In this document: piece by piece, positions 1 through 64,000 of the stretch | Layout: each line of letters starts with the position of its first letter | How positions within the stretch are numbered: the first letter of the stretch is position 1 | NCBI GenBank assembly: GCA_015488215.1 | Contig: WFOE01000240.1 | Coordinates: 9 to 64,008, forward strand | Source of the DNA: Planctomycetales bacterium | GTDB lineage: Bacteria; Planctomycetota; Planctomycetia; Pirellulales; S012-138 | Reading direction: 5' to 3' | DNA: 64,000 nucleotides | The notes under the pieces: model-generated | The model's input: only the letters and a program-made list of their open reading frames with translations | What the model was told of the DNA's origin: nothing | Database searches by the model: none | Made by a program: the position numbers and the translations under genes

Positions 1-430
1 AAGGGCGCGAGCCCCGCACGGCAGTGCGGGGAGAAAAGTCGGAGATCGGCTTCCGCCGTGCGCCTTGCGCCAGGAGCTTCCGCTCCAGCGGAAATCGAAG
101 CGTTCCTGCTCGTGCTCGTACTCGTAATCGGCAGTTCGTTACCTGCGCTCAGCACTCGGCGAGCCGGGAGCGTCAGCTCCCGGAGAACGGCACGGCCGTC
201 GGCGACTGGGTGCTTCCGCACCAATGCGAGAAAAAAACGCCGATTCATGCACTCAGCGAGCCGGGGACTTCAGTCCCCAGAGGAAAACGACGAGCAAACG
301 TTTGTCTCCGGCTCTCCCCGGACTGAAGTCCGGGGCTCGCTAAGCTGGAAAAAACCGAGCTGGAAAAAACGCCACTTTTTGCGGCGAGTGATCCGGGAGC
401 GTCAGCTCCCGGCCAGGGGTACCCTTGTCC
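1..430 (+). repeat. Mosaic GC-rich hairpin-module repeat locus A, upstream of tkt
   Basis: Hairpin modules are CCCCGCAC-GGCA-GTGCGGGG (12-31), GGAGC-TTCC-GCTCC (73-86), CCGGGAGC-GTCA-GCTCCCGG (164-183 and 393-412), GGTGC-TTCC-GCACC (209-222), CCGGGGAC-TTCA-GTCCCC (261-278) and CCCCGGAC-TGAA-GTCCGGGG (316-335). The module CTCGTGCTCGTACTCGTAATCGGCAGTTCGTTA is also present. The same modules recur at five other loci in the window. Confidence 0.85.
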
Positions 431-530
431 GGCGGCGAATCTCGGCGAAAATGGCGTTCTCCGGTCCCCGGGCGACACCTGTCCCTGACTGCCCCTTGGG
501 TGTTATTCCTCCGAAACGAAACTGCTTGCC

Positions 531-2591
531 ATGAGCACCGCCCCTACCGCTACCGACCAGGAACAACTGGCCATCAACACTATTCGCACGCTGGCCATGG
601 ACGCCGTGGAACAGGCCAAAAGCGGCCATCCCGGCACCCCCATGGCCTTGGCTCCCGTGGCCTACGTGCTGTGGAACGAGGTGCTGCGTTACGACCCGAA
701 GCACCCGCTCTGGCCGGGCCGGGACCGGTTCGTGCTTTCCTGCGGGCACGCCTCCATGCTGCTTTACGCTGTGCTTCATCTGGCCGAGGTGGAGCAGGTC
801 GATTCGCAGGGAAACCCCACCGGCGAGCCGGCCGTTTCGCTGGAACAAATCAAGAACTTCCGGCAACTGGGCAGCCGCACGCCGGGACATCCCGAGTACG
901 GCGAAACCTCCGGCGTGGAAACCACCACCGGCCCGTTGGGCCAGGGCTGCGGCAACAGCGTGGGCATGGCCGCCGCTGGTCGCTGGCTGGCCGAACACTT
1001 CAACCGCCCAGGACTGCCGCTGTTCGACTACAACGTCTACGTGCTCTGTAGCGACGGCGACTTGATGGAAGGGCTGGGCTCCGAGGCCGCCTCGCTGGCC
1101 GGACACCTGAAGCTGTCGAACCTCTGCTGGATTTACGACGACAACCGTATCACCATCGAAGGCTCGACTGACCTGGCCTTCAGCGAGCAGGTGGCCATGC
1201 GGTTCCAGGCCCTGGGCTGGCAGGTGTTGCACGTGGAAGATGCCAACGACCTGGATGCGATTCGGGCCGCACTGGCCGCCTTCCACGAACATCAGGAAGG
1301 CCCCACGCTTATCATTCTCCGCAGCCACATCGCCTGGGGAGCCCCGAACAAACAGGACACCGCCGCCGCCCACGGCGCCCCCTTGGGCGAAGAAGAAGTG
1401 CGGCTGGCCAAGCAGAACTACGGCTGGCCGCCGGATGCGAAGTTCCTCGTGCCCGAGGAGGTACGCGAGCTGTTCCGCGCCGGTGTTGTCCGCCGCGGGG
1501 GGCAACTGTACCAGGCCTGGCAGGACCGCTGGGAGGAATATCGCCGCCGGTATCCGGAACTGGCCCGGCAATGGGAACAGATGGCCGCCCGGGAACTCCC
1601 CCCCGGAGCCCTGGACCAACTGCCGGAGTTTCCCGCCGACGAAAAAGGTATGGCCACGCGCAAGGCCAGCGGCCAAGTGCTCAACGCCGTGGCTCAACGG
1701 GTGCCGTGGCTCCTGGGCGGTTCGGCCGACCTGGCTCCCAGCAACAACACGCTGCTGAAGTTCGACGGGGCCGTCGACTTTCTGCCCGGCAGCTACCACG
1801 GCCGCAATTTCCACTTCGGCGTCAGAGAACACGCCATGGGCGCCGCGGCCAACGGGATGGCTCTGTGCGGGCTTCGGCCCTACACGGGCACGTTCCTGGT
1901 CTTTAGCGACTACATGCGCCCCTCAATCCGCCTGGCGGCTATGATGAAGCTGCCCGTGCTGTTCATCTTCACGCATGATTCCATCGGCGTGGGCGAGGAC
2001 GGCCCCACCCATCAGCCGGTGGAACACCTGGCTGCGCTTCGGGCTATTCCGAACCTGGTGGTGCTGCGGCCGGCGGATGCCAACGAAGTGAGCCAGGCCT
2101 ACCGCGTGGCTTTGCAGCAGCGGGACCGGCCCGTGGCGCTTATCCTCACCCGGCAAAGCCTGCCGGTGCTGGATCGTTCGCAACTGGCCCCGGCCGAAGG
2201 CGTCGCTCGCGGCGGTTACGTGCTGCTGGATGCTGCCGAAGCCCGAGCGGTGCTGCTGGCCTCGGGCAGCGAAGTCCCGCTGTGCGTGGCCGCCGCGGGG
2301 TTGCTCGAAAAACAAGGCGTGCCGGTTCGCGTGGTGAGTATGCCCAGTTGGGAACTGTTCGACGAGCAGCCCGAAGAATACCGCCAAAGCGTCCTGCCGC
2401 CCCAGTTGCCGGTGCTAGCCGTGGAAGCGGCCGTGGAACAAGGGTGGCAGCGTTACTTGGGGACCAGAGGAGCTTTCCTGGGCATGCGGAGTTTCGGCGT
2501 TTCGGCCCCCGGGGCCAAGGCGATGGCTCATTTCGGCTTTACCCCGGAGAACGTAGCCGAAAAACTGAAACAGTTGCTCGCCCGGGGCTGA
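531..2591 (+). CDS. tkt: Transketolase
   Basis: 686-aa ORF. It has the motifs [26 protein letters not shown] and GPLGQG and a full-length transketolase layout (TPP, pyrimidine-binding and C-terminal domains). Confidence 0.95.
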
Positions 2592-2646
2592 CGCCCGAAG
2601 AGCTTTCCGGCGGGACGTTCCCTCTTCCAACAGGACGGCACGGTCG

Positions 2647-3198
2647 ATGAACGAACCACGATTCCACGCCACGACCATCCTCACTGTGCGGCACCGGGGG
2701 CGCGTGGCCCTGGGCGGTGATGGGCAGGTGACGCTGGGCCAGACGATCGTCAAGGCCGACGCCGTCAAGATTCGCCGCCTGCTGGAAGGGAACGTGCTGG
2801 TAGGTTTTGCCGGCAGCAGTGCCGACGCGTTCGCGCTGCTGGAACGGTTCGAAGCCAAGCTGAAGGACCACCCGGGCAACATGCCTCGGGCGGCCACCGA
2901 GCTGGCCAAGGACTGGCGCACCGACAAACTGCTCCGGAGGCTCGAAGCGCTGCTGATTGCCGTGGATCGGGAAAACACGCTGCTGGTTTCCGGCACCGGC
3001 GACGTGATTCAGCCGCCTGATGGGATTCTGGGCATCGGCTCCGGAGGGCCGTTTGCCGTGGCGGCCGCTCGGGCCCTGGTGCGGCACAGCCAGTTAGAAG
3101 CCGCCCAGGTGGTTCGCGAAGCGTTGAAGATCGCCGCCGAAATCGACATCTACACCAACGAACATCTGGTGGTGGAGGAGCTGGCGTGCGCAACCTGA
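2647..3198 (+). CDS. hslV: ATP-dependent protease subunit HslV
   Basis: 183 aa with an N-terminal [21 protein letters not shown] Thr-protease motif. Overlaps the hslU start by 13 nt. Confidence 0.93.
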
Positions 3199-4508
3199 CC
3201 CCGCGGGAAATCGTCGCCCACCTGGATCGTTACATCGTGGGCCAGCACGAGGCCAAGCGGGCCGTGGCCGTGGCGGTGCGCAACCGCTGGCGGCGGCAAC
3301 AACTGCCCGAGGACATCCGCCAGGAAGTTTCGCCGAAGAACATTCTCATGATTGGGCCCACCGGGGTGGGCAAGACCGAAATCGCCCGCCGCCTGGCCCG
3401 GCTCACCGGCGCGCCGTTCGTCAAGGTCGAAGCCACCAAGTTCACCGAGGTGGGCTACTACGGGCGCGACGTGGAGAGCATCGTCCGCGAGCTGGTCGAA
3501 AACGCCATCTCGCTGGTGCGGGAACAAGAACGCCGCCGCCTGGAACCGGAAGTCAACCGGCGCGTGGAAGAACGGCTGCTGGAGCTGCTGTGCCCCGAGC
3601 CCCCTTATGCCGAGGAAGAAGAAGACTTCCAGCGCCACGAGCGGAACCGCCAGCGGATGCAGCAGATGCTCCGCGACGGCAAGCTGGAAGACCGCAAGGT
3701 GGAAATCACCCTGCACCAGAAGGCCATGCCGATGATGGTTACCGGCATGGGCATGGAACAACTGGACATGGACCTGAGCGAGTTGTTTGAAAAACTCATG
3801 CCCGGGCGCACCACTCGGCGCGAAGTAACGGTCAAGGAAGCCCGCAAACTGCTGTTCGAGGAGGAACTGGACCAGCTTATCAACAAGGACGAAGTGCATC
3901 AGAAAGCGATCCAACTGGCCGAAGACCTGGGCATCGTCTTCCTGGACGAGATTGACAAGATCGTGGCCAGCGACAGTCGCGGGCCGGATGTTTCCCGCCA
4001 GGGCGTGCAGCGGGACCTGTTGCCCATCGTCGAAGGCACCACCGTCAACACCCGTTACGGCCACGTGCGGACCGACCACATTCTGTTCATCGCCGCCGGG
4101 GCGTTCCACCGCACCAGCCCCAGCGAGCTGATGCCCGAGCTGCAAGGCCGCTTCCCCATCCGCGTAGAGTTGAGCGACCTGACCCGGGAGGACTTCATCC
4201 GTATCCTGACCGAACCCCAAAGTGCTCTGACGCGACAATACCAGGCGCTGCTTTCCACCGAAGGAGTCACGGTCAAGTTCACCCAGGACGCCATCGAGGA
4301 ACTGGCCGACTATGCCTATCGGGTCAACCAGAAAACGCAAAACATCGGCGCCCGGCGTCTCTACACCATCATGGAACGGCTGCTGGAGGAGCTGAGTTTC
4401 GAAGCCTCGGAAATGTCCGGCACCACGGTCCAGATCAACGCCGCCTACGTGAAACAACGGCTGGACGAAGTGGCCCAGGACGAAGACCTGAGCAAGTTCA
4501 TCCTGTAG
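3186..4508 (+). CDS. hslU: ATP-dependent protease ATPase subunit HslU
   Basis: 440 aa with a GTG start. It has Walker [27 protein letters not shown], and the I-domain insertion typical of HslU. Confidence 0.95.
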
Positions 4509-4874
4509 TGCGGCTTGCGGCTTGCGCCGTGCGCCTTGCGCCAAGGAGCTTCCGCTCCGAAGGGCGTGGGGGCTTGGAGGCTTGGGGGGATGAGGCAGGT
4601 GCTTACGCACCGGGCGAGAATAAAAGCTGATCCTTGGAAACAGCGAGCCGGGGACGTCAGTCCCCGGAGAAGAATGGCAAACAAGCGCTGGTTCTCGGGC
4701 TGCTCCGCGAGTTCGCACTCGCGGCTCGCTGGATACGCGACAACGTGCTAACACTCGCAACCGGCGAGCCACTGGCTTCACTCGGCGTGGAGACTTGGAG
4801 ACGTGCGGGCTTGGGGGGAGAGCTACCGCTCCGGGCGAGAATAGGTGCTAACCGTAGAATCGGCGAGCCGCTGG
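4509..4874 (+). repeat. Mosaic hairpin-module repeat locus B, between convergent hslU and the rrf2-like gene
   Basis: Contains GGCTTGCGGCTTGCGCCGTGCGCCTTGCGCCAAGGAGCTTCCGCTCC (4510-4558), a G-tract module (4562-4594), GGTGC-TTAC-GCACC (4598-4611) and CCGGGGAC-GTCA-GTCCCCGG (4648-4667). It also has CGCGAGT-TCGC-ACTCGCG (about 4706-4723), GAGAGCTACCGCTCC (about 4818-4832) and three GGCGAGCC anchors. Confidence 0.85.
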
Positions 4875-5306
4875 CTAGATGTAATACATCGGTTCCAATT
4901 CGGTGGGCAGTTGTTTCATTAGTTCGTCCAGCGTGGTACGCCGCAAGAGTTGTTCTTCCTGGCGTCCCAGTTGTTCCCACAGCCCTTGAAACACCGAAGC
5001 CAGAGGCGAGCTTTCCAACGTGGAGCGTTCGCGATGCTGGTCGCTTCCCTGGACCGCCTGCACAATGTCCCAGACCGAAATCTCCTTCGGCGGTCGGGCA
5101 AGCAGGTACCCGCCCGAGGAACCCCGCACGCTATTGACCAGCCCGGCGTTGCGCAGCTCCCGCAGAATCTGCACCAGAAACCCCCGAGGGATGTGATGCC
5201 GGGCAGTGATGGTTCTCACCTGCACTTTGCGTCCGCTGTGGTAGTGCAAGGCCAGCTCCAACGCGGCCAGGCAAGCGTACTCGACCCGGGCGGAGAATCT
5301 AGTCAC
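4875..5306 (-). CDS. Rrf2-family transcriptional regulator
   Basis: The winged-helix core is RVEYACLAALELALHYHSGRKVQVRTITARHHIPRGFLVQILRELRNAGLVNSVRGSSGGYLLARP. The start is placed at GTG 5306. The ORF-track N-terminal extension to 5468 looks non-coding. Confidence 0.8.
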   Translation of the reverse strand: MTRFSARVEYACLAALELALHYHSGRKVQVRTITARHHIPRGFLVQILRELRNAGLVNSVRGSSGGYLLARPPKEISVWDIVQAVQGSDQHRERSTLESSPLASVFQGLWEQLGRQEEQLLRRTTLDELMKQLPTELEPMYYI

Positions 5307-5659
5307 GGTCGCAGAAAATCCTTTGCTGGCAGCAAGCGGCGATGGTTTCCCTGGACACCGGTGGGCAGCGGTCCCGCCTCCTAGGAGTACGGTTGTGGGA
5401 AGCTTGGCACCAATCGTAACCCTGGGGCAAACCGGACTGCAAGCCGCCCGGCGGGAAAAGCCCCGCAACAGGGGCGCTCATTCGGGTCCTGAGGCCGGGC
5501 AAAGGTGGCCCCGGTCCGGGCAAAGCGGTATAACACCAAAACGCCCCGCCGGAAGCGCTCCGGCGGCGCCAAGGCCGGTGGCAGCAAAGCCTGCAGCCGT
5601 TGGTGGCCGGAACCAAACCGCACATGTCGTTTCCCCTTGCCAGCGAAAGGGTGCAGCCA

Positions 5660-6715
5660 ATGATCCGCGTTGGGCTCGCCGGGATTGGGTTCATGGGCTG
5701 GATTCACTACCTGGCCTACCAGCAAGTGCCCCAGGTGCAGTTGGTGGCCATCGCTTCGCGCGACGAGAAAAAACGCCGCGGCGACTGGCGGGGGATCAAG
5801 GGGAACTTCGGGCCGGAGGGCCGCCAGGTGGACCTGACGGGCGTGCGGACCTACGAAACCCTGGAGCAGATGCTGGCCGACCCGGAAGTAGACCTGGTAG
5901 ACCTGTGCCTGCCGCCGGCGCTGCACGCCCCTTCGGCGATTGAGGCCCTCCGCGCCGGAAAGCACGTGTTTTGCGAAAAACCAATCGCCGTCCGGCTGGA
6001 AGACGGCCGCCAGATGGTGCAGGTGGCCCAGGAAACCGGCAAGCGACTGTTCGTGGGCCACGTGTTGCCCTTTTTCCCCGAGTTCCACTTCCTGTGGCAA
6101 GCCGCCCAGGACGGACGCTACGGCCGCCCGCTGGGCGGGATGTTCCAACGCACCATCAGCGACCCGAAGTGGCTCCCCGATTTCTACCACCCGGACAAAG
6201 TCGGCGGCCCGGTGGTCGATCTGCTGATTCACGACGCCCACTTCCTTCGCCTGCTGTGGGGAATGCCCCGGGCGGTGTTCAGTACCGGGCGGATGCACGA
6301 CCCGCAGGTGGTGGAATACCTGTGCTCCCAGTTCCTTTACGAAGAAGGCACGGGTCCGGTGGCGGTCCACGGCGGGGTGATTCGCCAGTCGGGCCGGGAC
6401 TTCACGCACGGGTTCGAAGTCCACTTCGAGCAGGCCACCGTGTTGATGCAGTTTGCCGTAATCGATTCCCAGCCGGTGGTGGCCATGCCGCTGACGGTGC
6501 TTGCCGCCGACGGGAGCGTGGAACGGCCCTCGTTGGGCGAAGGCGACCCGGTGCAGGGGTTCGTGGCCGAAGTGACCGAGGTGGCCCAGGCCCTGGAGCA
6601 GAATCGCCCCTCGCCGCTGCTGGAAGGCCAACTGGCTCTGGACGCTCTGGCACTGTGCCACGCCCAGAGCGAATCGGTCGCCACCGGGAGGGAAGTGGCA
6701 ATTGCTTCGCAGTAA
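5660..6715 (+). CDS. Gfo/Idh/MocA-family NAD(P)-dependent oxidoreductase
   Basis: Has a Rossmann start MIRVGLAGIGFMGWIH and EKP motif (VFCEKPIA). The start is placed at ATG 5660 rather than 5600. Confidence 0.85.
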   Translation: MIRVGLAGIGFMGWIHYLAYQQVPQVQLVAIASRDEKKRRGDWRGIKGNFGPEGRQVDLTGVRTYETLEQMLADPEVDLVDLCLPPALHAPSAIEALRAGKHVFCEKPIAVRLEDGRQMVQVAQETGKRLFVGHVLPFFPEFHFLWQAAQDGRYGRPLGGMFQRTISDPKWLPDFYHPDKVGGPVVDLLIHDAHFLRLLWGMPRAVFSTGRMHDPQVVEYLCSQFLYEEGTGPVAVHGGVIRQSGRDFTHGFEVHFEQATVLMQFAVIDSQPVVAMPLTVLAADGSVERPSLGEGDPVQGFVAEVTEVAQALEQNRPSPLLEGQLALDALALCHAQSESVATGREVAIASQ

Positions 6716-6867
6716 GAAGACAAGTCCATCTCCCGGGCCGGATGGTTCGGGGAGCCGCGGACTTCCGGCGGCTGAATACCCTGGGCAGCCCGGGTATAAT
6801 CGCACCCGCGGCCGCGTGGCGGTCGCTGCGGTCCTGCCTTGCCTGTTTGCCGGGAGAACCGACGGCC

Positions 6868-8172
6868 ATGCGCCCAAGTGTCCTCGATGCGCGTCTTTTC
6901 CGCCCGGTTCGTCGGTGCTGCGGCCTGCTGTTGGTCTTGTGGGTAGCTGCGGTGGGGTCGGGCCAGCGGCTTTGCCGGGCCCAGGACTGGCCTCGGTTTC
7001 GCGGGCCGAACGGCTCGGGGGTTTCCACTTGGCGGTTTCCCACCCGCTGGACCGAGAAAGACTACGCCTGGCAGGTGGAGCTGCCCGGCCAAGGGCACTC
7101 CAGCCCGGTAATCGTCGGCACGCGGTTGTTCCTCACCGCCGGGAAAGAAGACGGCAGCCGGCTGGTGCTGTGCCTGGATGCCCGTAGCGGCCGGATGCTC
7201 TGGCAGCGCCGTTTTCCCGGCCAGACGCATCGCAAGCACCGGCTCAACACGTTCGCCTCGGCCACACCAGTGGCCGACCGGGAGCGAGTTTACGTCATCT
7301 GGGCCACACCCAAGCACTACTGGGTGCGGGCACTCTCGCACCAGGGGGAGGTTTTGTGGGAACGGGACCTCGGGCCGTACAAGTCGGGCCACGGCCACGG
7401 CGTCTCGCCCGTGGTGTACCAGGACCTGCTGATCGTCCCCAACGAACAAGAAGGTCCCAGCCGCCTGGTGGCGCTGGATTGTGCCACGGGCCAGCAAAAG
7501 TGGAGCCTGCCGCGCGATTCCCGCACCACCTACTCCACCCCTTGTGTGTACCGGGCGCCGGGACACCCACCCGCGCTAATCTTCACCAACTGGCACTACG
7601 GTATCACGGCTCACGATCCGGCCACGGGACGCATGCTCTGGCAGGCCCAGGTGTTCGGCAGGCCTGATATCGAAACGGCCATCGGATCGCCAATCACCGC
7701 CGGCGGGCTGGTCATCGGCACCTGCGGCTGGCTGGGGCGCACAGTGCATCTGGTAGCGGTTCGCCCGCAAAAGCGAAACGGCACGTGGCACGTGGAGACG
7801 GTGTACCACCTGCGGCGCGGTGCGCCGCTGACGACCACCCCGGTGGCCGCCGCCGGGCTGTTGTTTGCCTGGTCCGATCAGGGAATCGCCACCTGCTGCG
7901 AGCTGGCCACGGGCAAGGTGGTCTGGCGTCGCCGCGTGGGCGGGAACTACTACGGTTCGCCCATCTACGCCGGCGGGGCGCTCTACGCCATCAGTGCCGA
8001 CGGGGAAGCCGTCGTGTTGGCCGCCGAGCGACGTTTCCGCGTGTTGGGCCGGATGGACTTGGGTCAGCCCAGCAACAGCACGCCCGCCGTGGCCCATGGG
8101 AGGCTCTATTTGCGCACGGTTTCCCGGTTGTTTTGCCTGCAAGCTGTGGGCCGGGATGAAACTTCCCGGTAA
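6868..8172 (+). CDS. Secreted PQQ-like (BamB-type) beta-propeller repeat protein
   Basis: Has a signal peptide (MRPSVLDARLFRPVRRCCGLLLVLWVAAVGSG), then DWPRFRGPNGSG and repeated G..SSPV..G.L/Y blades. The ORF-track upstream extension (5971-6867) overlaps the oxidoreductase out of frame and is rejected. Confidence 0.8.
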   Translation: MRPSVLDARLFRPVRRCCGLLLVLWVAAVGSGQRLCRAQDWPRFRGPNGSGVSTWRFPTRWTEKDYAWQVELPGQGHSSPVIVGTRLFLTAGKEDGSRLVLCLDARSGRMLWQRRFPGQTHRKHRLNTFASATPVADRERVYVIWATPKHYWVRALSHQGEVLWERDLGPYKSGHGHGVSPVVYQDLLIVPNEQEGPSRLVALDCATGQQKWSLPRDSRTTYSTPCVYRAPGHPPALIFTNWHYGITAHDPATGRMLWQAQVFGRPDIETAIGSPITAGGLVIGTCGWLGRTVHLVAVRPQKRNGTWHVETVYHLRRGAPLTTTPVAAAGLLFAWSDQGIATCCELATGKVVWRRRVGGNYYGSPIYAGGALYAISADGEAVVLAAERRFRVLGRMDLGQPSNSTPAVAHGRLYLRTVSRLFCLQAVGRDETSR

Positions 8173-8305
8173 CCCGAAACACTCCGCGGCCAGAGCGATT
8201 GTCCGCCGCCGCCCGGATGGCTAAACTGCATGCTTTCCGAGCTTCTGGCGACTTGGAATCGACGGCGGCCGGGAACTTGCTCTGCCTGAAAGGAAAGGAT
8301 GGACC

Positions 8306-9595
8306 ATGGGCAAAACGGCCAAACTGGTTGTCGACGACCGGACGATTGAGCTTCCCATCCTCGAGGGGAGCGAAGGGGAGCGGGCGTTGGACATTTCCAA
8401 GCTGCGGGCCCAGACGGGGCTCATCACGCTGGACGAAGGCTACGTCAACACCGGCTCGGCCCAGAGTGCCATTACTTACCTGGACGGCGAAAACGGCGTG
8501 CTCCGCTACCGCGGCTACCCGATTGAGGACCTGGCCGAAAACTGCGAGTTCCTGGAAGTGGCCTACCTGCTCATCTTCGGCGAGCTGCCTACCCAAGAGC
8601 AGTACGAGCAGTGGGTCAGCACGCTGCGGCGGCACACCATGCTGCATGAGGACATGCGGCTGTTCTACGACGGCTTTCCCCGCGACGCCCACCCGATGGC
8701 CATTCTCTCCTCGGTCGTCGGGGCCCTGAGCACCTTCTACCAGGACGATCTGGACCCCCGGGACCCGGAACAGGTGCAGATGTCCGTCAACCGACTCATT
8801 GCCAAGCTGCCCACCATCGCCGCTTACAGCTACAAAAAATCAATCGGCCAGCCGTTCATCTACCCGAAAAACGACCTGGGCTACTGCGCCAACTTTCTGC
8901 GAATGATGTTCGCCGTGCCGGCCGAACCCTACGAGGTGGACCCGGATTTTGTCGAAGCGCTGAACAAGCTGCTGATTGTCCACGCCGATCACGAGCAGAA
9001 CTGCAGCACCTCCACCGTGCGGATGGTCGGCTCCAGCAACGCCAACTTGTTCGCTTCCATCTCGGCCGGTATCTGCGCGCTGTGGGGGCCCCTGCACGGC
9101 GGAGCCAACCAGGCCGTGGTCGAAATGCTGGAACAAATCCTGGCCGAAGGGGGCAATGTCAAAAAGTACATCGACATGGCCAAGGACAAATCCACTGGAT
9201 TTCGCCTGATGGGGTTCGGCCACCGCGTGTACAAGAATTACGACCCCCGGGCGCGCATCATTCGCGAACACTGCCACAAATTGCTGGCCAAGCAGAACAT
9301 CAACGACCCCATCTTCGAAATCGCCCAGCAACTGGAAGAAGCCGCCCTGAACGACCCCTACTTCATCGAGCGCAAGCTGTATCCCAACGTGGACTTCTAC
9401 TCGGGTGTGATCTATCGGGCCATGGGCATCCCGGTGCAGATGTTCACGGTGCTGTTTGCCATCGGGCGGTTGCCGGGCTGGATTGCCCAGTGGATCGAGA
9501 TGCACCACTCGCCCAACAAGCGCATTTACCGGCCGCGGCAGATTTACATCGGTCCCACTCGGCGGGAGTTCGTGCCGATGGACCAGCGCGGCTGA
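8306..9595 (+). CDS. gltA: Citrate synthase (type II)
   Basis: 429 aa with the motifs VLRYRGYPIEDLAE, HADHEQNCSTSTVR and GFGHRVYKNYDPRA. Confidence 0.95.
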   Translation: MGKTAKLVVDDRTIELPILEGSEGERALDISKLRAQTGLITLDEGYVNTGSAQSAITYLDGENGVLRYRGYPIEDLAENCEFLEVAYLLIFGELPTQEQYEQWVSTLRRHTMLHEDMRLFYDGFPRDAHPMAILSSVVGALSTFYQDDLDPRDPEQVQMSVNRLIAKLPTIAAYSYKKSIGQPFIYPKNDLGYCANFLRMMFAVPAEPYEVDPDFVEALNKLLIVHADHEQNCSTSTVRMVGSSNANLFASISAGICALWGPLHGGANQAVVEMLEQILAEGGNVKKYIDMAKDKSTGFRLMGFGHRVYKNYDPRARIIREHCHKLLAKQNINDPIFEIAQQLEEAALNDPYFIERKLYPNVDFYSGVIYRAMGIPVQMFTVLFAIGRLPGWIAQWIEMHHSPNKRIYRPRQIYIGPTRREFVPMDQRG

Positions 9596-10107
9596 AACCC
9601 GTCGCAAGCGCGACGCCGGTTGTCTCTGTGTGGGAAGCGAACGGGCCTGAACAGAAGCAATGGCCAGTTGCCCGGCGAGCCGCTCGCTTCGGGGGGGTGA
9701 GGACTTGGGGACTTAGAGGTGTGGGGGGATGGAGGGAGAGCTTCCGCTCCGCGCGGGAACGGGCTTGCGGCTTGCACCGTGCGCCTTGCGCGGGAGCTAC
9801 CGCTCCGACGCCAAAACACTCACTCGTGCTCGTGCTCGAACTCGTTCTCGGCAGCTTGTAATCTGTATCGCGAATCGGCAACGGCGAACCGCCAGCTTTA
9901 GCTGGCGGAGAAGAACCAACGAGCAAACGTTTTTCTCCGGCTTCTCCGGTTCTCCCCGGACTGAAGTCCGGGGCTCGCCAAACTAAAGTGGGCTTGCGCC
10001 GTGCTTCCGCACCGGTCAGGTCCCAAACCTTCACCCGTTCAAGCCCCTGCAAGCGCCCGGCCTCCCCCGCAAGGGCTTGCAGCCGCGGTGGGGAGAGAGA
10101 GGCCAGG
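9596..10107 (+). repeat. Mosaic hairpin-module repeat locus C, between convergent gltA and rpsA
   Basis: Contains CGTCGC-AAGC-GCGACG directly after the gltA stop, a G-tract module (about 9693-9735) and GAGAGCTTCCGCTCC...GGCTTGCGGCTTGCACCGTGCGCCTTGCGCGGGAGCTACCGCTCC (9735-9806). It also has the CTCGTGCTCGTGCTCGAACTCGTTCTCGGCAGCTTGTAATC module, GCCAGC-TTTA-GCTGGC (9891-9906), CCCCGGAC-TGAA-GTCCGGGG (about 9953-9972) and GTGCTTCCGCAC (about 10001-10012). Confidence 0.85.
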
Positions 10108-12114
10108 CTACTCGGCCGCTTTTTCTTGCTCCGAGGATTCCCCCTCGCCGCTGGACTCGTCCGCCTGGGTGGCTTGCGGCTCGGGCGATTGTTCTTCGGC
10201 CGAAGGGGCTTGTTCTTCGGCCGCAGGAGCCGCCTCTCGGGCCTCGGACTGTTCCGGGACGGAGGTTTCGGTCGGGGCTTCGGCGGTTTTGGCTTCTTCC
10301 TTGGTTCCGGCCGAGGACTGGGAGATCAAGCTGGCCTGGAACAGCGGACCGCCGCCCTGGCCCACGCCGCCTTTGAGTTCCTGCTGGGCTCCGGCGCCGG
10401 TGGGCTTGCTCTGTTGGGGAGCCGCCTGTTCTTCAATCATGTCTTCGGCCCATTCGACCCGCTTGCGCGAAAGCCCAATCTTCCGCTCCTCGGGATCGAC
10501 GCGGAGGATTTTCACCTCGATCTGGTCGCCCACCTTGACCACCTCTTCGGGGTTTTCCACCTTGTGGTCGGCCAGTTCCGAGATGTGCAGCAGCCCTTCC
10601 AGGTCGTCTTCCAGCGAGACGAACACGCCGAAGTTGGTGATCTTGGTCACGGTGCCGGTGACCACCTGGCCGGGCTTGTACTTGTTGGGGATCTGCTCCA
10701 CCCAGGGGTCTTCGCTCAGTTGCTTCAGTCCCAGCGAGATGCGCCGCCGCTGCTTATCGACGTTGAGCACCTTGCACTGGATTTGCTGCCCCTTCTGGAG
10801 CAGTTCGCCGGGATGGCCAATCTTGCGGGTCCAGGACATGTCGTTGACGTGCAGCAGGCCGTCGATACCCTCTTCCAGCTCGACGAACGCCCCGTAGTTG
10901 GTCAGGTTGCGCACCGTGCCGGTGACGACGGAACCGACCGGGTACTTCTCTTCCACCTTGTCCCAGGGGTTCTCCTGGGTTTGCTTCATGCCGAGGGAGA
11001 TTTCCTGCTTTTCCTTGTTGATGTCCAGGACGACCACCTCGACGATGTCGCCCTTGTTGACCAGCTCGGTGGGGTCGGAGATGCGACGGGTCCAGGACAT
11101 TTCGGAAATGTGGACCAGCCCCTCGATCCCCTCTTCCAGCTTGACGAACGCCCCGTAGCTCATCACGTTGACCACTTCGCCTTTGACGCGGGAGCCGATG
11201 GGATACTTTTCTTCGATGTTGTCCCAGGGGCTGGGCTCTTTCTGCTTCAGGCCCAGGGCGATCTTTTCCCGCTCGTAGTCGATGTCGAGAATCATCACCT
11301 CGATTTCCTGGTCCAGGGAGACCATGTCCGAGGGATGGTTGACCCGTCCCCAACTCATATCGGTAATGTGCAGCAGACCGTCGATGCCGCCCAGATCGAC
11401 AAACGCGCCGAAGTCGGCGATGTTCTTGACGATTCCTTTGCGGATTTCGCCCTTTTTGAGCACTTTGAGCAGTTGTTTTTTGCGTTCGGCGCGTTCTTCT
11501 TCGATCAGCGCCCGGCGGCTGACGACGATGTTGCGCCGCGAGTCGTCGATCTTGAGCACCACGCACTGAATCCAGCGGCCGATGTAATCGCCGATGTCGT
11601 GCGGGCGGCGGATGTCCACCTGGCTGGCCGGCAGAAAGACGTTTACGCCGATATCGACCAGCAGGCCGCCTTTGATCTTGCGGGTCACGCGGCCGGTGAC
11701 CACGTCCCCCTCCTTAATCGTTTCCATCAGCTCCTGCCAGCGCAGCATCTTTTCGGCCTTGCGCTTGCTCAGCAGGAGCATGTCCTCCGGATCGGTGGAA
11801 GTACCTTCGGGCTCCTCGATGTCTTCTACCAACAGGCGGACTTCCTGACCGACGACAGGAGGGTCATGTTCGTCCCATTCCGTGATAGGCAGGACGCCTT
11901 CGCACTTGTAGCCCACATCGACCACCACGCGGTCGCCTTCCACGCGGATGATCTTGCCTACGACGATTTTACCCGGCAGAACCTCCTGTTTTTCGGCGGT
12001 GATGAGTATTTCGTCCAGATCGCCGGAAAGTCCCTGGAGGGACTGTTCGACGGCTTGATTCAGTTCGGCTTCGTTGGCTTCGTCCAGATTGCGGATGAGG
12101 TTGTAGTTGACCAT
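10108..12114 (-). CDS. rpsA: 30S ribosomal protein S1 with an extended acidic/low-complexity C-terminal tail
   Basis: 668 aa with six S1 (OB-fold) repeats carrying recurrent G.V..I..FGAFV.L..G..GL.HIS motifs. The last roughly 110 aa are E/A/S/Q-rich. Confidence 0.93.
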   Translation of the reverse strand: MVNYNLIRNLDEANEAELNQAVEQSLQGLSGDLDEILITAEKQEVLPGKIVVGKIIRVEGDRVVVDVGYKCEGVLPITEWDEHDPPVVGQEVRLLVEDIEEPEGTSTDPEDMLLLSKRKAEKMLRWQELMETIKEGDVVTGRVTRKIKGGLLVDIGVNVFLPASQVDIRRPHDIGDYIGRWIQCVVLKIDDSRRNIVVSRRALIEEERAERKKQLLKVLKKGEIRKGIVKNIADFGAFVDLGGIDGLLHITDMSWGRVNHPSDMVSLDQEIEVMILDIDYEREKIALGLKQKEPSPWDNIEEKYPIGSRVKGEVVNVMSYGAFVKLEEGIEGLVHISEMSWTRRISDPTELVNKGDIVEVVVLDINKEKQEISLGMKQTQENPWDKVEEKYPVGSVVTGTVRNLTNYGAFVELEEGIDGLLHVNDMSWTRKIGHPGELLQKGQQIQCKVLNVDKQRRRISLGLKQLSEDPWVEQIPNKYKPGQVVTGTVTKITNFGVFVSLEDDLEGLLHISELADHKVENPEEVVKVGDQIEVKILRVDPEERKIGLSRKRVEWAEDMIEEQAAPQQSKPTGAGAQQELKGGVGQGGGPLFQASLISQSSAGTKEEAKTAEAPTETSVPEQSEAREAAPAAEEQAPSAEEQSPEPQATQADESSGEGESSEQEKAAE

Positions 12115-12551
12115 AGCAAAGCGAGGGAATGGAACACAGGGAAACGGAAAACGGAGGCAAACAGGATGCTTCCTCCCGGCCGGCTTGCCCGCTGCAAGCG
12201 CCTACCAAGCCGGGAACCAGTAATCTTAGGTGTTCGGCCCGAATAAGACCAGAGCAAGCGATTCTTCCCCCCGAATGGGGCTGAAAGTGCAACATACCAC
12301 ATGCTAGCACCAGCGGCAATTCCCGGGCGGTTTTCCGGGCAAACGGCGTCTGGTGCCAGGATGCTCTTGGTTTGTATGAGGCTTTGGACGATGATTCTGC
12401 AGGAACGCCGCAAGGGTGGACACGTACCGCGACGGCAATGCCAGCGAAGTCGGCAGGACGGACCAACAAGCAGTCCGAAGCTACGCATCCAGCCGGGAGC
12501 CGCTGCGGCGAGCCGACCCCTCCGCTACCAGGAAAAGGATTTCCGCGGGCA

Positions 12552-13478
12552 ATGAGCGATTGGACGCCGGAACTGGCCACCCAGATCCAGCAGCGGGTGC
12601 AGCAGGACACCCAGGAGCTGGTCCAGGCTTTTTCGCGGGCGTGGGATCGCACGTTCACCCAGGCCACGGCCGGCGAGCCGGTTACGGTGGCCGATATCCA
12701 GCAGCAGCTTCAGGGGCCCGGGCTGGCCCTGTTCTTCCAAGTGGAACAGCAAGGGGCGCTGGCTCTGGTGCCCGAGGCCAGCGGCTTGCTCCCCTCCTGG
12801 TATCGCCAGCCGGACGCCACCGGCACCAGCAAACTGCAAACCCTGGCCCAGGAAGCCGGCATGATCCTGCTGCCGGACGAGTTGATGCCCCTGGGGGCCG
12901 AAGTGGCCGATTTGGAGCCGCTGGCCGAGGCGCTGCGGCGCTGGTCCGTAGAAGAACAAGCCACCGTGCTGCCGCTGGAGCTGGCCGGGGAGGAAGGCTC
13001 AGGTACGCTGTGGCTCTGTTGGCCAGCCAAAGCGGCCGCCGCGCAGGGGCAGGAGGAAAAGAAACCTTCCGGGGAAGAAAAGTCGCCGCAGCCCCAGTCG
13101 GCCTCCCCGAAAGAAAAACCGGCGGCGACAGCCTCTTCCGGCAAGGCTTCGGCCGGGGGTGCCTCACCGGGACGCCGCGTGCGGTCGCTGGAAGAGCTGC
13201 CCCCGTATATCCGCTCGCTGCTCAAGGTGCGGCTGCCGGTGATGGTCACGCTGGCTTCCCGAAAAATGAAGGTCAAAGAGATTCTGGAGCTGGTACCCGG
13301 GGCCATTATCCAGTTCGACAAATCGTGCGAGGACCTGCTCGACCTGGAAGTGGCCGGAGTGCGAATCGCCGTGGGCGAAGCGGTCAAGGTGGGCGAGAAG
13401 TTCGGGCTGCGTATCCGCCGGATGGTGCCGCCGGAAGAACGCTACCTGCCGCTTAAACCCAAACGCCGTCCGGCCTGA
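12552..13478 (+). CDS. FliN/FliY-like flagellar switch protein (C-terminal SpoA domain)
   Basis: The C-terminus LKVRLPVMVTLASRKMKVKEILELVPGAIIQFDKSCEDLLDLEVAGVRIAVGEAVKVGEKFGLRIRRM matches the FliN/SpoA fold signature. The middle is low-complexity P/S/A/K-rich. The start is placed at ATG 12552. Confidence 0.7.
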   Translation: MSDWTPELATQIQQRVQQDTQELVQAFSRAWDRTFTQATAGEPVTVADIQQQLQGPGLALFFQVEQQGALALVPEASGLLPSWYRQPDATGTSKLQTLAQEAGMILLPDELMPLGAEVADLEPLAEALRRWSVEEQATVLPLELAGEEGSGTLWLCWPAKAAAAQGQEEKKPSGEEKSPQPQSASPKEKPAATASSGKASAGGASPGRRVRSLEELPPYIRSLLKVRLPVMVTLASRKMKVKEILELVPGAIIQFDKSCEDLLDLEVAGVRIAVGEAVKVGEKFGLRIRRMVPPEERYLPLKPKRRPA

Positions 13479-13560
13479 GCGGGAAGGTTTCGCGTCCGGC
13501 AAGCAACCCGTTTCCTAGGACGACGACCGTGCTGGGAAGGCTGCGGCCGCGGGAAAGACT

Positions 13561-14037
13561 TCAGCACCACGGTCGCCCGCCGCGGAGCCGCCAGTACAGT
13601 TCCGGGGCCGAGGCCAGCGCGTCCCGGACCGCCTGCCGCACACTCTGAGGGCTGACCGGTTTGGCCAACACGCGCTGCACCTGCCAGCGGGTAGCCTCGT
13701 TGAGCAGTTCGGAAGAAACATCGGCCGTAAGAAACACAAACGGTACCGGCAGCCCGTACTGCCGCGTGGCCCGGACCAGTTCCAGCCCGTTCAGCCCCGG
13801 CATGTTCACGTCTGAAAGAACCAGATGGACGGTGCGCGAGACGACCATCTGCCAAGCCTGGTGCCCATCGCCGGCCACAGAAACAGCGAACCCTTCCCGT
13901 TCGAACAGGCTCTGCAAAGTTTCCCGCAGCAAGGGGTCGTCGTCACTGATGAGCAACCGGGGAACTTCCAGCGACACGTGGACACCTCGCTCGTGGCAGG
14001 AACAGTGGAAGCTGTTGCCGACAAGAGCAAACAGCAT
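13561..14037 (-). CDS. Stand-alone response regulator receiver (CheY-like)
   Basis: The REC motifs are LLISDDDPLLRE, LVLSDVNMPGLNG, FLTA and AKP. The start is uncertain (ATG 14037 or 14070). The ORF-track 5' end to 14181 runs into an AT-rich non-coding-looking stretch. Confidence 0.75.
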   Translation of the reverse strand: MLFALVGNSFHCSCHERGVHVSLEVPRLLISDDDPLLRETLQSLFEREGFAVSVAGDGHQAWQMVVSRTVHLVLSDVNMPGLNGLELVRATRQYGLPVPFVFLTADVSSELLNEATRWQVQRVLAKPVSPQSVRQAVRDALASAPELYWRLRGGRPWC

Positions 14038-14543
14038 TCCAGCCTGCGGGGAGCTGCCGTGATTCAACATCCCTAAGGCGCGTAACTTTATTCTAATTAC
14101 GCAATTGGGGCAAAGCCACTTTCCTCGGTCGAAGCCGGACATCCGCTCCGGAGCGGGGGGTTCCTGCTGCCAGTCTGACATACAGCGGCCCGCGGAAACC
14201 AGGCATGCAAGGCTTGCGATTCCCCAAGCAAACGGGGGGTATGTGCTCTTTTGTTCAGTATTAGATTAGAGATGCGGACGCAGATTTCGGGGCTTTTCTG
14301 CCCCGGTAAGGCAATTCGTCACTTGACGTTGCGGAAAGCAGCGTCGAACAATTGAGTGTCCCCGCCGCGCAGTGGTCGGGGGCAGGTTTCCTGCGGAGTG
14401 TTTTGCATCCCCAAGACGAAAAGCCCTTGCTGTTCTCGTAGCCCATCCGTGCCGGCGCAACCTCGCAGTTCTTCTCCTCCCGGAAGGCAATGTGCCGGTG
14501 TTTGTTGCAGCAAGCGTGCAGGTAAGGTAAGGAAATTGCCTCC

Positions 14544-15872
14544 ATGAGTCCCCTTCCTCGATTGGCCGTCGGTTCGATTCATGCGGAGGCACCAGCCCAG
14601 TTCGTCGTCTGGGGACTGTTACGCCTGATGCAGCAGCATGGCGTGCAGGTGCAACATTTCTACGCCCATTCGGCTTTTTCGCCGCTGGACGGGGCTCGGG
14701 TGGCCACGGGACTGCGTTCGCGCCATCTGGACAGTTGGCTCATGAGTCCCGAAGTCTGTCGCCGCCTGCTGGCCTTGTGCAGCGGAAAGTGCGACCTGGC
14801 CCTGGTCGAAGGCACATTCCAGCCCCAGTGTTCCGGCCACCTGTTCCCTTGTGGCCGCCTGGACGAACTGAGCCACTGGCTGCAACTGCCCCGAGTGGGC
14901 GTGGTGGATGTGCGGCACCTGGACCGCTGCCGGACCGAGCCGCCGGGCAACGTGGACGCCGTGCTTCTTTGCGGACTGGAGTCCCCGCGGCAGATGGCCT
15001 ACTGGCAAACGGTGCTCGAACCGCTTTGGGGATGTCCGGTCCTGGGAGGGATGCAGGCGTCGGACTCGCTTTTTGGTCAACTGGCGGCTCTTCCCCTGGG
15101 CAGCAAACCGGCCGCCGAACACTGCAACCTGCTGGCACAAGCCGTGGCCCGATTCACTCGCGTGGATCGGGTCTTTCGTTTTGCCCAGACTGCACCGGCC
15201 ATCGCGGCGCGCGAAGACCGCTGGCCCCAGGGGCCCAGGGCCCAAGCGGTGCGCATCGCCGTGGCCTGCGATGCGGCGTTTGACTGTTATTTTCCCGATA
15301 CGCTCGATCTGCTGGAACGGTTGGGCGCGGAGCTGGTTCCGTTTTCGCCGCTGCGAGACGAACAGCTCCCCCCGGGGGTGGATGTGGTTTACCTGGGCTG
15401 CGGGCACCCGGAGCGCTACGCCCGGCGGCTGAGTCGCAACTGCTGCATGATCGCCGCCTTGCGGATGTTTGTTGCCGCCGGCGGCAAGCTTTATGCCGAA
15501 GGGGGCGGCCTGGCCTACTTGTGCCAACATCTGGAGGACCTGCGGGGCCGGCGGTGGAATGGCGCCGGGGTGTTCCGGCTGCTGGCCCGGCCCCGGCGGG
15601 AAATCCTCCCGCCCCAGCCGACCCAACTGTGCGTCGAATGCGGTACCTGGCTCACCCCACCGCAGACGGTGCTTCGCGGCTATCGGAACGGCTACTGGGA
15701 ACTGCTTCCCCTGGCTCCCGACGGCCGGGTGCTGGATCGCCAAGAGCGGGACATCTCGCTGGTTTGCGTCCATCAGGCGGTGGGCAGCACGCTGCATCTG
15801 AACTTTGCCGCCCAGGGCGAAGTGCTCCAGAACTTCTTCGCCCCCCCGGACGAACCGCTGTATGCAATCTGA
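14544..15872 (+). CDS. CbiA/CobB-like (cobyrinic acid a,c-diamide synthase family) protein, apparently catalytically degenerate
   Basis: The C-terminal CobB/CobQ-type GATase region is VRIAVACDAAFDCYFPDTLDLLERLGAELVPFSPL...VDVVYLGCGHPE...GGKLYAEGGGLAYL. The N-terminal nucleotide-binding region lacks a G..GKT P-loop (RLAVGSIHAEAPAQ). Confidence 0.65.
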   Translation: MSPLPRLAVGSIHAEAPAQFVVWGLLRLMQQHGVQVQHFYAHSAFSPLDGARVATGLRSRHLDSWLMSPEVCRRLLALCSGKCDLALVEGTFQPQCSGHLFPCGRLDELSHWLQLPRVGVVDVRHLDRCRTEPPGNVDAVLLCGLESPRQMAYWQTVLEPLWGCPVLGGMQASDSLFGQLAALPLGSKPAAEHCNLLAQAVARFTRVDRVFRFAQTAPAIAAREDRWPQGPRAQAVRIAVACDAAFDCYFPDTLDLLERLGAELVPFSPLRDEQLPPGVDVVYLGCGHPERYARRLSRNCCMIAALRMFVAAGGKLYAEGGGLAYLCQHLEDLRGRRWNGAGVFRLLARPRREILPPQPTQLCVECGTWLTPPQTVLRGYRNGYWELLPLAPDGRVLDRQERDISLVCVHQAVGSTLHLNFAAQGEVLQNFFAPPDEPLYAI

Positions 15873-16224
15873 ATCTGAATGCAATCTGAACCCGAGCTGA
15901 AGCGGCGACTCCTCTAGCAGGGCTTGAGGGGATGGGGCGTGAGGGCGTGGAGGCTTGGGGGGGTGCGGGGAGAGCTACCGCTCCAGGGCAAGAGTCGGCT
16001 TGCGGCTTGCGCCGTGCGCGGGGAGCTTCCACTCCGAAGCAAGAACAAACGCCGATTTTCGCAATCGGCGAGCCGGGAGCGTCAGCTCCCGGAGGACAGC
16101 GCGGCCGTCGGCCACTGGGTGCTTCCGCACCAGTGGACAAACAAACGCTCGCACTCGTGCTCGTAATGCGTAATCGGCAGCTCGTTATCAGTGGCCAATA
16201 ATCGGCAATCGGCCGCCAGCCGGC
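15873..16224 (+). repeat. Mosaic hairpin-module repeat locus D, between convergent genes
   Basis: Contains TGCAATCTGAA-TCTGAA-TGCAATCTGAA at the stop codon, a G-tract module (15921-15970) and GAGAGCTACCGCTCC...GGCTTGCGGCTTGCGCCGTGCGCGGGGAGCTTCCACTCC. It also has the about-65-nt unit GGCGAGCCGGGAGCGTCAGCTCCCGGAGGACAGCGCGGCCGTCGGCCACTGGGTGCTTCCGCACC (16066-16131) and the CTCGCACTCGTGCTCGTAATGCGTAATCGGCAGCTCGTTATC module. Confidence 0.85.
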
Positions 16225-17223
16225 TCAGCGGTCCCAGCGGGCCAGCGGTTTCAAGCGGCTGGTGCGGCCTAGGTGATCCGTCAGCAAAAGATCGCCCTGG
16301 TACAACCGCCAGCGGTAGTTGGTCCGCGAGCCGTCGGCCCAGGTGACCAGCAACAGATCCTCCCGGGCCACCGCGTTGCCCCGCAGTTGCACCAAGGGGC
16401 GGTCGTACCGCAGCGTGCCGTCCGGTCCAGGTTCGAAGCTGCTGCGGCGGTCGAACTGAAGCACCACTTCGCCCCGGGGACCGAAGTACATCTGCCCCCG
16501 AGGGGCCTTCCACCAGCCCAACAGCGCCGCGGCCGGAGCCATCTGCGCCGCAGGCTGCGGCCACTGCCTCTGCTGGGGCGCACGAAGCCTGCTTTGCCGC
16601 AGCCACCGGTGCCAGGTCTCTTCCACCAGGGGGGCTTGCCGGTCCGATGCGACGATGCCCGTGTAGTATTCCCCCCAGGGCGTTTCCACTCCCAGGGCCG
16701 AAATGGTCCAGGAGGGCGTTTCTCCGGAGCGGGTTCCCCGAAACAACAAGCCACGGTGGCCGTGCCAGGAGAAGGGCCGACCTGGTTCTTCCAGCACGAA
16801 CCGCCCCCCGGCTAACGTGCGTACCACATGGTGCACCTGGGCGGCCGTGATGCCCCTCGGGCGGCTGCCGGGCCCCCGAGGCACGAACGTGGCCCAAAGC
16901 CCCTGTGGCAAGGCGGCCCAGCCTCGGGGGGGCCTGTGCGGCGCAATCCACAAAAAGACGTAATTCCCCCGGGGACGTTCTTCCACCCACCAGCCCGAGG
17001 GACGCCGCGTAACAAGCGCTCCGGCGGCAAACTCCAACCGGTCCTGGCTCCAGAACCCTTCGGAAAGTTCCTGCGGCGAATTGCCGGGGTGGGGTGCTTG
17101 GGACGCGGCGGGAGCTGTGGCGGCCGCTTCGCTCCCTGGGCCGGGGTGCTGGGGCACAAGCAGCGGTCCCTGGGCCGAGGCTACGGCCACGGCGCAAGTG
17201 CAGGCCAGCAAAAACGCCAGCAT
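16225..17223 (-). CDS. Hypothetical secreted protein (W/R/P-rich)
   Basis: 332-aa ORF with a signal peptide MLAFLLACTCAVAVASAQG from ATG 17223. I recognise no family. A competing out-of-frame ORF (16082-17197) lacks any such signal. Confidence 0.5.
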   Translation of the reverse strand: MLAFLLACTCAVAVASAQGPLLVPQHPGPGSEAAATAPAASQAPHPGNSPQELSEGFWSQDRLEFAAGALVTRRPSGWWVEERPRGNYVFLWIAPHRPPRGWAALPQGLWATFVPRGPGSRPRGITAAQVHHVVRTLAGGRFVLEEPGRPFSWHGHRGLLFRGTRSGETPSWTISALGVETPWGEYYTGIVASDRQAPLVEETWHRWLRQSRLRAPQQRQWPQPAAQMAPAAALLGWWKAPRGQMYFGPRGEVVLQFDRRSSFEPGPDGTLRYDRPLVQLRGNAVAREDLLLVTWADGSRTNYRWRLYQGDLLLTDHLGRTSRLKPLARWDR

Positions 17224-17571
17224 GCGGAAGCTGCCGTGCTGTGGAGTCAATAGGGCAACGGGGACCTTCACCGCCTGTTTCCGTCCGTCTTCAGGGAACT
17301 GCGAGCCGCCAGGACGTGTGCCTGCCGTCCCTTGGGCAGAGGGCTACTTCTTTCACAAACATCGGCATCCCCGGCACGAAGGCCGGGCCGATTCCTGCGC
17401 GATGGGGGCAACGGGCAATCCCGTTCCAACCGTCAATTCCGGCAAATGCGTACCGGCCGGAAAAATCGCGGCACCGGCTCGCGGCAAGCTACGTTTGCAT
17501 GGAAAGACGGCGTCCGTTCCCCCGGCGGAAAGCAAACCGGCAAGAGCCTTTCCCGCAAAGGATGACATCCC

Positions 17572-18771
17572 ATGCACGTGCTGCATCTGGTCAACGGCGA
17601 ACACTACGCGGGAGCCGAGCGGGTGCAAGACCTGCTGGCCCAATGGCTGCCGCGGTTCGGCGTGGAAGTGACGCTTGTGTGTCTGAAGCCGGATAAGTTC
17701 CCTCGGCGGCGCGGCTGCCAGCAAACGCCACTGGTGGAGCTACCGATGCGCACGCGCTGGGACCTGCGCGTGGTGCGCCCCCTGACCCAGTTGGTTCGGC
17801 AACGGAAGCTCGACCTGCTCCACTCGCACACGCCCCGCACCGCGCTGGTGGCCGCGTTGCTGAAGCGGAAAACGGCGCTGCCGTGGGTCCATCACGTGCA
17901 CGGGCACACGGCCACCGAGGCCCGACGCCGCGGCTGGGCGGCGCTGGTCGGCTGGATAGAACGGCAGGTAGTACGTCGGGCCGACCGGCTGGTGGCCGTT
18001 TCCCAGACCGCAGCCGGATACTTTCGGAACCAGGGGTTCGCCCCGGAAAGTCTGGTCGTGATTCCCAACGGCATCGCCGGGCCGGAACAACTTCCTGAAC
18101 GCGACGCGCCGCGGCCGCCCTGGCGATTGGGGTTGGTGGGCCTGTGGCGCCCTCGCAAGGGACTGGAAGTGGCCCTGGAGGCCCTGGCCCTGCTGCGCAC
18201 CAGGTTCTCCGCCGCGGCGGCGCTCCACGTGGTTGGGCCGTTTGAAACCTCGGATTACGAACAAGAAGTGCGGCGACTGGTGGAGCGTTTGGAATTGCAG
18301 GAGCAGGTTCGCTTCCTCGGCTACCAGCAGGACGTCGCGGCACAACTGGAACAAATGGACCTGCTGCTCTTTCCCAGCATTCTGCCCGAGGGGATGCCGA
18401 TGGTGTTGTTGGAAGCGATGGCCTGGGGCGTGCCGGTGGTGGCCAGCGAGGTGCCCGGCGTGGTGGACGTGGTGGTGCCGGAGGAAACCGGAGTGCTGGT
18501 TCCGCCGCAACAACCCGAGGCCCTGGCCCGGGCGGCGCTGGAGGCGCTGAACCACCCCGGCCGATGGGAAGAGTTGCGTCGGGCTGCGTTTACCCGACAG
18601 CGGCGATTGTTTTCGGCTGAAAAAATGGCTCAGGAAGTGGCCTCGCTTTACCAGGCCGTCCTTGGCTGGCCAGGGGCGGAAGGCTCTTCTTCTGGCGTGG
18701 CGATTCCGGAAGAGTCTCCGCTACCCTGTGGACTTCCTGTCCCCCCCAGCGTCGGCCACTTCCCGAGCTAG
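17572..18771 (+). CDS. Glycosyltransferase family 4 (GT-B, RfaG-like)
   Basis: N-terminal MHVLHLVNGEHYAGAERV, and a C-terminal EGMPMVLLEAMAWGVPVVASEVPGVVDVV..E.TG motif (E-x7-E type). Confidence 0.88.
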   Translation: MHVLHLVNGEHYAGAERVQDLLAQWLPRFGVEVTLVCLKPDKFPRRRGCQQTPLVELPMRTRWDLRVVRPLTQLVRQRKLDLLHSHTPRTALVAALLKRKTALPWVHHVHGHTATEARRRGWAALVGWIERQVVRRADRLVAVSQTAAGYFRNQGFAPESLVVIPNGIAGPEQLPERDAPRPPWRLGLVGLWRPRKGLEVALEALALLRTRFSAAAALHVVGPFETSDYEQEVRRLVERLELQEQVRFLGYQQDVAAQLEQMDLLLFPSILPEGMPMVLLEAMAWGVPVVASEVPGVVDVVVPEETGVLVPPQQPEALARAALEALNHPGRWEELRRAAFTRQRRLFSAEKMAQEVASLYQAVLGWPGAEGSSSGVAIPEESPLPCGLPVPPSVGHFPS

Positions 18772-21700
18772 CGGCGGAAGAGTTTCTTGTACCACGGCAC
18801 CTGAGCCTGCTGGACCGGCATGGGCGGTTCCAGTTGCGGCAACGGCTCGCGCTGGCCCGAGGGCGCCGCGTCCGGCCGACCGTACTGGGCCGGAGGCACC
18901 GTGGCCGTTTGTTCCGGAGCCGGCTTTTTCCCAAAAGGCCAGAGCCGTTTCATCCCGCTGCTGACGCCGTCGCTCATCCGCTTCCACAGCGGCGGCTTTT
19001 TCTCCTGGGGAGCTTGTCGGGCCAGCGGCTCTTGGGCACTCTGGCTGCGGCGACTCCAACGGGGCAGCGGTAAGCTGCTCCAGAACGATTTCTTCTTAGC
19101 GGCCGGCGGGTTGGCCTGTGGCAACTGCTGCGATTGGTGCGACAGCCGCGGTCGGGACAACGCCGGCTTCCCGCTGGCGAAGCTGGCCGGCCGGGCCCCG
19201 GACTGCGTGCCGGATTGGCTCGGGCGGTTTGCTACCGCATCGGTTCCTGCCGGGAATCGCGTTTCCTGCGGGGCGGGCGACCGGTTCGGCAAGGGAAGCT
19301 GTCCCGACAACTTACGCCCACTGCTGACACCAGGAGCTACACCACCTGCGGCCGGAATCCCGGTGGCATACCGGGGGGAACGCTCCGTGGGAGCAGCAGG
19401 TACCGGAGCCGGTGCCCGTTGAGGCTGATCAGTAGCGATGGCCAGCGGGTCGCCGTAGAACTGTTCCGGCTCTTTTGCCGGGGAACCCGGCTCTCCGGCA
19501 AGCGGCAAGCTCTGCGGCACGTTCTGCGACACCGCAGGCGCAGGCCGCTGCAATTCGGGGGCCGGGGAGGGTTTCCGGGAAGATTTTTCCACCACCTGCA
19601 CACCCAATTGCTTTTCCAGTTCCGCTTGCGAGGGGGCGTTTCGCTTCGGCACCGACGGTGCTTCCGGCGGCATCGTGGTGGCGACACTCTCCGGCACAAA
19701 GACCTGCCGGCCCGAGGGGGTGGTTTCGGGGCTTGGCTTCTCCGGCTGAGTTTCGTTCTGGCTCGGCACGGTCAGTGGTCCGTTGACAAAGGGGTTTTTC
19801 CGCACCAGCGGCTGCGGCTCTTGCCCTCCTGCGGGCGAACTGCCGCCGGGGCGGGCTGCCTCTTGCGGTGTGGTGGAGCGGGTGAGTTGTTCCAGCACTT
19901 CTTTGGCCTGCTGGGTGCTTTGTTGCACCTGTTGGCCCAACTGCCGCGTCTGCTGATTCAACTGGCTCAACTGCTCCTTGGCACCTTGGGTCTGCTGTTG
20001 CAACTGCTGGAACAGATTGGTCGCTTGCTGGGCTTTTTGGGCGGTTTGCTCCAGCGGTTTTTCGACCGCTTGGGCCGTCTGTCGGGCCAGGCGCCCGGCC
20101 TGGTCGGCTGCTTGCTGCCGCAGTTGCTCGGTTTGTTGGCTCAACTGTTCCTGGGCCTTTTGGGTAGCCTGGGCCAGGGACTGCTTGCCCTGTTGGACTT
20201 TTTGCTGCACCTCCTGCTTAACCTGGTCCTGGAGCCCGGCCAGCTTTTCTTCGGCCTGCTGTTTGGCCTCTTGCAGTTTGGCCTTCTGGGTGTCGAGCTG
20301 CTGCTTCAGTTCCCGCTTGGCCTGGGCCAGTTGCTGGCGGGCTTTTTCCTGCAAAGCTCCGGCCTGCTGGGAAAGGGCCTGGGCCAACGCCTCGTAGCCG
20401 GCCTGTTGGAAATGCTGCTGCAACTGGGCCAGCAGCCGGCGCGTATCCACGTGCAGTTGCGGCTTGTTCCACTGGCCTTCGAGCCGGCAGTGCAGCTCCA
20501 GCGAGTCGATTCCCACCACCGCCTGCTTCCATACCTGGGCGTCCACTCCCCAGAGCTTGCCCGAGGGACTCGTCTGCCAGGCCAGTTCGCGTGCCCGTAC
20601 CTTCAGCGGCAGTTGGATTGTCTTGGCTGTGAACCACCCTTGGCCTTGCACCAACACACGGCCCGGGGTGGCCCGCAGTGGCAGTTCTTCAGGCAGCCGG
20701 ATCAGTTGCTGGGGCCGCGGATGCCGCCACTGAACGGCCACGGCGTGCGACAGATCGCGGCGGTGGAAGTTGAAATCGGCCAGCAGTTCCAGCCCGCACT
20801 CGGGAGCCAGCAGTTCCAATCGGGTCGGTTTGCCCAGCGCCTGCGGCCGGCTGGTGATGTTGACGATTTGCATGGCCGCCTCGGAACCCAAGCCCCACTT
20901 CTGCGGCAACCGGCGCACTAGCACCTGGCCGATCCACACCCGCGGGCAGGGGCGACCGAACCGGCAACGCGCCTGCCGCATGGCGACCCAGCTTTTCGGC
21001 ACTTGCTGCTGTTCGGCTTGGGTTTCCGGCTCGCTGCCGCCAATCCGTTCCAGCAGCTTTACCCAACGCTGGAGTTGGGCGAGCCGTTCCTTCCATTGTT
21101 CGCCTTGCTGCAGATAGCGCCGCCAGGCATCGGCATCTAGGGAATCGCCCGTGGCGTCTCCCTCCTTAGCCGACTCGCCCGAATCGGCGTCCTCTTGCGA
21201 CAGCAGCGAGGGAGCCAGTTCCGGGAAGTCCAGCCCCGGGGTGGTCATTTCCCAGGCCCGAGCCGGCACGGCCCGAGGCACGTCCACCTCCACGCCGTTG
21301 AGCAGAATGCGATCAGCCACCACGCGTCCGCGCAGCAGCGGGCCGGGACGCACCACGGCCACCACTTGCTCGATCTGCAGGCGGTTCTGTTGCAAGTTGT
21401 TCGGATTGGCCACTTGCAGCCGGTGGATTTGCAGCCAGCCGCGAGCGAGCGAAAGCTCTACCCGGTCCGCTTCTACTTCGGCCCCGTTGGCCATCCACAG
21501 CGCGTTGTTCACGCCGTACCAGACCACGTTGGGCAGCACCAGATAGCCCAACGCGGCTCCCGGCACCACGACGGCCACCAACACGGCCACCCCGGCCCAC
21601 GAAATCCACCGCGGCCGGGAAGCGGGGGCCGGTTGCACCCGGGGGCCGCCGAACACCACGCGGCACAGCAACCGCCAGGCCAGACGGCTCGTTTTACCCT

Positions 21701-22169
21701 GCTTTTGTTCCACGTGGTCTTGCACCCGGGCGGCGGCCGCTTGCAGGGTGCGGGTCAGAGCCGCGGCCAGATAACCTGCTCCCAAGCCGACCAGCGCCCC
21801 CCAGAACACTCCGCCCACCAGGGTGTAGCGGTCCAGGTCCCAGAGCGCCAGCCAGAGCGAATCGGCATGGGGAGCCAGCCATCGGCCCAGCGTCCCTCCG
21901 TCGAGCAAGTACCGGCCCGTGCGATAGCACCAGGGAGTCATCAGCCACGAGAGGGCGTAAAACGCCCCCCAGCTCTGGAAGAACACCTTCCAGTGGTGCC
22001 GCAGCAGCAGGGCCAGCAGCAGCACGGCCACCAGCGTGAGATTCCAGCCGGTGGTGAATCCGGCCAGGGAACCCAAAAACACGGCCACGCCCACGTGTCG
22101 CGGATGTACGCCCTTTTTGACCGAACCGACCAGCGAGCCCAGCAGTGCTTTCATCGTTTCCGCCTGCAT
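18768..22169 (-). CDS. Giant envelope protein with a polytopic membrane N-terminus, an AsmA/DUF748-like region, a Q-rich coiled coil and a Pro-rich tail
   Basis: About 1130 aa from ATG 22169 (alternative ATG 22154). The N-terminal roughly 150 aa are hydrophobic (KKGVHPRHVGVAVFLGSLAGFTTGWNLTLVAVLLLALLL). The region VELSLARGWLQIHRLQVANPNN..RILLNGVEVD resembles AsmA-like repeats. A heptad/11-mer Q/K/A/E region of about 200 aa follows, then a P/S/A/Q-rich region of about 350 aa. Confidence 0.75.
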   Translation of the reverse strand: MQAETMKALLGSLVGSVKKGVHPRHVGVAVFLGSLAGFTTGWNLTLVAVLLLALLLRHHWKVFFQSWGAFYALSWLMTPWCYRTGRYLLDGGTLGRWLAPHADSLWLALWDLDRYTLVGGVFWGALVGLGAGYLAAALTRTLQAAAARVQDHVEQKQGKTSRLAWRLLCRVVFGGPRVQPAPASRPRWISWAGVAVLVAVVVPGAALGYLVLPNVVWYGVNNALWMANGAEVEADRVELSLARGWLQIHRLQVANPNNLQQNRLQIEQVVAVVRPGPLLRGRVVADRILLNGVEVDVPRAVPARAWEMTTPGLDFPELAPSLLSQEDADSGESAKEGDATGDSLDADAWRRYLQQGEQWKERLAQLQRWVKLLERIGGSEPETQAEQQQVPKSWVAMRQARCRFGRPCPRVWIGQVLVRRLPQKWGLGSEAAMQIVNITSRPQALGKPTRLELLAPECGLELLADFNFHRRDLSHAVAVQWRHPRPQQLIRLPEELPLRATPGRVLVQGQGWFTAKTIQLPLKVRARELAWQTSPSGKLWGVDAQVWKQAVVGIDSLELHCRLEGQWNKPQLHVDTRRLLAQLQQHFQQAGYEALAQALSQQAGALQEKARQQLAQAKRELKQQLDTQKAKLQEAKQQAEEKLAGLQDQVKQEVQQKVQQGKQSLAQATQKAQEQLSQQTEQLRQQAADQAGRLARQTAQAVEKPLEQTAQKAQQATNLFQQLQQQTQGAKEQLSQLNQQTRQLGQQVQQSTQQAKEVLEQLTRSTTPQEAARPGGSSPAGGQEPQPLVRKNPFVNGPLTVPSQNETQPEKPSPETTPSGRQVFVPESVATTMPPEAPSVPKRNAPSQAELEKQLGVQVVEKSSRKPSPAPELQRPAPAVSQNVPQSLPLAGEPGSPAKEPEQFYGDPLAIATDQPQRAPAPVPAAPTERSPRYATGIPAAGGVAPGVSSGRKLSGQLPLPNRSPAPQETRFPAGTDAVANRPSQSGTQSGARPASFASGKPALSRPRLSHQSQQLPQANPPAAKKKSFWSSLPLPRWSRRSQSAQEPLARQAPQEKKPPLWKRMSDGVSSGMKRLWPFGKKPAPEQTATVPPAQYGRPDAAPSGQREPLPQLEPPMPVQQAQVPWYKKLFRR

Positions 22170-22488
22170 TTCACAGAGAAATGAACTCGCCGCCGGGCAG
22201 GATGCGGACCCGTTCCGGCGGAATCTCCCCCGGGCTATTGGGGGGCATCTGTACGGCAGTTTTCGGTTTTTCCAGGCGGCGGTCTTGAATCGAATGGGAA
22301 AACTTTGCGGGTTGAAACGCTTGCAACGGGCCTCGTCGGCGGCGGGGAAACTCCCCTCCCGGCGGGGCGAACCGGCGGCTATACTTTGCCCCAATCCTTC
22401 GCTAAAGTCCCAGTCTGCGTAAAATGACAAGGGAGGCCCCGCCTCCCCAAACGTCCTTGCCCCCTTTGCTTTGTGGTCGGAGCCTGCG

Positions 22489-23635
22489 ATGACCCGTCAC
22501 CTGCTGGAAAAGACCGAACAGCTTCGCGCCCGCGTGCTTCAGCTCCAGGACTCTCTTTGACCTGGCTGGAAAGCAGGCTCAATTGGAAAAACTCCAGCAG
22601 CGCATGGCCCAGCCCGACTTCTGGGACAACCCGGAACGGGCCCAAGCCGACGTTGCGCAACTGAAGTCCTTGCAACGGGTGGTCAAACCGTTGCAGGAAG
22701 TGGCCCAACGGCTCGACTCCGTCCAGGAGCTGCTCGAACTGGCCCAGGAGGACCCCTCGCTGGAAGGCGAGCTGGAGCAAGAGCTGGCCTCGCTGCAACG
22801 GCAGGTGGTCGAACTGGAAACCCAGGCCCTACTCAGCGGCCCCAACGACGACAAAGGGGCCATTCTCACCATCCACGCCCGCGACGGCGGCACCGACGCC
22901 AACGATTGGGCCGAAATGCTGCTGCGGATGTACATCCAGTGGGCCAAGGATCGCGGCTACCAGGTCGAACTGCTGGACCGCCAGGACAACGAAGAAGCCG
23001 GCATCAACAGCGCCACGGTGGCCATTCGCGGCCCGATGGCTTACGGCTACCTGAAGGGAGAAACCGGCATCCATCGCCTGGTGCGGATTAGCCCCTTCAA
23101 CGCCGACGGCAAGCGGCAGACGTCGTTTGCCGCCGTGGATGTTTCGCCCGAGATTACCGACAGCAAGGAAATCGAAATCAACGAAAACGATCTCAAGGTG
23201 GAAACCTACTGCGCCAGCGGTCCCGGCGGCCAGCACGTGAACAAAACCGCAAGTGCCGTGCGGATTACCCACTTGCCCACCGGCATCGTCGTCCAGTGCC
23301 AGAACGAGCGGAGCCAGCACAAGAATCGGGCCATCGCGCTGAAGATGCTCCAGGCCCGGCTGGCCCGGCTCGAAGAAGAAAAACGCGAAGCCGAGCAGGC
23401 GGCCAAGTACCAGCAACAGGCCCGAGTGGGCTTCGGTTCGCAGATTCGCAGCTACTTCCAGCACCCCGACCAGCGTATCAAGGATGCCCGCACCGGTCAC
23501 ACGCACTACAGCTTCGACGACGTGATGAACGGCAAAATCCAGCCGTTCCTGGAAGCGTATCTCCGCTGGCGGATGCAGCAGGAAAAAGACCGCACCGACG
23601 CGGCTTCCCCCTCCCCGGCGGCCAAGGAGGGATAA
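22489..23635 (+). CDS. prfB: Peptide chain release factor 2 (requires programmed +1 frameshift)
   Basis: Frame 0 runs ATG 22489 ... CAG GAC TCT CTT TGA (stop at 22558-22560) and encodes MTRHLLEKTEQLRARVLQLQDSL. The +1 frame from 22559 continues DLAGKQAQLEKLQQRMAQPDFWDNPERAQ. The SPF (RISPFNA) and GGQ (SGPGGQHVNKT) motifs are present. Confidence 0.93.
22543..22561 (+). promoter_or_regulatory. RF2 autoregulatory +1 frameshift site (CTT TGA C)
   Basis: The slippery CTT followed by in-frame TGA-C at 22555-22561 is the same heptanucleotide as the classical prfB site. An AGGA Shine-Dalgarno-like element lies a few nt upstream (22547-22550). Confidence 0.85.
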
Positions 23636-24208
23636 GTGGACCAGGTCGTCGCCCGATGGGGGGAGCTGGAGGTCCGATTCCAATGGGCCGAGGATCGCCA
23701 CCGGCACACGGTGCTGTGGCACGGCCCGGGCCGGGAGACGCCGGTCCCGCTGCTCCGTTCGGTCGAAGGCAATCCCAGGCAGCCCTGGCCTCCCAGTCCG
23801 GTGGTTCAGCACCTGGTCGATCATTCCGAAAAGCTGGGGCGCCCCCTGCTGCTGGGGTTGGGGATGACCGGACCGGCCCATTTCTCCCTGGCCCTTTCGG
23901 CCCGGGAACAAGGCGGACTTTGTTGGGAACCGGCCGCCCGCTGCAACAGCCGCCCACAGAAACTCGGCTCCAGCTACGAAGTGCTCGTTCCCTGGGAACT
24001 GGAATCCCCCCGGCAGGTGCGTCTGCAGCTTCCCGCGCACCAGGAGCAGCCGCCTGTTGTGTTGCTTCTAGTGGCCCAGGACGCTCCCGCTGCGGCCACT
24101 GCCATCCAGCGCACCCGGGAAGGGGGCATCCGCTTGGGCCCGGAGAACCTGGGAACCGAGTTTCCCAACACGATTACCTGGGCGTACTGCTTACTGGTGC
24201 GGCCGTAG
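23636..24208 (+). CDS. Hypothetical protein
   Basis: 190-aa ORF with a GTG start immediately after the prfB stop (TAA GTG). The composition is balanced and I recognise no motif. Confidence 0.5.
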   Translation: MDQVVARWGELEVRFQWAEDRHRHTVLWHGPGRETPVPLLRSVEGNPRQPWPPSPVVQHLVDHSEKLGRPLLLGLGMTGPAHFSLALSAREQGGLCWEPAARCNSRPQKLGSSYEVLVPWELESPRQVRLQLPAHQEQPPVVLLLVAQDAPAAATAIQRTREGGIRLGPENLGTEFPNTITWAYCLLVRP

Positions 24209-24257
24209 GGGCCACGGGCTGCCGCTGCGAACAGTTCAAAAGTGGAAAGTGGAAAAG

Positions 24258-24306
24258 TAGAAAAAAGAAAAAAGAGACCGCCTGGGCGGGGGAGCGTCCC
24301 AGGCGG
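24258..24306 (-). terminator. Rho-independent terminator downstream of csrA
   Basis: Perfect 9-bp stem CCGCCTGGG (24278-24286) / CCCAGGCGG (24298-24306) with an 11-nt loop. On the minus strand it is followed by TCTCTTTTTTCTTTTTTCT. Confidence 0.8.
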
Positions 24307-24364
24307 CCGAGCACAGGCCAAGGCACTTCGCCTTGAACAGGGAGCAGCAAGGTCCGGGAGGGAG

Positions 24365-24748
24365 TCACGCCTGCGGCGTGGCGGAAGAGCCACACACGGC
24401 CAAGGGAGGGGAGAATCGGTGGCTGTGGTTTGCCCGGCCACAGCGCGGTTCCCGAGGATCAAAAGTCGGCTCGGACTGAGCCGGTCGCCCACGGTGGCGG
24501 CGCTGTTGCACCAGGGAGTGCAACGCACCGCGGGCCGGCGGTTCGACCACAGGGTTCTCCTCTTCCGGTTCGTTTTCTTCGCTGCGGGAGGGAGGGTCGT
24601 GCGGACGCAGTTCTGCCCGCAGGATGGGCACGTCGGCCGGAGCTTCGATTCCAATCCGCACCGAACGCCCCTGCACGCGGACGATAGTGATACAGATGTC
24701 CGAACCGATGCGGATTTTTTCGTTCACCTTACGCGTAAGCACCAACAT
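24365..24748 (-). CDS. csrA: Carbon storage regulator CsrA with a long C-terminal extension
   Basis: [48 protein letters not shown] is the canonical CsrA core. GGAGAA lies upstream of ATG 24748. The ORF continues about 75 aa beyond the core with an acidic/Pro-rich tail. Confidence 0.88.
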
Positions 24749-25037
24749 GGGTTGTTCTCCTTCCGTTGTGAGAGCCGTCTGTTCCTGACCAATGAGGAGA
24801 GCAACCGGTATGCCAAAACTCGCTGGAGGAGCGGCCTGTTGTTGGAAACTCACGTCCTGGGCAGCACTTACGTGTTCTAAAAAAACTTTCCGCAGTGGTG
24901 CCTGGCAGTCCTTTGGGAAAAAACTTCCCGTCGGGCGCCTTTGAGTTGGAGAGTTTTTGCCCTGGGGCGGAGCCTGTGCTAGCATGGGCGCAACGTGTTT
25001 GCGCACCGGGCAGCACGGGCAGCAAAGGCGACTTTCC

Positions 25038-25958
25038 ATGCGTTTGAACCACCTGGAAGTGTTCCTGGAGGCGGTACGACGCGAAAGCTTTTCCCAGGCG
25101 GCCCAGGCGATGGGGATTTCGCAGGCTACGGTCAGCAAGTACGTGGCTGCGCTGGAGCGGTGGCTCGGTGCCCCGCTGTTTCTGCGCCAGGGCCGTCGGG
25201 TCGTCCCGACGGAAGCGGCGCGGCGCCTGGTCCCTCTGGCCCGGCAAATGCTTCAACTGGCCCAACAGGCCCGGCAGGTGGTCGCCTCGCCGGGCGAGCA
25301 GCTCCGGGGCGTGTTGCATCTGGCCGCCAGCAGCGTCCCGGCCGAATCGCTGTTGCCGGAATGTCTGGCGGCGTTCAGCAAACAGTATCCCCAGGTGGAA
25401 GTCTCGCTGGCCGTTTCGGACAGCCGCCAGGCCACCGCCCAGGTGCTCGCAGGCGAAGCCGAGCTGGGCGTGGTGGGCGAAGTGGAACAGGAGGAGCGGC
25501 TGCAATACGAGGAGCTCGCCCAGGACGAGCTGGTGCTGATCGTCGCCCCGGAACATCCGCTGGCCCGCAGCCGCACCGCTTCGCTGGAAGAAGTGCTGCG
25601 GTGGCCGCTGATCGTGCGGGAAAGCGGTTCGGGCAGCCGCCGCTGCGTAGAAGCGGCACTGCGGCAGGCCGGCGTCGCCCTGCGGCGGCTCAAAGTGGCC
25701 CTGGAAGTCAACTCCAACGAGGCCATCCGCCGTGCCGTGGCCCAAGGGGCCGGCGTGGCATTTCAGTCCCAGGCTGTCATCCGGCAGGAAGTCCGCGACG
25801 GACTGCTGGTGCCGGTGCGCATCCGCCACTTCCGGCCCCGGCGATTGCTCTATGCCATTTGGCGTCGCGGGCAGGAGCTTTCGGCCCCGGCGCGCGAGTT
25901 CCTGCGATTCATCAAGCGTTCCGGCTGCTTGCCCGGCGGCGAATCGCCAGAAAGGTAA
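25038..25958 (+). CDS. LysR-family transcriptional regulator
   Basis: The HTH is [48 protein letters not shown], followed by a LysR substrate-binding domain. Divergent from csrA. Confidence 0.9.
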
Positions 25959-25974
25959 GAAACCCCTCCTCTCG

Positions 25975-26075
25975 CCGGTTGCAAGTGTTCTTGCATTGGA
26001 GCGGAAGCTCCCGCTCAAGACGCACGACGCAAGACCTTGTTCGTTCGGAGCTCGCCGAAACGCCGAGTCGAGGCT
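25975..26075 (-). repeat. Short inverted-orientation copy of the hairpin-module repeat family (locus F)
   Basis: Contains GCAAG-TGTT-CTTGC (25981-25994) and GGAGC-GGAA-GCTCC (25998-26011), which is the reverse complement of GGAGCTTCCGCTCC. The following CAAGACGCACGACGCAAG is the reverse complement of the CTTGCG.CGTGCG.CTTG module. Confidence 0.65.
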
Positions 26076-26253
26076 TCTGCCGGTGTGCTCAAAGACGATT
26101 GGCTGGGTACGAACTGTTTGCTCTTGCCTGGGACGTTTGCCTATACTGGCAATCGCTTCACTGGTCGCCGGCGCCACCTGGGGGTTCGTGCCTCGGGTGG
26201 GGCTGGGAGCCGAGGGTATCTCTTTTTCATCGTGCTTGTAAGGAGAAGGATTC

Positions 26254-27585
26254 ATGAATCGGCCCAAAACCACACGCCGTCGTTTTCTGCAATCGGCCGC
26301 TTTGGCCGGGGTGGGCTACTGGAGCCTGGGAGCTTCCTCCGCTTGGGGAGCCAGTCGCTGGGTGAACGAAAAGCTGGCCATCGGCGTGATTGGGGCCGGC
26401 GGCAAGGGCTATTCGGATATGATGGGCGTGGCCCGAACCGAAACAATCGTGGCCATCTGCGACGTGGATCGCCGCCGGGCCGACCGGGCCGTGAAAGCCC
26501 GTCCCAAGGCCAAGTACTACTACGACTTCCGCAAGATGCTGGAAAAGGAAAAACTGGACGCGGTCACCATCTCCACCCCCGACCACATGCACGCCCCGGC
26601 GGCTACGATGGCCATGGAACTGGGCCTGCACGTCTATGTACAAAAGCCGCTAACGCATAACGTGTACGAAGCCCGGCAACTGCTCCTGCTGGCCCGAAAG
26701 AAGAATGTGGCCACCATCATGGGCAACCAGGGCACTTCGATGGACGGGTTCCGCCGCGGGGTGGAAGTGATCCGCTCCGGCGTGTTGGGCAAGGTGAAGT
26801 CGGTCCACGTGTGGACCAACCGCCCCGGACGATTCTGGAAACAGGGGCTCCGCCGGCCCGACCGTTCCGACCCCGTGCCGGAATACCTCAAATGGAACCT
26901 CTGGCTGGGCGTGGCTCCCGAACGGCCCTACGTCAAAGGGCTTTATCACCCGTTCAACTGGCGCGGCTGGTGGGACTTCGGCACCGGGGCCCTGGGCGAC
27001 ATGGCCTGCCATACGATGAACCTGGTTTACATGGGGCTGCAATTGGGCGCCCCGGACTGGGTCGAAGCCCAAAGCGACGGCGGAACCGAAGAAAGCCCGC
27101 CGCTGTGGTCCACCATCACCTACCACTTCCCCGACGATGGCAAACGCGGCGAAGTGAAGCTGGTGTGGTACGACGGCGAAAAGGACGGCAAGCCGAACAT
27201 GCCCTCGCAGTCGGTGGCCCCGGGTGTGCCCATCCCCCGAACTGGTTCGATGATTGTGGGCACCGAAGGTGTGCTGGTTTCGGCCAACGACTATGGAGCT
27301 TCGTTCAAGCTCTATCCGGAAGCGAAGTTTGCCGGCTACAAAGCTCCTGAGCCGACGCTGCCACGGGCGCCGGGCCACTACGAAGAATGGCTCATCGCCT
27401 GCAAGGGTGGTCCGCAGGCCCTGGGCAGCTTCGAGTACGCCTGCCCGCTGACCGAAACCGTGCTGTTGGGTAACGTGGCCGTTCGTTCCGGCAAGCGTAT
27501 CCACTGGGACAGCAAGAACCTGCGCGTAACCAACGTGCCGGAAGCCAACCAGTTTGTCCGCCGCACCTACCGTAAGAATTGGTAG
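26254..27585 (+). CDS. Tat-exported Gfo/Idh/MocA-family oxidoreductase
   Basis: Has a twin-arginine signal MNRPKTTRRRFLQSAALAGVGYWSLGASSAWG, a Rossmann KLAIGVIGAGGKG and VYVQKPL. Confidence 0.88.
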   Translation: MNRPKTTRRRFLQSAALAGVGYWSLGASSAWGASRWVNEKLAIGVIGAGGKGYSDMMGVARTETIVAICDVDRRRADRAVKARPKAKYYYDFRKMLEKEKLDAVTISTPDHMHAPAATMAMELGLHVYVQKPLTHNVYEARQLLLLARKKNVATIMGNQGTSMDGFRRGVEVIRSGVLGKVKSVHVWTNRPGRFWKQGLRRPDRSDPVPEYLKWNLWLGVAPERPYVKGLYHPFNWRGWWDFGTGALGDMACHTMNLVYMGLQLGAPDWVEAQSDGGTEESPPLWSTITYHFPDDGKRGEVKLVWYDGEKDGKPNMPSQSVAPGVPIPRTGSMIVGTEGVLVSANDYGASFKLYPEAKFAGYKAPEPTLPRAPGHYEEWLIACKGGPQALGSFEYACPLTETVLLGNVAVRSGKRIHWDSKNLRVTNVPEANQFVRRTYRKNW

Positions 27586-27621
27586 CCGGGCAGCCGGTCG
27601 GGAGTTTCCACCGAAGCCAGA

Positions 27622-27654
27622 CCGGGCCTCCTTTTACCGGAGGCCCGGTTTTTG
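27622..27654 (+). terminator. Rho-independent terminator
   Basis: Perfect 10-bp stem CCGGGCCTCC (27622-27631) / GGAGGCCCGG (27639-27648) with a 7-nt loop, followed by TTTTTGT. It lies 37 nt after the stop at 27585. Confidence 0.9.
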
Positions 27655-27853
27655 TATGGATTTTGGCAAAGTGCTATACTCCCCCCTGGCTGCAGTTCTT
27701 ATATTTGGGAACAGAATTGCGGCAAACTGGGAATTCTGGACTATCAAAGTTCGGAATCCTGCAGTTCCAAGAGCCACAGCCCCGGTGTAACCGTCGCTGC
27801 GGTGCTTGCATGGTTGGAGGAAAGGGACGTTCCATCAACACAAGGGTTTTTCC

Positions 27854-28810
27854 ATGGCAGTCGTGACTCCAGGTATTCGGGACGATATTACCCAGTGCAT
27901 CGGCAACACGCCGATGGTCCGTCTTCGCCGGGTGAGCCAAGGCTGTGCGGCCACGGTGGTGGTCAAGCTGGAAAGCTTCAACCCCCTCTGGAGCGTCAAG
28001 GACCGGATTGCCTGGTCGATGATCGAAGCGGCAGAGCGGGAAGGCTTGATTAAAGAAGACACGGTGGTCATCGAACCCACCAGTGGGAACACGGGCATCG
28101 GGCTGGCGTTCGTCTGTGCGGCCAAGGGATACCGCCTGGCCGTCACCATGCCCGAGAGCATGAGCCTGGAGCGCCGCCGGATGCTCAAGGCCCTGGGAGC
28201 CGAGCTAATCCTCACTCCGGCCGCCGAAGGCATGGCCGGAGCGGTGCGCAAGGCCGAGGAGCTGGTCAGCCAGAATTCCAACTACTACATGCCCCAGCAG
28301 TTCAAAAACCCGGCTAACCCGGAAGTCCACCGCCGCACCACGGCCGAAGAGATCTGGCGCGACACGGAAGGCCAGGTCGATATCGTCGTCAGCGGCGTGG
28401 GCACAGGCGGCACCATTACCGGCGTGGGCGAGGTGCTCAAACAACGAAAGCCCGAAGTGAAAATGGTAGCCGTCGAACCGGCCAACAGCCCGGTGATTAC
28501 CCAAAAGCTCAGCGGGCAGGAGATTAAGCCGGGCCGCCACACGATCCAGGGGATTGGAGCCGGGTTTATTCCCGATGTGCTCAATCTGGACGTGATTGAC
28601 GAAGTGGTGCAGGTCAAGGACGAGGACGCCATGGAAACCTCGCGCCGCCTGGCCCGCGAAGAAGGGATTATGTGCGGCATCTCCAGCGGAGCGGCCGCCT
28701 GGTCCGCGCTGCAGGTGGCCAGCCGTCCCGAAAACGCCGGCAAGCTGGTCGTGGCCATTCTGCCCGACCTGGGCGAACGCTACCTGTCCACGCCGCTTTA
28801 TCCGGAATAG
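27854..28810 (+). CDS. cysK: Cysteine synthase A (O-acetylserine sulfhydrylase)
   Basis: Motifs are IGNTPMVRL, the PLP lysine motif NPLWSVKDR, and [10 protein letters not shown]. The start is placed at ATG 27854. Confidence 0.93.
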
Positions 28811-28933
28811 CCCGGCCGGAGTGTGGCTTTTCCGTGACAAACTGCCGGCACCGGGCGGCGCGGCACCCGTCCGGCACGGCCCTACGCGTGCGTTCCCGGC
28901 ACTGCTTCTGTTTCCAGTGCGCCGGAGCTTGCC

Positions 28934-29374
28934 ATGTCCGAACCCGGCTGTTCGCTGCCCGCTCCGCCGGTATCCCACGTGCTGGAACTAGGCGTATATG
29001 CCGACGACCTGGAGGCGGCCGAAGCGTTTTACGCCCGGGTGCTCGGGCTGCCGGTGGTGGATCGGGAACCGGGGCGCCACGTGTTTTTCCGCGTGGGCCG
29101 GAGGAGCATGTTGCTGGTGTTTCGGCCCCAGGCTACCGAAGCTCCCGGCGGAAACCTACCGCCGCACGGGGCACGAGGCCCCGCACACTTTGCCCTGGCC
29201 ATCGAAGCGGAAACCCTGCCCGCTTGGCGCAAGCACCTGGCCGCCTGCGGCGTGGAGATCGAACAGGAGGTGCACTGGCCCCGCGGAGGCATTTCGCTCT
29301 ACTTCCGCGATCCGGCCGGCAACTCGGTCGAGCTGGTAACCCCCGGCTGCTGGGGATTGCCGGATGGCTGGTAG
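28934..29374 (+). CDS. VOC/glyoxalase-bleomycin resistance family protein
   Basis: 146 aa with HVLELGVYADDLEAAEAFYARVLGL ... HFALAI ... SLYFRDPAGNSVEL, typical of paired beta-alpha-beta-beta-beta modules. Confidence 0.8.
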   Translation: MSEPGCSLPAPPVSHVLELGVYADDLEAAEAFYARVLGLPVVDREPGRHVFFRVGRRSMLLVFRPQATEAPGGNLPPHGARGPAHFALAIEAETLPAWRKHLAACGVEIEQEVHWPRGGISLYFRDPAGNSVELVTPGCWGLPDGW

Positions 29375-29438
29375 GGGCGCCTCGTGGCAAAAGGGACTAG
29401 CAGTCCCACGGCGCCGAATCGCGACTCCTGGAGGACTC

Positions 29439-30392
29439 TTACCAGCTTCCCAGCACGGCGGTGAGTTTGACGGTTTTTCCCTGGCGGAGCACCACCAATT
29501 CGAGTCTGTCGCCCGGGACTTTTTCGGCGATGATTTTGGTCAGCGAACGGAAGTTGGTTACCGGCTTACCGTCCGCTTTGATCACCACGTCCAGGGGGCG
29601 CAGGCCGGCCTTTTCGGCCGCAGAGCCGGGCTGAACCGCTTGGATGACGCAGCGCAGCTCGCGATCCGAGCCTTGCACACCCAGGAAACCCCCGCGACGC
29701 ACGTCCAGTTGCACTTCCGGAGGCCAGACGCGGCGCAGTTGCAACAGCCCTTGTTCCGAAATCCGCGTTCCGTACAACTGCACGGCCTGGAGCCGATGCA
29801 GCGAGGAAAGCACCGGTACCAGAGAATCGTCGGCCTGGCTCGTGTACAGAGCCAGCCCTTGCAGATGGTCCAGTTTTCCCAGCAGGCGCAGGTCTTTCTT
29901 GGTCCCTTTCCACTTGCGGTCAATCACCAGGAACGAGACGACCATGCCGGTCGGCGTAATCTTTTGCACAAAGCGGGCGCCCAGTTGTTGCAGCCGGGCC
30001 AGGGCACGCTCTCGTTCCTGAACGTGCAAGCGTCGGATGATTCTTCGGGCTTCCTGGCCGTAGAGCGTGGCGGCGTCCCGGGCCAGAAGGTCCAACGCCT
30101 TGCGTGCCGCCTGGGCGGTGGCTTCGTCGTCCAGCAGGGCCATCTGGTGCAGAATGCGCAGTGTGCGCATCCAGACTTCCAGCCCCTGGCTGCGGGAGTA
30201 TTCCACCAGCGGTTCCACCACTTCGGCCCCTTGCTGGATCAGCCGCCGGGTGGCTTCTTCCCGGGCATGGTAGAGATCCGAGTTCAGTTGCTCAAACAAG
30301 CGGCGCAACCCTTCTGGTTCTTCGGCACGAAGCACCGGCTGAGAGAAGATACTGGCCGCCGCAAGCAGCACCAGCAGCGATGCAGACCGCAT
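29439..30392 (-). CDS. Secreted HEAT/LRR-like protein with a C-terminal PDZ domain
   Basis: Has a signal peptide MRSASLLVLLAAASIFSQPVLRA and leucine-rich repeats (LRLLGKLDHLQGLALY, LSSLHRLQAVQLYGTRISEQGLLQL). The PDZ region is GFLGVQG...VQPGSAAEKAGLRPLDVVIKADGKPV. Confidence 0.75.
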   Translation of the reverse strand: MRSASLLVLLAAASIFSQPVLRAEEPEGLRRLFEQLNSDLYHAREEATRRLIQQGAEVVEPLVEYSRSQGLEVWMRTLRILHQMALLDDEATAQAARKALDLLARDAATLYGQEARRIIRRLHVQERERALARLQQLGARFVQKITPTGMVVSFLVIDRKWKGTKKDLRLLGKLDHLQGLALYTSQADDSLVPVLSSLHRLQAVQLYGTRISEQGLLQLRRVWPPEVQLDVRRGGFLGVQGSDRELRCVIQAVQPGSAAEKAGLRPLDVVIKADGKPVTNFRSLTKIIAEKVPGDRLELVVLRQGKTVKLTAVLGSW

Positions 30393-30593
30393 TATGGCTT
30401 CCTTCGGCTGAATGCGTGGTAAGAACCGCGGCCCCTTCGTGGAGGGCGACTCCCTCAATTCTAAGTCTCCGACGCCCGGTGTGACAATGTTTTGCTCCTG
30501 ACGGGGTTCGTGCTCCCGGGCCGCAGAGCTAGAATCTGCAAAAGCCGTTTGTGCGAGCATGGTTCCCTGTTCTGCAACTGCGAGCCCGAGTCC

Positions 30594-30995
30594 ATGCCAT
30601 CGGGAAAACGCAAATCGGGCCGGCGTGCCCCGGCGCGGAAAACGTCGCGGGCGAAAAAGGCCGGGGGGAAGCTGCGCCGCGGCACGGGCGAGTCGCCCGC
30701 GGCCGACGCCCTGACCACCGGCTGGCTGCTGGCCCTGTTGTTTCTGCTGGCCTGCGAGTTGGGCGGCCTGGTCACCTGGCTACTTGGCGACCGGGGGCTG
30801 GGCTGGCAGTTGGCCGCCGAGTACCTGCTGGTGGCCTCGCTGGCTCTGGCCCTTTTCGCCCTGGGGCTGCTGGCCGTGGTGCTGCGCGTTCGCCGCAGCC
30901 GCCCGCCGGCAGTGCTGGTCGCGGCCACTTGGGCGCTGTCGCTCCTCCCCTGGGGCGTTTATCTGCTGCTGTGGTGGCGGCACGCTGGGGCTTAG
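30594..30995 (+). CDS. Hypothetical membrane protein with a K/R-rich N-terminus
   Basis: 133 aa. The basic N-terminus MPSGKRKSGRRAPARKTSRAKKAGGKLRR is followed by 3-4 hydrophobic helices. Confidence 0.55.
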   Translation: MPSGKRKSGRRAPARKTSRAKKAGGKLRRGTGESPAADALTTGWLLALLFLLACELGGLVTWLLGDRGLGWQLAAEYLLVASLALALFALGLLAVVLRVRRSRPPAVLVAATWALSLLPWGVYLLLWWRHAGA

Positions 30996-32050
30996 CGGGC
31001 TGGGGACAAGGGCCGTTTGAGCCAAGGGACCAGCAGCCGCATCGCTGGGCGGTCTTTTCCATCGGCGGTGGGCTCCAGCGTAAAGCGGTACTCTCCCCAC
31101 CAGGGACCGGCCGCCCACCAGGTCCAGCCCAGCCATACCTCCCGGTTCTGGTGCAGGTGTTCCAGCATGGCCGTGATGGCTTCATCGCCGAGCTGGTGAG
31201 GCTGCGGTCCGATGGTGGCATTGGCTGCGGCGAACTCACCCAGAAAACCTCGCCGCCGGTGTCGGCGCAGCCACTGGGTGAAGCGGCGTAGGCGCTCGAC
31301 GCCCACCTGGGGACTTACCACCTGGGAAGTGGTTCCGGAGGAGTCGCGGTCCAAGTATTGGTGTACTTCGTAGGCGAAATTGTCGGCCGGATCGCGGAAC
31401 TCCAGCATCACCCGGGCGTTTGGTTCGCCGTACCAGTCCTGATGCCAGTTGTGGGCCCCGGACCACCCGTTCCCCGGTACCAGCACCAGTTGGCGTGCCC
31501 CGGTGCGGCGAATGGCAGCCACGGCCGCGTTGGCTGCCCGGAGCCATTGCCGGGTAGGCATGTCGTGCGGTTCGTTCATCAGGCCGAAGATGACCCGGGT
31601 GTTGTTCTTGTAGTGCCGCGCCAGGCGCGCCCAGAAATCGGCAAAATGGGCGTAGCTCACTTCCCGGGAACCGATCACCCGGCCCCGGTAGCGGGCGAAG
31701 TTGTGCGGATCGAGGATCACATACCCGCCACGGCCAGTGATGTAGGCAACCAGTTTATCCAACCGAGCCAGCTCCTGCAGATGAAGCGGTCCGCCCAGGC
31801 GGCGCTGCATCCGTTCCCAGCGAAACGGAATGCGAAACGTGTTCATTCCGCGGCCGAGGAAATAATCGACTTCTGCCGTAGTCGGATAGATATAATGCTT
31901 GCCGTAGATTCCCGGCAGGTGCTTCTGGCCGAACTCGGCACCGCAGAGATTCACTCCGCGAAAGGGCAAGCAGTCGGGGCCCGGAGCCGGCTCGGCCCCG
32001 GCGGCGCCGGAGAGCAGTACCATAAGCAACGCGGCCTGGGAAAAACGCAT
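30992..32050 (-). CDS. Glycoside hydrolase family 5 (endoglucanase-like)
   Basis: Has a signal peptide MRFSQAALLMVLLSGAAGA, FRIPFRWERMQ, ILDPHNFARY, the GH5 acid/base motif FGLMNEPHD, and EVHQYLD. Confidence 0.85.
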   Translation of the reverse strand: MRFSQAALLMVLLSGAAGAEPAPGPDCLPFRGVNLCGAEFGQKHLPGIYGKHYIYPTTAEVDYFLGRGMNTFRIPFRWERMQRRLGGPLHLQELARLDKLVAYITGRGGYVILDPHNFARYRGRVIGSREVSYAHFADFWARLARHYKNNTRVIFGLMNEPHDMPTRQWLRAANAAVAAIRRTGARQLVLVPGNGWSGAHNWHQDWYGEPNARVMLEFRDPADNFAYEVHQYLDRDSSGTTSQVVSPQVGVERLRRFTQWLRRHRRRGFLGEFAAANATIGPQPHQLGDEAITAMLEHLHQNREVWLGWTWWAAGPWWGEYRFTLEPTADGKDRPAMRLLVPWLKRPLSPAR

Positions 32051-32259
32051 CGTGTTGGTTCCTTCAAGCTGGAATAAACCCGGTGATTTCATGCTACACG
32101 GCGGCAGCGGACCCGCCCAGCCGCAGCCTGTCAGATGAACCGCAACGGCCAGTGGAACGTACAACGCACATGGTGCCCGGGTGTCCCCGGCATGCCAACA
32201 GCCATAACTGAAGCTGCAACCGGAACCCACGTAGCCGGCCTTGCCCGTGAGCAGAAGCG

Positions 32260-33549
32260 ATGAACCCCCGTGGACGACGCGTGGCCATTCTCGGAGCCGG
32301 TCCGGTGGGACTGGAAGCGGCCCTGTACGCTTGCAAGCTCGGCTACTCGGTGCGGGTGTACGAACAAGGCCACTTGGGCAATCACCTGCGGCAGTTTGCC
32401 CATGTGCGGTGGTTTACTCCCTGGCGAAGGATCTGTTCGCCGCTGGCCGCCCGGTGCCTGAAAGAACACGACCCGCAGTGGTTGCTTCCCTGGGACGAAG
32501 CGCCCACGGCCGCCCAGATCGTCGCCAGGCTGCTGGAACCCCTGGCCCGACTGCCGCAGCTTGCCGCCGCGGTGCACCAGGGGGTGCGCGTGCTGGCGGT
32601 GGGGCGCACCGGGCTGCTCAAGACCGATCTGCCGCCCGAGCGTCCCCGGGCCGGGGTGCCGTTCCGGCTGCTGCTAGAGGACGAGCAGGGCCACCAGTGG
32701 TGCGAGACGGCCGACGTAGTGCTCGACTGCACCGGCACGTTCGGCCGGCCCAATCCGCTGGGCGACGGTGGATTGCCCGCTCCCGGCGAAGAAACCTGCA
32801 AGGACCGAATCCACCGCGGATTGCCCGACGTGCTGGGTGCCCAGCGGGCGTGGTTTGCCGGGCGTCGGGTGCTGGTTGTCGGCAGCGGTTACTCGGCTGC
32901 CACGTCCGTGGTGGCTCTGGCCCAGTTGGCCCGGGAAGTGCCCGGCACCCGGGTGTGGTGGATTACGCGTCGCGTGCCGCCGCCGGGTCAGGGGCCAATC
33001 GCCCGATGGCCCGGGGATCCGCTCCCCCTGCGCGACGAGCTGGCCCGGCAAGCCAACCACCTGGCCTTGGCCGAAAGTCCCGTGACCTGGCTGCCCGGGG
33101 TGCGCGTGGAGCGGCTCGTTCCTGCCGGCGGGAAAGTACACGTTGCGCTTACAGGCAACGGACCGCACACTCTGGAAGTGGAACGCATCCTTTCCCACAC
33201 AGGCTACCGGGGCGATTGGTCCTTGACCTGCGAGCTGCACCTGCATCAGTGCTACGCCACCCAGGGGCCGATTCGCCTGGCCGCGTCGCTGCTCCAAAAC
33301 GCAAGCGGCGATTGTCTGCAACAGGGCCCGGCTCCAGCCGAATTGCTGGCTACGCCGGAACCGGACTTTTTCGTGCTGGGAGCCAAAAGCTACGGGCGCA
33401 ACTCCCAGTTTCTGCTCCAGCGCGGCTGGCACCAGGTGCGGGACGTGTTCCGTCTGCTAAGCGACGGGCCGCCGCGGGACCTGTATGCCGAAGCTGCCGC
33501 CCGACTCGAACGCATCGGAATTGCCCATGACCCGCTTCCCGAAGCCTGA
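32260..33549 (+). CDS. FAD/NAD(P)-binding oxidoreductase (two-dinucleotide-fold flavoprotein)
   Basis: Has an N-terminal GxGxxG (VAILGAGPVGLEAAL) and a second Rossmann fold (RVLVVGSGYSAATS). The specific function is not recognisable. Confidence 0.7.
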   Translation: MNPRGRRVAILGAGPVGLEAALYACKLGYSVRVYEQGHLGNHLRQFAHVRWFTPWRRICSPLAARCLKEHDPQWLLPWDEAPTAAQIVARLLEPLARLPQLAAAVHQGVRVLAVGRTGLLKTDLPPERPRAGVPFRLLLEDEQGHQWCETADVVLDCTGTFGRPNPLGDGGLPAPGEETCKDRIHRGLPDVLGAQRAWFAGRRVLVVGSGYSAATSVVALAQLAREVPGTRVWWITRRVPPPGQGPIARWPGDPLPLRDELARQANHLALAESPVTWLPGVRVERLVPAGGKVHVALTGNGPHTLEVERILSHTGYRGDWSLTCELHLHQCYATQGPIRLAASLLQNASGDCLQQGPAPAELLATPEPDFFVLGAKSYGRNSQFLLQRGWHQVRDVFRLLSDGPPRDLYAEAAARLERIGIAHDPLPEA

Positions 33550-34435
33550 GCCTCCGGCCGATTCCCCGCGGCCGTGCGTGCCGCTAGAGCATTTGGACCA
33601 ACTGTGGTTCCAGGTGGCCGGCACGCTGTGCAATCTGGAATGTCATCACTGCTTTATCAGTTGCAGCCCGCGCAACCGCACGTTCGGCTTTCTCAAACTG
33701 GACGATGTGCTCCCAGTGCTGGAAGAAGCGGCCGCCCTGGGCGTCAAGGAGTTCTACTACACCGGCGGCGAACCGTTCCTGAACCGGGACATGGTGCCCA
33801 TCCTGGAACACACGCTGCAATACGGACCAGCTACGGTGTTGACCAACGCCACGGTGTTCCGGCCTGCGTGGCTGGAACGCCTGGCTCAGGCCGAGGCCGA
33901 CTCGCTCTATTCGCTGGAGTTTCGCGTTTCGCTGGATGGGTTTTCCGCCGAAACGAACGACCCAATCCGCGGCGCCGGCACGTTCGAGCGTACCATGCGC
34001 GGGGTGGAACAACTGGTTCAGGCCGGGTTCCTGCCGATTATCACCGCGACGCGCACCTGGCCGTTGGAACAAGAACAGGAAGTCATCGAGCAGTTCGTCC
34101 AGGTGCTCAAGCGGCGCGGATACACCCGCCCCCGGCTGAAAATCCTGCCCACGATCCACCTAGGAGCCGAAACCCAGCGCAGCCGCGGCTACCTGCCCAC
34201 AGAACGCGTTACAGCCGAGATGCTGGCCGACTACGATCTGAGCCGGCTCTTGTGCCACCACTGCCGCATCGTTACCGACCGGGGGGTGTACGTCTGCCCG
34301 CTGCTGCTCGAAACCCCCGAAGCCCGACTGGGCGATCGGCTCCAGCAGGCCCTGGGCGCGTTTGCCGTGACGCACGGGGCCTGTTACACCTGCTATGTGC
34401 ACGGAGCCATCTGTAGCAACGCTTCGGGCGGTTGA
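33527..34435 (+). CDS. Radical SAM protein with a Cys-rich C-terminal (SPASM/twitch-like) region
   Basis: Has CX3CX2C = CNLECHHC, a GGEPFL SAM motif, and C-terminal cysteines CHHC...VCPLL...ACYTCYVHGAIC. The start at ATG 33527 overlaps the upstream flavoprotein gene by 23 nt. Confidence 0.8.
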   Translation: MTRFPKPEPPADSPRPCVPLEHLDQLWFQVAGTLCNLECHHCFISCSPRNRTFGFLKLDDVLPVLEEAAALGVKEFYYTGGEPFLNRDMVPILEHTLQYGPATVLTNATVFRPAWLERLAQAEADSLYSLEFRVSLDGFSAETNDPIRGAGTFERTMRGVEQLVQAGFLPIITATRTWPLEQEQEVIEQFVQVLKRRGYTRPRLKILPTIHLGAETQRSRGYLPTERVTAEMLADYDLSRLLCHHCRIVTDRGVYVCPLLLETPEARLGDRLQQALGAFAVTHGACYTCYVHGAICSNASGG

Positions 34436-34508
34436 ATCGCGCTATTGACGGCGTGCTGGGATCAGCAAGTTAAGATGCGATCTTCTGCAGCCGCTTGTAG
34501 TGGCAACA

Positions 34509-35387
34509 TCAGACGGAAGCCCCACTGCCCAGGCCGCTTTGCTGCGGCTGCTGAGCCGGGAGATTGGGGCGATAGTACACCGCCCGGCAGTGATGCTGCG
34601 GCCGGAACTGAGGGCCGAACTCGCCCAGGTATTCCGAAGAGCCGACGAACAAATAGCCGTACTCCGGCATCACTCGGCAGAGCCGTAGCAGAATGTCCCG
34701 CCGGGTGGGCTTGTCGAAGTAGATGAGCACGTTGCGGCAGAAAACGATATCAAAGGGCCCCAACCCCGTGAACGGATCCAACAGGTTGCGCCGCTCGAAC
34801 TTGATCATCCACCGCAGCGAATCGCGGACCCGCCACACTTTGCCTTGCTGTTGGAAATACTTGTGCAGCAACCGCTGGGGGAGCCCTCGTTGGACCTCGA
34901 ATGGTTCGTACTCGCCGCAGCTGGCTTTGTCGATGGCTTCCTGGGAAATGTCGGTGGCCAGAATCTGCACGTCCCAGGCGTCCACGTTGGGGATCGTCTC
35001 CCGCAGCACGATGGCGATGCTGTAAGGTTCCTGGCCCGTGCTACAGGCGGCCGACCAGATGCGAATGCGCCGGGGGAACGGGGTTTTTTCCTTCAGGTCG
35101 ATCAGCTCCGGCAGCACCTTGTGCTGCAGGGCCTGAAAGGGGGCTTCGTCGCGGAAAAACAGCGTTTCGCGCGTGGTAATCGCCTCGATAATCTCCTGCC
35201 TCAGTTTCAGCGCACCGGGAGAGGCGGCCGCCCGGGCCAGCTCCTGGTAGGAAGCCAGCCCATGCCGGACGAGGATTTCATCGAGCCGGGTTTCCAGCAG
35301 GTAAAGTTTGGATTCGTTCAGGCAGACGCCGCAAAGTTTCTGGATCAGCTCAATCAGTTCGGCGACTTCGGCAGCGCGATGGGTCAT
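34509..35387 (-). CDS. cheR: Chemotaxis protein methyltransferase CheR
   Basis: Motifs are TTRETLFFRDEAPF and IRIWSAACSTGQEPYSIA, plus an AdoMet fold. ATG 35387 overlaps the cheB stop (ATGA). Confidence 0.92.
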   Translation of the reverse strand: MTHRAAEVAELIELIQKLCGVCLNESKLYLLETRLDEILVRHGLASYQELARAAASPGALKLRQEIIEAITTRETLFFRDEAPFQALQHKVLPELIDLKEKTPFPRRIRIWSAACSTGQEPYSIAIVLRETIPNVDAWDVQILATDISQEAIDKASCGEYEPFEVQRGLPQRLLHKYFQQQGKVWRVRDSLRWMIKFERRNLLDPFTGLGPFDIVFCRNVLIYFDKPTRRDILLRLCRVMPEYGYLFVGSSEYLGEFGPQFRPQHHCRAVYYRPNLPAQQPQQSGLGSGASV

Positions 35388-36481
35388 ACGAGCACCTTCT
35401 GGCGTACACAACGCAGGATGGTCGAAGGGATTTCGTCCAAGGGAACTTCGAAATCGGCCAGGTTGCGTTCCACCACCGCCCGCGGCATGCCCCAGACGAC
35501 GCAGGTGGACCTGTCCTGAGCTACCACGGTGGCTCCGGCGGCCTTGAGCCGCTGGCAGCCGTCGGCCCCGTCGTCCCCCATGCCGGTCATCACCACGGCC
35601 AGTACGCGCCCCTGATAGGCATCGGCCAGGGAACAGAACAGGTAATCGACCGAAGGGCGGCAGCTTTTCACCGGCGGATCGTCGGTGATACGGATCGTCG
35701 GGGTGCCGGTCAGGGAAACCACCTTCATCTGCTTCCCCCCCGGTGCGATATACACCCAGCCGGGCTGAACCTGTTGGCCGTCTTCGGCTTCGCAGACGTG
35801 CAACCGGCTGCGACGGTCCAGGTCTTCGGCCAGCGAGCGGGTAAACACCGGCGGCATGTGTTGCACCACCAGCACCGGCAGCGGAAAGTCGGCGGGCAAT
35901 TGGGGAATCACATGGGTCAGGGCTTCCGGCCCTCCGGTGGAAACGCCAATGGCCACCACTTGGGGTTGCAGGCGGAATCCCGGCACAGCCGGTCGAGAGG
36001 GCGGAGGCGGAACCTTCCCGGCGGGGGAAGCGTCCGCCTTGGGGCCGGTTCCGGAAGCTCCGTTTCGCAGCTTACGAGACTGGGCGAACGCTTCGATCTT
36101 GGGCAGCAACGTCTCGGCCAGCACCCGGCGGCTTTCGGCCAGATTGCTCGTTTCCGGCTTGGGCACGAAGTCAAACGCGCCCAGGTGCAGTGCTTCGATG
36201 GTTACCCGCGCCCCACGCCGCGTAAACGAACTGAGCATGATCGCCCCGGGAGCCTGAGCCCCTCGCTCCCGCAGTGCCCTGAGCACACCTAGGCCGTCCA
36301 GCTCGGGCATTTCAAAATCGAGGGTCAGCAGGTCCGGCTGCAGCACGTCGATTTGATTCAGTGCAATGAGACCATTGGCGGCCACACCGGCAACGGCGAT
36401 ATCCGGCTGCGACGCAAGCAGGTTGCGCACCACGCTGCGGTACACCACCGAATCGTCCACCACCAGCACTTTCAGAACCAT
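35384..36481 (-). CDS. cheB: Protein-glutamate methylesterase/response regulator CheB
   Basis: Has an N-terminal REC (KVLVVDDSVVYR, DLLTLDFEMPELDG) and a methylesterase domain (VVAIGVSTGGPEAL, VVQHMP, GMGDDGA). Confidence 0.92.
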   Translation of the reverse strand: MVLKVLVVDDSVVYRSVVRNLLASQPDIAVAGVAANGLIALNQIDVLQPDLLTLDFEMPELDGLGVLRALRERGAQAPGAIMLSSFTRRGARVTIEALHLGAFDFVPKPETSNLAESRRVLAETLLPKIEAFAQSRKLRNGASGTGPKADASPAGKVPPPPSRPAVPGFRLQPQVVAIGVSTGGPEALTHVIPQLPADFPLPVLVVQHMPPVFTRSLAEDLDRRSRLHVCEAEDGQQVQPGWVYIAPGGKQMKVVSLTGTPTIRITDDPPVKSCRPSVDYLFCSLADAYQGRVLAVVMTGMGDDGADGCQRLKAAGATVVAQDRSTCVVWGMPRAVVERNLADFEVPLDEIPSTILRCVRQKVLV

Positions 36482-36753
36482 GGTTCTACCCAATTGCTTT
36501 TCGTGGTTCGTTCCCCGTTATGAGAGCACGTCACAAAACCCTTGGTCGTCGCTCCAATGCTCGGGTGTGGCGATTGCAACGGAAAAATTTTGTGACAGCC
36601 TGTTAAATCCCCACTGGCCGAAAAGCCACGGGTGGTCCTGGTTATTGCAAGCGTAGCACACGTTTTTCCTCCCAACGGGGGGGAAACCGGCTAGTTTTGC
36701 CCAGTGCAACTATCGCGGCGGAACCGTGTACCGGCAAAATCGCTCGATGCCAG

Positions 36754-36779
36754 CAAAAACCCCGGGCCAAGGCCCGGGG
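36754..36779 (-). terminator. Rho-independent terminator between mcp and cheB
   Basis: The palindrome CCCCGGGCC-AA-GGCCCGGGG (36760-36779) is followed on the minus strand by TTTTTG. It lies 45 nt after the mcp stop (36825). About 270 nt of non-coding sequence follows before cheB. Confidence 0.75.
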
Positions 36780-36824
36780 CGTGCTGGAAAAATCCGCAGC
36801 GGGAGAACCGGCCGTACCACCGGT

Positions 36825-39260
36825 TCAACTGGCACAGACGGCTTCGGCCGCAGGAGCGGTTGCAACCTTTTCTTCGTCCCGGGCGGCCGCCGGAACGGCG
36901 TTGCTGTCGGTTTCCATGGTGGTGCGGAACTGGTCCAACAGTTCCCGCAGCTCTTCGGCCAGGCGCATCAGCTCCTGGCTGGCCGATTGGGTCTGGACAG
37001 CTCCTTGGGCCGTCTGGTCCAGTACCTGATCCACCTGGGTAATCCGTTGCACGACGTCCTGGCTGGCTTTCGCCGAATCGCTCACTCCCTTGGAGACCAT
37101 TTCGGCCGCGGTGGCCGTCTGGGCCACGTTCTGGGCAATCTCCTTGGTGGTGATGGACTGCTCTTCCACGGCCGAAGCGATGGCACGGGCCACTTCGTTG
37201 ACGTTCTGAATCACCTCGGTGATGTGGCCGATGGCCCCGATGGCGTCGTTCGTGGCCACCTGGATCCGCTGGATGCGGTTGCGGATGTCGTCGGTGGCCG
37301 TGGCCGTCTGCCTGGCCAGTTCCTTCACCTCGGTGGCCACCACGGCGAACCCTTTGCCTGCTTCGCCGGCTCGGGCCGCTTCGATGGTGGCGTTCAGCGC
37401 CAGCAGGTTGGTCTGCTCGGCGATGTCCTGGATGACTTCGATGACCTTGCCGATTTCCTCAGCCGCATTGCCCATTTCGCCAATCTTGGCGTTGGTCTCG
37501 TCGGTCAGCCGTGCGGCGTCGGCCGCTACGCTGGCCGAACGTTCGGCGTTTTGGGCAATCTCGTTGATTGTGGCGCTCATTTCCTCCACCGCGGTGGAAA
37601 CGGCCTTCACGTTGTCGGACATTTCCTGGGTGGAAGCGGCCATCTGCTGCATCGAACCGGTCGTTTCGCGAATCACGCCGGCGACGGTCGAAGTTTCGGC
37701 CAGGGCGGTCTTGCTCCCCTGGGTCAACTGGTCGGCCGTGGTGGCCATCTGTTGCGAAGCCGAACCGAGTACGCGGACGTTTTCCCGAAGCTGTTCGACC
37801 ATGTGATACAGGTTGTCCCGCATCTGGTTGGCCGATTCGATCACCACGCCCAGTTCGTCCTTGGCCTCCACGTCGCACCGCAGGGCCAGGTTGCCCTGGG
37901 CGATCTGGCGGGTGAACTCGGCCAGTTTGATGAGCGGGCGAGTAATGTTGCGGGCGGTCATCAGGCCCAGCCCGACCACGGCCGCGGAAATCAACACGCC
38001 CAGTCCCAGCGACCAGCCCAGCAGGCTGGCCTTCGACGAGGCGGCCGCCTGCCGGATTTCGCCGATGGTCTGGAACGCTTCGGCCGTATCCATCTTGGCC
38101 AGCAGCGCCCACTTAAAGCCAATCAGGTTGATTGGCGTGTAGGCGGTAATCGTCTCCTGGCCCATATAGTCCCGTTCGATTAACACGCCGCTTTTGCCTT
38201 CGGTAAGTGCCGCCTTGGCCGAGTCGGTTTCCACGCGGCCCTGTTCCGGGTTGCGGAACGAGGCAATCAGCGAGTGGGTTTCCGGCTTGCGGTAGGAGTT
38301 GGACCGCATGAGGAAGTCCGGGCCCACCAGCAGAATCTCGCCGGTTTTGCCCAGTCCGCTCCGCTCGGCCACGATCTGGCAGATGCGGTCGGCCGGCAAC
38401 TGGAAGATGAGCACACCAATCCGCTCGCCCCGGTCGAACACCGGCGAGGCGATGAACGCAGCCGGTTCGTTAAAGTCGGGCGGGTAGAGCATGTAATCGG
38501 CCAGGAAAAACGAGTCTCGGGTGTCCGATTCCCGCGCCTGGCGGAACACCGCAGCCAGCCCGGTGTCGCTCCAGGGCCCATCCAGCAGCGAGGTGCCAAA
38601 GTCCACCCGCTTCTGAACGCTGTAGAGGATCCGCCCGGTTTCGTCATCCACCAGGAACAGGTCCCCATAGCCGAACTTCTTGCGGAATCCAGCCAGCATC
38701 GGGTGATAGGCCTGGTGGATTTTGTCGTAGTCGGTCCCGGTGTCGGCCACTTCCAGCAGATGCTTGGCGTGCAAGGGATTGGGGTTGCTAAACAGATAAG
38801 CGTGCTGGAGCAGGACGGCCACGGGGTCCAGGCGGCGAAGCACCTGGTCCACCGGGGGCTGCTTCCCTCCGTTGCGTTTTTCGTATTCGGCCTGGAACAC
38901 CCCCCGGTAGAACGCCGCCAGCTCGCGGCGCATTTTGGCCAACTGGTCGGAGTTGACTTTGCGTTGGGCGGGGTAGTCGGCAATGGCAAAGTAGAACTGC
39001 CGCATCGCCCGGATCATCGAACGGTCCTCCGACAAGGCGAGCACCTGGTCGCGAATCGTATTGAAGTAGTTTTGGACTTCCTGCTTCTTCGCTTCCCGCA
39101 GACCTACCAGGATGCTTTCGGCCTTGGAGCGGGTTTCCTGCTCCACCTGGGTCATAATCTGGTTCATTCCGGCCGAGGCCAGCAGGTAGCTAATCCCGCC
39201 GACCAACAGCAGCGGCACCAAACCAATGCCCAGGAACAAGAGGGTCAAACGCTTTTGCAT
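36825..39260 (-). CDS. Methyl-accepting chemotaxis protein with a double-Cache-like periplasmic sensor and HAMP
   Basis: 811 aa. It has TM1 at the N-terminus, a periplasmic region of about 380 aa ([33 protein letters not shown]), TM2, HAMP, and the conserved signalling hairpin [35 protein letters not shown]. Confidence 0.9.
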
Positions 39261-39311
39261 GGCAAACTCCTGTGTTAGCTACAAACGAGGGACGTTTGGG
39301 TTATCGACACA

Positions 39312-39824
39312 TCAACTCCGGGTGTTTTCCTGTCGCGAGTTACCGCCCTTTTCGGCCGTCAGGGACAAGGCTTCGTCCAGGTCCAACAGCACCAGGATGT
39401 CCCGTTCCATAGGAAGCACGCCGCGGAAGAACCGGGCCTGCACCCCCTGCACGTTGGCCGGCGGAGGGTTCAGCTCCTCCGGGTCCACTTCCACGATGTC
39501 GGCCACCTGGTCCACCAGCAGCCCGACCGGCTCGCCCTGGTAGAAGACAATCAAATTGCGCGTCTGGAGCGTTTGTTCGGCCGCGGGCAGCCCCAGCACA
39601 CGGTGCAAGTCCAGCACGGTGACCACCTCGCCGCGCAGGTTCACCACGCCGCGTACCTGGGGCGGGGCGTGCGGCACCGGGGTGAAGTCCAAGTGCCGGT
39701 TGATTTCCCGCACCTGGGCAATCGGCAGCCCCAGCAGCAGCGGGCCCACGTAGAACGTAACCACCGGCTCGGTGGCCGCGGTGTTTTCCGGTGCGGGAGT
39801 CAGGGAAGGTGCTACGCCCATCAT
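39312..39824 (-). CDS. cheW: Chemotaxis coupling protein CheW
   Basis: The CheW fold motifs are FYVGPLLLGLPIAQVREI and VRGVVNLRGEVVTVLDL. The start is uncertain (ATG 39824/39821, or upstream TTG 39884). Confidence 0.85.
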   Translation of the reverse strand: MMGVAPSLTPAPENTAATEPVVTFYVGPLLLGLPIAQVREINRHLDFTPVPHAPPQVRGVVNLRGEVVTVLDLHRVLGLPAAEQTLQTRNLIVFYQGEPVGLLVDQVADIVEVDPEELNPPPANVQGVQARFFRGVLPMERDILVLLDLDEALSLTAEKGGNSRQENTRS

Positions 39825-39894
39825 CTCCTTGGGTTCCTTGGCAGGAGGAAAGCCGCTTGTGGGCACGGGGAAACGCGTACGCAACTGTCCCGGC

Positions 39895-42705
39895 TCAGCC
39901 CACGGGAACCGGTTCTTCCTGGGGAGCCGGTCGTCGTTTCTGTTGCAGTAGCCGGCCGACGCTTTCGAGCAACTGCTCGCGATCCATCTTCACCTGGTAG
40001 TCGTCCACGCCGGCCTCTCGGCCGCGCTGCACGTCTTCCTGGCTGGAAAGCGAAGTGAGGGCCACCACCGGCAGCCAGCTCCACTGCGGATGCTGGCGAA
40101 TGGCCCGGCACAGCTCGAACCCGTTCATTCGAGGCATCTCGATGTCGGTAATCAGCAGGTCCACTTCCGCCTGGCCGGAGCAGAGCAGGTCCCAGGCCTC
40201 CTGGCCGTCCTCGCACTGCCGCACCTGGTAGCCGGCCTGGGTCAGGAATTCGGCCACCTTGGTGCGGAAGAACTTGGAGTCTTCCACCACCAGCAGCCGG
40301 TACTGCGTAGGAGCGGCTTCGGGCGCAGGCTCCGCCGGCGAGCGGGCGAACCACTCCGGATGGGCCTTCTGGGCCAGCTCGAACAGGTCCAGCAGCCTCA
40401 CCGTGCGACCGTCCACCACTACTGAGCCCATCACCCCCGGTTCGACGAAGCTTTCGGTGTCCACCTCCAGCGGGATTTCCTGCACGTCGCAAAGCTCGGG
40501 CACCAGCAGGCCCACTTCCCGGCGACGCAGGCGGAAGATAATGGCGAAAAGCCGCCGGGTTTCCGGGGCCGGCTTGACCTGAAGCAGCCGGTCCAACTGA
40601 AGCACTGGCAGCGTGTCGTGTTCGTATTGCAGAACCTGGTGCCCGCCCAAGTGCTGCAATTGCTCGCGGCGTACCCGTTCGATCCGGGCCACCAGCCCCA
40701 TGGGCACGGCGAAGTATTCTTCCGGATGGTTGGTAAAGAGCAGCACGGTTTGGGAATCGGCCGCGGTTGCTTCTTCCTCGGCGGCGTCCTCGGCTTCTTG
40801 CTGTTGCACGTTGCGCAACTGCACCGAGGCGGCGATTCCGGCCACGTCCAGAATCAACGCCACCTGTCCGTTGCCCAGGATGGTCGCCCCGGCCAGGCAG
40901 GGGCACCCTTTGAGATGCTGTCCCAGCGGCTTGACCACAATCTCCTGCGAGTCTTCCAGCGCATCGACCACCAGCCCGTAACGCTGCTGGCCGCTTTCCA
41001 GCACCAGGATGTTGATGGGCCCCTCGGTCGCCTGGGGCTGGCTCCCCCAGAGCACTTCGCTCAAATGCACCAGCGGCAGCAAGTCGCCGCGGAGTCGTAG
41101 CACGGGGGCTTCCTTAATCCGCCCGATCCGCCGTTGCCGTTCCCCGGCGCGCACCCGCACCAGCTCGACGATGTTCACCTGAGGCACGGCAAAGGGCTGG
41201 CAGCCGCAGCGCACGATCAGCGAAGGGATGATCGCCAGCGTCAGCGGCAAGGTGATGTGCACGGTGGTTCCCTGGCCCAGTTGGCTTTCCACTTCGACGG
41301 TGCCGCCAAGCCGCTCGATGTTGCTCCGCACCACGTCCATGCCCACGCCGCGCCCCGACACGTCGGTCACCTTCTCGGCGGTGCTGAAGCCGGGGGCGAA
41401 GATCAGTTGCAGGGCTTCGCGGGTGCTCATCGCTTCGGCCCGCTCGCGGGAAATCAGCCCTCGGGCCACCGCCTTTTCCTTGAGCCGCTGCGGGTCGATT
41501 CCCCGGCCGTCGTCCACCACGTCCAGGCAGACCTTGCCGGCCTGGTGATAGGCCCGAAGCTCCAGCCGGCCCTCCGGCTCCTTGCCGGCGGCGACGCGCT
41601 GTTCGGGCGTTTCGATTCCGTGGTCCAGCGCGTTACGCACCAGATGGGTGAGAGGGTCGCTGATTGCCTCGATAATCGACTTATCCACTTCGACTTCCTT
41701 GCCGGTGATTTCCAGGCGGCACTGCTTGCCGAGCTTCCGGGCCAGATCGCGCACCACGCGGCCGAAGCGGTTGAGCACGTTGCCCAGGGGCTGCAAGCGG
41801 GTTTGCATCACCGCCTCTTGCAGTTCGCTGGTAACCCGATCCAGCCCGGCCACAATGGCCCCGCCCCCCTGGACCAGCGAGGTGTCCAACTGTTGCAGCA
41901 GTTGGTTCCTGGACAGCACCAGCTCTCCGGCCAGGTTCATCAGCCGGTCCAGCACGTGGACCGGCACGCGCAAACTAGTTTCCGCAGCGGTCGTTCGTGG
42001 GGTCGGTTTCTGGGGCGCAGGTCCCCCTGCGCCGTTTTGCTTTTGGGCAGCCGGGGGCGAAGGAGGCTGCGCAGCCTGGCCGGATGCGGCCTTGGTTTCT
42101 CCGGCGGCGGAAGGCTGCGTCTGCCCCTGGGCCGGGGCTGCGTTCGACTGGACCGGAGTGGGCGAAGCGGACTTTTCCTGGCCGGAAGCAGAACCGTCAG
42201 AAGACTGGGAAGACGGTTGCTCCTGGGCCGTTTCGTTTTGCGGTCCCGGGGTGTTCTGCTGCTCGGTTGTTTCTCGCTGCTCGGTTGTTTCTCGTTGCCC
42301 GGAAGCGGCTTCTTCGCCCGCAGCGCCCGAGGCGGCCTGCTGCAACTGCTGGACCAGTTCCTGGATGTCGCACTCTTGGCTCTGGTCCACGTTTTGGATC
42401 ATCCAGCGCAACTGGTCGGCCGCCCGCAGCAGCACATCCACCACCTCGCTGCTGGGCACCAGTTGGCCGTTGCGGATCAGGTCCAGCACATGCTCGGCGC
42501 TGTGGGCCAGTTGGTTGATCTGGGTCAGGCCCAGGAACCCGGCCGCTCCTTTGACCGAGTGGATGGCCCGGAACACCTTATTGACCAGCTCCAAGTCGAG
42601 CTGTTCGCCCTGCTGTTCAATCAACAGCAGTTCCTGCTCGATGTCGGCCAGGTGTTCCAGGGATTCTTCGACAAAACTTTGCACGAGTTCCGGATCGTCG
42701 AACAC
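39895..42705 (-). CDS. cheA: Hybrid chemotaxis histidine kinase CheA with two CheW-like domains and a C-terminal receiver
   Basis: The domains are Hpt (FRAIHSVKGAAGFLGL), a long S/Q/P/A linker containing a RETTEQ-RETTEQ duplication, and a dimerisation domain. These are followed by HATPase (HLVRNALDHGIE, DDGRGID), two CheW-like segments, and REC (RLLVVEDSKFFR, LLITDIEMPRMNG). GTG start. Confidence 0.92.
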   Translation of the reverse strand: MFDDPELVQSFVEESLEHLADIEQELLLIEQQGEQLDLELVNKVFRAIHSVKGAAGFLGLTQINQLAHSAEHVLDLIRNGQLVPSSEVVDVLLRAADQLRWMIQNVDQSQECDIQELVQQLQQAASGAAGEEAASGQRETTEQRETTEQQNTPGPQNETAQEQPSSQSSDGSASGQEKSASPTPVQSNAAPAQGQTQPSAAGETKAASGQAAQPPSPPAAQKQNGAGGPAPQKPTPRTTAAETSLRVPVHVLDRLMNLAGELVLSRNQLLQQLDTSLVQGGGAIVAGLDRVTSELQEAVMQTRLQPLGNVLNRFGRVVRDLARKLGKQCRLEITGKEVEVDKSIIEAISDPLTHLVRNALDHGIETPEQRVAAGKEPEGRLELRAYHQAGKVCLDVVDDGRGIDPQRLKEKAVARGLISRERAEAMSTREALQLIFAPGFSTAEKVTDVSGRGVGMDVVRSNIERLGGTVEVESQLGQGTTVHITLPLTLAIIPSLIVRCGCQPFAVPQVNIVELVRVRAGERQRRIGRIKEAPVLRLRGDLLPLVHLSEVLWGSQPQATEGPINILVLESGQQRYGLVVDALEDSQEIVVKPLGQHLKGCPCLAGATILGNGQVALILDVAGIAASVQLRNVQQQEAEDAAEEEATAADSQTVLLFTNHPEEYFAVPMGLVARIERVRREQLQHLGGHQVLQYEHDTLPVLQLDRLLQVKPAPETRRLFAIIFRLRRREVGLLVPELCDVQEIPLEVDTESFVEPGVMGSVVVDGRTVRLLDLFELAQKAHPEWFARSPAEPAPEAAPTQYRLLVVEDSKFFRTKVAEFLTQAGYQVRQCEDGQEAWDLLCSGQAEVDLLITDIEMPRMNGFELCRAIRQHPQWSWLPVVALTSLSSQEDVQRGREAGVDDYQVKMDREQLLESVGRLLQQKRRPAPQEEPVPVG

Positions 42706-43289
42706 CGAAACAGTCTCCGTAGCTGAAACAAGGTTTTTCCCTGGCTGGGCAGCCGCACGCTCAAGAAGTGGGGCACGCGGTTTTCCCTCCGCTGGGGGGA
42801 GGGGATGTTGCTTCTATTTCCCTGTTCACCATTGACTTACGATGCCTGCGGCGCAAGGCAAGCCGGAAGGAAAGCGTGGCCTGCCGAATTGGTCTTTTTT
42901 CACCAGTGGAAGCGCTACATCCCACAAACTCATAACCCCCCGTATTTACACCAGCAGAAGCTGATGCAGCCGGAAGCGATGCCGGCCCAAAGACGCTCCC
43001 CCCGTTCGAAGTACTGCCGGCGTTTGCGCCCTTCGAAGCACACAGCCTCTGGCCTTTGGGCGCTGCCCGATTGCGAGCGTGCGTGTTTCAAACGGATGAC
43101 CGTTACTACTACCGCCTTAAACCGTCTGCTTGGCACATTTTCTTGGCTGGCAACGGGAAGCGGCTCGGCAAAGAGGAAAGTCGGCGTTTGTTCCGCACCG
43201 GAGCCAGATGCTCCTTTTCGGAACTCAGGGCGGAAGGTTTGTGGTACAGAAGCCCTGAAGCGGAACGGGGGAACCTTCTGGCCCTCAAC

Positions 43290-45623
43290 TCACACGCACC
43301 AGTCCAGCACATCGACTGCCGTAGTGGGCGAATCGGAGCGGGGCGAGTCTTCGGTCTTCGCGGCGGCCGTTTTCAAGTGGCGGGCCACCGTTTCCAACAA
43401 CTGCTGTTTGCGGAACGGTTTGGCCAGGTGGTCGTCGCAGCCGGCCTGTTTGGCCTTTTGCAGCTCGCCCTTCATGGCGTGGGCGGTCAGAGCCACGATG
43501 GGCAAACGGAAGCCAAGCTCGCGCAACTTGCCCGTGGCCGTGTAGCCGTCCATCACAGGCATTTGCACGTCCATGAGCACCAGATCGTAGGGTTGCCCTT
43601 TTTCCTCGGCGGCTTGGACCATTTCCACGGCCTTCTGGCCGTTTTCGGCCAGTTCCACCTCGGCACCGGCTTTGCGAAGCAGGAAGGAGATTAGCCGCTG
43701 GTTGTCCGGACCGTCTTCGGCCACCAGAATCCTCGCACCGCGCAAGTCGACGGCCTGGTCCGCTTCGGTCTTCTTCCGGCGGTTGCCCTCCTGGGACGGT
43801 TCGAGACTGGCCACCATGGGCACGCCGTCCAGCGGGCCGGTCTTGACGCGGACGATGAACGTGCTTCCCTTGCCGGGAGTGCTTTCCACGGTCAAATCGC
43901 CGCCGAGCATCCGCGTCAGCCGCCGGGAGATGGTAAGCCCCAGCCCGGTGCCGCCGAACTTGCGCGTGACCGACGTGTCGGCCTGGCTGAAGGGCTGGAA
44001 GATGGTGTCCAGTTTTTCCTTGGGAATGCCGATGCCGGTGTCGATGACGCGGAACTCCAGTAGCGGTTCCTGGCCCTCCTCCTGGACCAGCGCCGCCCGG
44101 ATTGTCACTCCGCCAATCTCGGTGAACTTGATGGCGTTGCCCACCAGATTGACCAGCACCTGGCGCAGCCGGGTGGGATCGCTGGTAATCCGCTGCGGGA
44201 TGGGCGTGGCCAGTTCTACTTGGAGCTTCAGGTTGCGGCTGTCGGCCCGGGGGCGCATCAGCTCGACCACTTCGCGCAGCAGTTGCACCGGGTAGCATTC
44301 GATGCGTTCTACTTCCAGGCGTCCGGCTTCGATTTTCGAAAGATCGAGGATGTCGTTAATCAGAGCCAGCAGGAACTCGCCGTTGCGGCGGATGGTTTCC
44401 ACGGCGCGGCGGTTTTCCGGGTCCTGGAGCCGGTCCAGCAGCACTTCCGAATAGCCGATAATGGCCGTTAGCGGAGTGCGGATTTCGTGGCTGGTGTTGG
44501 CCAGGAACTCCGATTTGCTCTGGCTGGCCGCTTCGGCCGCCCGTTGCGATTCTTCCAGTTTGGCCGCCTGTTCCTGCAAAGCATGGTTCTGGCGTTCAAG
44601 CTGCAAGCGGTGTTCGTGCAGCAGATAGGTCTGTTCTTCCAAGGTGATTCGGGTCACTTCCAGTTCGGCGGCGTAGTATTGCAGCTCCTCGCGCACTTGC
44701 TGCTCCCGGCGCAACTGGCCGATGTGTTCCATAACCAGCCCCAGCCCGGGCAGGGAATAGGCCATCAGCTTCATCGTCCCGGCGGCGATGAATGTGGCAT
44801 CCAGAACGGTTTTGGCCCCCAACCACAAGTAAAGGTCGGAAGCCACGTGGGGAAGCACGGAAATCCACAGCATCATGGCCAGCGGCGAGGGGCGGCCTCG
44901 CCAGTAGCGGGGAAAGACCCACACGCCCCCCAGCAAAAACACGCCCGTAGTGAGCAGATCGGCCACCGAAGTCCAGGCGCGAACCGTTGCGCGATCCCCG
45001 GTAAGCCATGGATGCTGGGAAATCAGGTACACGGCCGTCCCGGAAAACAGACTCACGGCTATTGTGATTCCCAGCGAACCCACCGTGCTAAGACGTCTGC
45101 GGCGCGGCTCCCCCAGTTCCAGACCCGTAGCGTAGATGCCGCCGACCAGCAGGGCGGCGAACAGAAACCGACTCAAGCACCATGTGCTCCAGAGAAATCC
45201 CTCCCAGGAAGTTTGCAAGGGCAACAACTGGCCCGCCCCGGCCAGATGCACGATATCCATCGTGGCCGCACAGGCGATGGCTAGCCCCAACACCATCACC
45301 GAGCATTCGCCTTCGCTTTGGTAATGGATCCAGGCCATCAACAGCACACACATGCCAAAAGCCACTCCCGCCGCACCGACCACCAGATGCAAGGCCAAGT
45401 GGCTGATGGGCAGTTGTTGCAAAGTGACGAAGCCTGCCTGGGCTGCGGCCGAAGCCGCTGAGCCGGGCGTGTGCCCGGAGAGAGCCATTACCGCAGCCGG
45501 AATCAAGCAGGCCAGCAGGACGCTCAGCCAGCCGAATGCGTATCCGCGGCGGAGCGATTCTTCGGCCAGCGAGTTGGGCTGCGTCTGGTGAGAGCGAGCG
45601 TCGGGCAGATCGGGGGTGTTCAT
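43290..45623 (-). CDS. Hybrid sensor histidine kinase (multi-TM sensor, HisKA, HATPase, receiver)
   Basis: The N-terminal region has about 8 hydrophobic helices and is followed by a coiled coil. The kinase part has His[23 protein letters not shown], HATPase (GNAIKFT, DTGIGI, GGTGLGL) and REC ([24 protein letters not shown]). The start is placed at ATG 45623. Confidence 0.88.
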
Positions 45624-45920
45624 AGCCGGGGCCCTGAATGGCGGCAAAGGAGTTAACGCGTCGGGGGAGTTCGATTGCCCCGATTGCGCCGGCCGCTTTC
45701 GGCGGCGTGGCTGGTCCGAAGCGTTCCGGTCTGCTTGGTGCCTTGAACCGGGGGGCCGAGTCGAGCCAACCCGGTTTGCCGGAAACGCAACGGGCCTAGT
45801 GCTCCTGACTGTGCAAAGATAGCTTCTCCCCTTTGGCCAGGAGTGCATCCCCGACGGGGGCATTTCTTTTCCCTGGGGCAAACGCCCCTGCCAGGACCGA
45901 TCCTGCCGGTTGTGACAACC

Positions 45921-45950
45921 TTGACGGTTCTGCGGCCCGAGACCTACGAT
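45921..45950 (+). promoter_or_regulatory. Candidate sigma70-type promoter for hom
   Basis: TTGACG (45921-45926), an 18-nt spacer, then TACGAT (45945-45950), about 135 nt upstream of ATG 46087. This is pattern match only. Confidence 0.3.
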
Positions 45951-46086
45951 GGCACTTTTGTATCCTCGCCCGGGGGAGCATTCCTTCGGGGCCGAGCCGT
46001 TTATCCACCCTCAAAATTCGCAGCCGCAGCCATTTTTCCGACTGCCGCTGACAGGTTTCCTGCTTTGCTGGCGGAAGCAAGCGTCC

Positions 46087-47385
46087 ATGGAAAAGACCAA
46101 GGTAGCCATCGTGGGTCTGGGCACCGTCGGCACCGGCGTGGCCCGGCTGCTGTTGGACTACGGCGACCGCACCGCTCGGCACGCCGGACGCACGCTCTGG
46201 CTAGAGAAAGTGGTGGTACGGAATCCGGCCAAGCCCCGGGCCATCCGGCTCCCCCAGGGTGTGATGACCGACCGCCTGGAAGACGTAACCGGCAACCCCG
46301 AGATCAAGGCCGTGGCTCAGCTCATCGGCGGCTTGGAGCCGGCCCGGACCATCATGCTCCGCCTGCTGGAAAGCGGCAAAGATGTCATCACGGCCAACAA
46401 GGCGCTGCTGGCCGAGCACGGGGGCGAGCTGTTCGACCGGGCCCGGGCACTTGGCCGCACAATCGCTTTCGAAGCCGCGGTGGCCGGAGGTATTCCCATC
46501 ATCACCAACATCAGCCAGTGCCTTTCGGCCAATCAGATTACGTCGATCCACGCCATCCTCAACGGCACCAGCAACTACATCCTCACACGGATGGAAGAAG
46601 AAAACTGCACGTTTGCCCAGGCCGTGGCCGAAGCCCAACGCCAGGGCTACGCCGAAGCCGACCCCACGATGGACATCGACGGCACCGACGCGGCCCAAAA
46701 ACTGGCCATCCTGGCCCACCTGGCCTTTGGAGCTCGGGTCCATTGGGGCGACATCCCCCGCCGCGGCATCCAGACGGTGGAAGCGGCCGATTTGCAGTAC
46801 GCCCGGCAGTTGGGCTACCGGATCAAACTGCTGGCGGTGGCCGAGCTGTTGGGCGAAGGGTTGCAGCTTTACGTCTCGCCCACGTTGGTCAAGATTGGCA
46901 CCCCATTGGCCGAAGTGCGCGGGGCGTATAATGCCGTCTCGGTGGTAGGAGACGCGGTGGGGCGCGTGTTTTTCCACGGGCTGGGAGCCGGACAGATGCC
47001 CACCGCTTCGGCCGTGGTGGCCGACATGATCGACGTGGTGGTGGGCCGGGCGCCTATCACGTTCCGCACCCTGGAGCTTTGGTCCCAGCGCTACGACCGC
47101 CTGCAACCGCCGCCCCCGGAACAGATGCCCGGCAAGTTCTACTTGCGATTCAATGTGGAAGACCGGCCTGGCGTAATGGCCGAGCTGACCAGCGTGCTGG
47201 GACGGCACCAGATTTCGATTGCCTCCATCATCCAGCATCCGGGGACCGACGACACCCCAGGCGTAGTTCCTCTGGTCATTATGACCCACCAAACGACCGA
47301 AGGCGCCGTGCTTTCGGCCCTGGAACAGATCAAACACCTGCCCTGCGTTCAGGGGGGGAATGTGGTGCTACGGGTGCGGAACTAG
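46087..47385 (+). CDS. hom: Homoserine dehydrogenase
   Basis: MEKTKVAIVGLGTVGTGV Rossmann fold, a catalytic domain (ILNGTSNYILTRM, AEADPTMDIDGTDAAQK) and a C-terminal ACT domain. Confidence 0.93.
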   Translation: MEKTKVAIVGLGTVGTGVARLLLDYGDRTARHAGRTLWLEKVVVRNPAKPRAIRLPQGVMTDRLEDVTGNPEIKAVAQLIGGLEPARTIMLRLLESGKDVITANKALLAEHGGELFDRARALGRTIAFEAAVAGGIPIITNISQCLSANQITSIHAILNGTSNYILTRMEEENCTFAQAVAEAQRQGYAEADPTMDIDGTDAAQKLAILAHLAFGARVHWGDIPRRGIQTVEAADLQYARQLGYRIKLLAVAELLGEGLQLYVSPTLVKIGTPLAEVRGAYNAVSVVGDAVGRVFFHGLGAGQMPTASAVVADMIDVVVGRAPITFRTLELWSQRYDRLQPPPPEQMPGKFYLRFNVEDRPGVMAELTSVLGRHQISIASIIQHPGTDDTPGVVPLVIMTHQTTEGAVLSALEQIKHLPCVQGGNVVLRVRN

Positions 47386-47515
47386 CCCCCTTGTTCCCCC
47401 CGGCCAAACGTGCCATACCTGAGAAAAACACCCGCGGCGGTGGGTCTACCGGGGACAAAACGCCCTTGAAAACCGACGATTCCTTGGAACGAAACTATTG
47501 AGCGTTGGTACCGCA

Positions 47516-48721
47516 ATGAAATACGCCATTGTCATTCCCGACGGCTGCGCCGACGAGCCGCAGCCGAGCCTGCAAGACCGGACTCCGCTGCAAGCCGCCC
47601 GCACTCCGGCCATGGACGCCGTAGCCCAGGCGGGCGTGGTGGGCCGGGCAAACCATGTGCCCGAGCCGCTCCCGGCCGGTTCCGAAACGGCCAACATGAG
47701 CCTGTTGGGCTACGATCCGCTAAAACACTTCACGGGCCGGGCCCCCATCGAGGCGGCCGCCCAGGGAATCCATCTGGCCGCGGAAGATTGGGCCGTCCGC
47801 TGCAACCTGGTTACTATCCAGGACCAGGTGATGCGGGACTTCACCGCCGGGCACGTCAGCACCGAAGAAGCCGCCCAGTTGCTCCGCTCGCTGCAGGAGG
47901 CGGTGGACCTGCCCCAGGTGGAGTTTCGTCCCGGGGTGAGCTACCGGAACCTGATGCTTTACCGCGGGTCGGCCGAGCAGCCGGCTCCGTTTTCGGCCGA
48001 CACACGCACCACCGCTCCCCACGACCTGACCGACCAGGAAGTGGTGGACCACTACCCGCGCGGTCCCGGCAGCGACTTGCTGGTGCGGCTGATGCAACAA
48101 AGCGTGGAGGTGTTCCGCGATCACCCGGTCAATCAGCAACGCCGCGCCGCAGGAAAACCGGTGGCTACCAATGTGTGGCTCTGGGGATTGGGGCAGACCC
48201 CGCAACTGGAACCGTTCGCCAATCGGTTCGGCCTGCAAGGGGCCATGATTACGGCGGTGGATTTGCTGCGGGGGCTGGCCCGGCTCATCGGCTGGCAGGT
48301 GATCGAAGTGCCCGGGGCCACGGGCTACCTGGACACCGACTACGCGGCCAAGGGGCGCTACGCCGTGGAGGCGCTGGAGCGATTCGACGTTGTGTGCGTC
48401 CACATCGAAGCCCCGGACGAAGCCAGCCACGAAGGGAACGTCCAGGCCAAGGTCGAATCGCTGGAGCAGATCGACCGGCACATCGTGGCCCCGCTGTACG
48501 AGGCGCTGAAGGCCCAGGGCGAGTTCCGCATCCTGGTCACGCCCGACCATCCCACCCCCTTGCGGACCAAGATGCACAGCCGCGGCTGGGTTCCCCTGGC
48601 CGCCGCGGGCACCGGAATCGCTCCGGACCAGAGCACTCGCTACGACGAACCCACCGCCGAGCAGGCCCCCCTGGAGTTTCCGGAAGGTTGGGCCATGATG
48701 GACTGGTTCATCGCCAAGTAG
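47516..48721 (+). CDS. ApgM-type cofactor-independent phosphoglycerate mutase family protein (proposed homoserine kinase subfamily)
   Basis: MKYAIVIPDGCADEP...TPLQAARTPAMDAV...AGSETANMSLLGYDP and the C-terminal HIEAPDEASHEGN are metalloenzyme-superfamily motifs. The gene sits directly after hom. Confidence 0.8.
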   Translation: MKYAIVIPDGCADEPQPSLQDRTPLQAARTPAMDAVAQAGVVGRANHVPEPLPAGSETANMSLLGYDPLKHFTGRAPIEAAAQGIHLAAEDWAVRCNLVTIQDQVMRDFTAGHVSTEEAAQLLRSLQEAVDLPQVEFRPGVSYRNLMLYRGSAEQPAPFSADTRTTAPHDLTDQEVVDHYPRGPGSDLLVRLMQQSVEVFRDHPVNQQRRAAGKPVATNVWLWGLGQTPQLEPFANRFGLQGAMITAVDLLRGLARLIGWQVIEVPGATGYLDTDYAAKGRYAVEALERFDVVCVHIEAPDEASHEGNVQAKVESLEQIDRHIVAPLYEALKAQGEFRILVTPDHPTPLRTKMHSRGWVPLAAAGTGIAPDQSTRYDEPTAEQAPLEFPEGWAMMDWFIAK

Positions 48722-49110
48722 TGGCGGCTTGCGGCGTGCGACGTGCGCCGTGCGGCTTGCGCCGTGCGGCTTGCGACTGGTGCTTCCGCACCGAGCCGGG
48801 AACAAACGCCAACTTGTGCCAACTTGCCTGACTGGCGAGCCGGGGGCGTTAGCTCCTGGAGGACGGCACGGCCGTCGGCGACTGGGTGCTTCCGCACCGA
48901 AGCAAGAATAAGCGCCTATTCGCGCAACTGGCGAGCCGCGACCTCAGTCGGCGGAGGACAGCACGGTCGCAGCCATTGGGAGCGCCCGCTCCAAGGCAAG
49001 AGAACAAGCGCCTATTCCGCAACTGACAACCGGCGAGCCAGGAGCGTCAGCTCCCGGAGGGACTCGTCGCACGAACCGCCAACTTTTTCGGCGGATGAAA
49101 ACCAAACACC
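48722..49110 (+). repeat. Mosaic hairpin-module repeat locus E, between the ApgM-like gene and the aspartate kinase gene
   Basis: Contains GGCTTGCGGCGTGCGACGTGCGCCGTGCGGCTTGCGCCGTGCGGCTTGCG, GGTGCTTCCGCACC (48779-48792) and the about-65-nt unit GGCGAGCCGGGGGCGTTAGCTCCTGGAGGACGGCACGGCCGTCGGCGACTGGGTGCTTCCGCACC (48835-48898). It also has the direct repeat AAGCGCCTATTC(GC)GCAACTG (two copies) and GGCGAGCCAGGAGCGTCAGCTCCCGGAGG (49032-49060). Confidence 0.85.
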
Positions 49111-49122
49111 GGAGAGACACCC

Positions 49123-50898
49123 ATGGGACTGATCGTGCAAAAGTTCGGCGGCACCAGCGTGGCTGACCCGGAGAAAATCCAGGCCGCCGCCCGCAAGGCC
49201 ATCCGCGCCCAGCAGCAAGGAAACCGGGTGGTGGTGGTCGTAAGCGCCATGGGCCACCAGACCGACGAGCTGATCCGCTTGGCCCACCAGGTCAACCCGC
49301 GCCCTCCGGCCCGGGAAATGGACATGCTCCTCTCCACCGGCGAGCAGGTCAGCGTGGCCCTGATGGCCATGGCCGTGCAGGCGATGGGCTACCAGGCCAT
49401 CAGCCTGACCGGGGCCCAGGTGGGCATCCGCACCGACAGCATCTTCAGCAAGGCCCGTATCCGCTCCATCTCCACCCAGCGCGTGCAGCAACTGTTGAAC
49501 CAGGGACAGATTGTCATTGCCGCCGGGTTTCAGGGGATCGACGAGAACTACAACATCACCACGCTGGGCCGCGGGGGCAGCGACACCACCGCTGTGGCCC
49601 TAGCCGCCGTGCTGGGGGCCGACCAGTGCGAAATCTACACGGACGTGGACGGTGTCTATACCACCGATCCGCGGCTACTGCCCGAGGCTCGGCTGATGGA
49701 CTATGTCAGCTACGACGAGATGCTGGAACTGGCCTCGCTGGGAGCCGGGGTGATGCACTCGCGGGCCATCGAGTTCGGCAAGAAGTTCGACGTGCCCATC
49801 CACGTGCGCAGCAGTTTCAGCGACATTCCCGGCACGCTCATCACCACCGAACCGGAAAGCCGCACGCGGCCGGTCACCGGCGCGGCCTGGGTGCGGAACG
49901 AAGCCCGGGTTACTCTCCGTGGTGTGCCGGACCGGCCCGGCGTGAGCCTGGCCCTGTTCGCCCCCATCGCCCAGCGAAACATCGCCGTGGATATGATCGT
50001 GCAGAACGTGGGGGCGGACGGTCGGGCTGACATTTCGTTCACCGTCCCCCATGCCGACCTGGAAGCGGCCCTGGAAGCCGTGGAACAGACCGCCCGGGAA
50101 CTGGGGGCCCAGGGCGTGGATAGCAACAACCAGGTGGCCAAGCTTTCGGTGGTCGGTCTGGGCATGGCCCGGCAAACCGGCGTGGCCCGGCGCATGTTCC
50201 AGGCACTGGCCCAGGCCGGAGTGAACATCCTGATGATTACCACCAGCGAGATTAAAATCTCCGTCCTGGTGCCCGAGGAGCAAGGACTTGCTGCCCTGCG
50301 GGCGGTGCATCAGGCTTTCCGCTTACACGAAAAGCCGGAAGACGCGCCCCCGCCGCACCAGGGCAAGGTGCAGCGTCGCGGCTCCAGCAACGCAGTGGCC
50401 GTGGTGGAACACCTGCGGGGAATGGAAGACCTGCTGGTGGAATCGGTGGAGCTGGACGACACGCAAAGCCGCGTTACGCTGGCCGGGGTGCCCGACCGTC
50501 CCGGTGTGGCCGCCCAGGTGTTCGACGCCCTGGGCCAACAGGGGGTGTTTGTCGATATGATCGTGCAGAGCTTCGGTCGCGAGGGGCTGGCTTCGCTCAG
50601 CTTTACGGTAAACCAGCAGGACCTGGCCGCCGCGCTTCGCGTGGCCCAGCAGGTGGCCCAGCCGCTCGGAGCCCGGGTGAGCCACGCCGAACAAATGGCC
50701 AAACTTTCCGTAACCGGGGTGGGCATGCGCAGCCACGCCGGCGTGGCCATTCGCATGTTCGAGGCGCTTGCGCGGCAGAAGATCAACATCGACATGACCA
50801 GCACCAGCGAAGTGCGCATCAACGTCGTCGTGGCCCGGGAGGACGGCTCGCGGGGACTGGCTGCTCTTCGCGAAGCGTTTGCTGACGCCATGGCCTGA
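49123..50898 (+). CDS. lysC: Aspartate kinase with a duplicated regulatory region (four ACT-like segments)
   Basis: MGLIVQKFGGTSVADPEKI, VVVVSAMGHQTDEL and the kinase core. At 591 aa the C-terminal half carries two rounds of ACT pairs (VTLRGVPDRPG... and VTLAGVPDRPG...). Confidence 0.92.
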   Translation: MGLIVQKFGGTSVADPEKIQAAARKAIRAQQQGNRVVVVVSAMGHQTDELIRLAHQVNPRPPAREMDMLLSTGEQVSVALMAMAVQAMGYQAISLTGAQVGIRTDSIFSKARIRSISTQRVQQLLNQGQIVIAAGFQGIDENYNITTLGRGGSDTTAVALAAVLGADQCEIYTDVDGVYTTDPRLLPEARLMDYVSYDEMLELASLGAGVMHSRAIEFGKKFDVPIHVRSSFSDIPGTLITTEPESRTRPVTGAAWVRNEARVTLRGVPDRPGVSLALFAPIAQRNIAVDMIVQNVGADGRADISFTVPHADLEAALEAVEQTARELGAQGVDSNNQVAKLSVVGLGMARQTGVARRMFQALAQAGVNILMITTSEIKISVLVPEEQGLAALRAVHQAFRLHEKPEDAPPPHQGKVQRRGSSNAVAVVEHLRGMEDLLVESVELDDTQSRVTLAGVPDRPGVAAQVFDALGQQGVFVDMIVQSFGREGLASLSFTVNQQDLAAALRVAQQVAQPLGARVSHAEQMAKLSVTGVGMRSHAGVAIRMFEALARQKINIDMTSTSEVRINVVVAREDGSRGLAALREAFADAMA

Positions 50899-51209
50899 CT
50901 TCACTCCCCGCTGAAAAGCGGCAGACGGCCCGTTCTTTCAACGAAGAACTGCATTCCCCGGAACTAAAGTCTTTTCTGCTCCCAGTGGCAAACCCACCGT
51001 ACCGCTGGAGCCGGTAATCCTTGTTGGATTACACGTTCTCGGAACGCGGGTGCACAACGGCGACATTGACGAAACCAGCCGATGGGCGTGTTGTAGCTCT
51101 CCGGGGAGACACCGGCAGTGCTCAGCGTTTGCCCGACGCAAAGCAAGGTGGAACAGGAAGAGGACCGCAATGGTTTTGTCCGGCCAGGCGCGCGTTGCCC
51201 GAAAAACGG

Positions 51210-51785
51210 CTACCCAGCAACAGCTCCCAGAGCAAACAGCGCCATCAACATGCAAAGAGCAACAACGGCAAGCACCATCACTACGACGGCAATGATCCCC
51301 AGGATCATCCCCGCAGTGGTCTGCCCTCGCCCACTGGGATCCATCCGCCCTTGGTCCATCTTTTTCAGGTCCTGGCGGCCCATGATCCACGCAGGAATCC
51401 CCAGCACAGGAAACACCAGCAAGCCAAGCAAACCGAGGGCCAGGATCATCCCGCCACGATGGGGTTCCATGTAACCCTGCGGCATCCCCCCTGGGACAGT
51501 TCCGTAACCGCCGGGCCTTCCCGGGTGGGAAAACGAAGCTCCCGGGTAAGTTCCCATCGAATCTGCGGGCATGGGGGCTTGCTGGGCTACCATCGGTGCA
51601 GTTGCTGCCCCTGGGGCTCCTCCTGGTGCCCCTGCGCCGGGGAACTTCGGTGCGGAGGCACGCTGAGCTGCCCCGGATTCCGTGGAAAACACCTGCCCGC
51701 ACTTCACACACCGATATCTCCCGGAAGCCGAAGGTTGGGCCACGCGCATGCGAGCCTGGCAGTGCGGGCATTGGACTACGCTCAT
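51210..51785 (-). CDS. Zinc-ribbon (MJ0042-type) plus DUF4190-like membrane protein
   Basis: N-terminal VVQCPHCQARMRV...RYRCVKCGQVF (CxxC...CxxC), a P/G/A-rich linker, and two C-terminal TM helices (GGMILALGLLGLLVFPVLGIPAWIMG, AGMILGIIAVVVMVLAVVAL). Confidence 0.7.
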   Translation of the reverse strand: MSVVQCPHCQARMRVAQPSASGRYRCVKCGQVFSTESGAAQRASAPKFPGAGAPGGAPGAATAPMVAQQAPMPADSMGTYPGASFSHPGRPGGYGTVPGGMPQGYMEPHRGGMILALGLLGLLVFPVLGIPAWIMGRQDLKKMDQGRMDPSGRGQTTAGMILGIIAVVVMVLAVVALCMLMALFALGAVAG

Positions 51786-52090
51786 CAGATCATCCCCTTT
51801 GGATTAAGGCCTGCCTTCTGGCCGTGTGAGAAAACCCAGGTTCCTCCAACGAAGTCGCCGAGGCTGGCGTTTCCAACCATATTCGTCGTCTCTGCCACAA
51901 GCAAGAAAAAAGAAGGACAGCAAAGAGAAAGCAAAAGATTGCTCGTTCTTTCTGACAGGAGGGTGCTGGGACCGTTTCTGAGAACAAAGGGGTACTGCAG
52001 TTCATTGTCCGTCAGAGAAAGCTGCGTCATAATTGAGGACGCTCGGGAAGTGGTAGCGGGAACAGGACCGTTACAGGAGCTTTCACGTCC

Positions 52091-53752
52091 ATGGCCGTAT
52101 TACAGATCATCGATGGTCCGGAACAAGGACGGCAGTTTTCGCTGCCACAAGGCGAAGCGATCATCGGCCGATTGCCCGAGTGCGACGTTGTACTCCAGTC
52201 CCGCGCGGTCAGCCGTCGCCATGCCCGCATTTTCTACGACCAGGGACGCTATTATCTGGAAGACCTGCAAAGCCGCAACGGCACCTATCTAAACGGCACC
52301 CGCATTGAATCGCCGCAATCGCTTTCGGACCAGGACATCATCGACATTTGCGAAATCTCGCTCCGTTTTTCCCAAGCCGATCCGGAACCTGCTTCCCTGC
52401 AACCTTCAGTCTCTTCCACGCTGGTGGAGGACAACTCCCAGGTGCTCCGGCGGCTGGACATGCGCAGCTCCGATCTGCAAATGCGGCTCAAAGTCCGCAC
52501 CGAAGACAAGCTGCGGGCGCTGATCGACATCACCGAGCAACTGGCCGGGGCGCTCGACGTGGAAGAGATCTTGCCCCGCGTGCTGGAATCGTTGTTCAAG
52601 GCGTTTTTGCAGGCGGACCGAGGGTTTGTTTTGCTGCGGGAACGGCCCGGCGAGCCAATGACCGTGCGGGCGTTCCGCTCGCGCAGGAAAGACGAGGACG
52701 CCTCCACGTTGCGGGTCAGCCGCACGATTGTTCGGGAAGTCGAGAGCACCAAGGAAGCGCTGCTTTCGGCCGATACGGCCAGCGACCAGCGGCTCCAGAT
52801 GAGCGAGAGCATCGCCGACTTTCAGATCCGTTCGGTGATGAGTGCCCCGCTGCTGTCGCGGGAAGGGGAAGTGCTGGGCATGATCCAACTGGACACATCG
52901 GACCAGCGCCGCCCTTTTGAAGAAGCCGACCTGGAAGTGCTGGTCACCGTGGCCAAGGAAGCGGCCATCGCCGTGGAAAACGCCCACATGCACCAGCAGT
53001 TGCTTCAGCAAACCCGGCTGGAACGCGATCTGGCTCTGGCCCGCGAGGTGCAACGAGGCTTTCTGCCCAAGCAGCGCCCCCATTTTCCCGGCTACGAGTT
53101 CTTCGATTACTACGTACCGGCCCAAGCCGTCGGCGGCGACTTTTTTGACTACGTGTTGCTACCCGAAGGACGAGTGGCCGTGGCCCTGGGCGACGTTTCC
53201 GGCAAGGGCGTGCCTGCGGCCATGCTCATGGCCAAGATGTGTTCGGACCTGCGCTACTTTCTGGCCAGTTCGCCTACCCCGGCTGAGGCCGTCTCGCAAA
53301 TGGCCGCTGAGTTTTCCCGGCACGGTTGGGACGACCGCTTTGTAACCATGGTGCTGTTCGTGCTGGACGGCAATACCCACCAGGTAACGCTGGTCAACGC
53401 CGGCCACATGCCGCCGCTGTTGCGACGCCGCTCGGGCGAAGTGGAAGAAGTGGCCGACCAGATCGCCGGCGTACCCGTGGGCGTGTTACCGGATTTCGAG
53501 TACGAACAGGCCACCTTGCCGCTGGCCCCGGGCGAACTGCTGGTGGCCTTCACCGACGGGTTCAGCGAAGCCCGAAACGCCCAAGATGAGCTGTTCGGCC
53601 TGGAACGTGTGGCCGAATCGCTGCGAGACGCCAACGGAGATGCCGCCCAGATCGGCCAACAGATCGTCCAACGCGTGGAGCAATTCGTTGGCGATCAGGA
53701 CCAGGCCGACGATATGTGCCTGGTCTGTTTCGGTCGCCGGGCCGAGGAGTAA
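52091..53752 (+). CDS. FHA-GAF-PP2C (SpoIIE-type) serine phosphatase
   Basis: The domains are FHA (IGRLPECDVVLQSRAVSRRHARIFYDQGRYYLEDLQSRNGTYLNG), GAF (ILPRVLESLFKAFLQADRGFVLL) and PP2C/SpoIIE (GGDFFDYV, ALGDVSGKGVPAAMLMA, FTDGFSEA, DDMCLV). Confidence 0.9.
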   Translation: MAVLQIIDGPEQGRQFSLPQGEAIIGRLPECDVVLQSRAVSRRHARIFYDQGRYYLEDLQSRNGTYLNGTRIESPQSLSDQDIIDICEISLRFSQADPEPASLQPSVSSTLVEDNSQVLRRLDMRSSDLQMRLKVRTEDKLRALIDITEQLAGALDVEEILPRVLESLFKAFLQADRGFVLLRERPGEPMTVRAFRSRRKDEDASTLRVSRTIVREVESTKEALLSADTASDQRLQMSESIADFQIRSVMSAPLLSREGEVLGMIQLDTSDQRRPFEEADLEVLVTVAKEAAIAVENAHMHQQLLQQTRLERDLALAREVQRGFLPKQRPHFPGYEFFDYYVPAQAVGGDFFDYVLLPEGRVAVALGDVSGKGVPAAMLMAKMCSDLRYFLASSPTPAEAVSQMAAEFSRHGWDDRFVTMVLFVLDGNTHQVTLVNAGHMPPLLRRRSGEVEEVADQIAGVPVGVLPDFEYEQATLPLAPGELLVAFTDGFSEARNAQDELFGLERVAESLRDANGDAAQIGQQIVQRVEQFVGDQDQADDMCLVCFGRRAEE

Positions 53753-53805
53753 CCCGCCAAGCAGACTCCTTGGCCCTGTTGCCAGGCGTGCGGCCAACAA
53801 GCGGG

Positions 53806-54741
53806 CTATTCGGACTCTTCCAGCGGATTGCTCCGCCTCTGCCAGGGAATGGCCCGCTGACGCACCTGGGCGTGCAGAAACTCAGCAACGCGGGCAGCTA
53901 ACTGCTGCCGCGCCGCCGGCTTGAGCTGGTGGATCAGACTGGTTCCCTGGAACCGCACGTTCCGCACCAGCAGCAGCTTCACCTGCGGGGCCTGGGGGTT
54001 GCGCTCCAGCCGTTTCTTGCGCACCTTGTAGATAAGGTCGAAAATCTTTTCAGCTTCTTTGCGGTATTCCGGGTTCTGCGCCCCGGCCAGAATGTAAACG
54101 GCCAGCGTGTAGCGCAACACCGGCTGGGCCAGTACCCGGTTGCAGTCCATGCCGTACATGCGGCGCTTGGGCGAAAAGAGCACCAGGGCTTTCACGTCCT
54201 GGCCTTGCTTGCCTGTGGCCAGCGGAGGCCACTGCCAGTCCTGATGGGCCCAAAGGATGGACAATAGCGCACCGAACTCCGCTCCCACCAGGCACAGCTT
54301 GTCGATGTTCAGCTCGCCCTGGTTGTTGCGGGCAATCAGGTAGCGTTTGCAGGCTTCGATGTCGATCAGGAACGCCCGATACTGCCGCTGGTTGAAGTCG
54401 TCCACGTTCACCGGCCGGTCCGAAAACCGCGTTTGGCGGCTTTCGCCGTGGCCGCGCAAGTCCGGCACCAGCACGGCAAACCCCTGCTGTTGCAGGTACA
54501 GGGCCAACGGATGGAAATCCACCCGAGACCCACGCAGGTTATGGACCATGATCACCGGCACCGCGTCCTTGCCCTGAGTGCTACGGTAGTAGCTGGCCAC
54601 CAGCACCATGCCGTCCTTGGTGGTAATCCGCACGGTCTGCGGCTTGGGCATCTTGGTGGTACGTTGCGCAAACCCCGGTTCCGAAGCCGCAATCTGCACG
54701 CACGCACCGGCTGCCAACAGCAACGCAAGGCGCCGAATCAT
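53806..54741 (-). CDS. Secreted alpha/beta-hydrolase fold protein
   Basis: Has a signal peptide MIRRLALLLAAGACVQIAAS, VIMVHNLRGSRVDF, DLRGHGES, and LVGAEFGA in the nucleophile-elbow position. Confidence 0.75.
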   Translation of the reverse strand: MIRRLALLLAAGACVQIAASEPGFAQRTTKMPKPQTVRITTKDGMVLVASYYRSTQGKDAVPVIMVHNLRGSRVDFHPLALYLQQQGFAVLVPDLRGHGESRQTRFSDRPVNVDDFNQRQYRAFLIDIEACKRYLIARNNQGELNIDKLCLVGAEFGALLSILWAHQDWQWPPLATGKQGQDVKALVLFSPKRRMYGMDCNRVLAQPVLRYTLAVYILAGAQNPEYRKEAEKIFDLIYKVRKKRLERNPQAPQVKLLLVRNVRFQGTSLIHQLKPAARQQLAARVAEFLHAQVRQRAIPWQRRSNPLEESE

Positions 54742-54839
54742 GATGGTGACTCCCACAAACAGGTCGAAGAAAGGGACGGCCGCCCGTCTCTATGCTCGTT
54801 GGAACTTGCCGGGCTTGTCAAGCTGAAGCAGGCAACAGG

Positions 54840-55787
54840 CTACGGCGGGGCACCGCCTTGGGGTGGGGCGACTTCCGGCTTGAGTTTGCCTTGCAACCAA
54901 TCGCGATGCACTCGGGCCACATACCACATGTAGTGCGGTGCAAGGCGGCACTGGACGGCCTGCTCCAGGTGCTTTTCGGCCTGACGGAACTGGCCGTGCA
55001 CTTCGTAATAAAGCCCCAAATACAAATGGGCGTAAAAGCGCCGCAACAGGCGCTGTGGTGCCGAAAGCGGGCGACCGCGGCGGTCGGTCTTTTCTTCCAG
55101 CCGGGCCAGCACCTGCTCAGGCGTGCCGCGGCCGGCCAACAAGTGATACACCTCCTGCAACGGCACCCGAGGATCGCGCCCCAGGGGGAATAACCGCCGT
55201 CGGGCTTCGCGGTGCCCATGCGCCCGAGCCACGCACAGGTAATGCCACACGGCGTTTTCCACGTCGGCGGCGTCCACTTTCAGATAGAGCTTGAACTGGC
55301 CGGCCCCCTCGTCGTACCGGCCTACGTAGTAGCAGGCGATGCCCCGTTGCCAGTGACCAGCCCGGCGTTGCAGGTCCAGCTCGATGGCCCGGTCGAACTG
55401 CTCCAACGCCTGCTTGACCTTCCCCTGGTGGAACAACACGGTGCCCAGCAGATCCGCGTAGTCGGCGTCGCGGGGATGCCGAGCCGCCAGGTGCCGGGCG
55501 TCGGCTTCGGCCCGCTCCGGCTGGGCCAAAGTTAAATACACCCGGATGCGCAGCCGCCGGGCGGCCTCGTCCTGCGGATTCTGCTTCAAATGCCGGTCGA
55601 GCTGTGCCAGGGCTTCTTTGGCCTTGCCGCTGCGGAGCAAACGAGCAGCCTGGTCCGCGGTGGAGCTCTGCTCTTGCTCTCCAGGGTGCTGCTCGGGAGC
55701 CTGGGCCAACACGGTCCGGACGCCCAGGACCACGACCAGGCAGGCCACCGCGGGCAGAACCACCTTCAGCAAGCGCAGCGCGAACAT
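54840..55787 (-). CDS. TPR-repeat protein with an N-terminal signal/anchor
   Basis: MFALRLLKVVLPAVACLVVVLGVRTVLAQA followed by several 34-aa TPR-like repeats (AKEALAQLDRHLKQNPQDEAARRLR, VKQALEQFDRAIELD, and others). Confidence 0.75.
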   Translation of the reverse strand: MFALRLLKVVLPAVACLVVVLGVRTVLAQAPEQHPGEQEQSSTADQAARLLRSGKAKEALAQLDRHLKQNPQDEAARRLRIRVYLTLAQPERAEADARHLAARHPRDADYADLLGTVLFHQGKVKQALEQFDRAIELDLQRRAGHWQRGIACYYVGRYDEGAGQFKLYLKVDAADVENAVWHYLCVARAHGHREARRRLFPLGRDPRVPLQEVYHLLAGRGTPEQVLARLEEKTDRRGRPLSAPQRLLRRFYAHLYLGLYYEVHGQFRQAEKHLEQAVQCRLAPHYMWYVARVHRDWLQGKLKPEVAPPQGGAPP

Positions 55788-55849
55788 GGCGGAAACTTTC
55801 CTTCCTGTAACGAACAGCCGAACCCCGCCAGGCGAGGTCCCCCGGCTCA

Positions 55850-56773
55850 TCAGGCGAACGCTTCCCGAAGCTGCTGCATCCATTTCTTGCAGGCGGCCCG
55901 CGGATCGTCGCGTTCTTCATACTCCAACACGATGTAGCCGCGGTAGCCGGCTTGGCGCAGGATTCGGGCCAGGCGGTCGAAATCGCCCGGCACGCGTTTG
56001 CGTCCTGCGTAGGTCAGCGACACCTTCACCTGCACGTTCACGGCGTAGGGGGCCATGCGGGCCATGTCGTGGTAAGCTTCTTCCACGCTGGGGCTGCCGT
56101 GCAGGTTGCCCGTGTCCAGGTTCACGCCTAGCCAGGGGCTTTTCACGTCCCGCACCAGGGCCAGCAGCCCGTCGATCTTCGTGGTCAAACCGCCGTGATT
56201 CTCCAGAGCCAGAAACACGCCATGCTCCCCAGCGTACTGGCAACATTCTTCCATGGCCTGGACGGCCAGGCGATGGGCTTCCTGGACCGACTGGCCGTTG
56301 CGCGGCCGGCCCGAGAAAATCCGAATCACCGGTGCCCCCATCGCCGCCGCGTGGTCGATCCAGGTTTTGACCATCTGAATCTGCCGCTGGCGTTGCGGGC
56401 CGGGCGGGTAGCAAAAATCGTTGCCCACGGCCGTGCCGGAGATGTCCAGCCCCAGCGTGAAGCTCAAGAACTTCAGCCGGTTCAGGTACTCCGGCGTAAC
56501 CTGCTTGGGAAAGTAGTACGAGGTCAGCTCGGTCCCTTCCAGTTGAAGCTGGGCGCAGTACCGGATGAAATCTTCCAGGGTCCACTCGGGCCGCTTGCCG
56601 GTAAGCAAGCTGCGGAACCCATAGGCGGCCAGCGAGAACTTGAACTTGGGCTGGCCGGGCCGCTGGATAGGTTCTCGGGCGGCCAGCCGGCCGGGCAGCA
56701 TGTGCCAACTGCCGGCGGCCATTCCGGCGGCAAGACCCAGATGCAGAAAACGACGGCGACTTACGACTTTCAT
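55850..56773 (-). CDS. Tat-exported sugar phosphate isomerase/epimerase (xylose isomerase-like TIM barrel)
   Basis: Has a twin-arginine signal MKVVSRRRFLHLGLAAGMAAGS and TIM-barrel motifs (GTELTSYYF, IRIFSGRP, LALENHGG, VNLDTGN). Confidence 0.85.
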   Translation of the reverse strand: MKVVSRRRFLHLGLAAGMAAGSWHMLPGRLAAREPIQRPGQPKFKFSLAAYGFRSLLTGKRPEWTLEDFIRYCAQLQLEGTELTSYYFPKQVTPEYLNRLKFLSFTLGLDISGTAVGNDFCYPPGPQRQRQIQMVKTWIDHAAAMGAPVIRIFSGRPRNGQSVQEAHRLAVQAMEECCQYAGEHGVFLALENHGGLTTKIDGLLALVRDVKSPWLGVNLDTGNLHGSPSVEEAYHDMARMAPYAVNVQVKVSLTYAGRKRVPGDFDRLARILRQAGYRGYIVLEYEERDDPRAACKKWMQQLREAFA

Positions 56774-56909
56774 AACAGACTCCCACCAGGCAGGAATGGG
56801 GAAGGCGACTGGTTTTCAGACTAGAAGGAACGCGGCGGATTGCAAGCGCAAGCGGCCGGTTTTCAGCGCGCCCAAGTCGCCGCATTCCGGCAAGCCCGCT
56901 TGGGCAGTG

Positions 56910-57971
56910 CTACTCCGCGGCAGGAACGGGGCAGTTGCCGGTGAAACACTCCGCGGGCACGAACGCCAGCAGCCCGGCAAGCATCAGCAGGCTGTAGGTC
57001 ACCAGTCCCGTGGCCAGTGCGATGGAAATCCAGAACAACATGGCCAGCGCGAGCATCAGACCCCGCATCGGCCGCACCCACACCAGCACCACGAACGCCA
57101 TCTGGAACAGAATGACAAAGTAGGTCCACAGGTCCATCAGCAGCGGATGATGAGCCAGCCAGTCGGCCGAAACCAGGGCCGTTTCGGGCCGGGCCACAAT
57201 CCACCACATTGCCTCGCCGGTCCACCAGACCATGCCCCCGGTTCCGCCGCCGCTGAGCTGGACCAGCACGGTCAACGCGTAGAGGACCGTCAGGTGAACC
57301 TGGATCAACCGCAATGTGACGGTGGCCCCCCAGCGTTTCGGCGGCATTGGAGCCGACGAGGGTTCCGCCGACTGCTTACGCCCAGCCAGCCAGCTATCCA
57401 CGCTCCACGCGACCCCGCAGGGCGAAAGGGCCAGATAGAACATCAGCATGGCCAGCACCGGCTCCAGTTGGGCGTTGAGCAGCGGGGCCCGATGCACGTA
57501 AGCCAGAACAACCACCAAGGCAAGCACGCTCGTCCAGCGCGTCTTCCAGCCCAGGATGAACAGCACCAGCACCAGCAGCCCGGCTGCGTGCATCAGCCAC
57601 AGTTCCCAATCGCTGCTTGCATAAGTGAGATAGGAAAGGCGATACAACGGGGGGAAGGGCCGTTGGGCCACATCGTCGAACCGGTAGAGCGTCTCACCCA
57701 GTGGAAACCGGGCGTCGAGCCACTGTCCCACCGGGTCGGCCTGGCCGGCGCCTGCCGGGGGGGCAAACCATCCTTCGGGGCCGAACCAGCGCGTCAGGTC
57801 CGGGCTGAACGAGGCGACGTAATACAGGGCGAGCAAGCCCACGGCAATCCGCAGTGCCACTAGCGGCAGGGGACTGGAAGGCTGGTACCAGAAACGGTTC
57901 CAGCCCTGACCGACCGCCAGGGACATCTGCTGAAAATAATCGGTAACGCCGCGGATGAGCAAACGAAGCAT
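56910..57971 (-). CDS. HTTM-domain polytopic membrane protein (vitamin K gamma-carboxylase-like / SdpB-like)
   Basis: LVALRIAVGLLALYY, WLMHAAGLLVLVLFILGWKTRWTSVLALVVVLAYV and LAMLMFYLALSPCGVAWSVD parallel the conserved HTTM blocks (the ...WSVD block in particular). The start is placed at ATG 57971. The ORF-track extension to 58454 overlaps the upstream gene. Confidence 0.75.
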   Translation of the reverse strand: MLRLLIRGVTDYFQQMSLAVGQGWNRFWYQPSSPLPLVALRIAVGLLALYYVASFSPDLTRWFGPEGWFAPPAGAGQADPVGQWLDARFPLGETLYRFDDVAQRPFPPLYRLSYLTYASSDWELWLMHAAGLLVLVLFILGWKTRWTSVLALVVVLAYVHRAPLLNAQLEPVLAMLMFYLALSPCGVAWSVDSWLAGRKQSAEPSSAPMPPKRWGATVTLRLIQVHLTVLYALTVLVQLSGGGTGGMVWWTGEAMWWIVARPETALVSADWLAHHPLLMDLWTYFVILFQMAFVVLVWVRPMRGLMLALAMLFWISIALATGLVTYSLLMLAGLLAFVPAECFTGNCPVPAAE

Positions 57972-57979
57972 CGTCGAGG

Positions 57980-58753
57980 TTACGGTTGGGAGTTCGCGTT
58001 GGATCCAGGACTGCCGGAGCGCGTTCCGGAAGCCCGATTGACCGGGCCGGAGCTTTCCGCCTGGCTTTCCAGTTTCAGCAGCCGCACCTGATCCCCTTCG
58101 ACCCAGATCCGCGCTTGATAGACCGTAACCCAGCGGGAATCGTGGTACGGGTCGTTCAGCGTCGGATCGTTGCTGCGTGCTTCTTCCGGGGCGCGAAGCA
58201 ACAGGCGGCGGCATTCCAGCGTGGCCCGCTGCATACCCGCTTCGCGGAGCAACCCTCGGCCCAAAGCGGCTGGCAGCACGTTTTCGGTGTCTTCGATTCC
58301 GGCCAGCCGAGCCATTTCCCAGGCGATCATCTGGTAGCGACGGTAGCGCAACCCCACTGCTCCCGGGGGCGGCCACTGCACCTGCCTGCCCTGTTCGTCG
58401 CGAAGGACGAGGAAGTGGTCCACGTCTAGCGCGTCGCCCTGGGTCAGATGCCACAGCGCGCGGCGGCTTTTGGGCAGCACCCGGGGACTGGGATACAGCT
58501 CGCCGCTAGGGAGCCGCACGATTCCCGAATCGGGGGCCACGTCCATCCCCAACAGTTGAAGATAAAAGCCGGGAAAACGCCGCAGCGCCTGCCGCATGGG
58601 GGAACTGAGTCGCCACATGGTCCAGCTCAACCCCAGGGAAAACAAGTGGGCAAACAGCAGGAAACTGACCAGCGTGCGCATCTGGGCCGAAGGGCCCGCG
58701 GGCTCCTGTCCGGCTTCCGGAGGCAACGGTTCTGCGCGTTGGGAAGACGGCAT
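57980..58753 (-). CDS. Hypothetical single-pass membrane protein (partner of the HTTM gene)
   Basis: 257 aa from ATG 58753 with one TM helix (MRTLVSFLLFAHLFSLGLSWTMW). It ends 8 nt before the HTTM start, so it is probably co-transcribed. I recognise no family. Confidence 0.6.
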   Translation of the reverse strand: MPSSQRAEPLPPEAGQEPAGPSAQMRTLVSFLLFAHLFSLGLSWTMWRLSSPMRQALRRFPGFYLQLLGMDVAPDSGIVRLPSGELYPSPRVLPKSRRALWHLTQGDALDVDHFLVLRDEQGRQVQWPPPGAVGLRYRRYQMIAWEMARLAGIEDTENVLPAALGRGLLREAGMQRATLECRRLLLRAPEEARSNDPTLNDPYHDSRWVTVYQARIWVEGDQVRLLKLESQAESSGPVNRASGTRSGSPGSNANSQP

Positions 58754-58845
58754 GGAGTAGTCACCCCCGCTGGGGAAGGAGGAACGGAACAAGTTGCCGT
58801 ACTAGTGTAGCACTTTTCTCCAGGAACGAGGTTCCGGCGGCGCAT

Positions 58846-58892
58846 GAAAAAACCGGACCCGACAACAGAAAACCATTGTCTCGCGGTCCGGT
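58846..58892 (-). terminator. Rho-independent terminator after the Cys-His repeat gene
   Basis: The minus-strand hairpin is ACCGGACC-GCGAGACAA-tggttttc-TGTTGTCG-GGTCCGGT. The outer 8-bp stem pairs 58852-58859 with 58885-58892, and there is an inner GACAA/TTGTC stem. It is followed by TTTTT(T)C. Confidence 0.8.
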
Positions 58893-58938
58893 TGGTTTCT
58901 GGAGAAAACCGGTTGCCGAAGCCTCGGCCTGTTTCCGG

Positions 58939-59391
58939 TTAGGCGGCCTTCTTTTGGGCCTTTTTGGGAGCAGCCTTCTTCTTGGGAGCCGGAGCAGCTT
59001 CCTTGGCCGCGCCATGGCAGCTACTGGCATGGCAGCTACTGGCGTGGCAACTGCTGTGGCAGCCGTGGCAGCGGCGGAACAGCCGCAGACCGTGGCACCG
59101 GCGAGCATGGCAACCGTGGCACCGACGACGGGCATGGCAGCTACTGGCATGGCAACTGCTGTGGCAGCCGTGGCAGCGGCGGAACAGCCGCAGGCCATGG
59201 CACCGGCGAGCATGGCAACCGTGGCAAGCAGCATCACCATGGCAAGCGGCAGCGCCGTGACAGGCATCGCCATGACAAGCATGGCAGCCGTGACAGTGTC
59301 CCGCTTGCACCGTTTCGGTGGTCCCTTGCACCATGGCCAGGCCGACCACGGCAACAAACGCGGCAATCCCCATCAAAAGCACTCGGTTCAT
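58939..59391 (-). CDS. Small secreted Cys-His repeat protein (20 CH dipeptides, 6 CXXCH) with a Lys/Ala/Pro tail
   Basis: ATG 59391 is preceded by GAGGAGGA 7 nt upstream. The signal peptide is MNRVLLMGIAAFVAVVGLAMVQGTTETVQA. The core is GHCHGCHACHGDACHGAAACHGDAACHGCHARRCHGLRLFRRCHGCHSSCHASSCHARRRCHGCHARRCHGLRLFRRCHGCHSSCHASSCHASSCHG and the tail is AAKEAAPAPKKKAAPKKAQKKAA. Codons are GC3-rich (TGC CAC GGC), consistent with the host. Confidence 0.7.
   Translation of the reverse strand: MNRVLLMGIAAFVAVVGLAMVQGTTETVQAGHCHGCHACHGDACHGAAACHGDAACHGCHARRCHGLRLFRRCHGCHSSCHASSCHARRRCHGCHARRCHGLRLFRRCHGCHSSCHASSCHASSCHGAAKEAAPAPKKKAAPKKAQKKAA
59022..59226 (-). repeat. 105-bp (35-aa) tandem duplication inside the Cys-His repeat gene
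   Basis: GGCAACTGCTGTGGCAGCCGTGGCAGCGGCGGAACAGCCGCAG(A/G)CC(G/A)TGGCACCGGCGAGCATGGCAACCGTGGCA occurs from 59046 and again from 59151. GCATGGCAGCTACTGGCAT flanks recur at about 59030 and 59132. Confidence 0.9.
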
Positions 59392-59514
59392 CCCAACATC
59401 CTCCTCTGTAAACTGAGGTGCCGCCAAGTTCTCTCGGGCATTCACCCCCTCGCTCGGCGGCTGGAAAAGCGCGGGGGAACGTCACTCGTACTGCACACCC
59501 AGTTGCTGGCCCGA

Positions 59515-59545
59515 GTAAGCTATCTGTCAAAATAGAATAGCTTAC
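59515..59545. promoter_or_regulatory. Perfect 9-13-9 inverted repeat in an AT-rich divergent intergenic region (candidate operator)
   Basis: GTAAGCTAT (59515-59523), a 13-nt spacer, then ATAGCTTAC (59537-59545). The spacer contains TTGACA on the minus strand (59525-59530). It lies about 125-155 nt upstream of the Cys-His gene ATG and about 310 nt upstream of the divergent DUF1614-like gene. Confidence 0.45.
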
Positions 59546-59851
59546 CAAACTGGGGTAAAGGGGAAATCTAGCGGCCAACATAACAACCGCGCAGACGATG
59601 TCAAGCAGAAAAGAGAAAATTGGGAAAGAGAGGGGGCTTTTGCGGCTCTTGGGGCGATTTTCCCCTTCGCTCAACTCTTTGGGAACCTGCCGGGACGGAG
59701 CCTCTGAGAAGCGGGGCCCCCAAACGGCTTGCCGAGTCCAAGTGCTGGTCCCGACCGGAACATTTGGCTACAACAGCAGGCGTTGGTGCGGCAGTACGAT
59801 GCCTGCCGGACCATTGGCTCCTTCGTTGAAAAGGCCACCGGAAACCCCGTC

Positions 59852-60583
59852 ATGTCGCAGCCCCCTCTTGCGCCGCGGCCCCCATTGGCCGGATGCCTGG
59901 TGCCGGCTCTGATTCTGCTGCTCCTGTGCCTGATCCCGGTTTATTTTCTGCGGTTCATCGAAACGGCCCTGGGACACCTGCACCTGACCCCCACTCAGGC
60001 GGCCCTGGCCATGTTCGGCATCCTCTTCGGCAGCCTGATTAACATCCCCGTGTACCGCATTCCCCGGGACGAGGAAGTCACCTACGTCTGGGATCCCTGG
60101 GGGCTGAGCCAGATGGTGTTTCCCCAGGTGCCGATTCGTCGCGAGACAATCATCGCGGTAAACGTGGGCGGATGCGTCATTCCGGTGCTGGTGGCCATCT
60201 GGCAGATTCGCTTCATCGTGGGGGCAGGCCCCTGGCCCGTCGCGGCACTGCTGGTAGCCATGGGAGCCAACATTGCGTTGAGCTACCGGATGGCTCGTCC
60301 CATGCCGGGAATCGGCATTGTGATGCCCGCCTGGGTGGCTCCGCTGACAGCCATCGGCACCACGTGCCTTTTGCTTTCCGAGCCGCAGTACGATGCGATA
60401 CGAGCACCGGTGGCTTTCGTCGCCGGGATTACCGGTCCGCTCGTGGGGGCCGACCTGCTCCACTTGCGCCGCGTGCTGCGGCTGCCGGTGGGTATGCTTT
60501 CCATCGGCGGGGCCGGCACACTGGACGGGATTGTGCTTTCGGGGCTGCTGGCTGCCCTGGTCTGCGGCTGGATGGCCAGCTAA
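59852..60583 (+). CDS. Polytopic membrane protein (DUF1614-like)
   Basis: 243 aa from ATG 59852 with about 6 hydrophobic helices. NVGGCVIPVLVAIWQ and GIVMPAWVAPLTAIG resemble my recollection of DUF1614. Confidence 0.55.
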   Translation: MSQPPLAPRPPLAGCLVPALILLLLCLIPVYFLRFIETALGHLHLTPTQAALAMFGILFGSLINIPVYRIPRDEEVTYVWDPWGLSQMVFPQVPIRRETIIAVNVGGCVIPVLVAIWQIRFIVGAGPWPVAALLVAMGANIALSYRMARPMPGIGIVMPAWVAPLTAIGTTCLLLSEPQYDAIRAPVAFVAGITGPLVGADLLHLRRVLRLPVGMLSIGGAGTLDGIVLSGLLAALVCGWMAS

Positions 60584-60917
60584 GCGGGGTGGGTTTGCTT
60601 GCGGCCCTGGCCACATCTCAGGACGCCGTGGCCCTCCACAGGAAAATGTGCTGGTCGGGCTTGGCACGGGCTGCTGATTCGGTACATGCCGTCGATGGAC
60701 ACAAGCTGTTGAGACGGATTCCGCCGTCAGACGGCCATGCTGCTGAAATGGATTTTCAACAAGGCTCAGTTGCCCCAATGTTGACCAAATGAAGCGGTTG
60801 GGTTGAGTATAAAAAATCCGCTTTTTTCCCTGGTTTTGAGCAATTTTTCTCTTGCAATCTTGCCCGAATCGAGAAAAAAAGAAAATGCCAGGGGTTCTAA
60901 CAGAGGAGGTCGCAGCG

Positions 60918-63623
60918 ATGAATCGCACCAGCCAGGGGTTCTTCTCTTCGTTACTGCGCTTCTTATGCAAAAAGAATAGCCCGGCCGCTGGTTCGTTGCA
61001 GATCGAGGCATTGGAAGGACGCCTGATGCTTGACGTCGGGCTGTTCCCCTCTCTGGATCAAAACACGCTGGAGCAGACAATCCAGCAACTGCCCGACCAG
61101 CCGGTACCGGACGATCCCGCGCCAGGATTGGGCTTGGGACAGTTTCGGGCGCTTTCGGCAAGCAGTCCTGGCACCTGGTCTGGGACCAGTTCGGGACAGG
61201 GCAGCTCGAGCCAGGATTCGTTGCACGACCACGATGACTTCGACGACGATGACGACCACACGGACGTCTATAACGTCAACGTGCCGGTGACCAACAATCC
61301 GGTCGGCCCGTTGAACACGTACCTGGTGTCCACCGATGACCCGGGCAGGCTCACGTTGAGCAACGGCGTGGTGGTCGATTACGACGATTCGGACATTCTG
61401 GCCCTGGTGGTGGACAGCCGAGGCCAGTTGGTCAACGCAGGCATTTACTTCGACGGCAGCGACGTCGGGCTGACCACCGGCAAGGAAGACATCAAAGGAT
61501 TTACCCTGGACGACCAGGGGAATATTTACATCACGCTCAAGGGCAAGGGACTCGTCAACACGCCCCAAGGCAATCTGGTCGTCGGCGCCAACGACATTCT
61601 CAAGTTCACGCCCACTTCGCTGGGAACCACTACGGTCGGCACCTGGGACTGGTACTTCGACGGTAGCGACGTCGGGCTGTTCGGCAGCGACGAGCGGATC
61701 AGCGGCCTGAGCTTCCTTTCCAACGGCGACTTGCTCCTGACGCTACACGAACGCGGCAACGTACCGGGACTGGGGAGCGTCCAGGCCGGCGACGTGCTCC
61801 GCTTCCGCTTTACTACCCAAGGGTTCGGCACCACCGCCGGAACCTGGAGCCAGTGGTTGAGCGGTGCCACGCTGGGGCTGACCGGGCATGATCCCGAAAT
61901 GAGTGCCCTTTGGGTTTCCGCCGACGGGAACCGCGTCGGCTTTTCGGCCGAAGACGACTACCGCCACGGCAACTGGCGCGCTCAGGACGAAGACCTGCTG
62001 CTGTACAACCGCTCCACCGGAGCGGTTTCGGTGTTGCTGAACACCACGCGGCTGGGACTGGGCCACCAGGACGTCGACGGCCTCCATATCCTCAGCGGCG
62101 ACGCTTTGGCTGCCCTGGGCAACACGGGCAGCGGGGGTTCGACCGGAACAGGAAGCGGCAGTGGCAGCGGCAGCGGATCAGGAAGCGGCAGCGGCTCCGG
62201 CGGGGGTACCGGCAGTGGAAGCGGCTCGGGCAGCGGCAATTCCAACACGCCCACGCCCAACGGACCGCTGACGACTTACCTGCTTTCCACCGACGATCCT
62301 GGTGCCCTCCGGCTGCCGGACGGTTCCGTGTTCACTTACGACGATTCGGACATCATCGCCCTGGTGGTGGACAGCACCGGCCAGTTAATTTCGGCCGGGA
62401 TGTATTTCGACGGCAGCGACGTCGGGCTGACTACCAACAACGAAGACATCAAAGCCTTTGCCTTGGACGCCCAGGGGAACATCTACATCACGCTCAAAGG
62501 CAAGGGACTGGTCAACACGCCCCAGGGCAACCTGGTCGTCGGCGTCAACGACATTCTGAAGTTCACGCCCACTTCGCTGGGAACCACTACGGCCGGCACT
62601 TGGGACTGGTTCTTCGACGGCAGCGACGTGGGCCTGTTCGGCAGCGACGAGCGGATCGAGGGCCTGAGCTTCCTGCCCAACGGCGACCTGCTCCTCTCGA
62701 TCCACGAGCGGGGCAACGTACCCGGGGTGGGCAGCGTCCAGGCCGGCGACCTGTTGCAGTTCCACTTCACCACCCAGGGCTTCGGCACCACGGCCGGAAC
62801 TTGGTCGCGGTGGCTCGGCGCCTCGACGCTGGGGTTTGGTCCCTCGGAAGCTGAGCTAAACGCGCTGTGGATTTCCGGCGACGCTAACCGGGTGGCCTTC
62901 TCGGCCGACGACGACTATCGCCACGGCGGCTGGCGGGCCCAGGACGAAGACCTGCTGATGTACAACCGCTCCACCGGAGCCGTTTCCGTGTTGTTGAACA
63001 CCACGGCCATGGGCATGCGGAGCCAGGATGTGGATGGACTGCACATCCTCAGCGGCGACGCCTTGGCCGGCATCGGCAACAGCAGTGGTAGCGGAGGGAC
63101 CAGCAAAGCCTTGTGGTTATTCGCCGCCCGAAGCCTCGATCCTGCCGGCAAGCAGACGGATCGGGAAGTGCCGGATCCCCGCGATCCCGACCTCCGTTCT
63201 TCGGCCGACGACCTGCTGCCGCAGATCGACGACGGCCTGCTGGATGACCACCCCACCCAGCAGACCAGTCCGTTAACCGGCATGTTGGACGACCAGCACC
63301 CAACCAGCAGCGACCTGCTGCCGCAGATCGACGACAGTCTGCTGGATGACCACCCCACCCAGCAGACAAACAACCTGGCCGACGATAGGGACGGCCAGCA
63401 CACTTGGGCACCAGACGATCAGCCGAGCGGAGAGCACACCTCTCTCTTCGACGACGACCAGCAGACGCATTCTTCTCATCCGTCTGGTGACGATTCCCTG
63501 TGGCGAACCGACGACGATTCGCTTCGCCGTTTGGGGCAAGCCACGGACGATGTGTTGGCCGGCATCGGTGAGCTGGATTATTACGAAATCCTGGCCCGGC
63601 GCATCTCCGCCCAGTTGCGTTGA
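60918..63623 (+). CDS. Large secreted repeat protein (two 319-aa propeller-like units, a (GS)n linker, an acidic D/Q-rich tail)
   Basis: GAGGAGG lies 8 nt upstream of ATG 60918. The N-terminus is MNRTSQGFFSSLLRFLCKKNSPAAGSLQIEALEGRLMLDV. The FDGSDVGL motif recurs four times. Near-identical halves start at GPLNTYLVSTDDPG and GPLTTYLLSTDDPG. The C-terminal DLLPQIDD(G/S)LLDDHPTQQT occurs twice. Confidence 0.85.
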   Translation: MNRTSQGFFSSLLRFLCKKNSPAAGSLQIEALEGRLMLDVGLFPSLDQNTLEQTIQQLPDQPVPDDPAPGLGLGQFRALSASSPGTWSGTSSGQGSSSQDSLHDHDDFDDDDDHTDVYNVNVPVTNNPVGPLNTYLVSTDDPGRLTLSNGVVVDYDDSDILALVVDSRGQLVNAGIYFDGSDVGLTTGKEDIKGFTLDDQGNIYITLKGKGLVNTPQGNLVVGANDILKFTPTSLGTTTVGTWDWYFDGSDVGLFGSDERISGLSFLSNGDLLLTLHERGNVPGLGSVQAGDVLRFRFTTQGFGTTAGTWSQWLSGATLGLTGHDPEMSALWVSADGNRVGFSAEDDYRHGNWRAQDEDLLLYNRSTGAVSVLLNTTRLGLGHQDVDGLHILSGDALAALGNTGSGGSTGTGSGSGSGSGSGSGSGSGGGTGSGSGSGSGNSNTPTPNGPLTTYLLSTDDPGALRLPDGSVFTYDDSDIIALVVDSTGQLISAGMYFDGSDVGLTTNNEDIKAFALDAQGNIYITLKGKGLVNTPQGNLVVGVNDILKFTPTSLGTTTAGTWDWFFDGSDVGLFGSDERIEGLSFLPNGDLLLSIHERGNVPGVGSVQAGDLLQFHFTTQGFGTTAGTWSRWLGASTLGFGPSEAELNALWISGDANRVAFSADDDYRHGGWRAQDEDLLMYNRSTGAVSVLLNTTAMGMRSQDVDGLHILSGDALAGIGNSSGSGGTSKALWLFAARSLDPAGKQTDREVPDPRDPDLRSSADDLLPQIDDGLLDDHPTQQTSPLTGMLDDQHPTSSDLLPQIDDSLLDDHPTQQTNNLADDRDGQHTWAPDDQPSGEHTSLFDDDQQTHSSHPSGDDSLWRTDDDSLRRLGQATDDVLAGIGELDYYEILARRISAQLR
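61305..63077 (+). repeat. 957-bp internal tandem duplication (about 90% nt identity by eye) including a (GGC/AGC)n Gly-Ser microsatellite at about 62121-62238
   Basis: Unit 1 starts at 61305 and unit 2 at 62262, a period of 957 nt or 319 codons. Long identical runs include ATCACGCTCAA.GGCAAGGGACT.GTCAACACGCCCCA.GGCAA.CTGGTCGTCGGCG.CAACGACATTCT.AAGTTCACGCCCACTTCGCTGGGAACCACTACGG. Confidence 0.9.
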
Positions 63624-63661
63624 GCGCGGGGACGTCCGCCTGATGGGAACTTGCGGCCCAA

Positions 63662-63700
63662 GGGAAGAAGGCTTCCGGCTTTCTCCCCTTCTTTTTTCGT
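63662..63700 (+). terminator. Candidate rho-independent terminator after the repeat-protein gene
   Basis: An imperfect stem GGGA(A)GAAGGC / GCTTTCTCCC around a TTCCG loop is followed by CTTCTTTTTTCGTTTTC. Confidence 0.45.
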
Positions 63701-63787
63701 TTTCGAGCGGGGGATGCGCGAAAAGAGCAGGCACCGACAAGCAAAAAGTCTGGCCTGGTATGCACCGCAGCGGGGCGCAAGAGTTCC

Positions 63788-64000
63788 CTACTTGGGCCCC
63801 ATCCGCAGCGCCCCGTCAAGCCGAAGCGTGCACCCGTTGAGCATGCGATTGGTAATGACGTGCAGGGCCAGTTGGGCAAACTCTTCCGGCTGGCCGAACC
63901 GCGGTGGAAAGGGGATCTGTTCCAGCAACGACTGGCGGACCTGCGGAGGCATGTTTTCCATCATGGGGGTTTCGAACGTACCCGGGGCGATTGTCACCAC
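63788..64000 (-). CDS. Short-chain dehydrogenase/reductase, C-terminal fragment (gene continues beyond the window)
   Basis: [13 protein letters not shown]...[34 protein letters not shown] is the typical SDR C-terminus (3-hydroxyacyl-CoA dehydrogenase type-2-like). It is truncated by the window edge. Confidence 0.8.

Follow-up and report, generated by a model that had tools for sequence, protein, structure and literature searches.

Intergenic hairpin-repeat arrays, probably of a REP/BIME-like kind, in an uncultured lineage of Planctomycetota

The window analysed here is a 64,000-nucleotide stretch of a contig from a Planctomycetales bacterium (GenBank WFOE01000240.1). Between the hslU stop codon and a convergent Rrf2-family gene it carries a mosaic of short hairpins and micro-repeats (Array 2, the subject of this study), one of six intergenic hairpin-repeat arrays that together account for ~3% of the window and to which the modules are confined; beyond the arrays, the window holds only chance 8-mers of modules. 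Three of the five long arrays sit between convergent genes. The arrays, built from hairpins A, B and C, a linker and three kinds of micro-repeat run, are laid out as follows:

1-415, plus strand: Array 1, 5′ of tkt and running past the contig end; A+, heptamer run, B, hexamer run, A+, hairpin C, B, linker, A+/A- doublet, degenerate A+.
4509-4874, plus strand: Array 2, hslU stop codon to convergent Rrf2-family gene; heptamer run, B, G-run, B, linker, A+/A- doublet, degenerate A, G-run, B, linker, truncated A.
9596-10013, plus strand: Array 3, gltA to convergent S1-domain (rpsA-like) gene; separate small hairpin (9600-9617), truncated A (9674), G-run, B, heptamer run, B, hexamer run, A+/A- doublet, heptamer/B remnant.
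15873-16224, plus strand: Array 4, cbiA-like (GATase_3) gene to a convergent gene of no known identity; G-run, B, heptamer run, B, linker, A+, hairpin C, B, hexamer run.
25959-26075, minus strand: Array 5, short and inverted, 3′ of a LysR-family gene; A- foot remnant, linker-, B- (GGAGCGGAAGCTCC), heptamer run-, A- foot remnant.
48722-49110, plus strand: Array 6, apgM-like gene to aspartate kinase gene; long heptamer run, B, then three head-to-tail ~100-nt units (A, hairpin C, B, linker).

At the site orthologous to Array 5, the related metagenome-assembled genome (MAG) JALSGI01 has one A- at the same position (locus L073); a further locus, L001, has a G-run further 5′ of Array 1.

The modules listed by the initial annotation were all found where it had placed them, including the short inverted copy (25959-26075), and direct-repeat families D2, D6, D8-D11, D13 and D17 are common to 1-430, 4509-4874, 9596-10107, 15873-16224 and 48722-49110. 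Across the window, GGWGCNNNNGCWCC has 15 matches against 0.93 expected and GAGCC-N6-KTNA-N6-GG has 9 against 0.40; GGCGAGCC alone is weak evidence, at 16 matches against 7.9 expected. The arrays had been described as starting right after stop codons, which is so for those behind hslU and the apgM-like gene only: the first recognisable modules lie 40 nt past the stop codon of the cbiA-like gene and 78 nt past that of gltA. The six ORFs that span arrays are without a Pfam match, in agreement with the earlier view that no credible protein is encoded there.

Module A reads GGCGAGCC, followed by a variable 6-nt stem arm, a KTNA loop, the matching 6-nt arm and GGAG. Its anatomy comprises a conserved 5′ foot, (G)GCGAGCC, an 8-bp stem (five pairs of which can vary), a conserved KTNA loop closed by C:G, and the tail GGAG (or GGTT). 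The sequence CCCCGGAC-TGAA-GTCCGGGG, previously counted as a module of its own, is module A inverted. Copies in the window are:

7-33, plus strand: A, stem CCGCAC, loop GGCA.
158-185, plus strand: A, GGCGAGCC-GGGAGC-GTCA-GCTCCC-GGAG.
255-342, plus strand: heterodimeric A+/A- doublet, stems GGGGAC and CCGGAC, outer GCGAG/CTCGC feet paired, fold z-score -5.0.
4642-4730, plus strand: heterodimeric A+/A- doublet, stems GGGGAC and GCGAGT, fold z-score -4.2.
9883-9979, plus strand: heterodimeric A+/A- doublet, GCGAACC foot, stems GCCAGC and CCGGAC, fold z-score -5.3.
16067-16094, plus strand: A, stem GGGAGC, loop GTCA.
48834-48861, plus strand: A, GGGGGC/GCTCCT with two G:T pairs, loop GTTA.
48930-48956, plus strand: A variant, GCGACC-TCA-GTCGGC, 3-nt loop.
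49032-49059, plus strand: A, AGGAGC/GCTCCC, loop GTCA.

Selection by the flanks only yielded 191 copies of A with 74 distinct sequences; all six stem pairs form in 53 of these 74, against 9.7 in an arm-swap control. The distinct copies fall into 29 stem types with conserved loops, and one related MAG alone has 21 stem types.

The remaining modules surround A in a recurrent arrangement:

4545-4558, plus strand: module B, hairpin GGAGC-TTCC-GCTCC with a TNCC loop; other copies at 73-86, 209-222, 4598-4611, 9793-9806, 16022-16035, 16118-16131, 48779-48792, 48885-48898 and 48979-48992, and an inverted copy at 25998-26011.
4509-4542, plus strand: heptamer micro-repeat (TGCGCCT/GCKTGCG, ×4.9); other runs at 47-70, 9762-9790, 15996-16020 and 48724-48775 (×7.4).
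4563-4595, plus strand: G-rich octamer run (GGCKTGGR); others at 4784-4820, 9692-9735 and 15912-15962.
109-142, plus strand: hexamer run CTCGTR; others at 9823-9860 and 16150-16190.
16039-16070, minus strand: linker, CGCCGATTGCGAAAATCGGCG then TTTGTTCTTGC, a terminator-like hairpin plus T-rich tract; other copies at 226-254, 4614-4641, 48902-48929 and 48996-49031.
16095-16112, plus strand: hairpin C (GACRGCRCGGYCGTC), between A and B; others at 186-205, 48862-48879 and 48957-48974.

The modules of an array are co-oriented and follow a common grammar: a G-run or heptamer run leads to B, B to a linker or hexamer run, and this to A+, after which A- may follow. In the lineage of the window this gives units of ~100 nt that end in an A hairpin (a single unit being a G-run or heptamer run, B, linker and A), placed head-to-tail in polar arrays. 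The shuffled module order claimed by the initial annotation is contradicted by array alignment and transition counts, by which the arrays are polar and largely colinear. The accessory modules (B, heptamer and octamer micro-repeats, linker) occur only in the window lineage and in JALSGI01, with none in 418 kb of other A-bearing loci. In JALSGI01, a G-rich octamer run continues straight from the GGAG tail of an A module.

Module A itself extends well beyond the window, being present in at least 84 loci of species-representative genomes, almost all of them, among the loci listed, from Planctomycetota by record title. In most other genomes it takes the form of an inverted, REPIN-like doublet. Of 32 doublets, 28 have no target-site duplication or flanking direct repeat, a lack that HuH-Y1 elements would be expected to show, and 29 are heterodimers with differing stems. 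In several MAGs the doublet is a ~80-nt perfect inverted repeat, and in CAWBOY01 the palindrome is ~22 nt longer on each side; GTAG/CTAC was seen only at the ends of the extended palindromes of this one MAG. A copies are 91% intergenic in DNA that is 77% coding (predicted coding sequences contain 21 of 237), and they under-use divergent gaps, which hold 14% of copies against 30% of gap bases. The orientation of arrays and of A relative to flanking genes is only weakly biased, at about 2:1, and arrays also occupy divergent promoter gaps, as seen in L089 and, in a count of 32 arrays, for 4. Genes with A on both sides are ordinary housekeeping genes. In the sampled loci of a related MAG, which were picked for having an A, the module recurs nearly once per kb; if that density holds, a genome would carry hundreds to thousands of copies. 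A phage or plasmid origin was considered and rejected: IMG/VR viral contigs contained no A, and PLSDB plasmids gave two marginal partial matches to the A doublet only.

Comparison of close relatives revealed that the arrays change rapidly. In L089, whose HslU is 99% identical, the arrays 3′ of hslU and 5′ of tkt keep their ends but have had ~150 nt of modules exchanged in their interior; in L087 and L088 (HslU 92-94% identical), the modules 3′ of hslU are inverted. At a given locus, arrays of genomes with 99% HslU identity differ by module-level replacement. These MAGs have contigs that break off within arrays, and their synteny is interrupted at the same places; the elements therefore affect genome plasticity as well as the quality of assemblies in a group that is abundant but uncultured.

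Our preferred reading (probability roughly 0.6) is that the arrays are REP/BIME-like, non-coding, non-autonomous repeats of an uncultured Planctomycetota lineage, with Y1 mobilisation and array reshaping as its inferred components. On this reading the arrays are fast-changing, selfish or semi-domesticated DNA of the REP/BIME-like kind that fills the gaps between genes. Module A spreads between genes as single copies or as inverted doublets, and no target-site duplications accompany it. By analogy, A may be mobilised by a HuH-Y1 single-strand DNA transposase of the RayT or "class 3" type, an enzyme that would recognise foot, loop and hairpin shape whatever the sequence of the stem. Strand-specific insertion, repeated beside existing hairpins, would then reshape the arrays, together with recombination or template switching between short shared modules and slippage of the 6-8-nt micro-repeats; insertion, recombination and slippage combined would account for the differing arrays that near-identical strains carry at one locus. 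Recombination alone could also be the source of the strain differences, with no transposition involved. Effects on transcripts, exerted by hairpins at 3′ ends or by the linker hairpin and T-tract on the reverse strand, would on the preferred reading be a side effect and not the raison d'être of the arrays.

The class to which we liken the putative enzyme has a published hairpin signature. Class 3 tnpA-Y1 genes occur in Planctomycetes, Acidobacteria and Legionella as REPtron-like units, flanked by hairpins that read CnGAGCC-N6-GTNA-N6-GG and that reach hundreds of copies per genome, ~600 in Solibacter; Planctomycetes are already a main host phylum, with 11 of 24 proteins (Quentin et al, 2018, BMC Genomics 19:475, PMC6006769, Table S1). 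The window and 677 kb of related A-bearing loci were searched for Y1 transposases by regular expressions and by tblastn (queries: E. coli RayT, an IS608 TnpA sequence and three class 3 proteins), and none of any class was detected, against an expected class 3 gene number of only about 1-3 copies per genome; for RAYT specifically, the window and related loci contained neither a Y..NP motif nor a tblastn match to E. coli RayT. One weak tblastn match to a transposase (L008) lay inside an unrelated 407-aa gene and was discarded. A scan of metagenomes yielded 14 matching contigs with 13 class 3 tnpA ORFs, and inverted hairpins of the class 3 type flank most of these ORFs; in protein searches with class 3 queries all nameable homologues were from Acidobacteria. 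Records of L. adelaidensis contain REP-like copies, with no transposase gene nearby.

A more specific proposal, which we hold possible but on balance doubtful, is that a class 3-type HuH-Y1 enzyme reading only foot, loop and shape inserts ~100-nt hairpin-terminated non-coding cassettes head to tail beside hairpins already in place, building a strand-specific, integron-like array. With structure as the sole cue, stem sequences would be free to diverge, and the 6-8-nt micro-repeats, which echo the GGAG and CTCG foot sequences, would be left behind by repeated rounds of cutting and rejoining at the foot. If true, this would be the first worked example of the action of a class 3 Y1 protein and a new mode of BIME formation, in a phylum without such elements described.

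It is unlikely that the arrays are instead selected, functional transcript-end elements (intrinsic or bidirectional terminators, 3′-UTR stabilisers or insulators) in which repetition reflects convergent or duplicated signals. Such a role would suit the intergenic placement of A, its under-use of divergent gaps and the siting of long arrays between convergent genes, and it draws further on folding: homodimeric doublets form 31-bp hairpins (fold z-score -12.4), and on the reverse strand 29 of 42 distinct linkers have a covarying hairpin with a T-rich tract behind it, two of them detected by a terminator scan. The reported lack of T-tracts is accurate for the plus strand and wrong for the minus strand, where the linker hairpin runs into TTTGTTCTTGC, while the orientation of arrays to genes is mixed. 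Whole arrays, by contrast, fold no better than shuffled sequence (z-scores -0.6 and -1.75), some A copies lie inside predicted coding sequences, and near-identical copies in different genomes point to copying, not to independent origin. Given the weak orientation bias, the arrays in divergent promoter gaps and the replacement or inversion of modules between close relatives, a dedicated stabiliser or terminator role, among those envisaged initially, is not supported as the primary explanation.

We also considered whether A, or else the ~100-nt unit, represents a family of structured non-coding RNAs with many gene copies, either a small RNA like Acido-Lenti-1 or a protein-binding hairpin, and judge this quite improbable. 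The strong stem covariation of A around a conserved loop and flanks would be typical of such a family, the loops of B read GGAA (GNRA type) on the reverse strand, and an Rfam search at E ≤ 1 returned, besides generic long-hairpin microRNA matches, repeated weak matches of the A reverse strand to Acido-Lenti-1 (RF01687), a small RNA motif of Acidobacteria and Lentisphaerae for which the portion of the source text consulted states no tie to repeats (Weinberg et al, 2010, PMC2864571). In Array 2 the A+ half of the 4642-4730 doublet is the source of this match, on the minus strand. The A reverse strand, CC-N6-UGAC-N6-GG-CU, corresponds to model positions 1-22 (CCUAGCgC-UgAC-GcGCUAGG-CU), but only the 20-nt hairpin aligns, the remaining ~24 of the 46 model positions being unmatched, and the scores (22.3-24.2 bits) all stay below the gathering score of 37. 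None of the outcomes that would have refuted the initial interpretation was found: the family extends through the genome and across many genomes, it is not translated, and no Rfam family reaches its gathering threshold. Against an RNA family stand also the wobble pairs, which are without strand asymmetry (19 versus 13, G:T against A:C mismatches), the copies in both orientations to genes and inside coding sequences, the projected density of hundreds to thousands per genome, the presence/absence differences between close strains, and the finding of no promoter-like signal beside the units.

A classical MITE origin of the inverted doublets from an insertion sequence of the DDE type, with their 28-nt hairpin-bearing arms as terminal inverted repeats, is highly unlikely: the perfect ~80-nt doublets and the longer CAWBOY01 palindrome would fit, but most doublets have no target-site duplication and are heterodimeric (differing stems that a DDE enzyme recognising terminal inverted repeats would not tolerate), single copies and head-to-tail arrays are common, and the architecture fits Y1-associated hairpins.

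On the preferred REP/BIME-like reading, the arrays offer a natural data set on how a hairpin-recognising system tolerates free stem variation, and they bear on the action of uncharacterised class 3 HuH-Y1 proteins, which attract interest as tools for single-strand DNA. Through these elements the orphan Rfam motif Acido-Lenti-1 may also come to be linked to mobile DNA, and a model of the modules would improve annotation, by removal of spurious array ORFs, and supply markers for strain typing. A literature search returned no REP or MITE family described for Gemmataceae or Planctomycetes apart from two of the papers cited here.

Among known systems, the BOX elements of Streptococcus pneumoniae and the Correia/dRS3 mosaics of Neisseria consist of a few boxes in fixed order and variable copy number. 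They resemble the present arrays as modular intergenic mosaics, but their sequences and hosts are unrelated and they are without the Y1-type hairpin-foot architecture. The Neisseria mosaics are also mentioned by Di Nocera, 2013 (PMC3733652). A closer parallel is offered by the REP/BIME/REPIN elements of Proteobacteria with their RAYT (Bachellier, 1994; Bertels & Rainey, 2011; Di Nocera, 2013, PMC3733652), which share with A the form of short GC-rich extragenic palindromes with a conserved unpaired foot, inverted doublets that include heterodimers, mosaic clusters with linker motifs, occasional intragenic copies, strain variation and the lack of target-site duplications. The foot of A is GCGAGCC (GCGAG), however, and not the GTAG (GT[AG]G) or CGTC of REP; its stems are far more diverse within one genome than REP stems; and the window arrays are mostly head-to-tail and polar, with 6-8-nt micro-repeat runs, unlike the alternating orientation of BIMEs. 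The likeness to REP/BIME drawn in the initial annotation remains the best-supported reading, the arrays being intergenic, palindromic, multi-copy, mosaic and hypervariable between close relatives, without target-site duplication.

For the core hairpin itself, the initial statement that it could not be assigned to a described family proved too strong. It has the architecture of class 3 TnpA-Y1 flanking hairpins alongside its sub-threshold Acido-Lenti-1 matches, yet a covariance model of 26 bona fide class 3 hairpins, a short model that makes for a weak negative, scored the best A of the window at 13.5 bits (E about 0.5), within noise. Mosaic arrays with B, micro-repeats and linker are not described for class 3, and the class 3 stem is nearly fixed (GCGACC/GGGAGC) with a conserved tandem G.A mismatch, whereas A pairs perfectly through at least 29 stem sequences. 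Both have the same layout of foot, GCC, ~8-bp stem, 4-nt loop and GG tail, with (C/A)nGAGCC as the foot, CC and 6 further bp in the stem, a C:G-closed GTNA loop and GG(A/T) as the tail, and both form inverted pairs and reach high copy number. The foot of A, nCGAGCC, departs from the published CnGAGCC and agrees with that of Planctopirus limnophila (ACGAGCC), whose class 3 hairpin ACGAGCCGGAAGCGTCAGCGACGGGC is identical to the commonest A at 20 of 26 positions in a hand alignment with the Table S1 sequence. As no Y1 gene was detected in the window or the related loci, the link of A to a Y1 enzyme is one of analogy; the core hairpin most resembles the class 3 HuH-Y1 flanking hairpins, which appear to be its closest known relatives.

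The arrays are a real, abundant and fast-evolving family of REP/BIME-like intergenic repeats. Repeats are present in the window where the initial annotation had placed them, and a regex map showed the modules to be essentially restricted to six intergenic arrays, outside which only chance GGCGAGCC octamers were encountered (taken by itself, this octamer is weak evidence: 16 matches versus 7.9 expected). Within the window GGWGCNNNNGCWCC occurs 15 times (0.93 expected) and GAGCC-N6-KTNA-N6-GG 9 times (0.40 expected), and a repeat finder joined the five long arrays through shared families (the heptamer run, the GGCGAGCC hairpin, a 78-nt composite, and the G-run plus hairpin). ORFs crossing the arrays have no Pfam match and were left uncalled by a codon-usage gene caller. 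The arrays following hslU, gltA and the cbiA-like and apgM-like genes had all been said to start at stop codons; two of them do so and the other two start 40 and 78 nt downstream. The gltA gene has its own 6-bp hairpin (cgtcgc-aagc-gcgacg, window 9600–9617) directly after its stop codon, which lies outside the repeat vocabulary, the array proper starting 57 nt later.

The window (64% G+C) is near-identical to part of ENA ERZ23495365 scaffold_212, a 76-kb metagenome scaffold. Its nearest HslU relatives come from three uncultured genomes (99%, 94% and 92% identity) and the next are ~73% identical, the named ones among them being Pirellulales, which places the source organism among the uncultured Planctomycetota. 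The genes flanking the arrays are ordinary housekeeping ones: tkt, hslV, hslU, an Rrf2-family regulator, gltA, an S1-domain (rpsA-like) gene, a CobB/CobQ-type amidotransferase, a LysR regulator, an apgM-type phosphoglycerate mutase and aspartate kinase. The window also holds a repetitive 923-aa ORF (60852–63623, plus strand; internal duplication of ~957 nt at 80% identity, Gly/Ser-rich linker at 62127–62238, N-terminus resembling a secreted planctomycete protein) and a 105-nt tandem repeat (59026–59226, 1.9 copies, 96% identical) where the codon model predicts no gene.

Module A, the core hairpin, consists of (G)GCGAGCC, six stem bases, a four-base loop, six complementary bases and GGAG; "CCCCGGAC-TGAA-GTCCGGGG", originally listed as a separate module, is simply A inverted. 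A degenerate 27-mer scan of one genome per species matched A at no fewer than 84 loci in species-representative genomes. Among the matches listed, almost all hosts are Planctomycetota by record title (including Gemmataceae, "Planctomycetaceae" and Alienimonas), and a few records are labeled Alcaligenaceae or delta-proteobacterium. Selection on the flanks alone (GCGAGCC, 16 bases, GGAG) across the window and the scanned loci yielded 191 copies with 74 distinct sequences, 53 of which form all six stem pairs, versus 9.7 in a control with arms exchanged among copies. This set contains 29 different 5′ arms and only the loops GTCA, TTCA, GTAA, GTTA, GTGA and TTTA; A is thus conserved in hairpin shape, foot and loop but not in stem sequence.

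The window lineage shares a wider vocabulary with the MAG JALSGI01 (one ortholog is 82% identical between the two).

Modules shared with JALSGI01
Hairpin B: GGWGC-TNCC-GCWCC
Heptamer run: GCKTGCG
G-rich octamer run: GGCKTGGR
Hexamer run: CTCGTR
Hairpin C: small hairpin
A-rich linker: GCAAGAACAAACGCC...

Other A-bearing loci, 418 kb in all, lack these accessory modules, barring two hexamer-run and six B-pattern matches, the latter being A hairpins read in reverse. Free shuffling of module order, as the initial annotation had it, does not describe the arrays, which are largely colinear: an alignment of seven reads heptamer run, B, G-run, B, heptamer run, B, linker/hexamer run, A+, spacer, A− (A+ and A− being the two orientations of A), and nearly all modules of any one array share an orientation. 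Array 6, after the apgM-like gene, repeats a ~100-nt unit of A, C, B and linker three times head to tail.

Commonest module transitions over 46 arrays
A+ to A+: 31
Heptamer run to B: 26
B to linker: 24
A+ to A−: 24
Linker to A+: 14

Heptamer or hexamer microsatellites occur in other Planctomycetota MAGs, adjoining A hairpins at three loci (L050, L061 and L016). Locus L066 bears a 77-nt perfect palindrome of GCCAAGA heptamers (5694–5770), ~3.6 kb from its A doublet, that matches microRNA models in permissive Rfam mode.

A codon-model gene caller run on 655 kb placed 216 of 237 A copies between genes, in DNA that is 77% coding. Divergent gaps hold 14% of A copies versus 30% of gap bases, and in co-directional gaps there is an orientation bias of ~2:1 (63 versus 31 for A, 25 versus 14 for B). 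The 21 A hairpins inside predicted coding sequences include L046 3619–3641, L052 2726–2748 and L065 2965–2987; the 27-nt module equals nine codons, and some intragenic copies may be in-frame insertions like those reported for REPs.

The claim that the arrays lack T-tracts holds for the plus strand only, T-rich tracts being present on the opposite strand. Read in reverse, the linker consists of the covarying hairpin CGCCGRTT-GCAAG-AAYCGGCG and, after it, TTTGTTCTTGC.

Intrinsic-terminator-like features of the window (linker hairpin plus T-rich tail)
16039–16070, minus strand
226–254, minus strand
4614–4641, minus strand
48902–48929, minus strand

At least six T follow within 14 nt of the hairpin in 29 of 42 distinct linkers, and from this sequence pattern a degree of terminator activity toward antisense or convergent transcripts is plausible. 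A dedicated terminator role would draw on the same feature but is unlikely, given that array orientations relative to genes are mixed (14 sense, 8 antisense, 6 convergent and 4 divergent among 32 polar arrays); because of this mixture, terminator activity of the linker would be a side effect. The arrays returned no Rfam match at gathering thresholds. Mismatches in the A stem are about equally often G:T and A:C (19 versus 13), so there is no sign of structural selection on one strand only; that the arrays are a small-RNA family strikes us as improbable, even with the pairing of A so well kept.

In most of the other MAGs A takes the form of an inverted doublet of A+, a ~25-nt spacer and A−. A homodimeric doublet folds as a 31-bp hairpin (z-score −12.4), and homodimers make up 3 of 32 strict doublets. 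In all three window doublets the stems differ between halves, giving a branched fold closed by GCGAG/CTCGC feet (z-scores −4.2 to −5.3). Inverted doublets of this kind could be read as DDE-type MITEs, an explanation we regard as very improbable; a flanking direct repeat is absent at 28 of the 32. In the MAG JBFWQT01, a longer repeat has A at its 5′ terminus. In CAWBOY01 (L013 3490–3610, L008 and L058), the A doublet sits inside a ~120–130-nt palindrome, with ~22 nt extra on each side and outer ends GTAG...CTAC, the classical REP foot, which suggests a composite of two hairpin systems.

Comparison with close relatives demonstrates rapid turnover. The genome represented by L089 (HslU 99% identical) likewise carries one array downstream of hslU and another upstream of tkt (the latter between divergent genes), with the ends kept and ~150 nt of internal modules swapped for others drawn from the shared vocabulary. 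Downstream of hslU, the two relatives with HslU at 94% and 92% identity have the modules inverted, and their neighboring genes differ. Relative to L087, L088 and L089 (92–99% HslU identity), gene order differs at window 1–530 and 4509–5600, on at least one side of the tkt-upstream array and also downstream of the hslU array. Synteny breaks coincide with arrays and the L001 and L088 contigs end inside them; the arrays therefore mark rearrangement and assembly breakpoints. Recombining or mobile DNA behaves in this way and a conserved regulatory site does not, and we give mobile or recombining REP/BIME-like DNA a probability of about 0.6 as the explanation of the arrays.

If that explanation is right, a class 3-type Y1 enzyme is a possible mobilizing activity, at somewhat under even odds. 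Class 3 is a small HuH-Y1 group found mainly in Planctomycetes, Acidobacteria and Proteobacteria, with atypical hairpins of CnGA foot on the flanks of its genes (~600 hairpin copies in Solibacter; Quentin et al, 2018, PMC6006769). In JALSGI01 the GGAG tail of an A module runs straight into the G-run as GGAG-GCKT repeats, which prompted the speculative part of our reading, in which a class 3-type enzyme would build the arrays. The published class 3 motifs (NHVH, then YV[VI]xEQ), back-translated and scanned against metagenome contigs, matched 14 contigs, 13 of which encode clear class 3 proteins or fragments (complete genes, ~165–170 aa). Most genes with enough flank are bracketed by inverted CnGAGCC-GCGACC-GTNA-GGGAGC-GG hairpins, and protein searches with two of the recovered proteins retrieved 1,437 and 3,952 relatives, often annotated by JGI as "REP element-mobilizing transposase RayT" and, wherever named, Acidobacteria. 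The published gene-plus-hairpin unit is thus real and abundant. On one metagenome contig (L099 3807–7622), a class 3 tnpA-Y1 and five hairpins lie in-frame within a 1,271-aa ORF.

Three tests fail to tie A to this unit. Neither the window nor 677 kb of planctomycete DNA bearing A yielded a Y1 protein of any class, a weak negative because only 1–3 transposase genes are expected per genome; a covariance model built on 26 bona fide class 3 hairpins scored window A copies at just 13.5 bits (E ~0.5); and the stem of class 3 hairpins is fixed and contains a tandem G.A mismatch, in contrast to the perfect, highly variable stems of A.

In the literature searched, neither such repeats in Planctomycetes nor mosaic polar arrays with lineage-specific modules were found described. 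REPs are sorted by a GTAG or CGTC foot (Di Nocera et al, 2013, PMC3733652), and the foot of A is neither. In permissive Rfam searches A repeatedly matches Acido-Lenti-1 (RF01687) on the reverse strand, at 22–24 bits versus a threshold of 37, with the hairpin alone aligning. Dispersed Legionella class 3 REP-like hairpins lie in or adjoining intergenic gaps on Legionella adelaidensis NCTC12735 "plasmids" 8, 9 and 11 (L090–L092), which bear the core chromosomal genes for ATP synthase, ribonucleotide reductase and hemB. The class 3 hairpins of Table S1 (CAGAGCCGCGACCGTTAGGGAGCG from Solibacter, CCGAGCCGCGACCGTAAGGGAGCGGA from Legionella and ACGAGCCGGAAGCGTCAGCGACGGGC from Planctopirus limnophila; PMC6006769) have the same architecture as A, and that of P. 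limnophila is identical to the commonest A at 20 of 26 positions in a hand alignment. In architecture, the core hairpin belongs with the hairpins of class 3 HuH-Y1 genes.

Follow-up and report, generated by a model that had tools for sequence, protein, structure and literature searches.

A small Cys/His-rich protein gene, a terminator and an HTTM/GGCX-like membrane pair form a cassette conserved in Planctomycetota

The occurrence of a small Cys/His-rich protein gene immediately ahead of two membrane-protein genes in a Planctomycetales genome raises the question of whether the three genes serve a common function and, if so, of what kind. A sequence-only reading of this locus had compared it to the SdpABC system, and its premise is confirmed in the literature, which reports that SdpC processing needs both SdpA and SdpB in Bacillus subtilis (PMC6818787). 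Within the window, by which we mean the whole 64,000-nucleotide stretch of DNA analysed, all the elements that had been described are present, and all on the minus strand (Table 1). The hairpin behind the Cys/His gene folds as proposed, with its T-tract in place, having escaped a simple terminator scanner because of its long loop; and the gene just ahead of that for the HTTM-type protein encodes a single-TM protein, as modelled by AlphaFold2. The promoter candidate, the sole such site in 3.5 kb (shuffled sequence gives 0.5), is situated ~190 nt 5' of the Cys/His gene in a 337-nt divergent intergenic region bordering a DUF1614 gene. At the other end a TIM-barrel gene follows the HTTM gene after 136 nt on the same strand, and its orthologue (52-68% identity) stands immediately 3' of HTTM in 13 distant loci as well as in the close relatives L115-L118, an accessory rather than a universal neighbour among HTTM loci.

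Table 1. Features of the cassette and its surroundings, numbered along the window.
Feature	Position	Strand	Remarks
Cys/His-rich small-protein gene	58939..59391	minus	150 aa; ATG start, GGAGGA ahead of ATG
Signal/anchor segment, codons 1-30 of Cys/His gene	59302..59391	minus	predicted signal-peptidase site VQA↓GH at end
Tandem duplication inside Cys/His gene	59026..59226	minus	105-bp unit, 1.9 copies, 96% identical
Intrinsic-terminator-like hairpin + T6	58846..58892	minus	CCGGACC...GGGTCCGG with inner stem; -23.3 kcal/mol
Partner gene	57980..58753	minus	257 aa; starts 92 nt past hairpin
HTTM/GGCX-like gene	56910..57971	minus	353 aa; starts 8 nt past partner stop; ~8 TM helices
Xylose-isomerase-like TIM-barrel gene	55850..56773	minus	PF01261 E=1.7e-34; twin-arginine signal
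Sigma-70-like promoter candidate	59577..59604	minus	TTGACA, 16 nt, TG-TATGTT; consensus match only

The arrangement extends far beyond the window. A forward search seeded with HTTM relatives covered 57 species-level genomes, in 53 of which the partner gene lies directly 5' of the HTTM gene. The two genes are closely spaced, 8 nt apart in the window and overlapping by 4 nt in L116, L118, L119 and L120. Pairing of the HTTM protein with its single-pass partner is obligate, and translation of the two is usually coupled. Just 5' of this pair, a secreted low-complexity Cys/Gly/His-rich protein is encoded in ~43 of the ~50 loci that extend far enough for a check: in 32 of these, the window not counted, the upstream small gene lies on the same strand and carries the window-type (MNR) N-terminus, and in 11 further loci other secreted low-complexity Gly/Ser/Cys/His proteins are found upstream. 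Thus a GGGFLHHGGG-repeat protein stands upstream of the pair in the Isosphaeraceae, Gly/Ser/Trp/His-rich TIGR03000 (plancto_dom_1) proteins do so in L037, L041, L042, L043, L048 and L055, and Cys/Gly-rich TIGR03000 proteins lie beside the pair in divergent orientation in L049, L119 and L120. The TIGR03000 model scores the counterparts in L037, L041 and L055 above its 43.1-bit cut-off (E=7e-34 to 7e-44) and that in L043 just under it (39.6 bits, E=4e-10). A low-complexity gene upstream was not found in six pair-bearing loci (L002, L026, L028, L039, L045 and L050); L049 was first counted among them from a same-strand listing, and its divergent gene was found later. In the reverse direction, a search from the N-terminus of the small protein finds the pair downstream in ~27 of ~34 informative metagenome loci. 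Co-occurrence, which the sequence-only reading had proposed to follow across genomes, thus holds from both ends, and its reservation that the adjacency could be coincidental falls away, as the arrangement recurs in dozens of distantly related genomes, far beyond chance.

The TIGR03000 proteins are, like the window protein, secreted; they have low-complexity N-terminal regions rich in Gly, Ser, Cys, His and Tyr, and take the same place beside pairs in other clades. The L120 copy, which reads GHGCHGC...CHGCHGCHGGLFHGCHGCH, closely resembles the window protein and begins its mature part with GHGCHGC in the manner of the window family. Unlike these proteins, the window protein has a different signal peptide and lacks the TIGR03000 domain, which an NCBIfam search also found absent from the L004 copy. 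A literature search on TIGR03000 proteins found no paper. The presence of different low-complexity proteins at the same place in distant clades shows that what the link follows is a class of protein and not one inherited gene.

Small gene, terminator and membrane pair are, then, a cassette kept together across many Planctomycetota, and for this reason the three genes very probably work together, as a conserved functional module of this group. Shared descent alone would offer another account, with the small gene as the terminated end of one unit and partner-HTTM as an unrelated unit that has stayed adjacent in the Pirellulales. Strong terminators do separate the two units, small genes without the pair downstream exist (on at least five distinct contigs: L061, L071, L080, L092 and L101), and the small gene is at least as often linked to a conserved lipoprotein gene upstream of it (58 loci). 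Yet the adjacency is kept at 27-42% protein identity and outlasts the loss of the lipoprotein gene in the window clade (it is absent from the window and L001), and non-homologous low-complexity clients accompany the pair in other orders, even divergently oriented. Moreover, ORFs of this kind are essentially absent elsewhere in the flanks: under a strict low-complexity filter, 19 loci have one within the 2 kb upstream, whereas the rest of all flanks yields a single case. We therefore regard descent alone as quite unlikely.

The transcriptional layout is also conserved. Of 33 related loci, 32 have a GC-rich hairpin followed by T4-8 after the small gene, with compensatory changes in the stems, compared with 7/33 before the small gene, 2/26 after HTTM and 16/165 random windows (a background of 10%), so that the succession of structural gene, terminator and two membrane genes originally noted is borne out. 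In most relatives the small gene comes after the lipoprotein gene with no terminator between, and the scarcity of hairpins at that position suggests that the small gene may end an upstream transcription unit, partner-HTTM starting another. Because the terminators after the small gene are canonical and strong, partial read-through into the membrane genes is an assumption, and the small gene may well be transcribed on its own.

What kind of protein, then, does the small gene encode? In the window it contains 20 Cys and 21 His, with an N-terminal hydrophobic signal that ends in an AxA↓G site, then CH-rich repeats and a tail rich in Lys, and gives zero Pfam or NCBIfam matches. Among its 84 complete relatives the median length is 135 aa, and the mature regions have 17.5% Cys and 18% Gly, the Cys content varying from 9 to 27% and accompanied by His clusters, and an AxA↓G-type cleavage site is predicted in 80 of them. 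The N-terminal consensus, MNRxLxxGIAxFxAVVGxAxxxG...AxA↓GH(G)C, is followed by a hypervariable remainder. Median pairwise identity over residues 1-21 is 67-71% (HTTM 41-42%, partner 27%), making the signal/anchor segment the best-conserved stretch of the cassette; the picking of metagenome loci by N-terminal pattern inflates this figure, but the HTTM-seeded subset alone still gives 67%. The tandem duplication, which encodes a 35-aa unit (...RRCHGLRLFRRCHGCHSSCHASSCHA...), shows that the gene body evolves through repeat gain and loss, and orthologues of close relatives vary by indels yet retain the RRCHGLRLFRRCHGCH motif. A conserved N-terminal segment ahead of a hypervariable body is a RiPP-like precursor feature, although the segment here is a Sec signal and not a cytoplasmic leader; recognised precursors show this pattern, in which the leader is conserved and the core varies. 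Small Cys-rich genes such as these are overlooked by gene finders or placed on the wrong strand.

Two other interpretations of the small protein bear on this composition. The CHGCH and CHACH motifs can be read as CXXCH, of which the window protein has 6, together with a Sec signal, and its close relatives 7-9, as would befit a small multihaem c-type cytochrome with a function unrelated to the HTTM pair. Such an identity is scarcely credible, given that 36 of the 84 family members have no CXXCH (median 1), the next relative L001 included, that the motifs overlap within low-complexity sequence and leave no room for haem packing, and that no cytochrome model of Pfam or NCBIfam matches. Alternatively, the conserved leader and the hypervariable, repeat-expanding, Arg-rich body, combined with the SdpABC/YitPOM precedent, would suit an SDP-like toxin system, in which a Cys/Arg-rich cationic protein is the precursor of secreted antimicrobial peptides released or matured by the pair, an arms race drives the hypervariability and the upstream lipoprotein of the 58 loci could act as immunity factor. 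However, that lipoprotein gene is missing from the window and L001; an SdpI-like immunity gene, an ABC exporter and a dedicated protease are all absent; the related clients of other clades are long TIGR03000 domain proteins; and the cassette, single-copy and vertically conserved across an order, is unlike typical bacteriocin islands. A toxin system of this kind is accordingly very unlikely.

The HTTM-like protein of the window has no Pfam match, PF05090 included, even at E<=10, and precomputed Pfam assigns PF05090 to 17 of its 103 homologues. Nevertheless, the profile of the family matches GGCX chains (E=6e-5 over 220 positions), the LRIAVGLL and WSVD of the window aligning with FRFLFGFL and WSVDG of GGCX, respectively. 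In a PDB fold search with the AlphaFold2 model (pLDDT 88.6, pTM 0.87) only GGCX chains match, forming the top 16 (E=2e-5, probability 1.0, TM 0.54-0.59, ~330 columns). Judged by this model, the protein has the fold of the GGCX transmembrane domain, and the HTTM label first given to it, along with conserved LRI..GLL and WSVD blocks, is upheld by profile and fold, though Pfam gives no call. Membership of the SdpB family was considered and rejected (TIGR04033, 15.6 bits, E=0.009, cut-off 178.4). In GGCX, Lys218 is the catalytic base that deprotonates vitamin K hydroquinone (bioRxiv 10.1101/2025.02.09.637231). The window has Gln238 at the aligned position, which among 68 family members is Lys in 52, Gln in 15 (window included) and Met in 1, and because of this Gln the canonical hydroquinone deprotonation is doubtful in the window copy.

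The partner is modelled by AlphaFold2 with one TM helix (residues 23-47), which holds an invariant His (H36), followed by an alpha/beta domain; the N-terminus is predicted to be cytoplasmic and the domain periplasmic. Against 1.84 billion representatives phmmer finds relatives in 201 clusters (E<=1e-3). Neither the window protein nor six distant relatives nor a 45-member alignment (A5) matches any model of Pfam or NCBIfam, those of SdpA and DUF5819 among them, by which its identification as SdpA or DUF5819 is ruled out by sequence. Searches of the PDB gave no match by sequence and none by fold (best E=0.25). The partner family is uncharacterised and without any database model.

These properties bear on a functional link of a different kind, in which the Cys/His protein would buffer thiols or metals in the periplasm, in metallothionein-like fashion, or would be a matrix protein of the envelope cross-linked by disulfides, and the HTTM pair would be a quinone-coupled oxidoreductase setting its thiol/disulfide or metal state. 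Analogues of such an enzyme are DsbB/VKOR, MauE and DoxX, relatives of the latter two being tied to thiol redox, and planctomycete envelopes have been described as cystine- and proline-rich. In addition to the high Cys content and His clusters of the mature regions, the Gly/Tyr/Cys-rich TIGR03000 neighbours in L119 and L120 look like structural matrix proteins, a gene for a DCC-type thiol-disulfide oxidoreductase lies upstream of the distant HTTM in L057, and HTTM-DCC fusions are on record in a preprint (bioRxiv 10.64898/2026.08.19.745780). Conversely, the Isosphaeraceae clients and several of the TIGR03000 type are without any Cys, the invariant columns of the HTTM and partner families hold no Cys, and no metal-sensing riboswitch or other Rfam element was found near the small gene, so that we consider this explanation unlikely.

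On balance we lean towards a two-subunit GGCX-like membrane complex that acts on a hypervariable secreted client. In the cytoplasmic membrane the HTTM protein and its partner would assemble into a 'split' GGCX-like complex, their 8 and 1 TM helices adding up to the 9 of GGCX, with the periplasmic domain of the partner standing in for the luminal substrate-binding domain. The client would be the small Cys/His-rich protein, exported by Sec, held at the membrane by its conserved N-terminal hydrophobic segment and recognised there by the complex, much as propeptides direct docking to GGCX or as leaders are recognised in RiPPs. Modification or processing of the low-complexity body would take place at the periplasmic face before signal peptidase frees the client at AxA↓G. 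The strong terminator belonging to the small gene leads us to propose that the small protein is produced at far higher levels than the two membrane proteins. The candidate chemistry is a base or oxidative reaction driven by quinol (carboxylation, cross-linking or thiol oxidation) or else proteolytic maturation, as with SdpC; carboxylation of the client by the pair is a candidate only, and the relation of enzyme to substrate is one that we infer. A bolder version, advanced only tentatively, holds that a two-subunit GGCX-like machine widespread in Planctomycetota recognises the signal/anchor of hypervariable Cys/Gly/His-rich secreted proteins, TIGR03000 proteins included, and modifies them covalently by periplasmic menaquinol-driven chemistry, for example carboxylation or cross-linking.

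Genetic or biochemical support for bacterial HTTM/GGCX-like roles exists only for SdpB, the linaridin proteins and MloH. The cassette supplies a family of candidate clients rich in natural variants and an obligate partner family; with both Lys and Gln occurring naturally at the catalytic position of GGCX, these make the HTTM question experimentally approachable. It also ties the unexplained TIGR03000 and low-complexity proteins of Planctomycetota to a specific membrane machine, a tie that may bear on their unusual cell envelope. Should the menaquinol-driven machine prove real, it would give bacterial HTTM enzymes their first large natural family of protein substrates and would open a way by which the cystine-rich proteinaceous envelope of Planctomycetota could arise.

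How does the cassette compare with known systems? As in SdpABC/YitPOM, genes for a polytopic HTTM-superfamily protein and a small partner adjoin the gene of a Sec-exported protein, the need of both for maturation being known for SdpC (PMC6818787). This synteny is the part of the SdpABC-type interpretation that stands; by sequence and gene order the cassette is not an Sdp system. The HTTM protein falls outside the SdpB family and the partner has no SdpA match; the order is client-terminator-partner-HTTM instead of A-B-C in one transcript; the client is Cys/His/Gly-rich, of low complexity and unrelated to SdpC, a precursor with a hydrophobic toxin segment; and immunity or regulator genes are lacking in the window cassette.

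With GGCX the HTTM protein shares the transmembrane fold and the conserved R..Q, WSxD and W.G motifs and, in idea, secreted substrates that are variable and Cys-rich but carry a conserved N-terminal segment for recognition. Conotoxin precursors, some of them gamma-carboxylated, likewise join a conserved signal to a toxin that is Cys-rich and hypervariable. Unlike GGCX, the window HTTM has no fused luminal domain, which the separate single-pass protein may replace, and has Gln at the Lys218 position, variable in the family; unlike GGCX substrates, the clients have few or no Glu, a Glu-rich region being absent and Asp + Glu amounting to a median 5.3% of the mature region and to 0% in some members.

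According to the available text of bioRxiv 10.64898/2026.08.19.745780, predicted DUF5819-HTTM complexes resemble whole GGCX, MloH being the fused form. There too, a protein with an N-terminal TM and an extracytoplasmic domain is encoded beside HTTM. The window partner, however, matches DUF5819 at no threshold, that text describes no adjacent client, and the substrate of the fused carboxylase MloH is a polyketide-peptide intermediate, not a protein as proposed here. In linaridin clusters an HTTM-type membrane protein is also encoded beside a ribosomal precursor peptide, and deletion of the genes for HTTM-type LinG/LinH abolishes linaridin formation (bioRxiv 10.1101/2020.07.09.196543; PMC9927463). 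Those clusters belong to Actinobacteria, the cassette to Planctomycetota; LinL, LinE, LinM and LinD are absent here, and the client differs from the linaridin precursor in being Sec-exported, ~120 aa when mature, and Cys-rich, not Thr-rich. The cassette is, in sum, a new variation on the theme of HTTM plus partner plus client.

The genes for the HTTM-like protein and its partner, a protein with a single transmembrane (TM) helix, form an obligate pair, which is linked to a class of protein rather than to one gene. An HTTM-seeded scan of one genome per species yielded 57 loci, whose six-frame ORFs were searched with iterated HMMs; the relatives are all metagenome-assembled genomes or contigs with mechanically called ORFs. 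In 53 of the loci the gene immediately upstream of HTTM, in the same orientation, is that of the partner, with a short gap or an overlap between the two; the four remaining loci, the most distant ones, lack it. Upstream of the partner a small ORF with the window-type N-terminus occurs in 32 of the 57 loci, and by our reading of the tables a secreted low-complexity neighbour precedes the pair in about 43 of the about 50 loci having room upstream (none at L002, L026, L028, L039, L045 and L050). In the reverse direction metagenome loci were chosen by the N-terminal pattern of the small protein; by the same kind of reading, about 34 of them extend far enough downstream to be informative, and about 27 of these have the partner there, along with HTTM on contigs long enough to include it. 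The sequence-only reading, which placed and described the cassette elements correctly (see table), had left the neighbourhood of small gene and pair as possibly coincidental. Adjacency by descent only is the corresponding rival explanation, and what bears on it is, on the one hand, that the adjacency is conserved whichever gene the search starts from and whatever the type of client and, on the other, the small genes that have no downstream pair (L061, L071, L080, L092 and L101).

Features of the cassette and its surroundings (window coordinates unless a locus is named)
Feature	Coordinates	Strand	Remarks
Xylose-isomerase-like TIM-barrel protein	55850-56773	-	twin-arginine signal; 3' of HTTM
HTTM-like gene, 353 aa	57971..56910	-	begins 8 nt past partner stop
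Partner gene, 257 aa	58753..57980	-	begins 92 nt past hairpin
Hairpin + T6	58892..58846	-	-23.3 kcal/mol, direct folding
Small Cys/His-rich protein gene, 150 aa	59391..58939	-	ATG with GGAGGA before start
Sigma-70-like promoter candidate	59604..59577	-	upstream of small Cys/His gene
DUF1614 membrane protein	59729-60583	+	divergent from Cys/His gene
Upstream lipoprotein, ~215 aa	e.g. L004 4002-4841; L071 716-1384; L080 1623-2297	same as small gene

The identity of the HTTM-like protein is not apparent from domain databases, since Pfam makes no call even at E<=10 and the sole NCBIfam match, to SdpB, is sub-threshold (15.6 bits; cut-off 178). Its 103 homologues are nearly all from Planctomycetota, and PF05090 is found in 17. 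A profile built from 47 sequences matches human GGCX, the vitamin K-dependent gamma-carboxylase, with E=6e-5 over 220 positions, and the AlphaFold2 model (pLDDT 88.6, pTM 0.87) retrieves from the PDB GGCX chains only (16 top matches, E=2e-5, probability 1.0, TM 0.54-0.59). The protein thus has the GGCX membrane-domain fold, as a divergent member, in keeping with the initial assignment to HTTM. In the profile alignment Lys218 of GGCX, its catalytic base (bioRxiv 10.1101/2025.02.09.637231), falls on Gln238, which makes the canonical vitamin K hydroquinone mechanism doubtful for the window copy. Of 68 relatives, 52 have Lys in this column, 15 Gln and one Met. No clean rule relates Lys or Gln here to client class: Lys is present in all loci with Cys-free clients, and both residues are seen with Cys-rich ones.

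No match to the partner was found in Pfam, NCBIfam or PDB sequences, whether it was searched as a single protein, through distant relatives or as a profile; phmmer gathers 201 clusters (E<=1e-3) from 1.84 billion representatives. Its predicted model, of only moderate confidence (pLDDT 70, core about 85), has a cytoplasmic N-terminus, a TM helix at residues 23-47 and an alpha/beta domain; the best Foldseek match of the model in the PDB reaches only E=0.25. Two residues are invariant, Tyr64 and, within the TM helix, His36, and Arg139 is nearly so. A partner subfamily of FFAPEP type goes with Gly/Ser-rich clients; as a marker of client class it was set aside, being inseparable from phylogeny.

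The small protein of the window begins with MNRVLLMGIAAFVAVVGLAMVQGTTETVQA, followed, past the predicted signal-peptidase site, by GHCHGCHACHG, CH-rich repeats and a Lys-rich tail, and contains 20 Cys and 21 His; its gene carries an internal tandem duplication of 105 bp (1.9 copies, 96% identical). The 84 complete members are 135 aa long at the median, with Cys making up 17.5% of the mature region, Gly 18% and His 6%; their body is hypervariable, and 34 of them end in xSFRR. By pairwise identity the N-terminus, a signal segment, is the most strongly conserved part of the cassette (median 67-71% for residues 1-21; HTTM has 41-42% and the partner 27%), and close relatives with 75-77% HTTM identity keep it together with the RRCHGLRLFRRCHGCH motif, differing in repeat indels. 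A motif of GLF-x-R type is present in the window protein (LRLFRR, twice) and many relatives; as a family-wide recognition feature it was dropped, occurring in only 29 of the 84 members. The CXXCH-like repeats could suggest a cytochrome, a reading which fails at the level of the 84-member family and is rejected as a family trait. Pfam and NCBIfam scans gave no usable match, an Rfam scan around the gene found no element, and each cassette gene occurs just once in the window. On such searches, neither the small-protein family nor that of the partner has a database model, and public databases probably under-annotate the former. The small gene is often mishandled by gene callers: it is uncalled in L116 (1688-2740), an antisense 182-aa ORF is called in its place in L117 (1967-2515), and mechanical ORF lists of the window contain long spurious antisense ORFs, such as 58876..59535 (+).

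Between small gene and partner stands a hairpin, which in the window was missed by a simple terminator scanner because of its long loop and was found by direct folding. In 32 of 33 loci the small gene is followed by a GC-rich hairpin (stem of about 9-15 bp, -20 to -31 kcal/mol) with T4-8, its stem sequences varying among loci by compensatory changes, whereas the identical scan finds one before the small gene in 7/33, after HTTM in 2/26 and in random windows in 16/165. The hairpin with its T-run is therefore a conserved and specific element, and these terminators look strong.

In other clades the upstream position is occupied by different proteins. In Isosphaeraceae (L032, L036, L038, L046) it is a GGGFLHHGGG-repeat protein with or without Cys, and in L037, L041, L042, L043, L048 and L055 a Gly/Ser/Trp/His-rich protein of 230-450 aa; of four scanned for TIGR03000 (plancto_dom_1), those of L037, L041 and L055 have the domain and that of L043 is just under the cut-off. 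In the long-partner branch (L049, L119, L120) Cys/Gly-rich TIGR03000 proteins lie divergently upstream, that of L120 reading GHGCHGC...CHGCHGCHGGLFHGCHGCH and resembling the window protein. Under a strict low-complexity filter, 19 loci have such ORFs within 2 kb upstream, and only a single one turns up elsewhere in the flanks. As in the window family, the mature TIGR03000 proteins of L120 (2466-3122, -) and L119 (2804-3352, -) start with a GHGCHGC-type sequence followed by CH/CG repeats, a likeness from which the two families may have a common origin or a common recognition feature. Full-text search found no literature on TIGR03000 or on HTTM and Planctomycetes.

The wider neighbourhood varies. 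In 58 loci, including the five without the pair, a lipoprotein gene with no Pfam or NCBIfam match comes directly before the small gene; it is absent in the window and L001. Both of these have a divergent DUF1614 gene upstream, a neighbour shared by the close relatives L116-L118. The TIM-barrel gene follows HTTM in 13 distant loci as well, with 52-68% identity, a higher conservation than that of HTTM, and its product may be an accessory member. Several side observations are recorded here. Further upstream, 18 loci have a P-loop ATPase (L061 666-2150; also L006 and L080) with sub-cut-off NCBIfam matches to the Sll1717 family and 'DS41_1 anti-phage protein' (E=2e-29, 103 bits against 370). In L061 a second, unrelated Cys-rich lipoprotein-like ORF (4171-4584, -; MKRGIIALLGLVLLAGNTGCCGC...) is convergent to the 'orphan' small gene. 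In the window a 923-aa ORF (60852-63623, +) without a Pfam match has two internal repeats of about 330 aa, a Gly-Ser/Gly-Thr run between them and an acidic repeat-rich C-terminus. In L057, the locus of the most distant HTTM relative, an ORF upstream of HTTM encodes a DCC/DUF393-type thiol-disulfide oxidoreductase (108-611, motif DGVCNLC), echoing the HTTM-DCC fusions reported in bioRxiv 10.64898/2026.08.19.745780.

How then might the pair act? HTTM and partner would constitute a split GGCX-like complex. HTTM has about eight TM helices and the partner one, GGCX having nine (bioRxiv 10.1101/2025.02.09.637231); predicted DUF5819-HTTM complexes are described in bioRxiv 10.64898/2026.08.19.745780 as resembling whole GGCX. 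The small protein would be the client: docking through its N-terminal segment would come first, and modification or processing in the periplasm would follow. Among the rivals is a redox or metal role for the small protein or the pair, to be set beside the Cys- and His-rich composition of the window protein and the Cys-free clients of other loci. Simple carboxylase or thiol-oxidase models are argued against by the Lys-to-Gln change, by clients without Glu and by membrane proteins without conserved Cys. Maturation of ribosomal products by HTTM proteins has precedents in SdpAB with SdpC (PMC6818787) and in linaridins (PMC9927463; bioRxiv 10.1101/2020.07.09.196543); we found no published description of the partner family, the small-protein family or the cassette arrangement. 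The sequence-only reading had likened the cassette to an SdpABC-type system, and an SDP-like toxin system is a further rival. Family membership did not hold, given the SdpB score and the unmatched partner, whereas the functional kind did: the cassette is not Sdp by membership, and has in common with it the combination of an HTTM protein, a small partner and an exported client.

Follow-up and report, generated by a model that had tools for sequence, protein, structure and literature searches.

Cys/His-dense, low-complexity and probably disordered polypeptides are known from Helicobacter (Hpn and Hpn-like), from the C-terminal tail of SlyD and from the metallothioneins. Bufferins and other exported Cys RiPPs, which are MNIO-modified and bind copper, are made as Sec-signal precursors with a conserved N-terminus and a variable core, and they are encoded together with membrane and modification partners. 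For membrane proteins of the HTTM/GGCX-like type, the functions documented in bacteria are the malonomycin carboxylation by MloH and the need for SdpB, established genetically, in the maturation of the SDP toxin. In Bacillus, SdpA and SdpB are both required for the processing of the secreted SdpC (PMC6818787). The catalytic base of GGCX is Lys218, with Asp263 as its partner and Trp223 as a stacking residue (PMC12647623). Pairs formed by a DUF5819 protein (a TM helix plus a domain) and an HTTM protein are predicted to mimic the whole of GGCX, and in a published AlphaFold 3 model the DUF5819 accessory domain sits at the place of the GGCX lumenal domain (bioRxiv 10.64898/2026.08.19.745780). HTTM proteins are also present in linaridin RiPP clusters (PMC9927463).

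We analysed a stretch of 64,000 nucleotides from a Planctomycetales bacterium (contig WFOE01000240.1), called here the window. The features of interest are listed in Table 1. The gene for a Cys-His-rich exported protein, gene A, had been the subject of the original prediction; beyond it, we observed that gene A heads a conserved cluster with a bitopic protein, B, and an HTTM (GGCX/SdpB-like) protein, C. Members of the gene A family usually adjoin such a GGCX-related membrane protein, and A is therefore probably a partner or a substrate of that machine. Our main reading, to which we assign a probability of about 0.5, is that A may be a disordered protein, rich in thiols and imidazoles, that is exported as a client of an SdpAB/GGCX-like module, and that it probably binds metal.

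Table 1. Positions in the window of gene A, its parts, its neighbours and the associated regulatory elements.
Feature	Position	Strand	Basis or remark
Gene A, 150-aa Cys-His-rich exported protein	58939..59391	-	ORF, homologues, purifying selection; includes stop codon
Shine-Dalgarno sequence GAGGAGGA	59399..59406	-	7 nt 5' of the gene A ATG; kept in orthologues
Putative signal peptide of gene A, aa 1-30 (MNR, hydrophobic core, TVQA|G)	59302..59391	-	sequence features only
Mature Cys-His core of gene A, aa 31-126	59014..59301	-	20 CH, two GLRLFRR motifs, GHCHGCH N-terminus
Lys/Ala/Pro-rich C-terminal tail of gene A, aa 127-150	58942..59013	-	composition
Tandem duplication, 105 bp (35 codons)	59026..59226	.	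Tandem Repeats Finder: period 105 bp, 1.9 copies, 96% matches
Gene B, 257 aa, one N-terminal TM helix and a domain of ~190 aa	57980..58753	-	same-position gene in L002, E 1e-11
Gene C, 353-aa polytopic HTTM-fold membrane protein	56910..57971	-	starts 9 nt past the B stop
Neighbour D, xylose-isomerase-like TIM-barrel (AP_endonuc_2)	55850..56773	-	membership in the system uncertain
Promoter-like site TTGACA-16 nt-TATGTT with TG extension	59577..59604	-	sigma-70-like scan, conservation
5' leader of gene A, ~180 nt, conserved	59392..59570	-	alignment of 4-5 orthologues
Intrinsic-terminator-like hairpin and U-run	58846..58899	-	directly 3' of the gene A stop; fold, conservation
TGCTACACT box, extended -10-like, 5' of gene B	58804..58812	-	(near-)invariant in 4 orthologues

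The reading frame of gene A starts with an ATG at 59391 and ends with a TAA at 58941-58939, and the 150-codon minus-strand ORF, the ribosome-binding site at a spacing of 7 nt and the VQA|G signal peptide that had been predicted were all recovered. Read directly, the N-terminus consists of MNR, an 18-residue hydrophobic stretch and TETVQA|GH. Cleavage probably takes place at VQA|GH, which would leave a strongly cationic mature chain of ~120 aa, predicted to be disordered, with 21 basic residues (Lys+Arg) and only 3 acidic ones (2 Asp, 1 Glu). The 20 Cys and 21 His, which make up 27% of the protein, are clustered within a 95-aa core at spacings of 3-9 and form 20 CH dipeptides, so that a His comes after each Cys. 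When this core was shuffled, the maximum was 12 CH and none of 100,000 shuffles reached 20, which bears out the CH periodicity noted before; the Lys/Ala/Pro tail is present too (GAAKEAAPAPKKKAAPKKAQKKAA). Pro occurs just three times in the protein, and CC pairs are absent. The earlier count of six CXXCH motifs holds when overlaps are allowed (positions 33, 36, 56, 73, 91 and 108), and five of them do not overlap. Gene A shares a high density of Cys and His with Hpn, the SlyD tail and the metallothioneins, but those proteins are cytoplasmic whereas the gene A protein has a signal peptide, and to our knowledge a strict Cys-His periodicity (20/20 in gene A) has not been described for any of them. 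The two repeat copies (96 nt each) differ at three positions, all of them synonymous, which agrees with the recent expansion of the tandem repeat proposed originally, and the repeat number differs from orthologue to orthologue.

Gene A is a real gene under purifying selection in the Cys-His frame. Comparison of the window with the related locus L091 revealed 15 synonymous and no non-synonymous differences in codons 1-46, and a 26-codon CH-rich block shows 4-9 synonymous and no non-synonymous differences among orthologues. The Cys-His frame was open in all 25 loci tested and is the only frame for which that holds, so that no alternative frame is conserved in the relatives. These data, with homologues at E 1e-20, confirm the earlier claim of a genuine gene for an exported mini-protein. 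The opposite view, which takes the Cys-His frame for a side effect of a gene in another frame, for example the antisense ORF 58876-59535(+), could appeal to the public gene calls, where antisense ORFs of 173 aa and 182 aa were chosen in L088, which is the sequence of the window itself, and in L091, and to the GC-rich copies, which leave several other frames open. We give it practically no credence: the antisense frame is interrupted in five loci (L002, L015, L033, L037 and L038) and the sense frame in none, orthologues differ by synonymous substitutions when read in the sense frame, the homologues are recognisable at the protein level, and the conserved promoter, ribosome-binding site and terminator all serve the sense strand. 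Standard pipelines frequently miss gene A or put it on the opposite strand, and as a consequence the family is under-represented in protein databases.

A database of 5.8 billion proteins contained seven homologues of gene A (E 1e-20 to 1e-4) and not the window protein itself; ~35 further homologues were read out of related loci, and a metagenome search with a narrow gene A alignment found seven loci. Sequence searches of Pfam, NCBIfam and the PDB with the gene A protein and 10 relatives gave nothing significant, as the original prediction of a protein outside any named family had it, and gene A and its relatives had no match to metallothionein or known metal-storage families in Pfam and NCBIfam. 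One relative (L013) had a sub-threshold match to PF12669, the FeoB-associated Cys-rich membrane protein (19.9 bits vs a cut-off of 27). A phmmer search of the PDB with gene A listed a small cytochrome c (E 0.02) and NrfH (E 0.41), in both cases over the TM-plus-CXXC region only.

The family alignment showed that M1, N2, R3, A30, G31, C33 and C36 are invariant. The signal peptide is strongly conserved and the mature N-terminus, GHGC(H)GC, is conserved as well, while the Cys-rich core is hypervariable; the signal region of gene A is 42-61% identical to that of homologues whose C proteins are 35-43% identical. Cys positions are conserved in the alignment and His positions are not, the number of His ranging from 0 to 29. 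The interpretation of CXXCH as haem attachment sites did not survive this comparison, since 12 of the 29 family proteins have no such motif, among them L008, which belongs to the window sub-clade, and two proteins with 20-21 Cys and no His. Five CH-only relatives, in which each Cys is followed by His as in the window, retain 6-9 CXXCH. Lys-rich tails occur also in L008, L090, L091, L093 and P0001, and relatives of gene A carry CCQPS, CCAPEPT and CCAPA repeats and Pro/Ala-rich tails. The density of Cys and/or His is the only compositional constant among these versions. Gene A is the local Cys/His version of a widespread low-complexity secreted family of Planctomycetota.

The profile of B matched 401 proteins at E<=1e-3 among representatives of 50%-identity clusters, and the best 150 of these 401 included no bridge to a named family. 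Pfam scans of 41 B members gave no match, DUF5819 included; the B profile had none among PDB sequences, nor did the AF2 model of B (pLDDT 62) in Foldseek, and no SdpA-family match was found in NCBIfam for the B of the window or for five of its counterparts elsewhere. An N-terminal TM helix, followed in the window by four Arg, and a domain encoded next to an HTTM protein give B and C the appearance of the DUF5819-HTTM pairs, in which the domain has ~160-190 aa. The latter differ in that B has no Pfam match, in their DCC1-like thiol-disulfide oxidoreductase domain, absent from B-C, and in that no secreted low-complexity client is described for them. The likeness of B to DUF5819 or SdpA may be taken as an architectural analogy only.

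A total of 103 homologues of C were found, and PF05090 is recorded on the distant ones. The AF2 model of C (pLDDT 89.5) matched human GGCX only in Foldseek (15 entries, probability 1.0), with TM-scores of 0.53-0.58 normalised to the query C, and the profile comparison gave E 2.6e-10; the predicted structure thus shows that C has the GGCX/HTTM fold. The match to TIGR04033 (SdpB) was weak (E 8.1e-4, 19 bits vs a cut-off of 178 bits), and the relatedness of C to SdpB runs through the common HTTM fold only. As in GGCX, a polytopic HTTM-fold protein is found next to signal-peptide-bearing proteins of the non-cytoplasmic side, the similarity covers the GGCX transmembrane domain in fold and profile, and the equivalent of Trp223 is kept in the window and invariant among C relatives. 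Unlike GGCX, C has no lumenal domain, the C profile alignment, judged by eye, does not keep the Asn159-His160 pair, and C of the window clade has Gln in place of both Lys218 and Asp263 (Gln238 and Gln290 in the window). With this Gln/Gln pair, the activity of C in the window clade would not be the canonical vitamin-K hydroquinone deprotonation. Of 85 related operons, 67 have K/E at the positions of Lys218 and Asp263. The catalytic Lys is lost in 13 of 33 Cys-type operons, so that C may serve there as a scaffold rather than as an enzyme. A coupling between loss of this Lys and an all-CH composition of gene A was considered and dismissed, as none was seen outside the window clade.

Neighbour D is the gene that immediately follows C in at least 14 independent Cys-type loci, with 51-65% identity. 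It has no DUF692 match and is a generic sugar-phosphate isomerase/epimerase-like protein. Its candidacy as an MNIO (DUF692) enzyme acting on Cys was rejected because it is a generic AP_endonuc_2 protein and because roughly half of those Cys-type loci that extend far enough downstream do not have it. The cluster differs from the bufferin systems in having no MNIO (DUF692) or DUF2063 partner, and the core of gene A is repetitive and ~100 aa long.

The order of A, B and C is the same in L002 and L004 as in the window, and among the loci it is kept across three orders of Planctomycetota in changing gene surroundings. A species-representative collection has 393 genomes that encode a relative of C, and the best 80 loci all belong to Planctomycetota. 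When distinct loci with enough upstream DNA were evaluated under strict criteria, a secreted gene was found upstream of B-C in 50 of 78 (30 Cys-rich and 20 Gly/Ser-rich), and about a dozen more are evident by eye. More distant operons have a Gly/Ser/His/Lys-rich secreted protein in the slot of gene A, and the Gly/Ser-type proteins in this slot contain no Cys. In most C loci the neighbouring gene is an obvious candidate client, whose N-terminus is conserved and whose repeated motifs are simple, so that the client question is open to direct test. Literature searches for an A-B-C module in Planctomycetes found nothing. The arrangement resembles sdpABC / yitPOM of Bacillus subtilis in combining a secreted signal-peptide protein, a small accessory protein and an HTTM-like membrane protein. 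It differs from sdpABC in that the client gene comes first, in that B is unlike SdpA, in its client, which is a low-complexity Cys/His protein instead of a globular pro-toxin that ends in a hydrophobic peptide, and in having no sdpRI-like immunity operon. Among the neighbours in 10 contexts, no sdpRI-like immunity/regulator, ABC-exporter or protease genes were conserved by the cluster, and no metal-homeostasis genes were consistently near gene A among the called neighbours examined.

If A is a client of B and C, it would be exported via Sec, lose its signal peptide at VQA|GH and act as a dedicated substrate or bound partner of a complex that B and C form on the outer side of the cytoplasmic membrane. 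The complex would recognise A by its unusually conserved N-terminal region and by motifs of the G-L-(F/L)-x-R-L-R-x-R-R type, which take the form GLRLFRR, twice, in the window gene A, and B may stand in for the lumenal domain that C does not have. The end product might, more tentatively, be a high-capacity thiolate/imidazole array serving as a periplasmic or envelope ligand of transition metals, in favour of which speaks the abundance of Cys and/or His in all versions of the family; if this is true, the gene A protein would be an exported analogue of the cytoplasmic Cys/His metal stores. The metal sponge or cationic Cys-rich peptide of the original prediction would be plausible as well. The exported Cys of A could oxidise to disulfides, and thiolate binding of metals would then be abolished. 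Unlike the clients of GGCX, A has no propeptide and hardly any Glu; no Glu-rich substrate region was found in it, and since it is nearly devoid of Glu and Asp the chemistry known for GGCX and MloH does not fit it. Cys chemistry cannot be a requirement of B-C, because the Gly/Ser-type proteins in the same slot have no Cys. In the client model the sole link between A and B/C is gene order. Against the model stand the promoter and terminator that gene A has for itself in the window clade, the window C without equivalents of K218 and D263, and B, with its putative topology, poor model and lack of a family match. A bolder version, which we consider rather unlikely, would make A-B-C a bacterial counterpart of GGCX/Gla, that is, a quinone-dependent two-polypeptide HTTM machine modifying exported, disordered, low-complexity clients. 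Most Planctomycetota would have Gly/Ser/His/Lys-rich clients and Pirellulales-like lineages Cys-rich ones, and the window A would be a novel modified periplasmic metal-binding polymer, made with the Lys/acid pair of C rewired to Gln/Gln.

Several other explanations of gene A were weighed against the client reading. The protein could be a stand-alone periplasmic metal buffer or sponge, metallothionein-like, and its adjacency to B-C a matter of synteny without functional link; the Cys+His content, which is the one compositional property held constant in the family, the separate promoter and terminator and the seemingly degenerate catalytic site of C in the window clade would all suit this idea. 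It is nevertheless an unlikely one, as A-B-C stay in order over three orders with changing flanks, the signal peptide and mature N-terminus are conserved more than export alone demands, no metallothionein family was matched and genes for metal transport or regulation are not nearby. A further proposal sees in A the precursor of secreted cationic antimicrobial or cannibalism peptides, which B-C would mature as SdpAB does SdpC, with release of the repeats. The three-gene parallel to sdpABC, a leader-like conserved N-terminus beside a hypervariable repetitive core, the strong positive charge and the occurrence of HTTM proteins in linaridin clusters speak for it, and so does the hairpin 3' of gene A. 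Operons that pair a precursor with its enzyme typically carry such a hairpin behind the precursor gene. The chances of this proposal seem small to us, given that immunity, ABC-exporter and protease genes are not conserved beside the cluster, that the resemblance of C to SdpB falls far below the family cut-off and B does not resemble SdpA at all in the NCBIfam search, and that the spread of C relatives over hundreds of genomes suits a housekeeping role in the envelope better than a niche toxin.

The Cys-rich repeats with CC pairs and the Pro/Ala-rich tails of the relatives, and the wide distribution of the module in the phylum, suggest instead a structural envelope protein, disulfide- or metal-bridged and similar in composition to keratin-associated proteins, in the protein-rich planctomycetal envelope; older chemical analyses by Liesack et al. 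from 1986 reportedly found planctomycete envelopes rich in cystine and proline. The window protein itself, with its few Pro and no CC pair, the Cys-free Gly/Ser-type counterparts and the Pfam scans, which detected no YTV domain or other known wall-protein domain, leave this explanation improbable. An ultra-dense multihaem c-type cytochrome, exported via Sec, with haem bound covalently at six CXXCH and the other His as axial ligands, would account for the motifs and the signal peptide of gene A, for the CXXCH retained in the CH-only relatives and for the weak PDB matches to small cytochrome c and NrfH. Cytochrome c maturation systems are able to act on short CXXCH peptides. The motif arises automatically, however, wherever two CH dipeptides lie one residue apart, and its frequent absence, along with the variable His number, indicates that haem attachment is not the function of the family. 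Moreover, gene A has one site per 16 residues, too few for a fold that encloses haem; the dense cytochromes described so far use about 23-30 residues for each haem. No cytochrome model was matched in Pfam or NCBIfam, the conserved partners are an HTTM module and not haem lyases or other linked maturation genes, and elsewhere a Cys-free Gly/Ser protein fills the same operon slot. A cytochrome is for these reasons very improbable, and from its sequence we judge that the gene A protein is not of the c type.

The promoter-like site of gene A is the sole sigma-70-like match within 3 kb, and its -35 and -10 hexamers are invariant in five related loci, in one of which the C protein is only 62% identical; the transcription start would follow from the position of the -10 box. 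The 5' leader is possibly structured, with a predicted 9-bp GCCGCCGAG/CUUGGCGGC stem and a CCUC...GAGG hairpin covering the ribosome-binding site; covariation support for the stems is absent among the 4-5 orthologues, which are few and too similar, and Rfam gave no match for the leader or for the whole window. An in-frame PETGRGFGNRFS after the stop codon was considered as a relic of the C-terminal (F/Y)RxVSFRR motif of the family and is probably a chance occurrence, since it overlaps a small hairpin and the closest gene A orthologues do not have it. A consensus terminator scan did not report the terminator-like hairpin after gene A on the minus strand. It folds with -40.1 kcal/mol (z = -3.2; none of 200 shuffles folds as well), and its stem and T-run are kept in four orthologues with a variable loop. 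The box downstream of it, TGCTACACT, is a putative promoter of gene B.

Analysis of the minus-strand Cys-His-rich gene (gene A) found the open reading frame, ribosome-binding site, signal-like N-terminus, CH-dense core and Lys-rich tail of the original prediction all present, together with the DNA-level tandem duplication it had described. The Shine-Dalgarno sequence, GAGGAGGA, is separated from the ATG by a 7-nt spacer. The product begins with MNR, followed by an 18-residue hydrophobic run, TETVQA and then GH across the putative cleavage site, a 95-residue core and the tail GAAKEAAPAPKKKAAPKKAQKKAA. Within this core every one of the 20 Cys has a His directly after it, and His number 21 in all; 100,000 shuffles of the core gave at most 12 CH dipeptides, compared with the 20 observed. 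CXXCH occurs six times (five without overlap), at every place where a single residue separates two CH dipeptides. The mature protein carries these 20 Cys-His pairs, has a poly-Lys tail and a net charge near +18, and contains almost no Glu or Asp. The copies of the repeat differ at three positions, all synonymous.

Features of the gene A region. Coordinates refer to the window unless a related locus (L088, the window's own public sequence, or L091) is named.
Feature	Position	Strand	Description
DUF1614 membrane protein	59729-60583	plus	divergent from A
Sigma-70-like promoter of A	59604-59577	minus	TTGACA-16-TATGTT with TG extension (TGgTATGTT), ~185 nt upstream
A leader	59392-59604, including promoter	minus	~180 nt, conserved in 4-5 relatives
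Gene A	59391..58939	minus	ATG start, 150 codons, TAA stop
Tandem repeat in A	59026-59226		105-bp unit, 1.9 copies, 96% identical (Tandem Repeats Finder)
Public antisense ORFs over A	L088 2437-2958; L091 2978-3526	minus	173-182 aa, Ala/Val/Met-rich; equivalent to window 58876-59535 (+)
TGCTACACT box	58804-58812	minus	extended -10-like, ~40 nt past A terminator, conserved in 4 orthologues
Gene B	58753..57980	minus	257 aa, one N-terminal TM helix
Gene C	57971..56910	minus	353 aa, polytopic; start 9 bases past B
AP_endonuc_2 gene	55850-56773	minus	xylose-isomerase-like TIM-barrel, directly after C

Substitutions were counted among close orthologues (L090, L091 and L093) located via their neighbouring genes. 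Codons 1-46 of A differ from L091 by 15 synonymous and no non-synonymous changes, the comparison with L093 gave 17 synonymous and 2 non-synonymous differences, and the 26-codon CH-rich block showed 4-9 synonymous and no non-synonymous differences among these orthologues. The original prediction had proposed asking which frame relatives conserve: the Cys-His frame is the only one open in all 25 loci compared, and the antisense frame is interrupted in five of them. These data show that A is a real gene, under selection, encoding an exported-type protein; the chance that it is not a gene is negligible. Among L088, L090, L091 and L093, only L093 has a correct public call of A, and none of the public calls in L090 (3188-4240) lies over it. 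The window protein is absent from the protein database because pipelines called the antisense ORF instead, and the family is therefore under-represented in such databases.

The promoter of A is the sole sigma-70-like match within 3 kb and is invariant across five related loci. An invariant stem of 9 bp, GCCGCCGAG/CUUGGCGGC, lies in the leader, as does a CCUC...GAGG hairpin with the potential to mask the ribosome-binding site; the leader matched no Rfam family and could be a cis-regulatory RNA. Beyond the stop codon lies a strong hairpin with a U-run (-40 kcal/mol, z -3.2); four orthologues keep it but vary in the loop. The TGCTACACT box suggests that B and C have a promoter of their own.

The original prediction had recognised no named family, and A matches none: A and ten relatives had no significant match in Pfam, NCBIfam or PDB sequences. 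A search of 5.8 billion proteins returned seven homologues (128-186 aa, E 1e-20 to 1e-4), and about 35 more came from loci fetched via the neighbouring membrane protein and from a metagenome scan. Every one comes from Planctomycetota, most of them from Pirellulales-like MAGs; cultured Bremerella is included. The N-terminus, MNRxLxxGIAIFFAVVGIALxGGExxAxAGHGC(H)GC, is unusually conserved (M1, N2, R3, A30, G31, C33 and C36 are invariant). Its identity to the window copy is 42-61% in loci whose neighbouring C is only 35-43% identical. The core is Cys-rich, repetitive and hypervariable, with repeats such as RCHGR, RDRCSG, CCAPEPT, CCQPS and TCAPATCEPA. Many members carry a cationic GGLFARLRARR-type motif, the window equivalent being GLRLFRR, present twice. 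The tail is Pro/Ala-rich or Lys-rich and often ends in (F/Y)RxVSF(R/V)R, an ending missing from the window sub-clade. The share of Cys residues with a His directly after them is 1.00 in the window, L090, L091, L093 and L094, falls to about 0.5 in L008 and the homologue P0001, which are the next relatives, and lies at 0-0.3 in most other members; His counts range from 0 to 29. L094, near-identical to L090, carries two extra CHRARG units; since repeat numbers differ between such genes, the core evolves by repeat expansion and contraction. Two extreme metagenomic relatives both retain the MNR signal region: L100 3001-3624 (+) has 35 Cys, no His, (TCAPATCEPA)n repeats and PGLFARLRAK twice, and L099 137-664 (+) has GCGGC/GCHGC repeats and eight CXXCH. 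They show that the composition of the core drifts freely.

The gene order in the window is A, B, C. This order is conserved in distant MAGs with other flanking genes, whose B and C proteins are homologous to those of the window (E 1e-11 for B, E 5e-64 for C). Linkage of the three genes is shown to extend across orders. When 185,579 species genomes were scanned, 393 proved to encode a relative of C, and the best 80 C loci from these belong throughout to Planctomycetota (Pirellulales, Planctomycetales and Isosphaerales). Among the 78 distinct loci with sufficient upstream DNA, strict criteria identified a secreted upstream gene that was Cys-rich in 30 and Gly/Ser-rich in 20; about a dozen further Gly/Ser-rich proteins with extra domains were recognized by eye. 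The Gly/Ser type takes the first position in more distant operons (L036, L039, L041, L042, L047, L053, L058, L068, L074, L085, L087 and others), ~0.7-1.9 kb 5' of the C match. It has a signal peptide, GSSGG spacers, many His and Lys and repeated GG(F/L)(M/L/F)SKHK or GGLFSKHH (e.g. GGGFMSKHK), and its C-terminus is often GGSSGGSY or the TIGR03000 planctomycete domain. Intermediate forms occur in L018, L035 and L078. What stays constant in the first gene is therefore its export, its low complexity, a GGLF-plus-basic motif and dense His and/or Cys; haem motifs do not belong to this set.

Distant C homologues carry PF05090 (HTTM, the membrane fold of human gamma-carboxylase, GGCX). An AF2 model of C from a 62-sequence alignment (pLDDT 89.5) had meaningful PDB structure matches solely to GGCX, the human vitamin-K-dependent enzyme (15 entries, probability 1.0; TM-score 0.53-0.58 across the transmembrane domain). 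The C profile also matched GGCX (E 2.6e-10), and C itself had a weak NCBIfam match to SdpB, the Bacillus relative (E 8e-4). C is shown to have the GGCX/HTTM fold. In GGCX, the catalytic base Lys218 is held by Trp223 and adjoins Asp263 (PMC12647623). The Trp223 equivalent is invariant in the C family, and 67 of 85 operons have K/E at the Lys218/Asp263 positions; the Lys is retained in all 32 Gly/Ser-type operons. The window protein has Q238/Q290, a Q/Q pair common to its clade, and on this catalytic-residue test falls outside the GGCX-type carboxylases. Several other Cys-type operons have A/T, Q/L or M/x, and the Asn159-His160 pair of GGCX had no identity match in the C profile alignment, read by eye. 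Loss of the Lys/acid pair, with the near lack of Glu and Asp in A, excludes canonical carboxylation in the window clade, where C may be a scaffold or perform different chemistry. B has 401 relatives (E<=1e-3) among 50%-identity cluster representatives; no family could be assigned across 41 members, and its poor model (pLDDT 62) had no structural match. B consists of a TM helix containing a near-invariant His and then a ~190-residue domain, and is encoded immediately ahead of the HTTM gene. This architecture parallels that of DUF5819-HTTM pairs, which are predicted to reconstitute a whole-GGCX-like complex (bioRxiv 10.64898/2026.08.19.745780).

By precedent, A would be a client of a B-C complex at the outer face of the cytoplasmic membrane, to which we assign a probability of about 0.6. 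GGCX acts on secretory proteins, SdpA and SdpB are needed to process secreted SdpC (PMC6818787), and HTTM proteins are found in linaridin RiPP clusters (PMC9927463). Recognition would likely involve the strongly conserved signal/N-terminal region and the repeated GLF...RR motifs, and the hairpin after A with the separate box before B would keep the client in excess over the machinery. More tentatively, mature A may serve as an array of thiolate and imidazole ligands that binds transition metals, and its Lys tail may tether it to anionic envelope components. That A is both B-C client and metal binder has about even odds, allowing for partial truth; metal binding as its end function falls somewhat short of that.

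Among other explanations, a stand-alone metal sponge with incidental synteny to B-C is unlikely. Slightly less probable still, and equal to each other, are a disulfide-linked structural envelope protein and an SdpC-like antimicrobial precursor; against the latter, there is no linked gene for immunity or export, and the distribution of the module is too broad. A multihaem cytochrome is very improbable. The original prediction described CXXCH as literal haem attachment motifs, while rating a metal sponge or chaperone, or a cationic secreted peptide, at least as plausible. The motif is absent from 12 of 29 members and arises from the spacing of CH pairs; in addition, A leaves no room for a fold, has no family match and has Cys-free counterparts. 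On the features tested, membership of the cytochrome c and metallothionein families was rejected for A, as was strict Sdp family membership.

The systems nearest to the client arrangement are GGCX with Gla proteins, sdpABC and the DUF5819-HTTM pairs. Secreted proteins are already known to be handled by HTTM-linked systems, and what is new here is the unprecedented client type. The literature searched contained no description of the A-B-C module or of either client family, and the Gly/Ser-type family is, like the Cys type, undescribed.

The AP_endonuc_2 gene lies directly 3' of C in at least 14 independent Cys-type loci (51-65% identity) and shows much stronger conservation than any of the genes A to C. 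It had no DUF692 match and looks like a generic sugar-phosphate isomerase/epimerase. The five closest loci (L008, L088, L090, L091 and L093) all have the DUF1614 gene in this divergent arrangement with A, but more distant ones do not. One A family member, L013 3383-3832 (+), has a sub-threshold match to PF12669, the FeoB-associated Cys-rich membrane protein (E 9e-4; 19.9 bits, cut-off 27), spanning the hydrophobic N-terminus and GCHGC. In view of this match, the N-terminal helix might be an uncleaved anchor instead of a cleaved signal. A 923-aa ORF at 60852-63623 (+), with no significant family match, contains two copies of a module, each of several hundred residues; a long (GS)n/(GT)n linker connects them, and an acidic, repetitive tail comes after the second.
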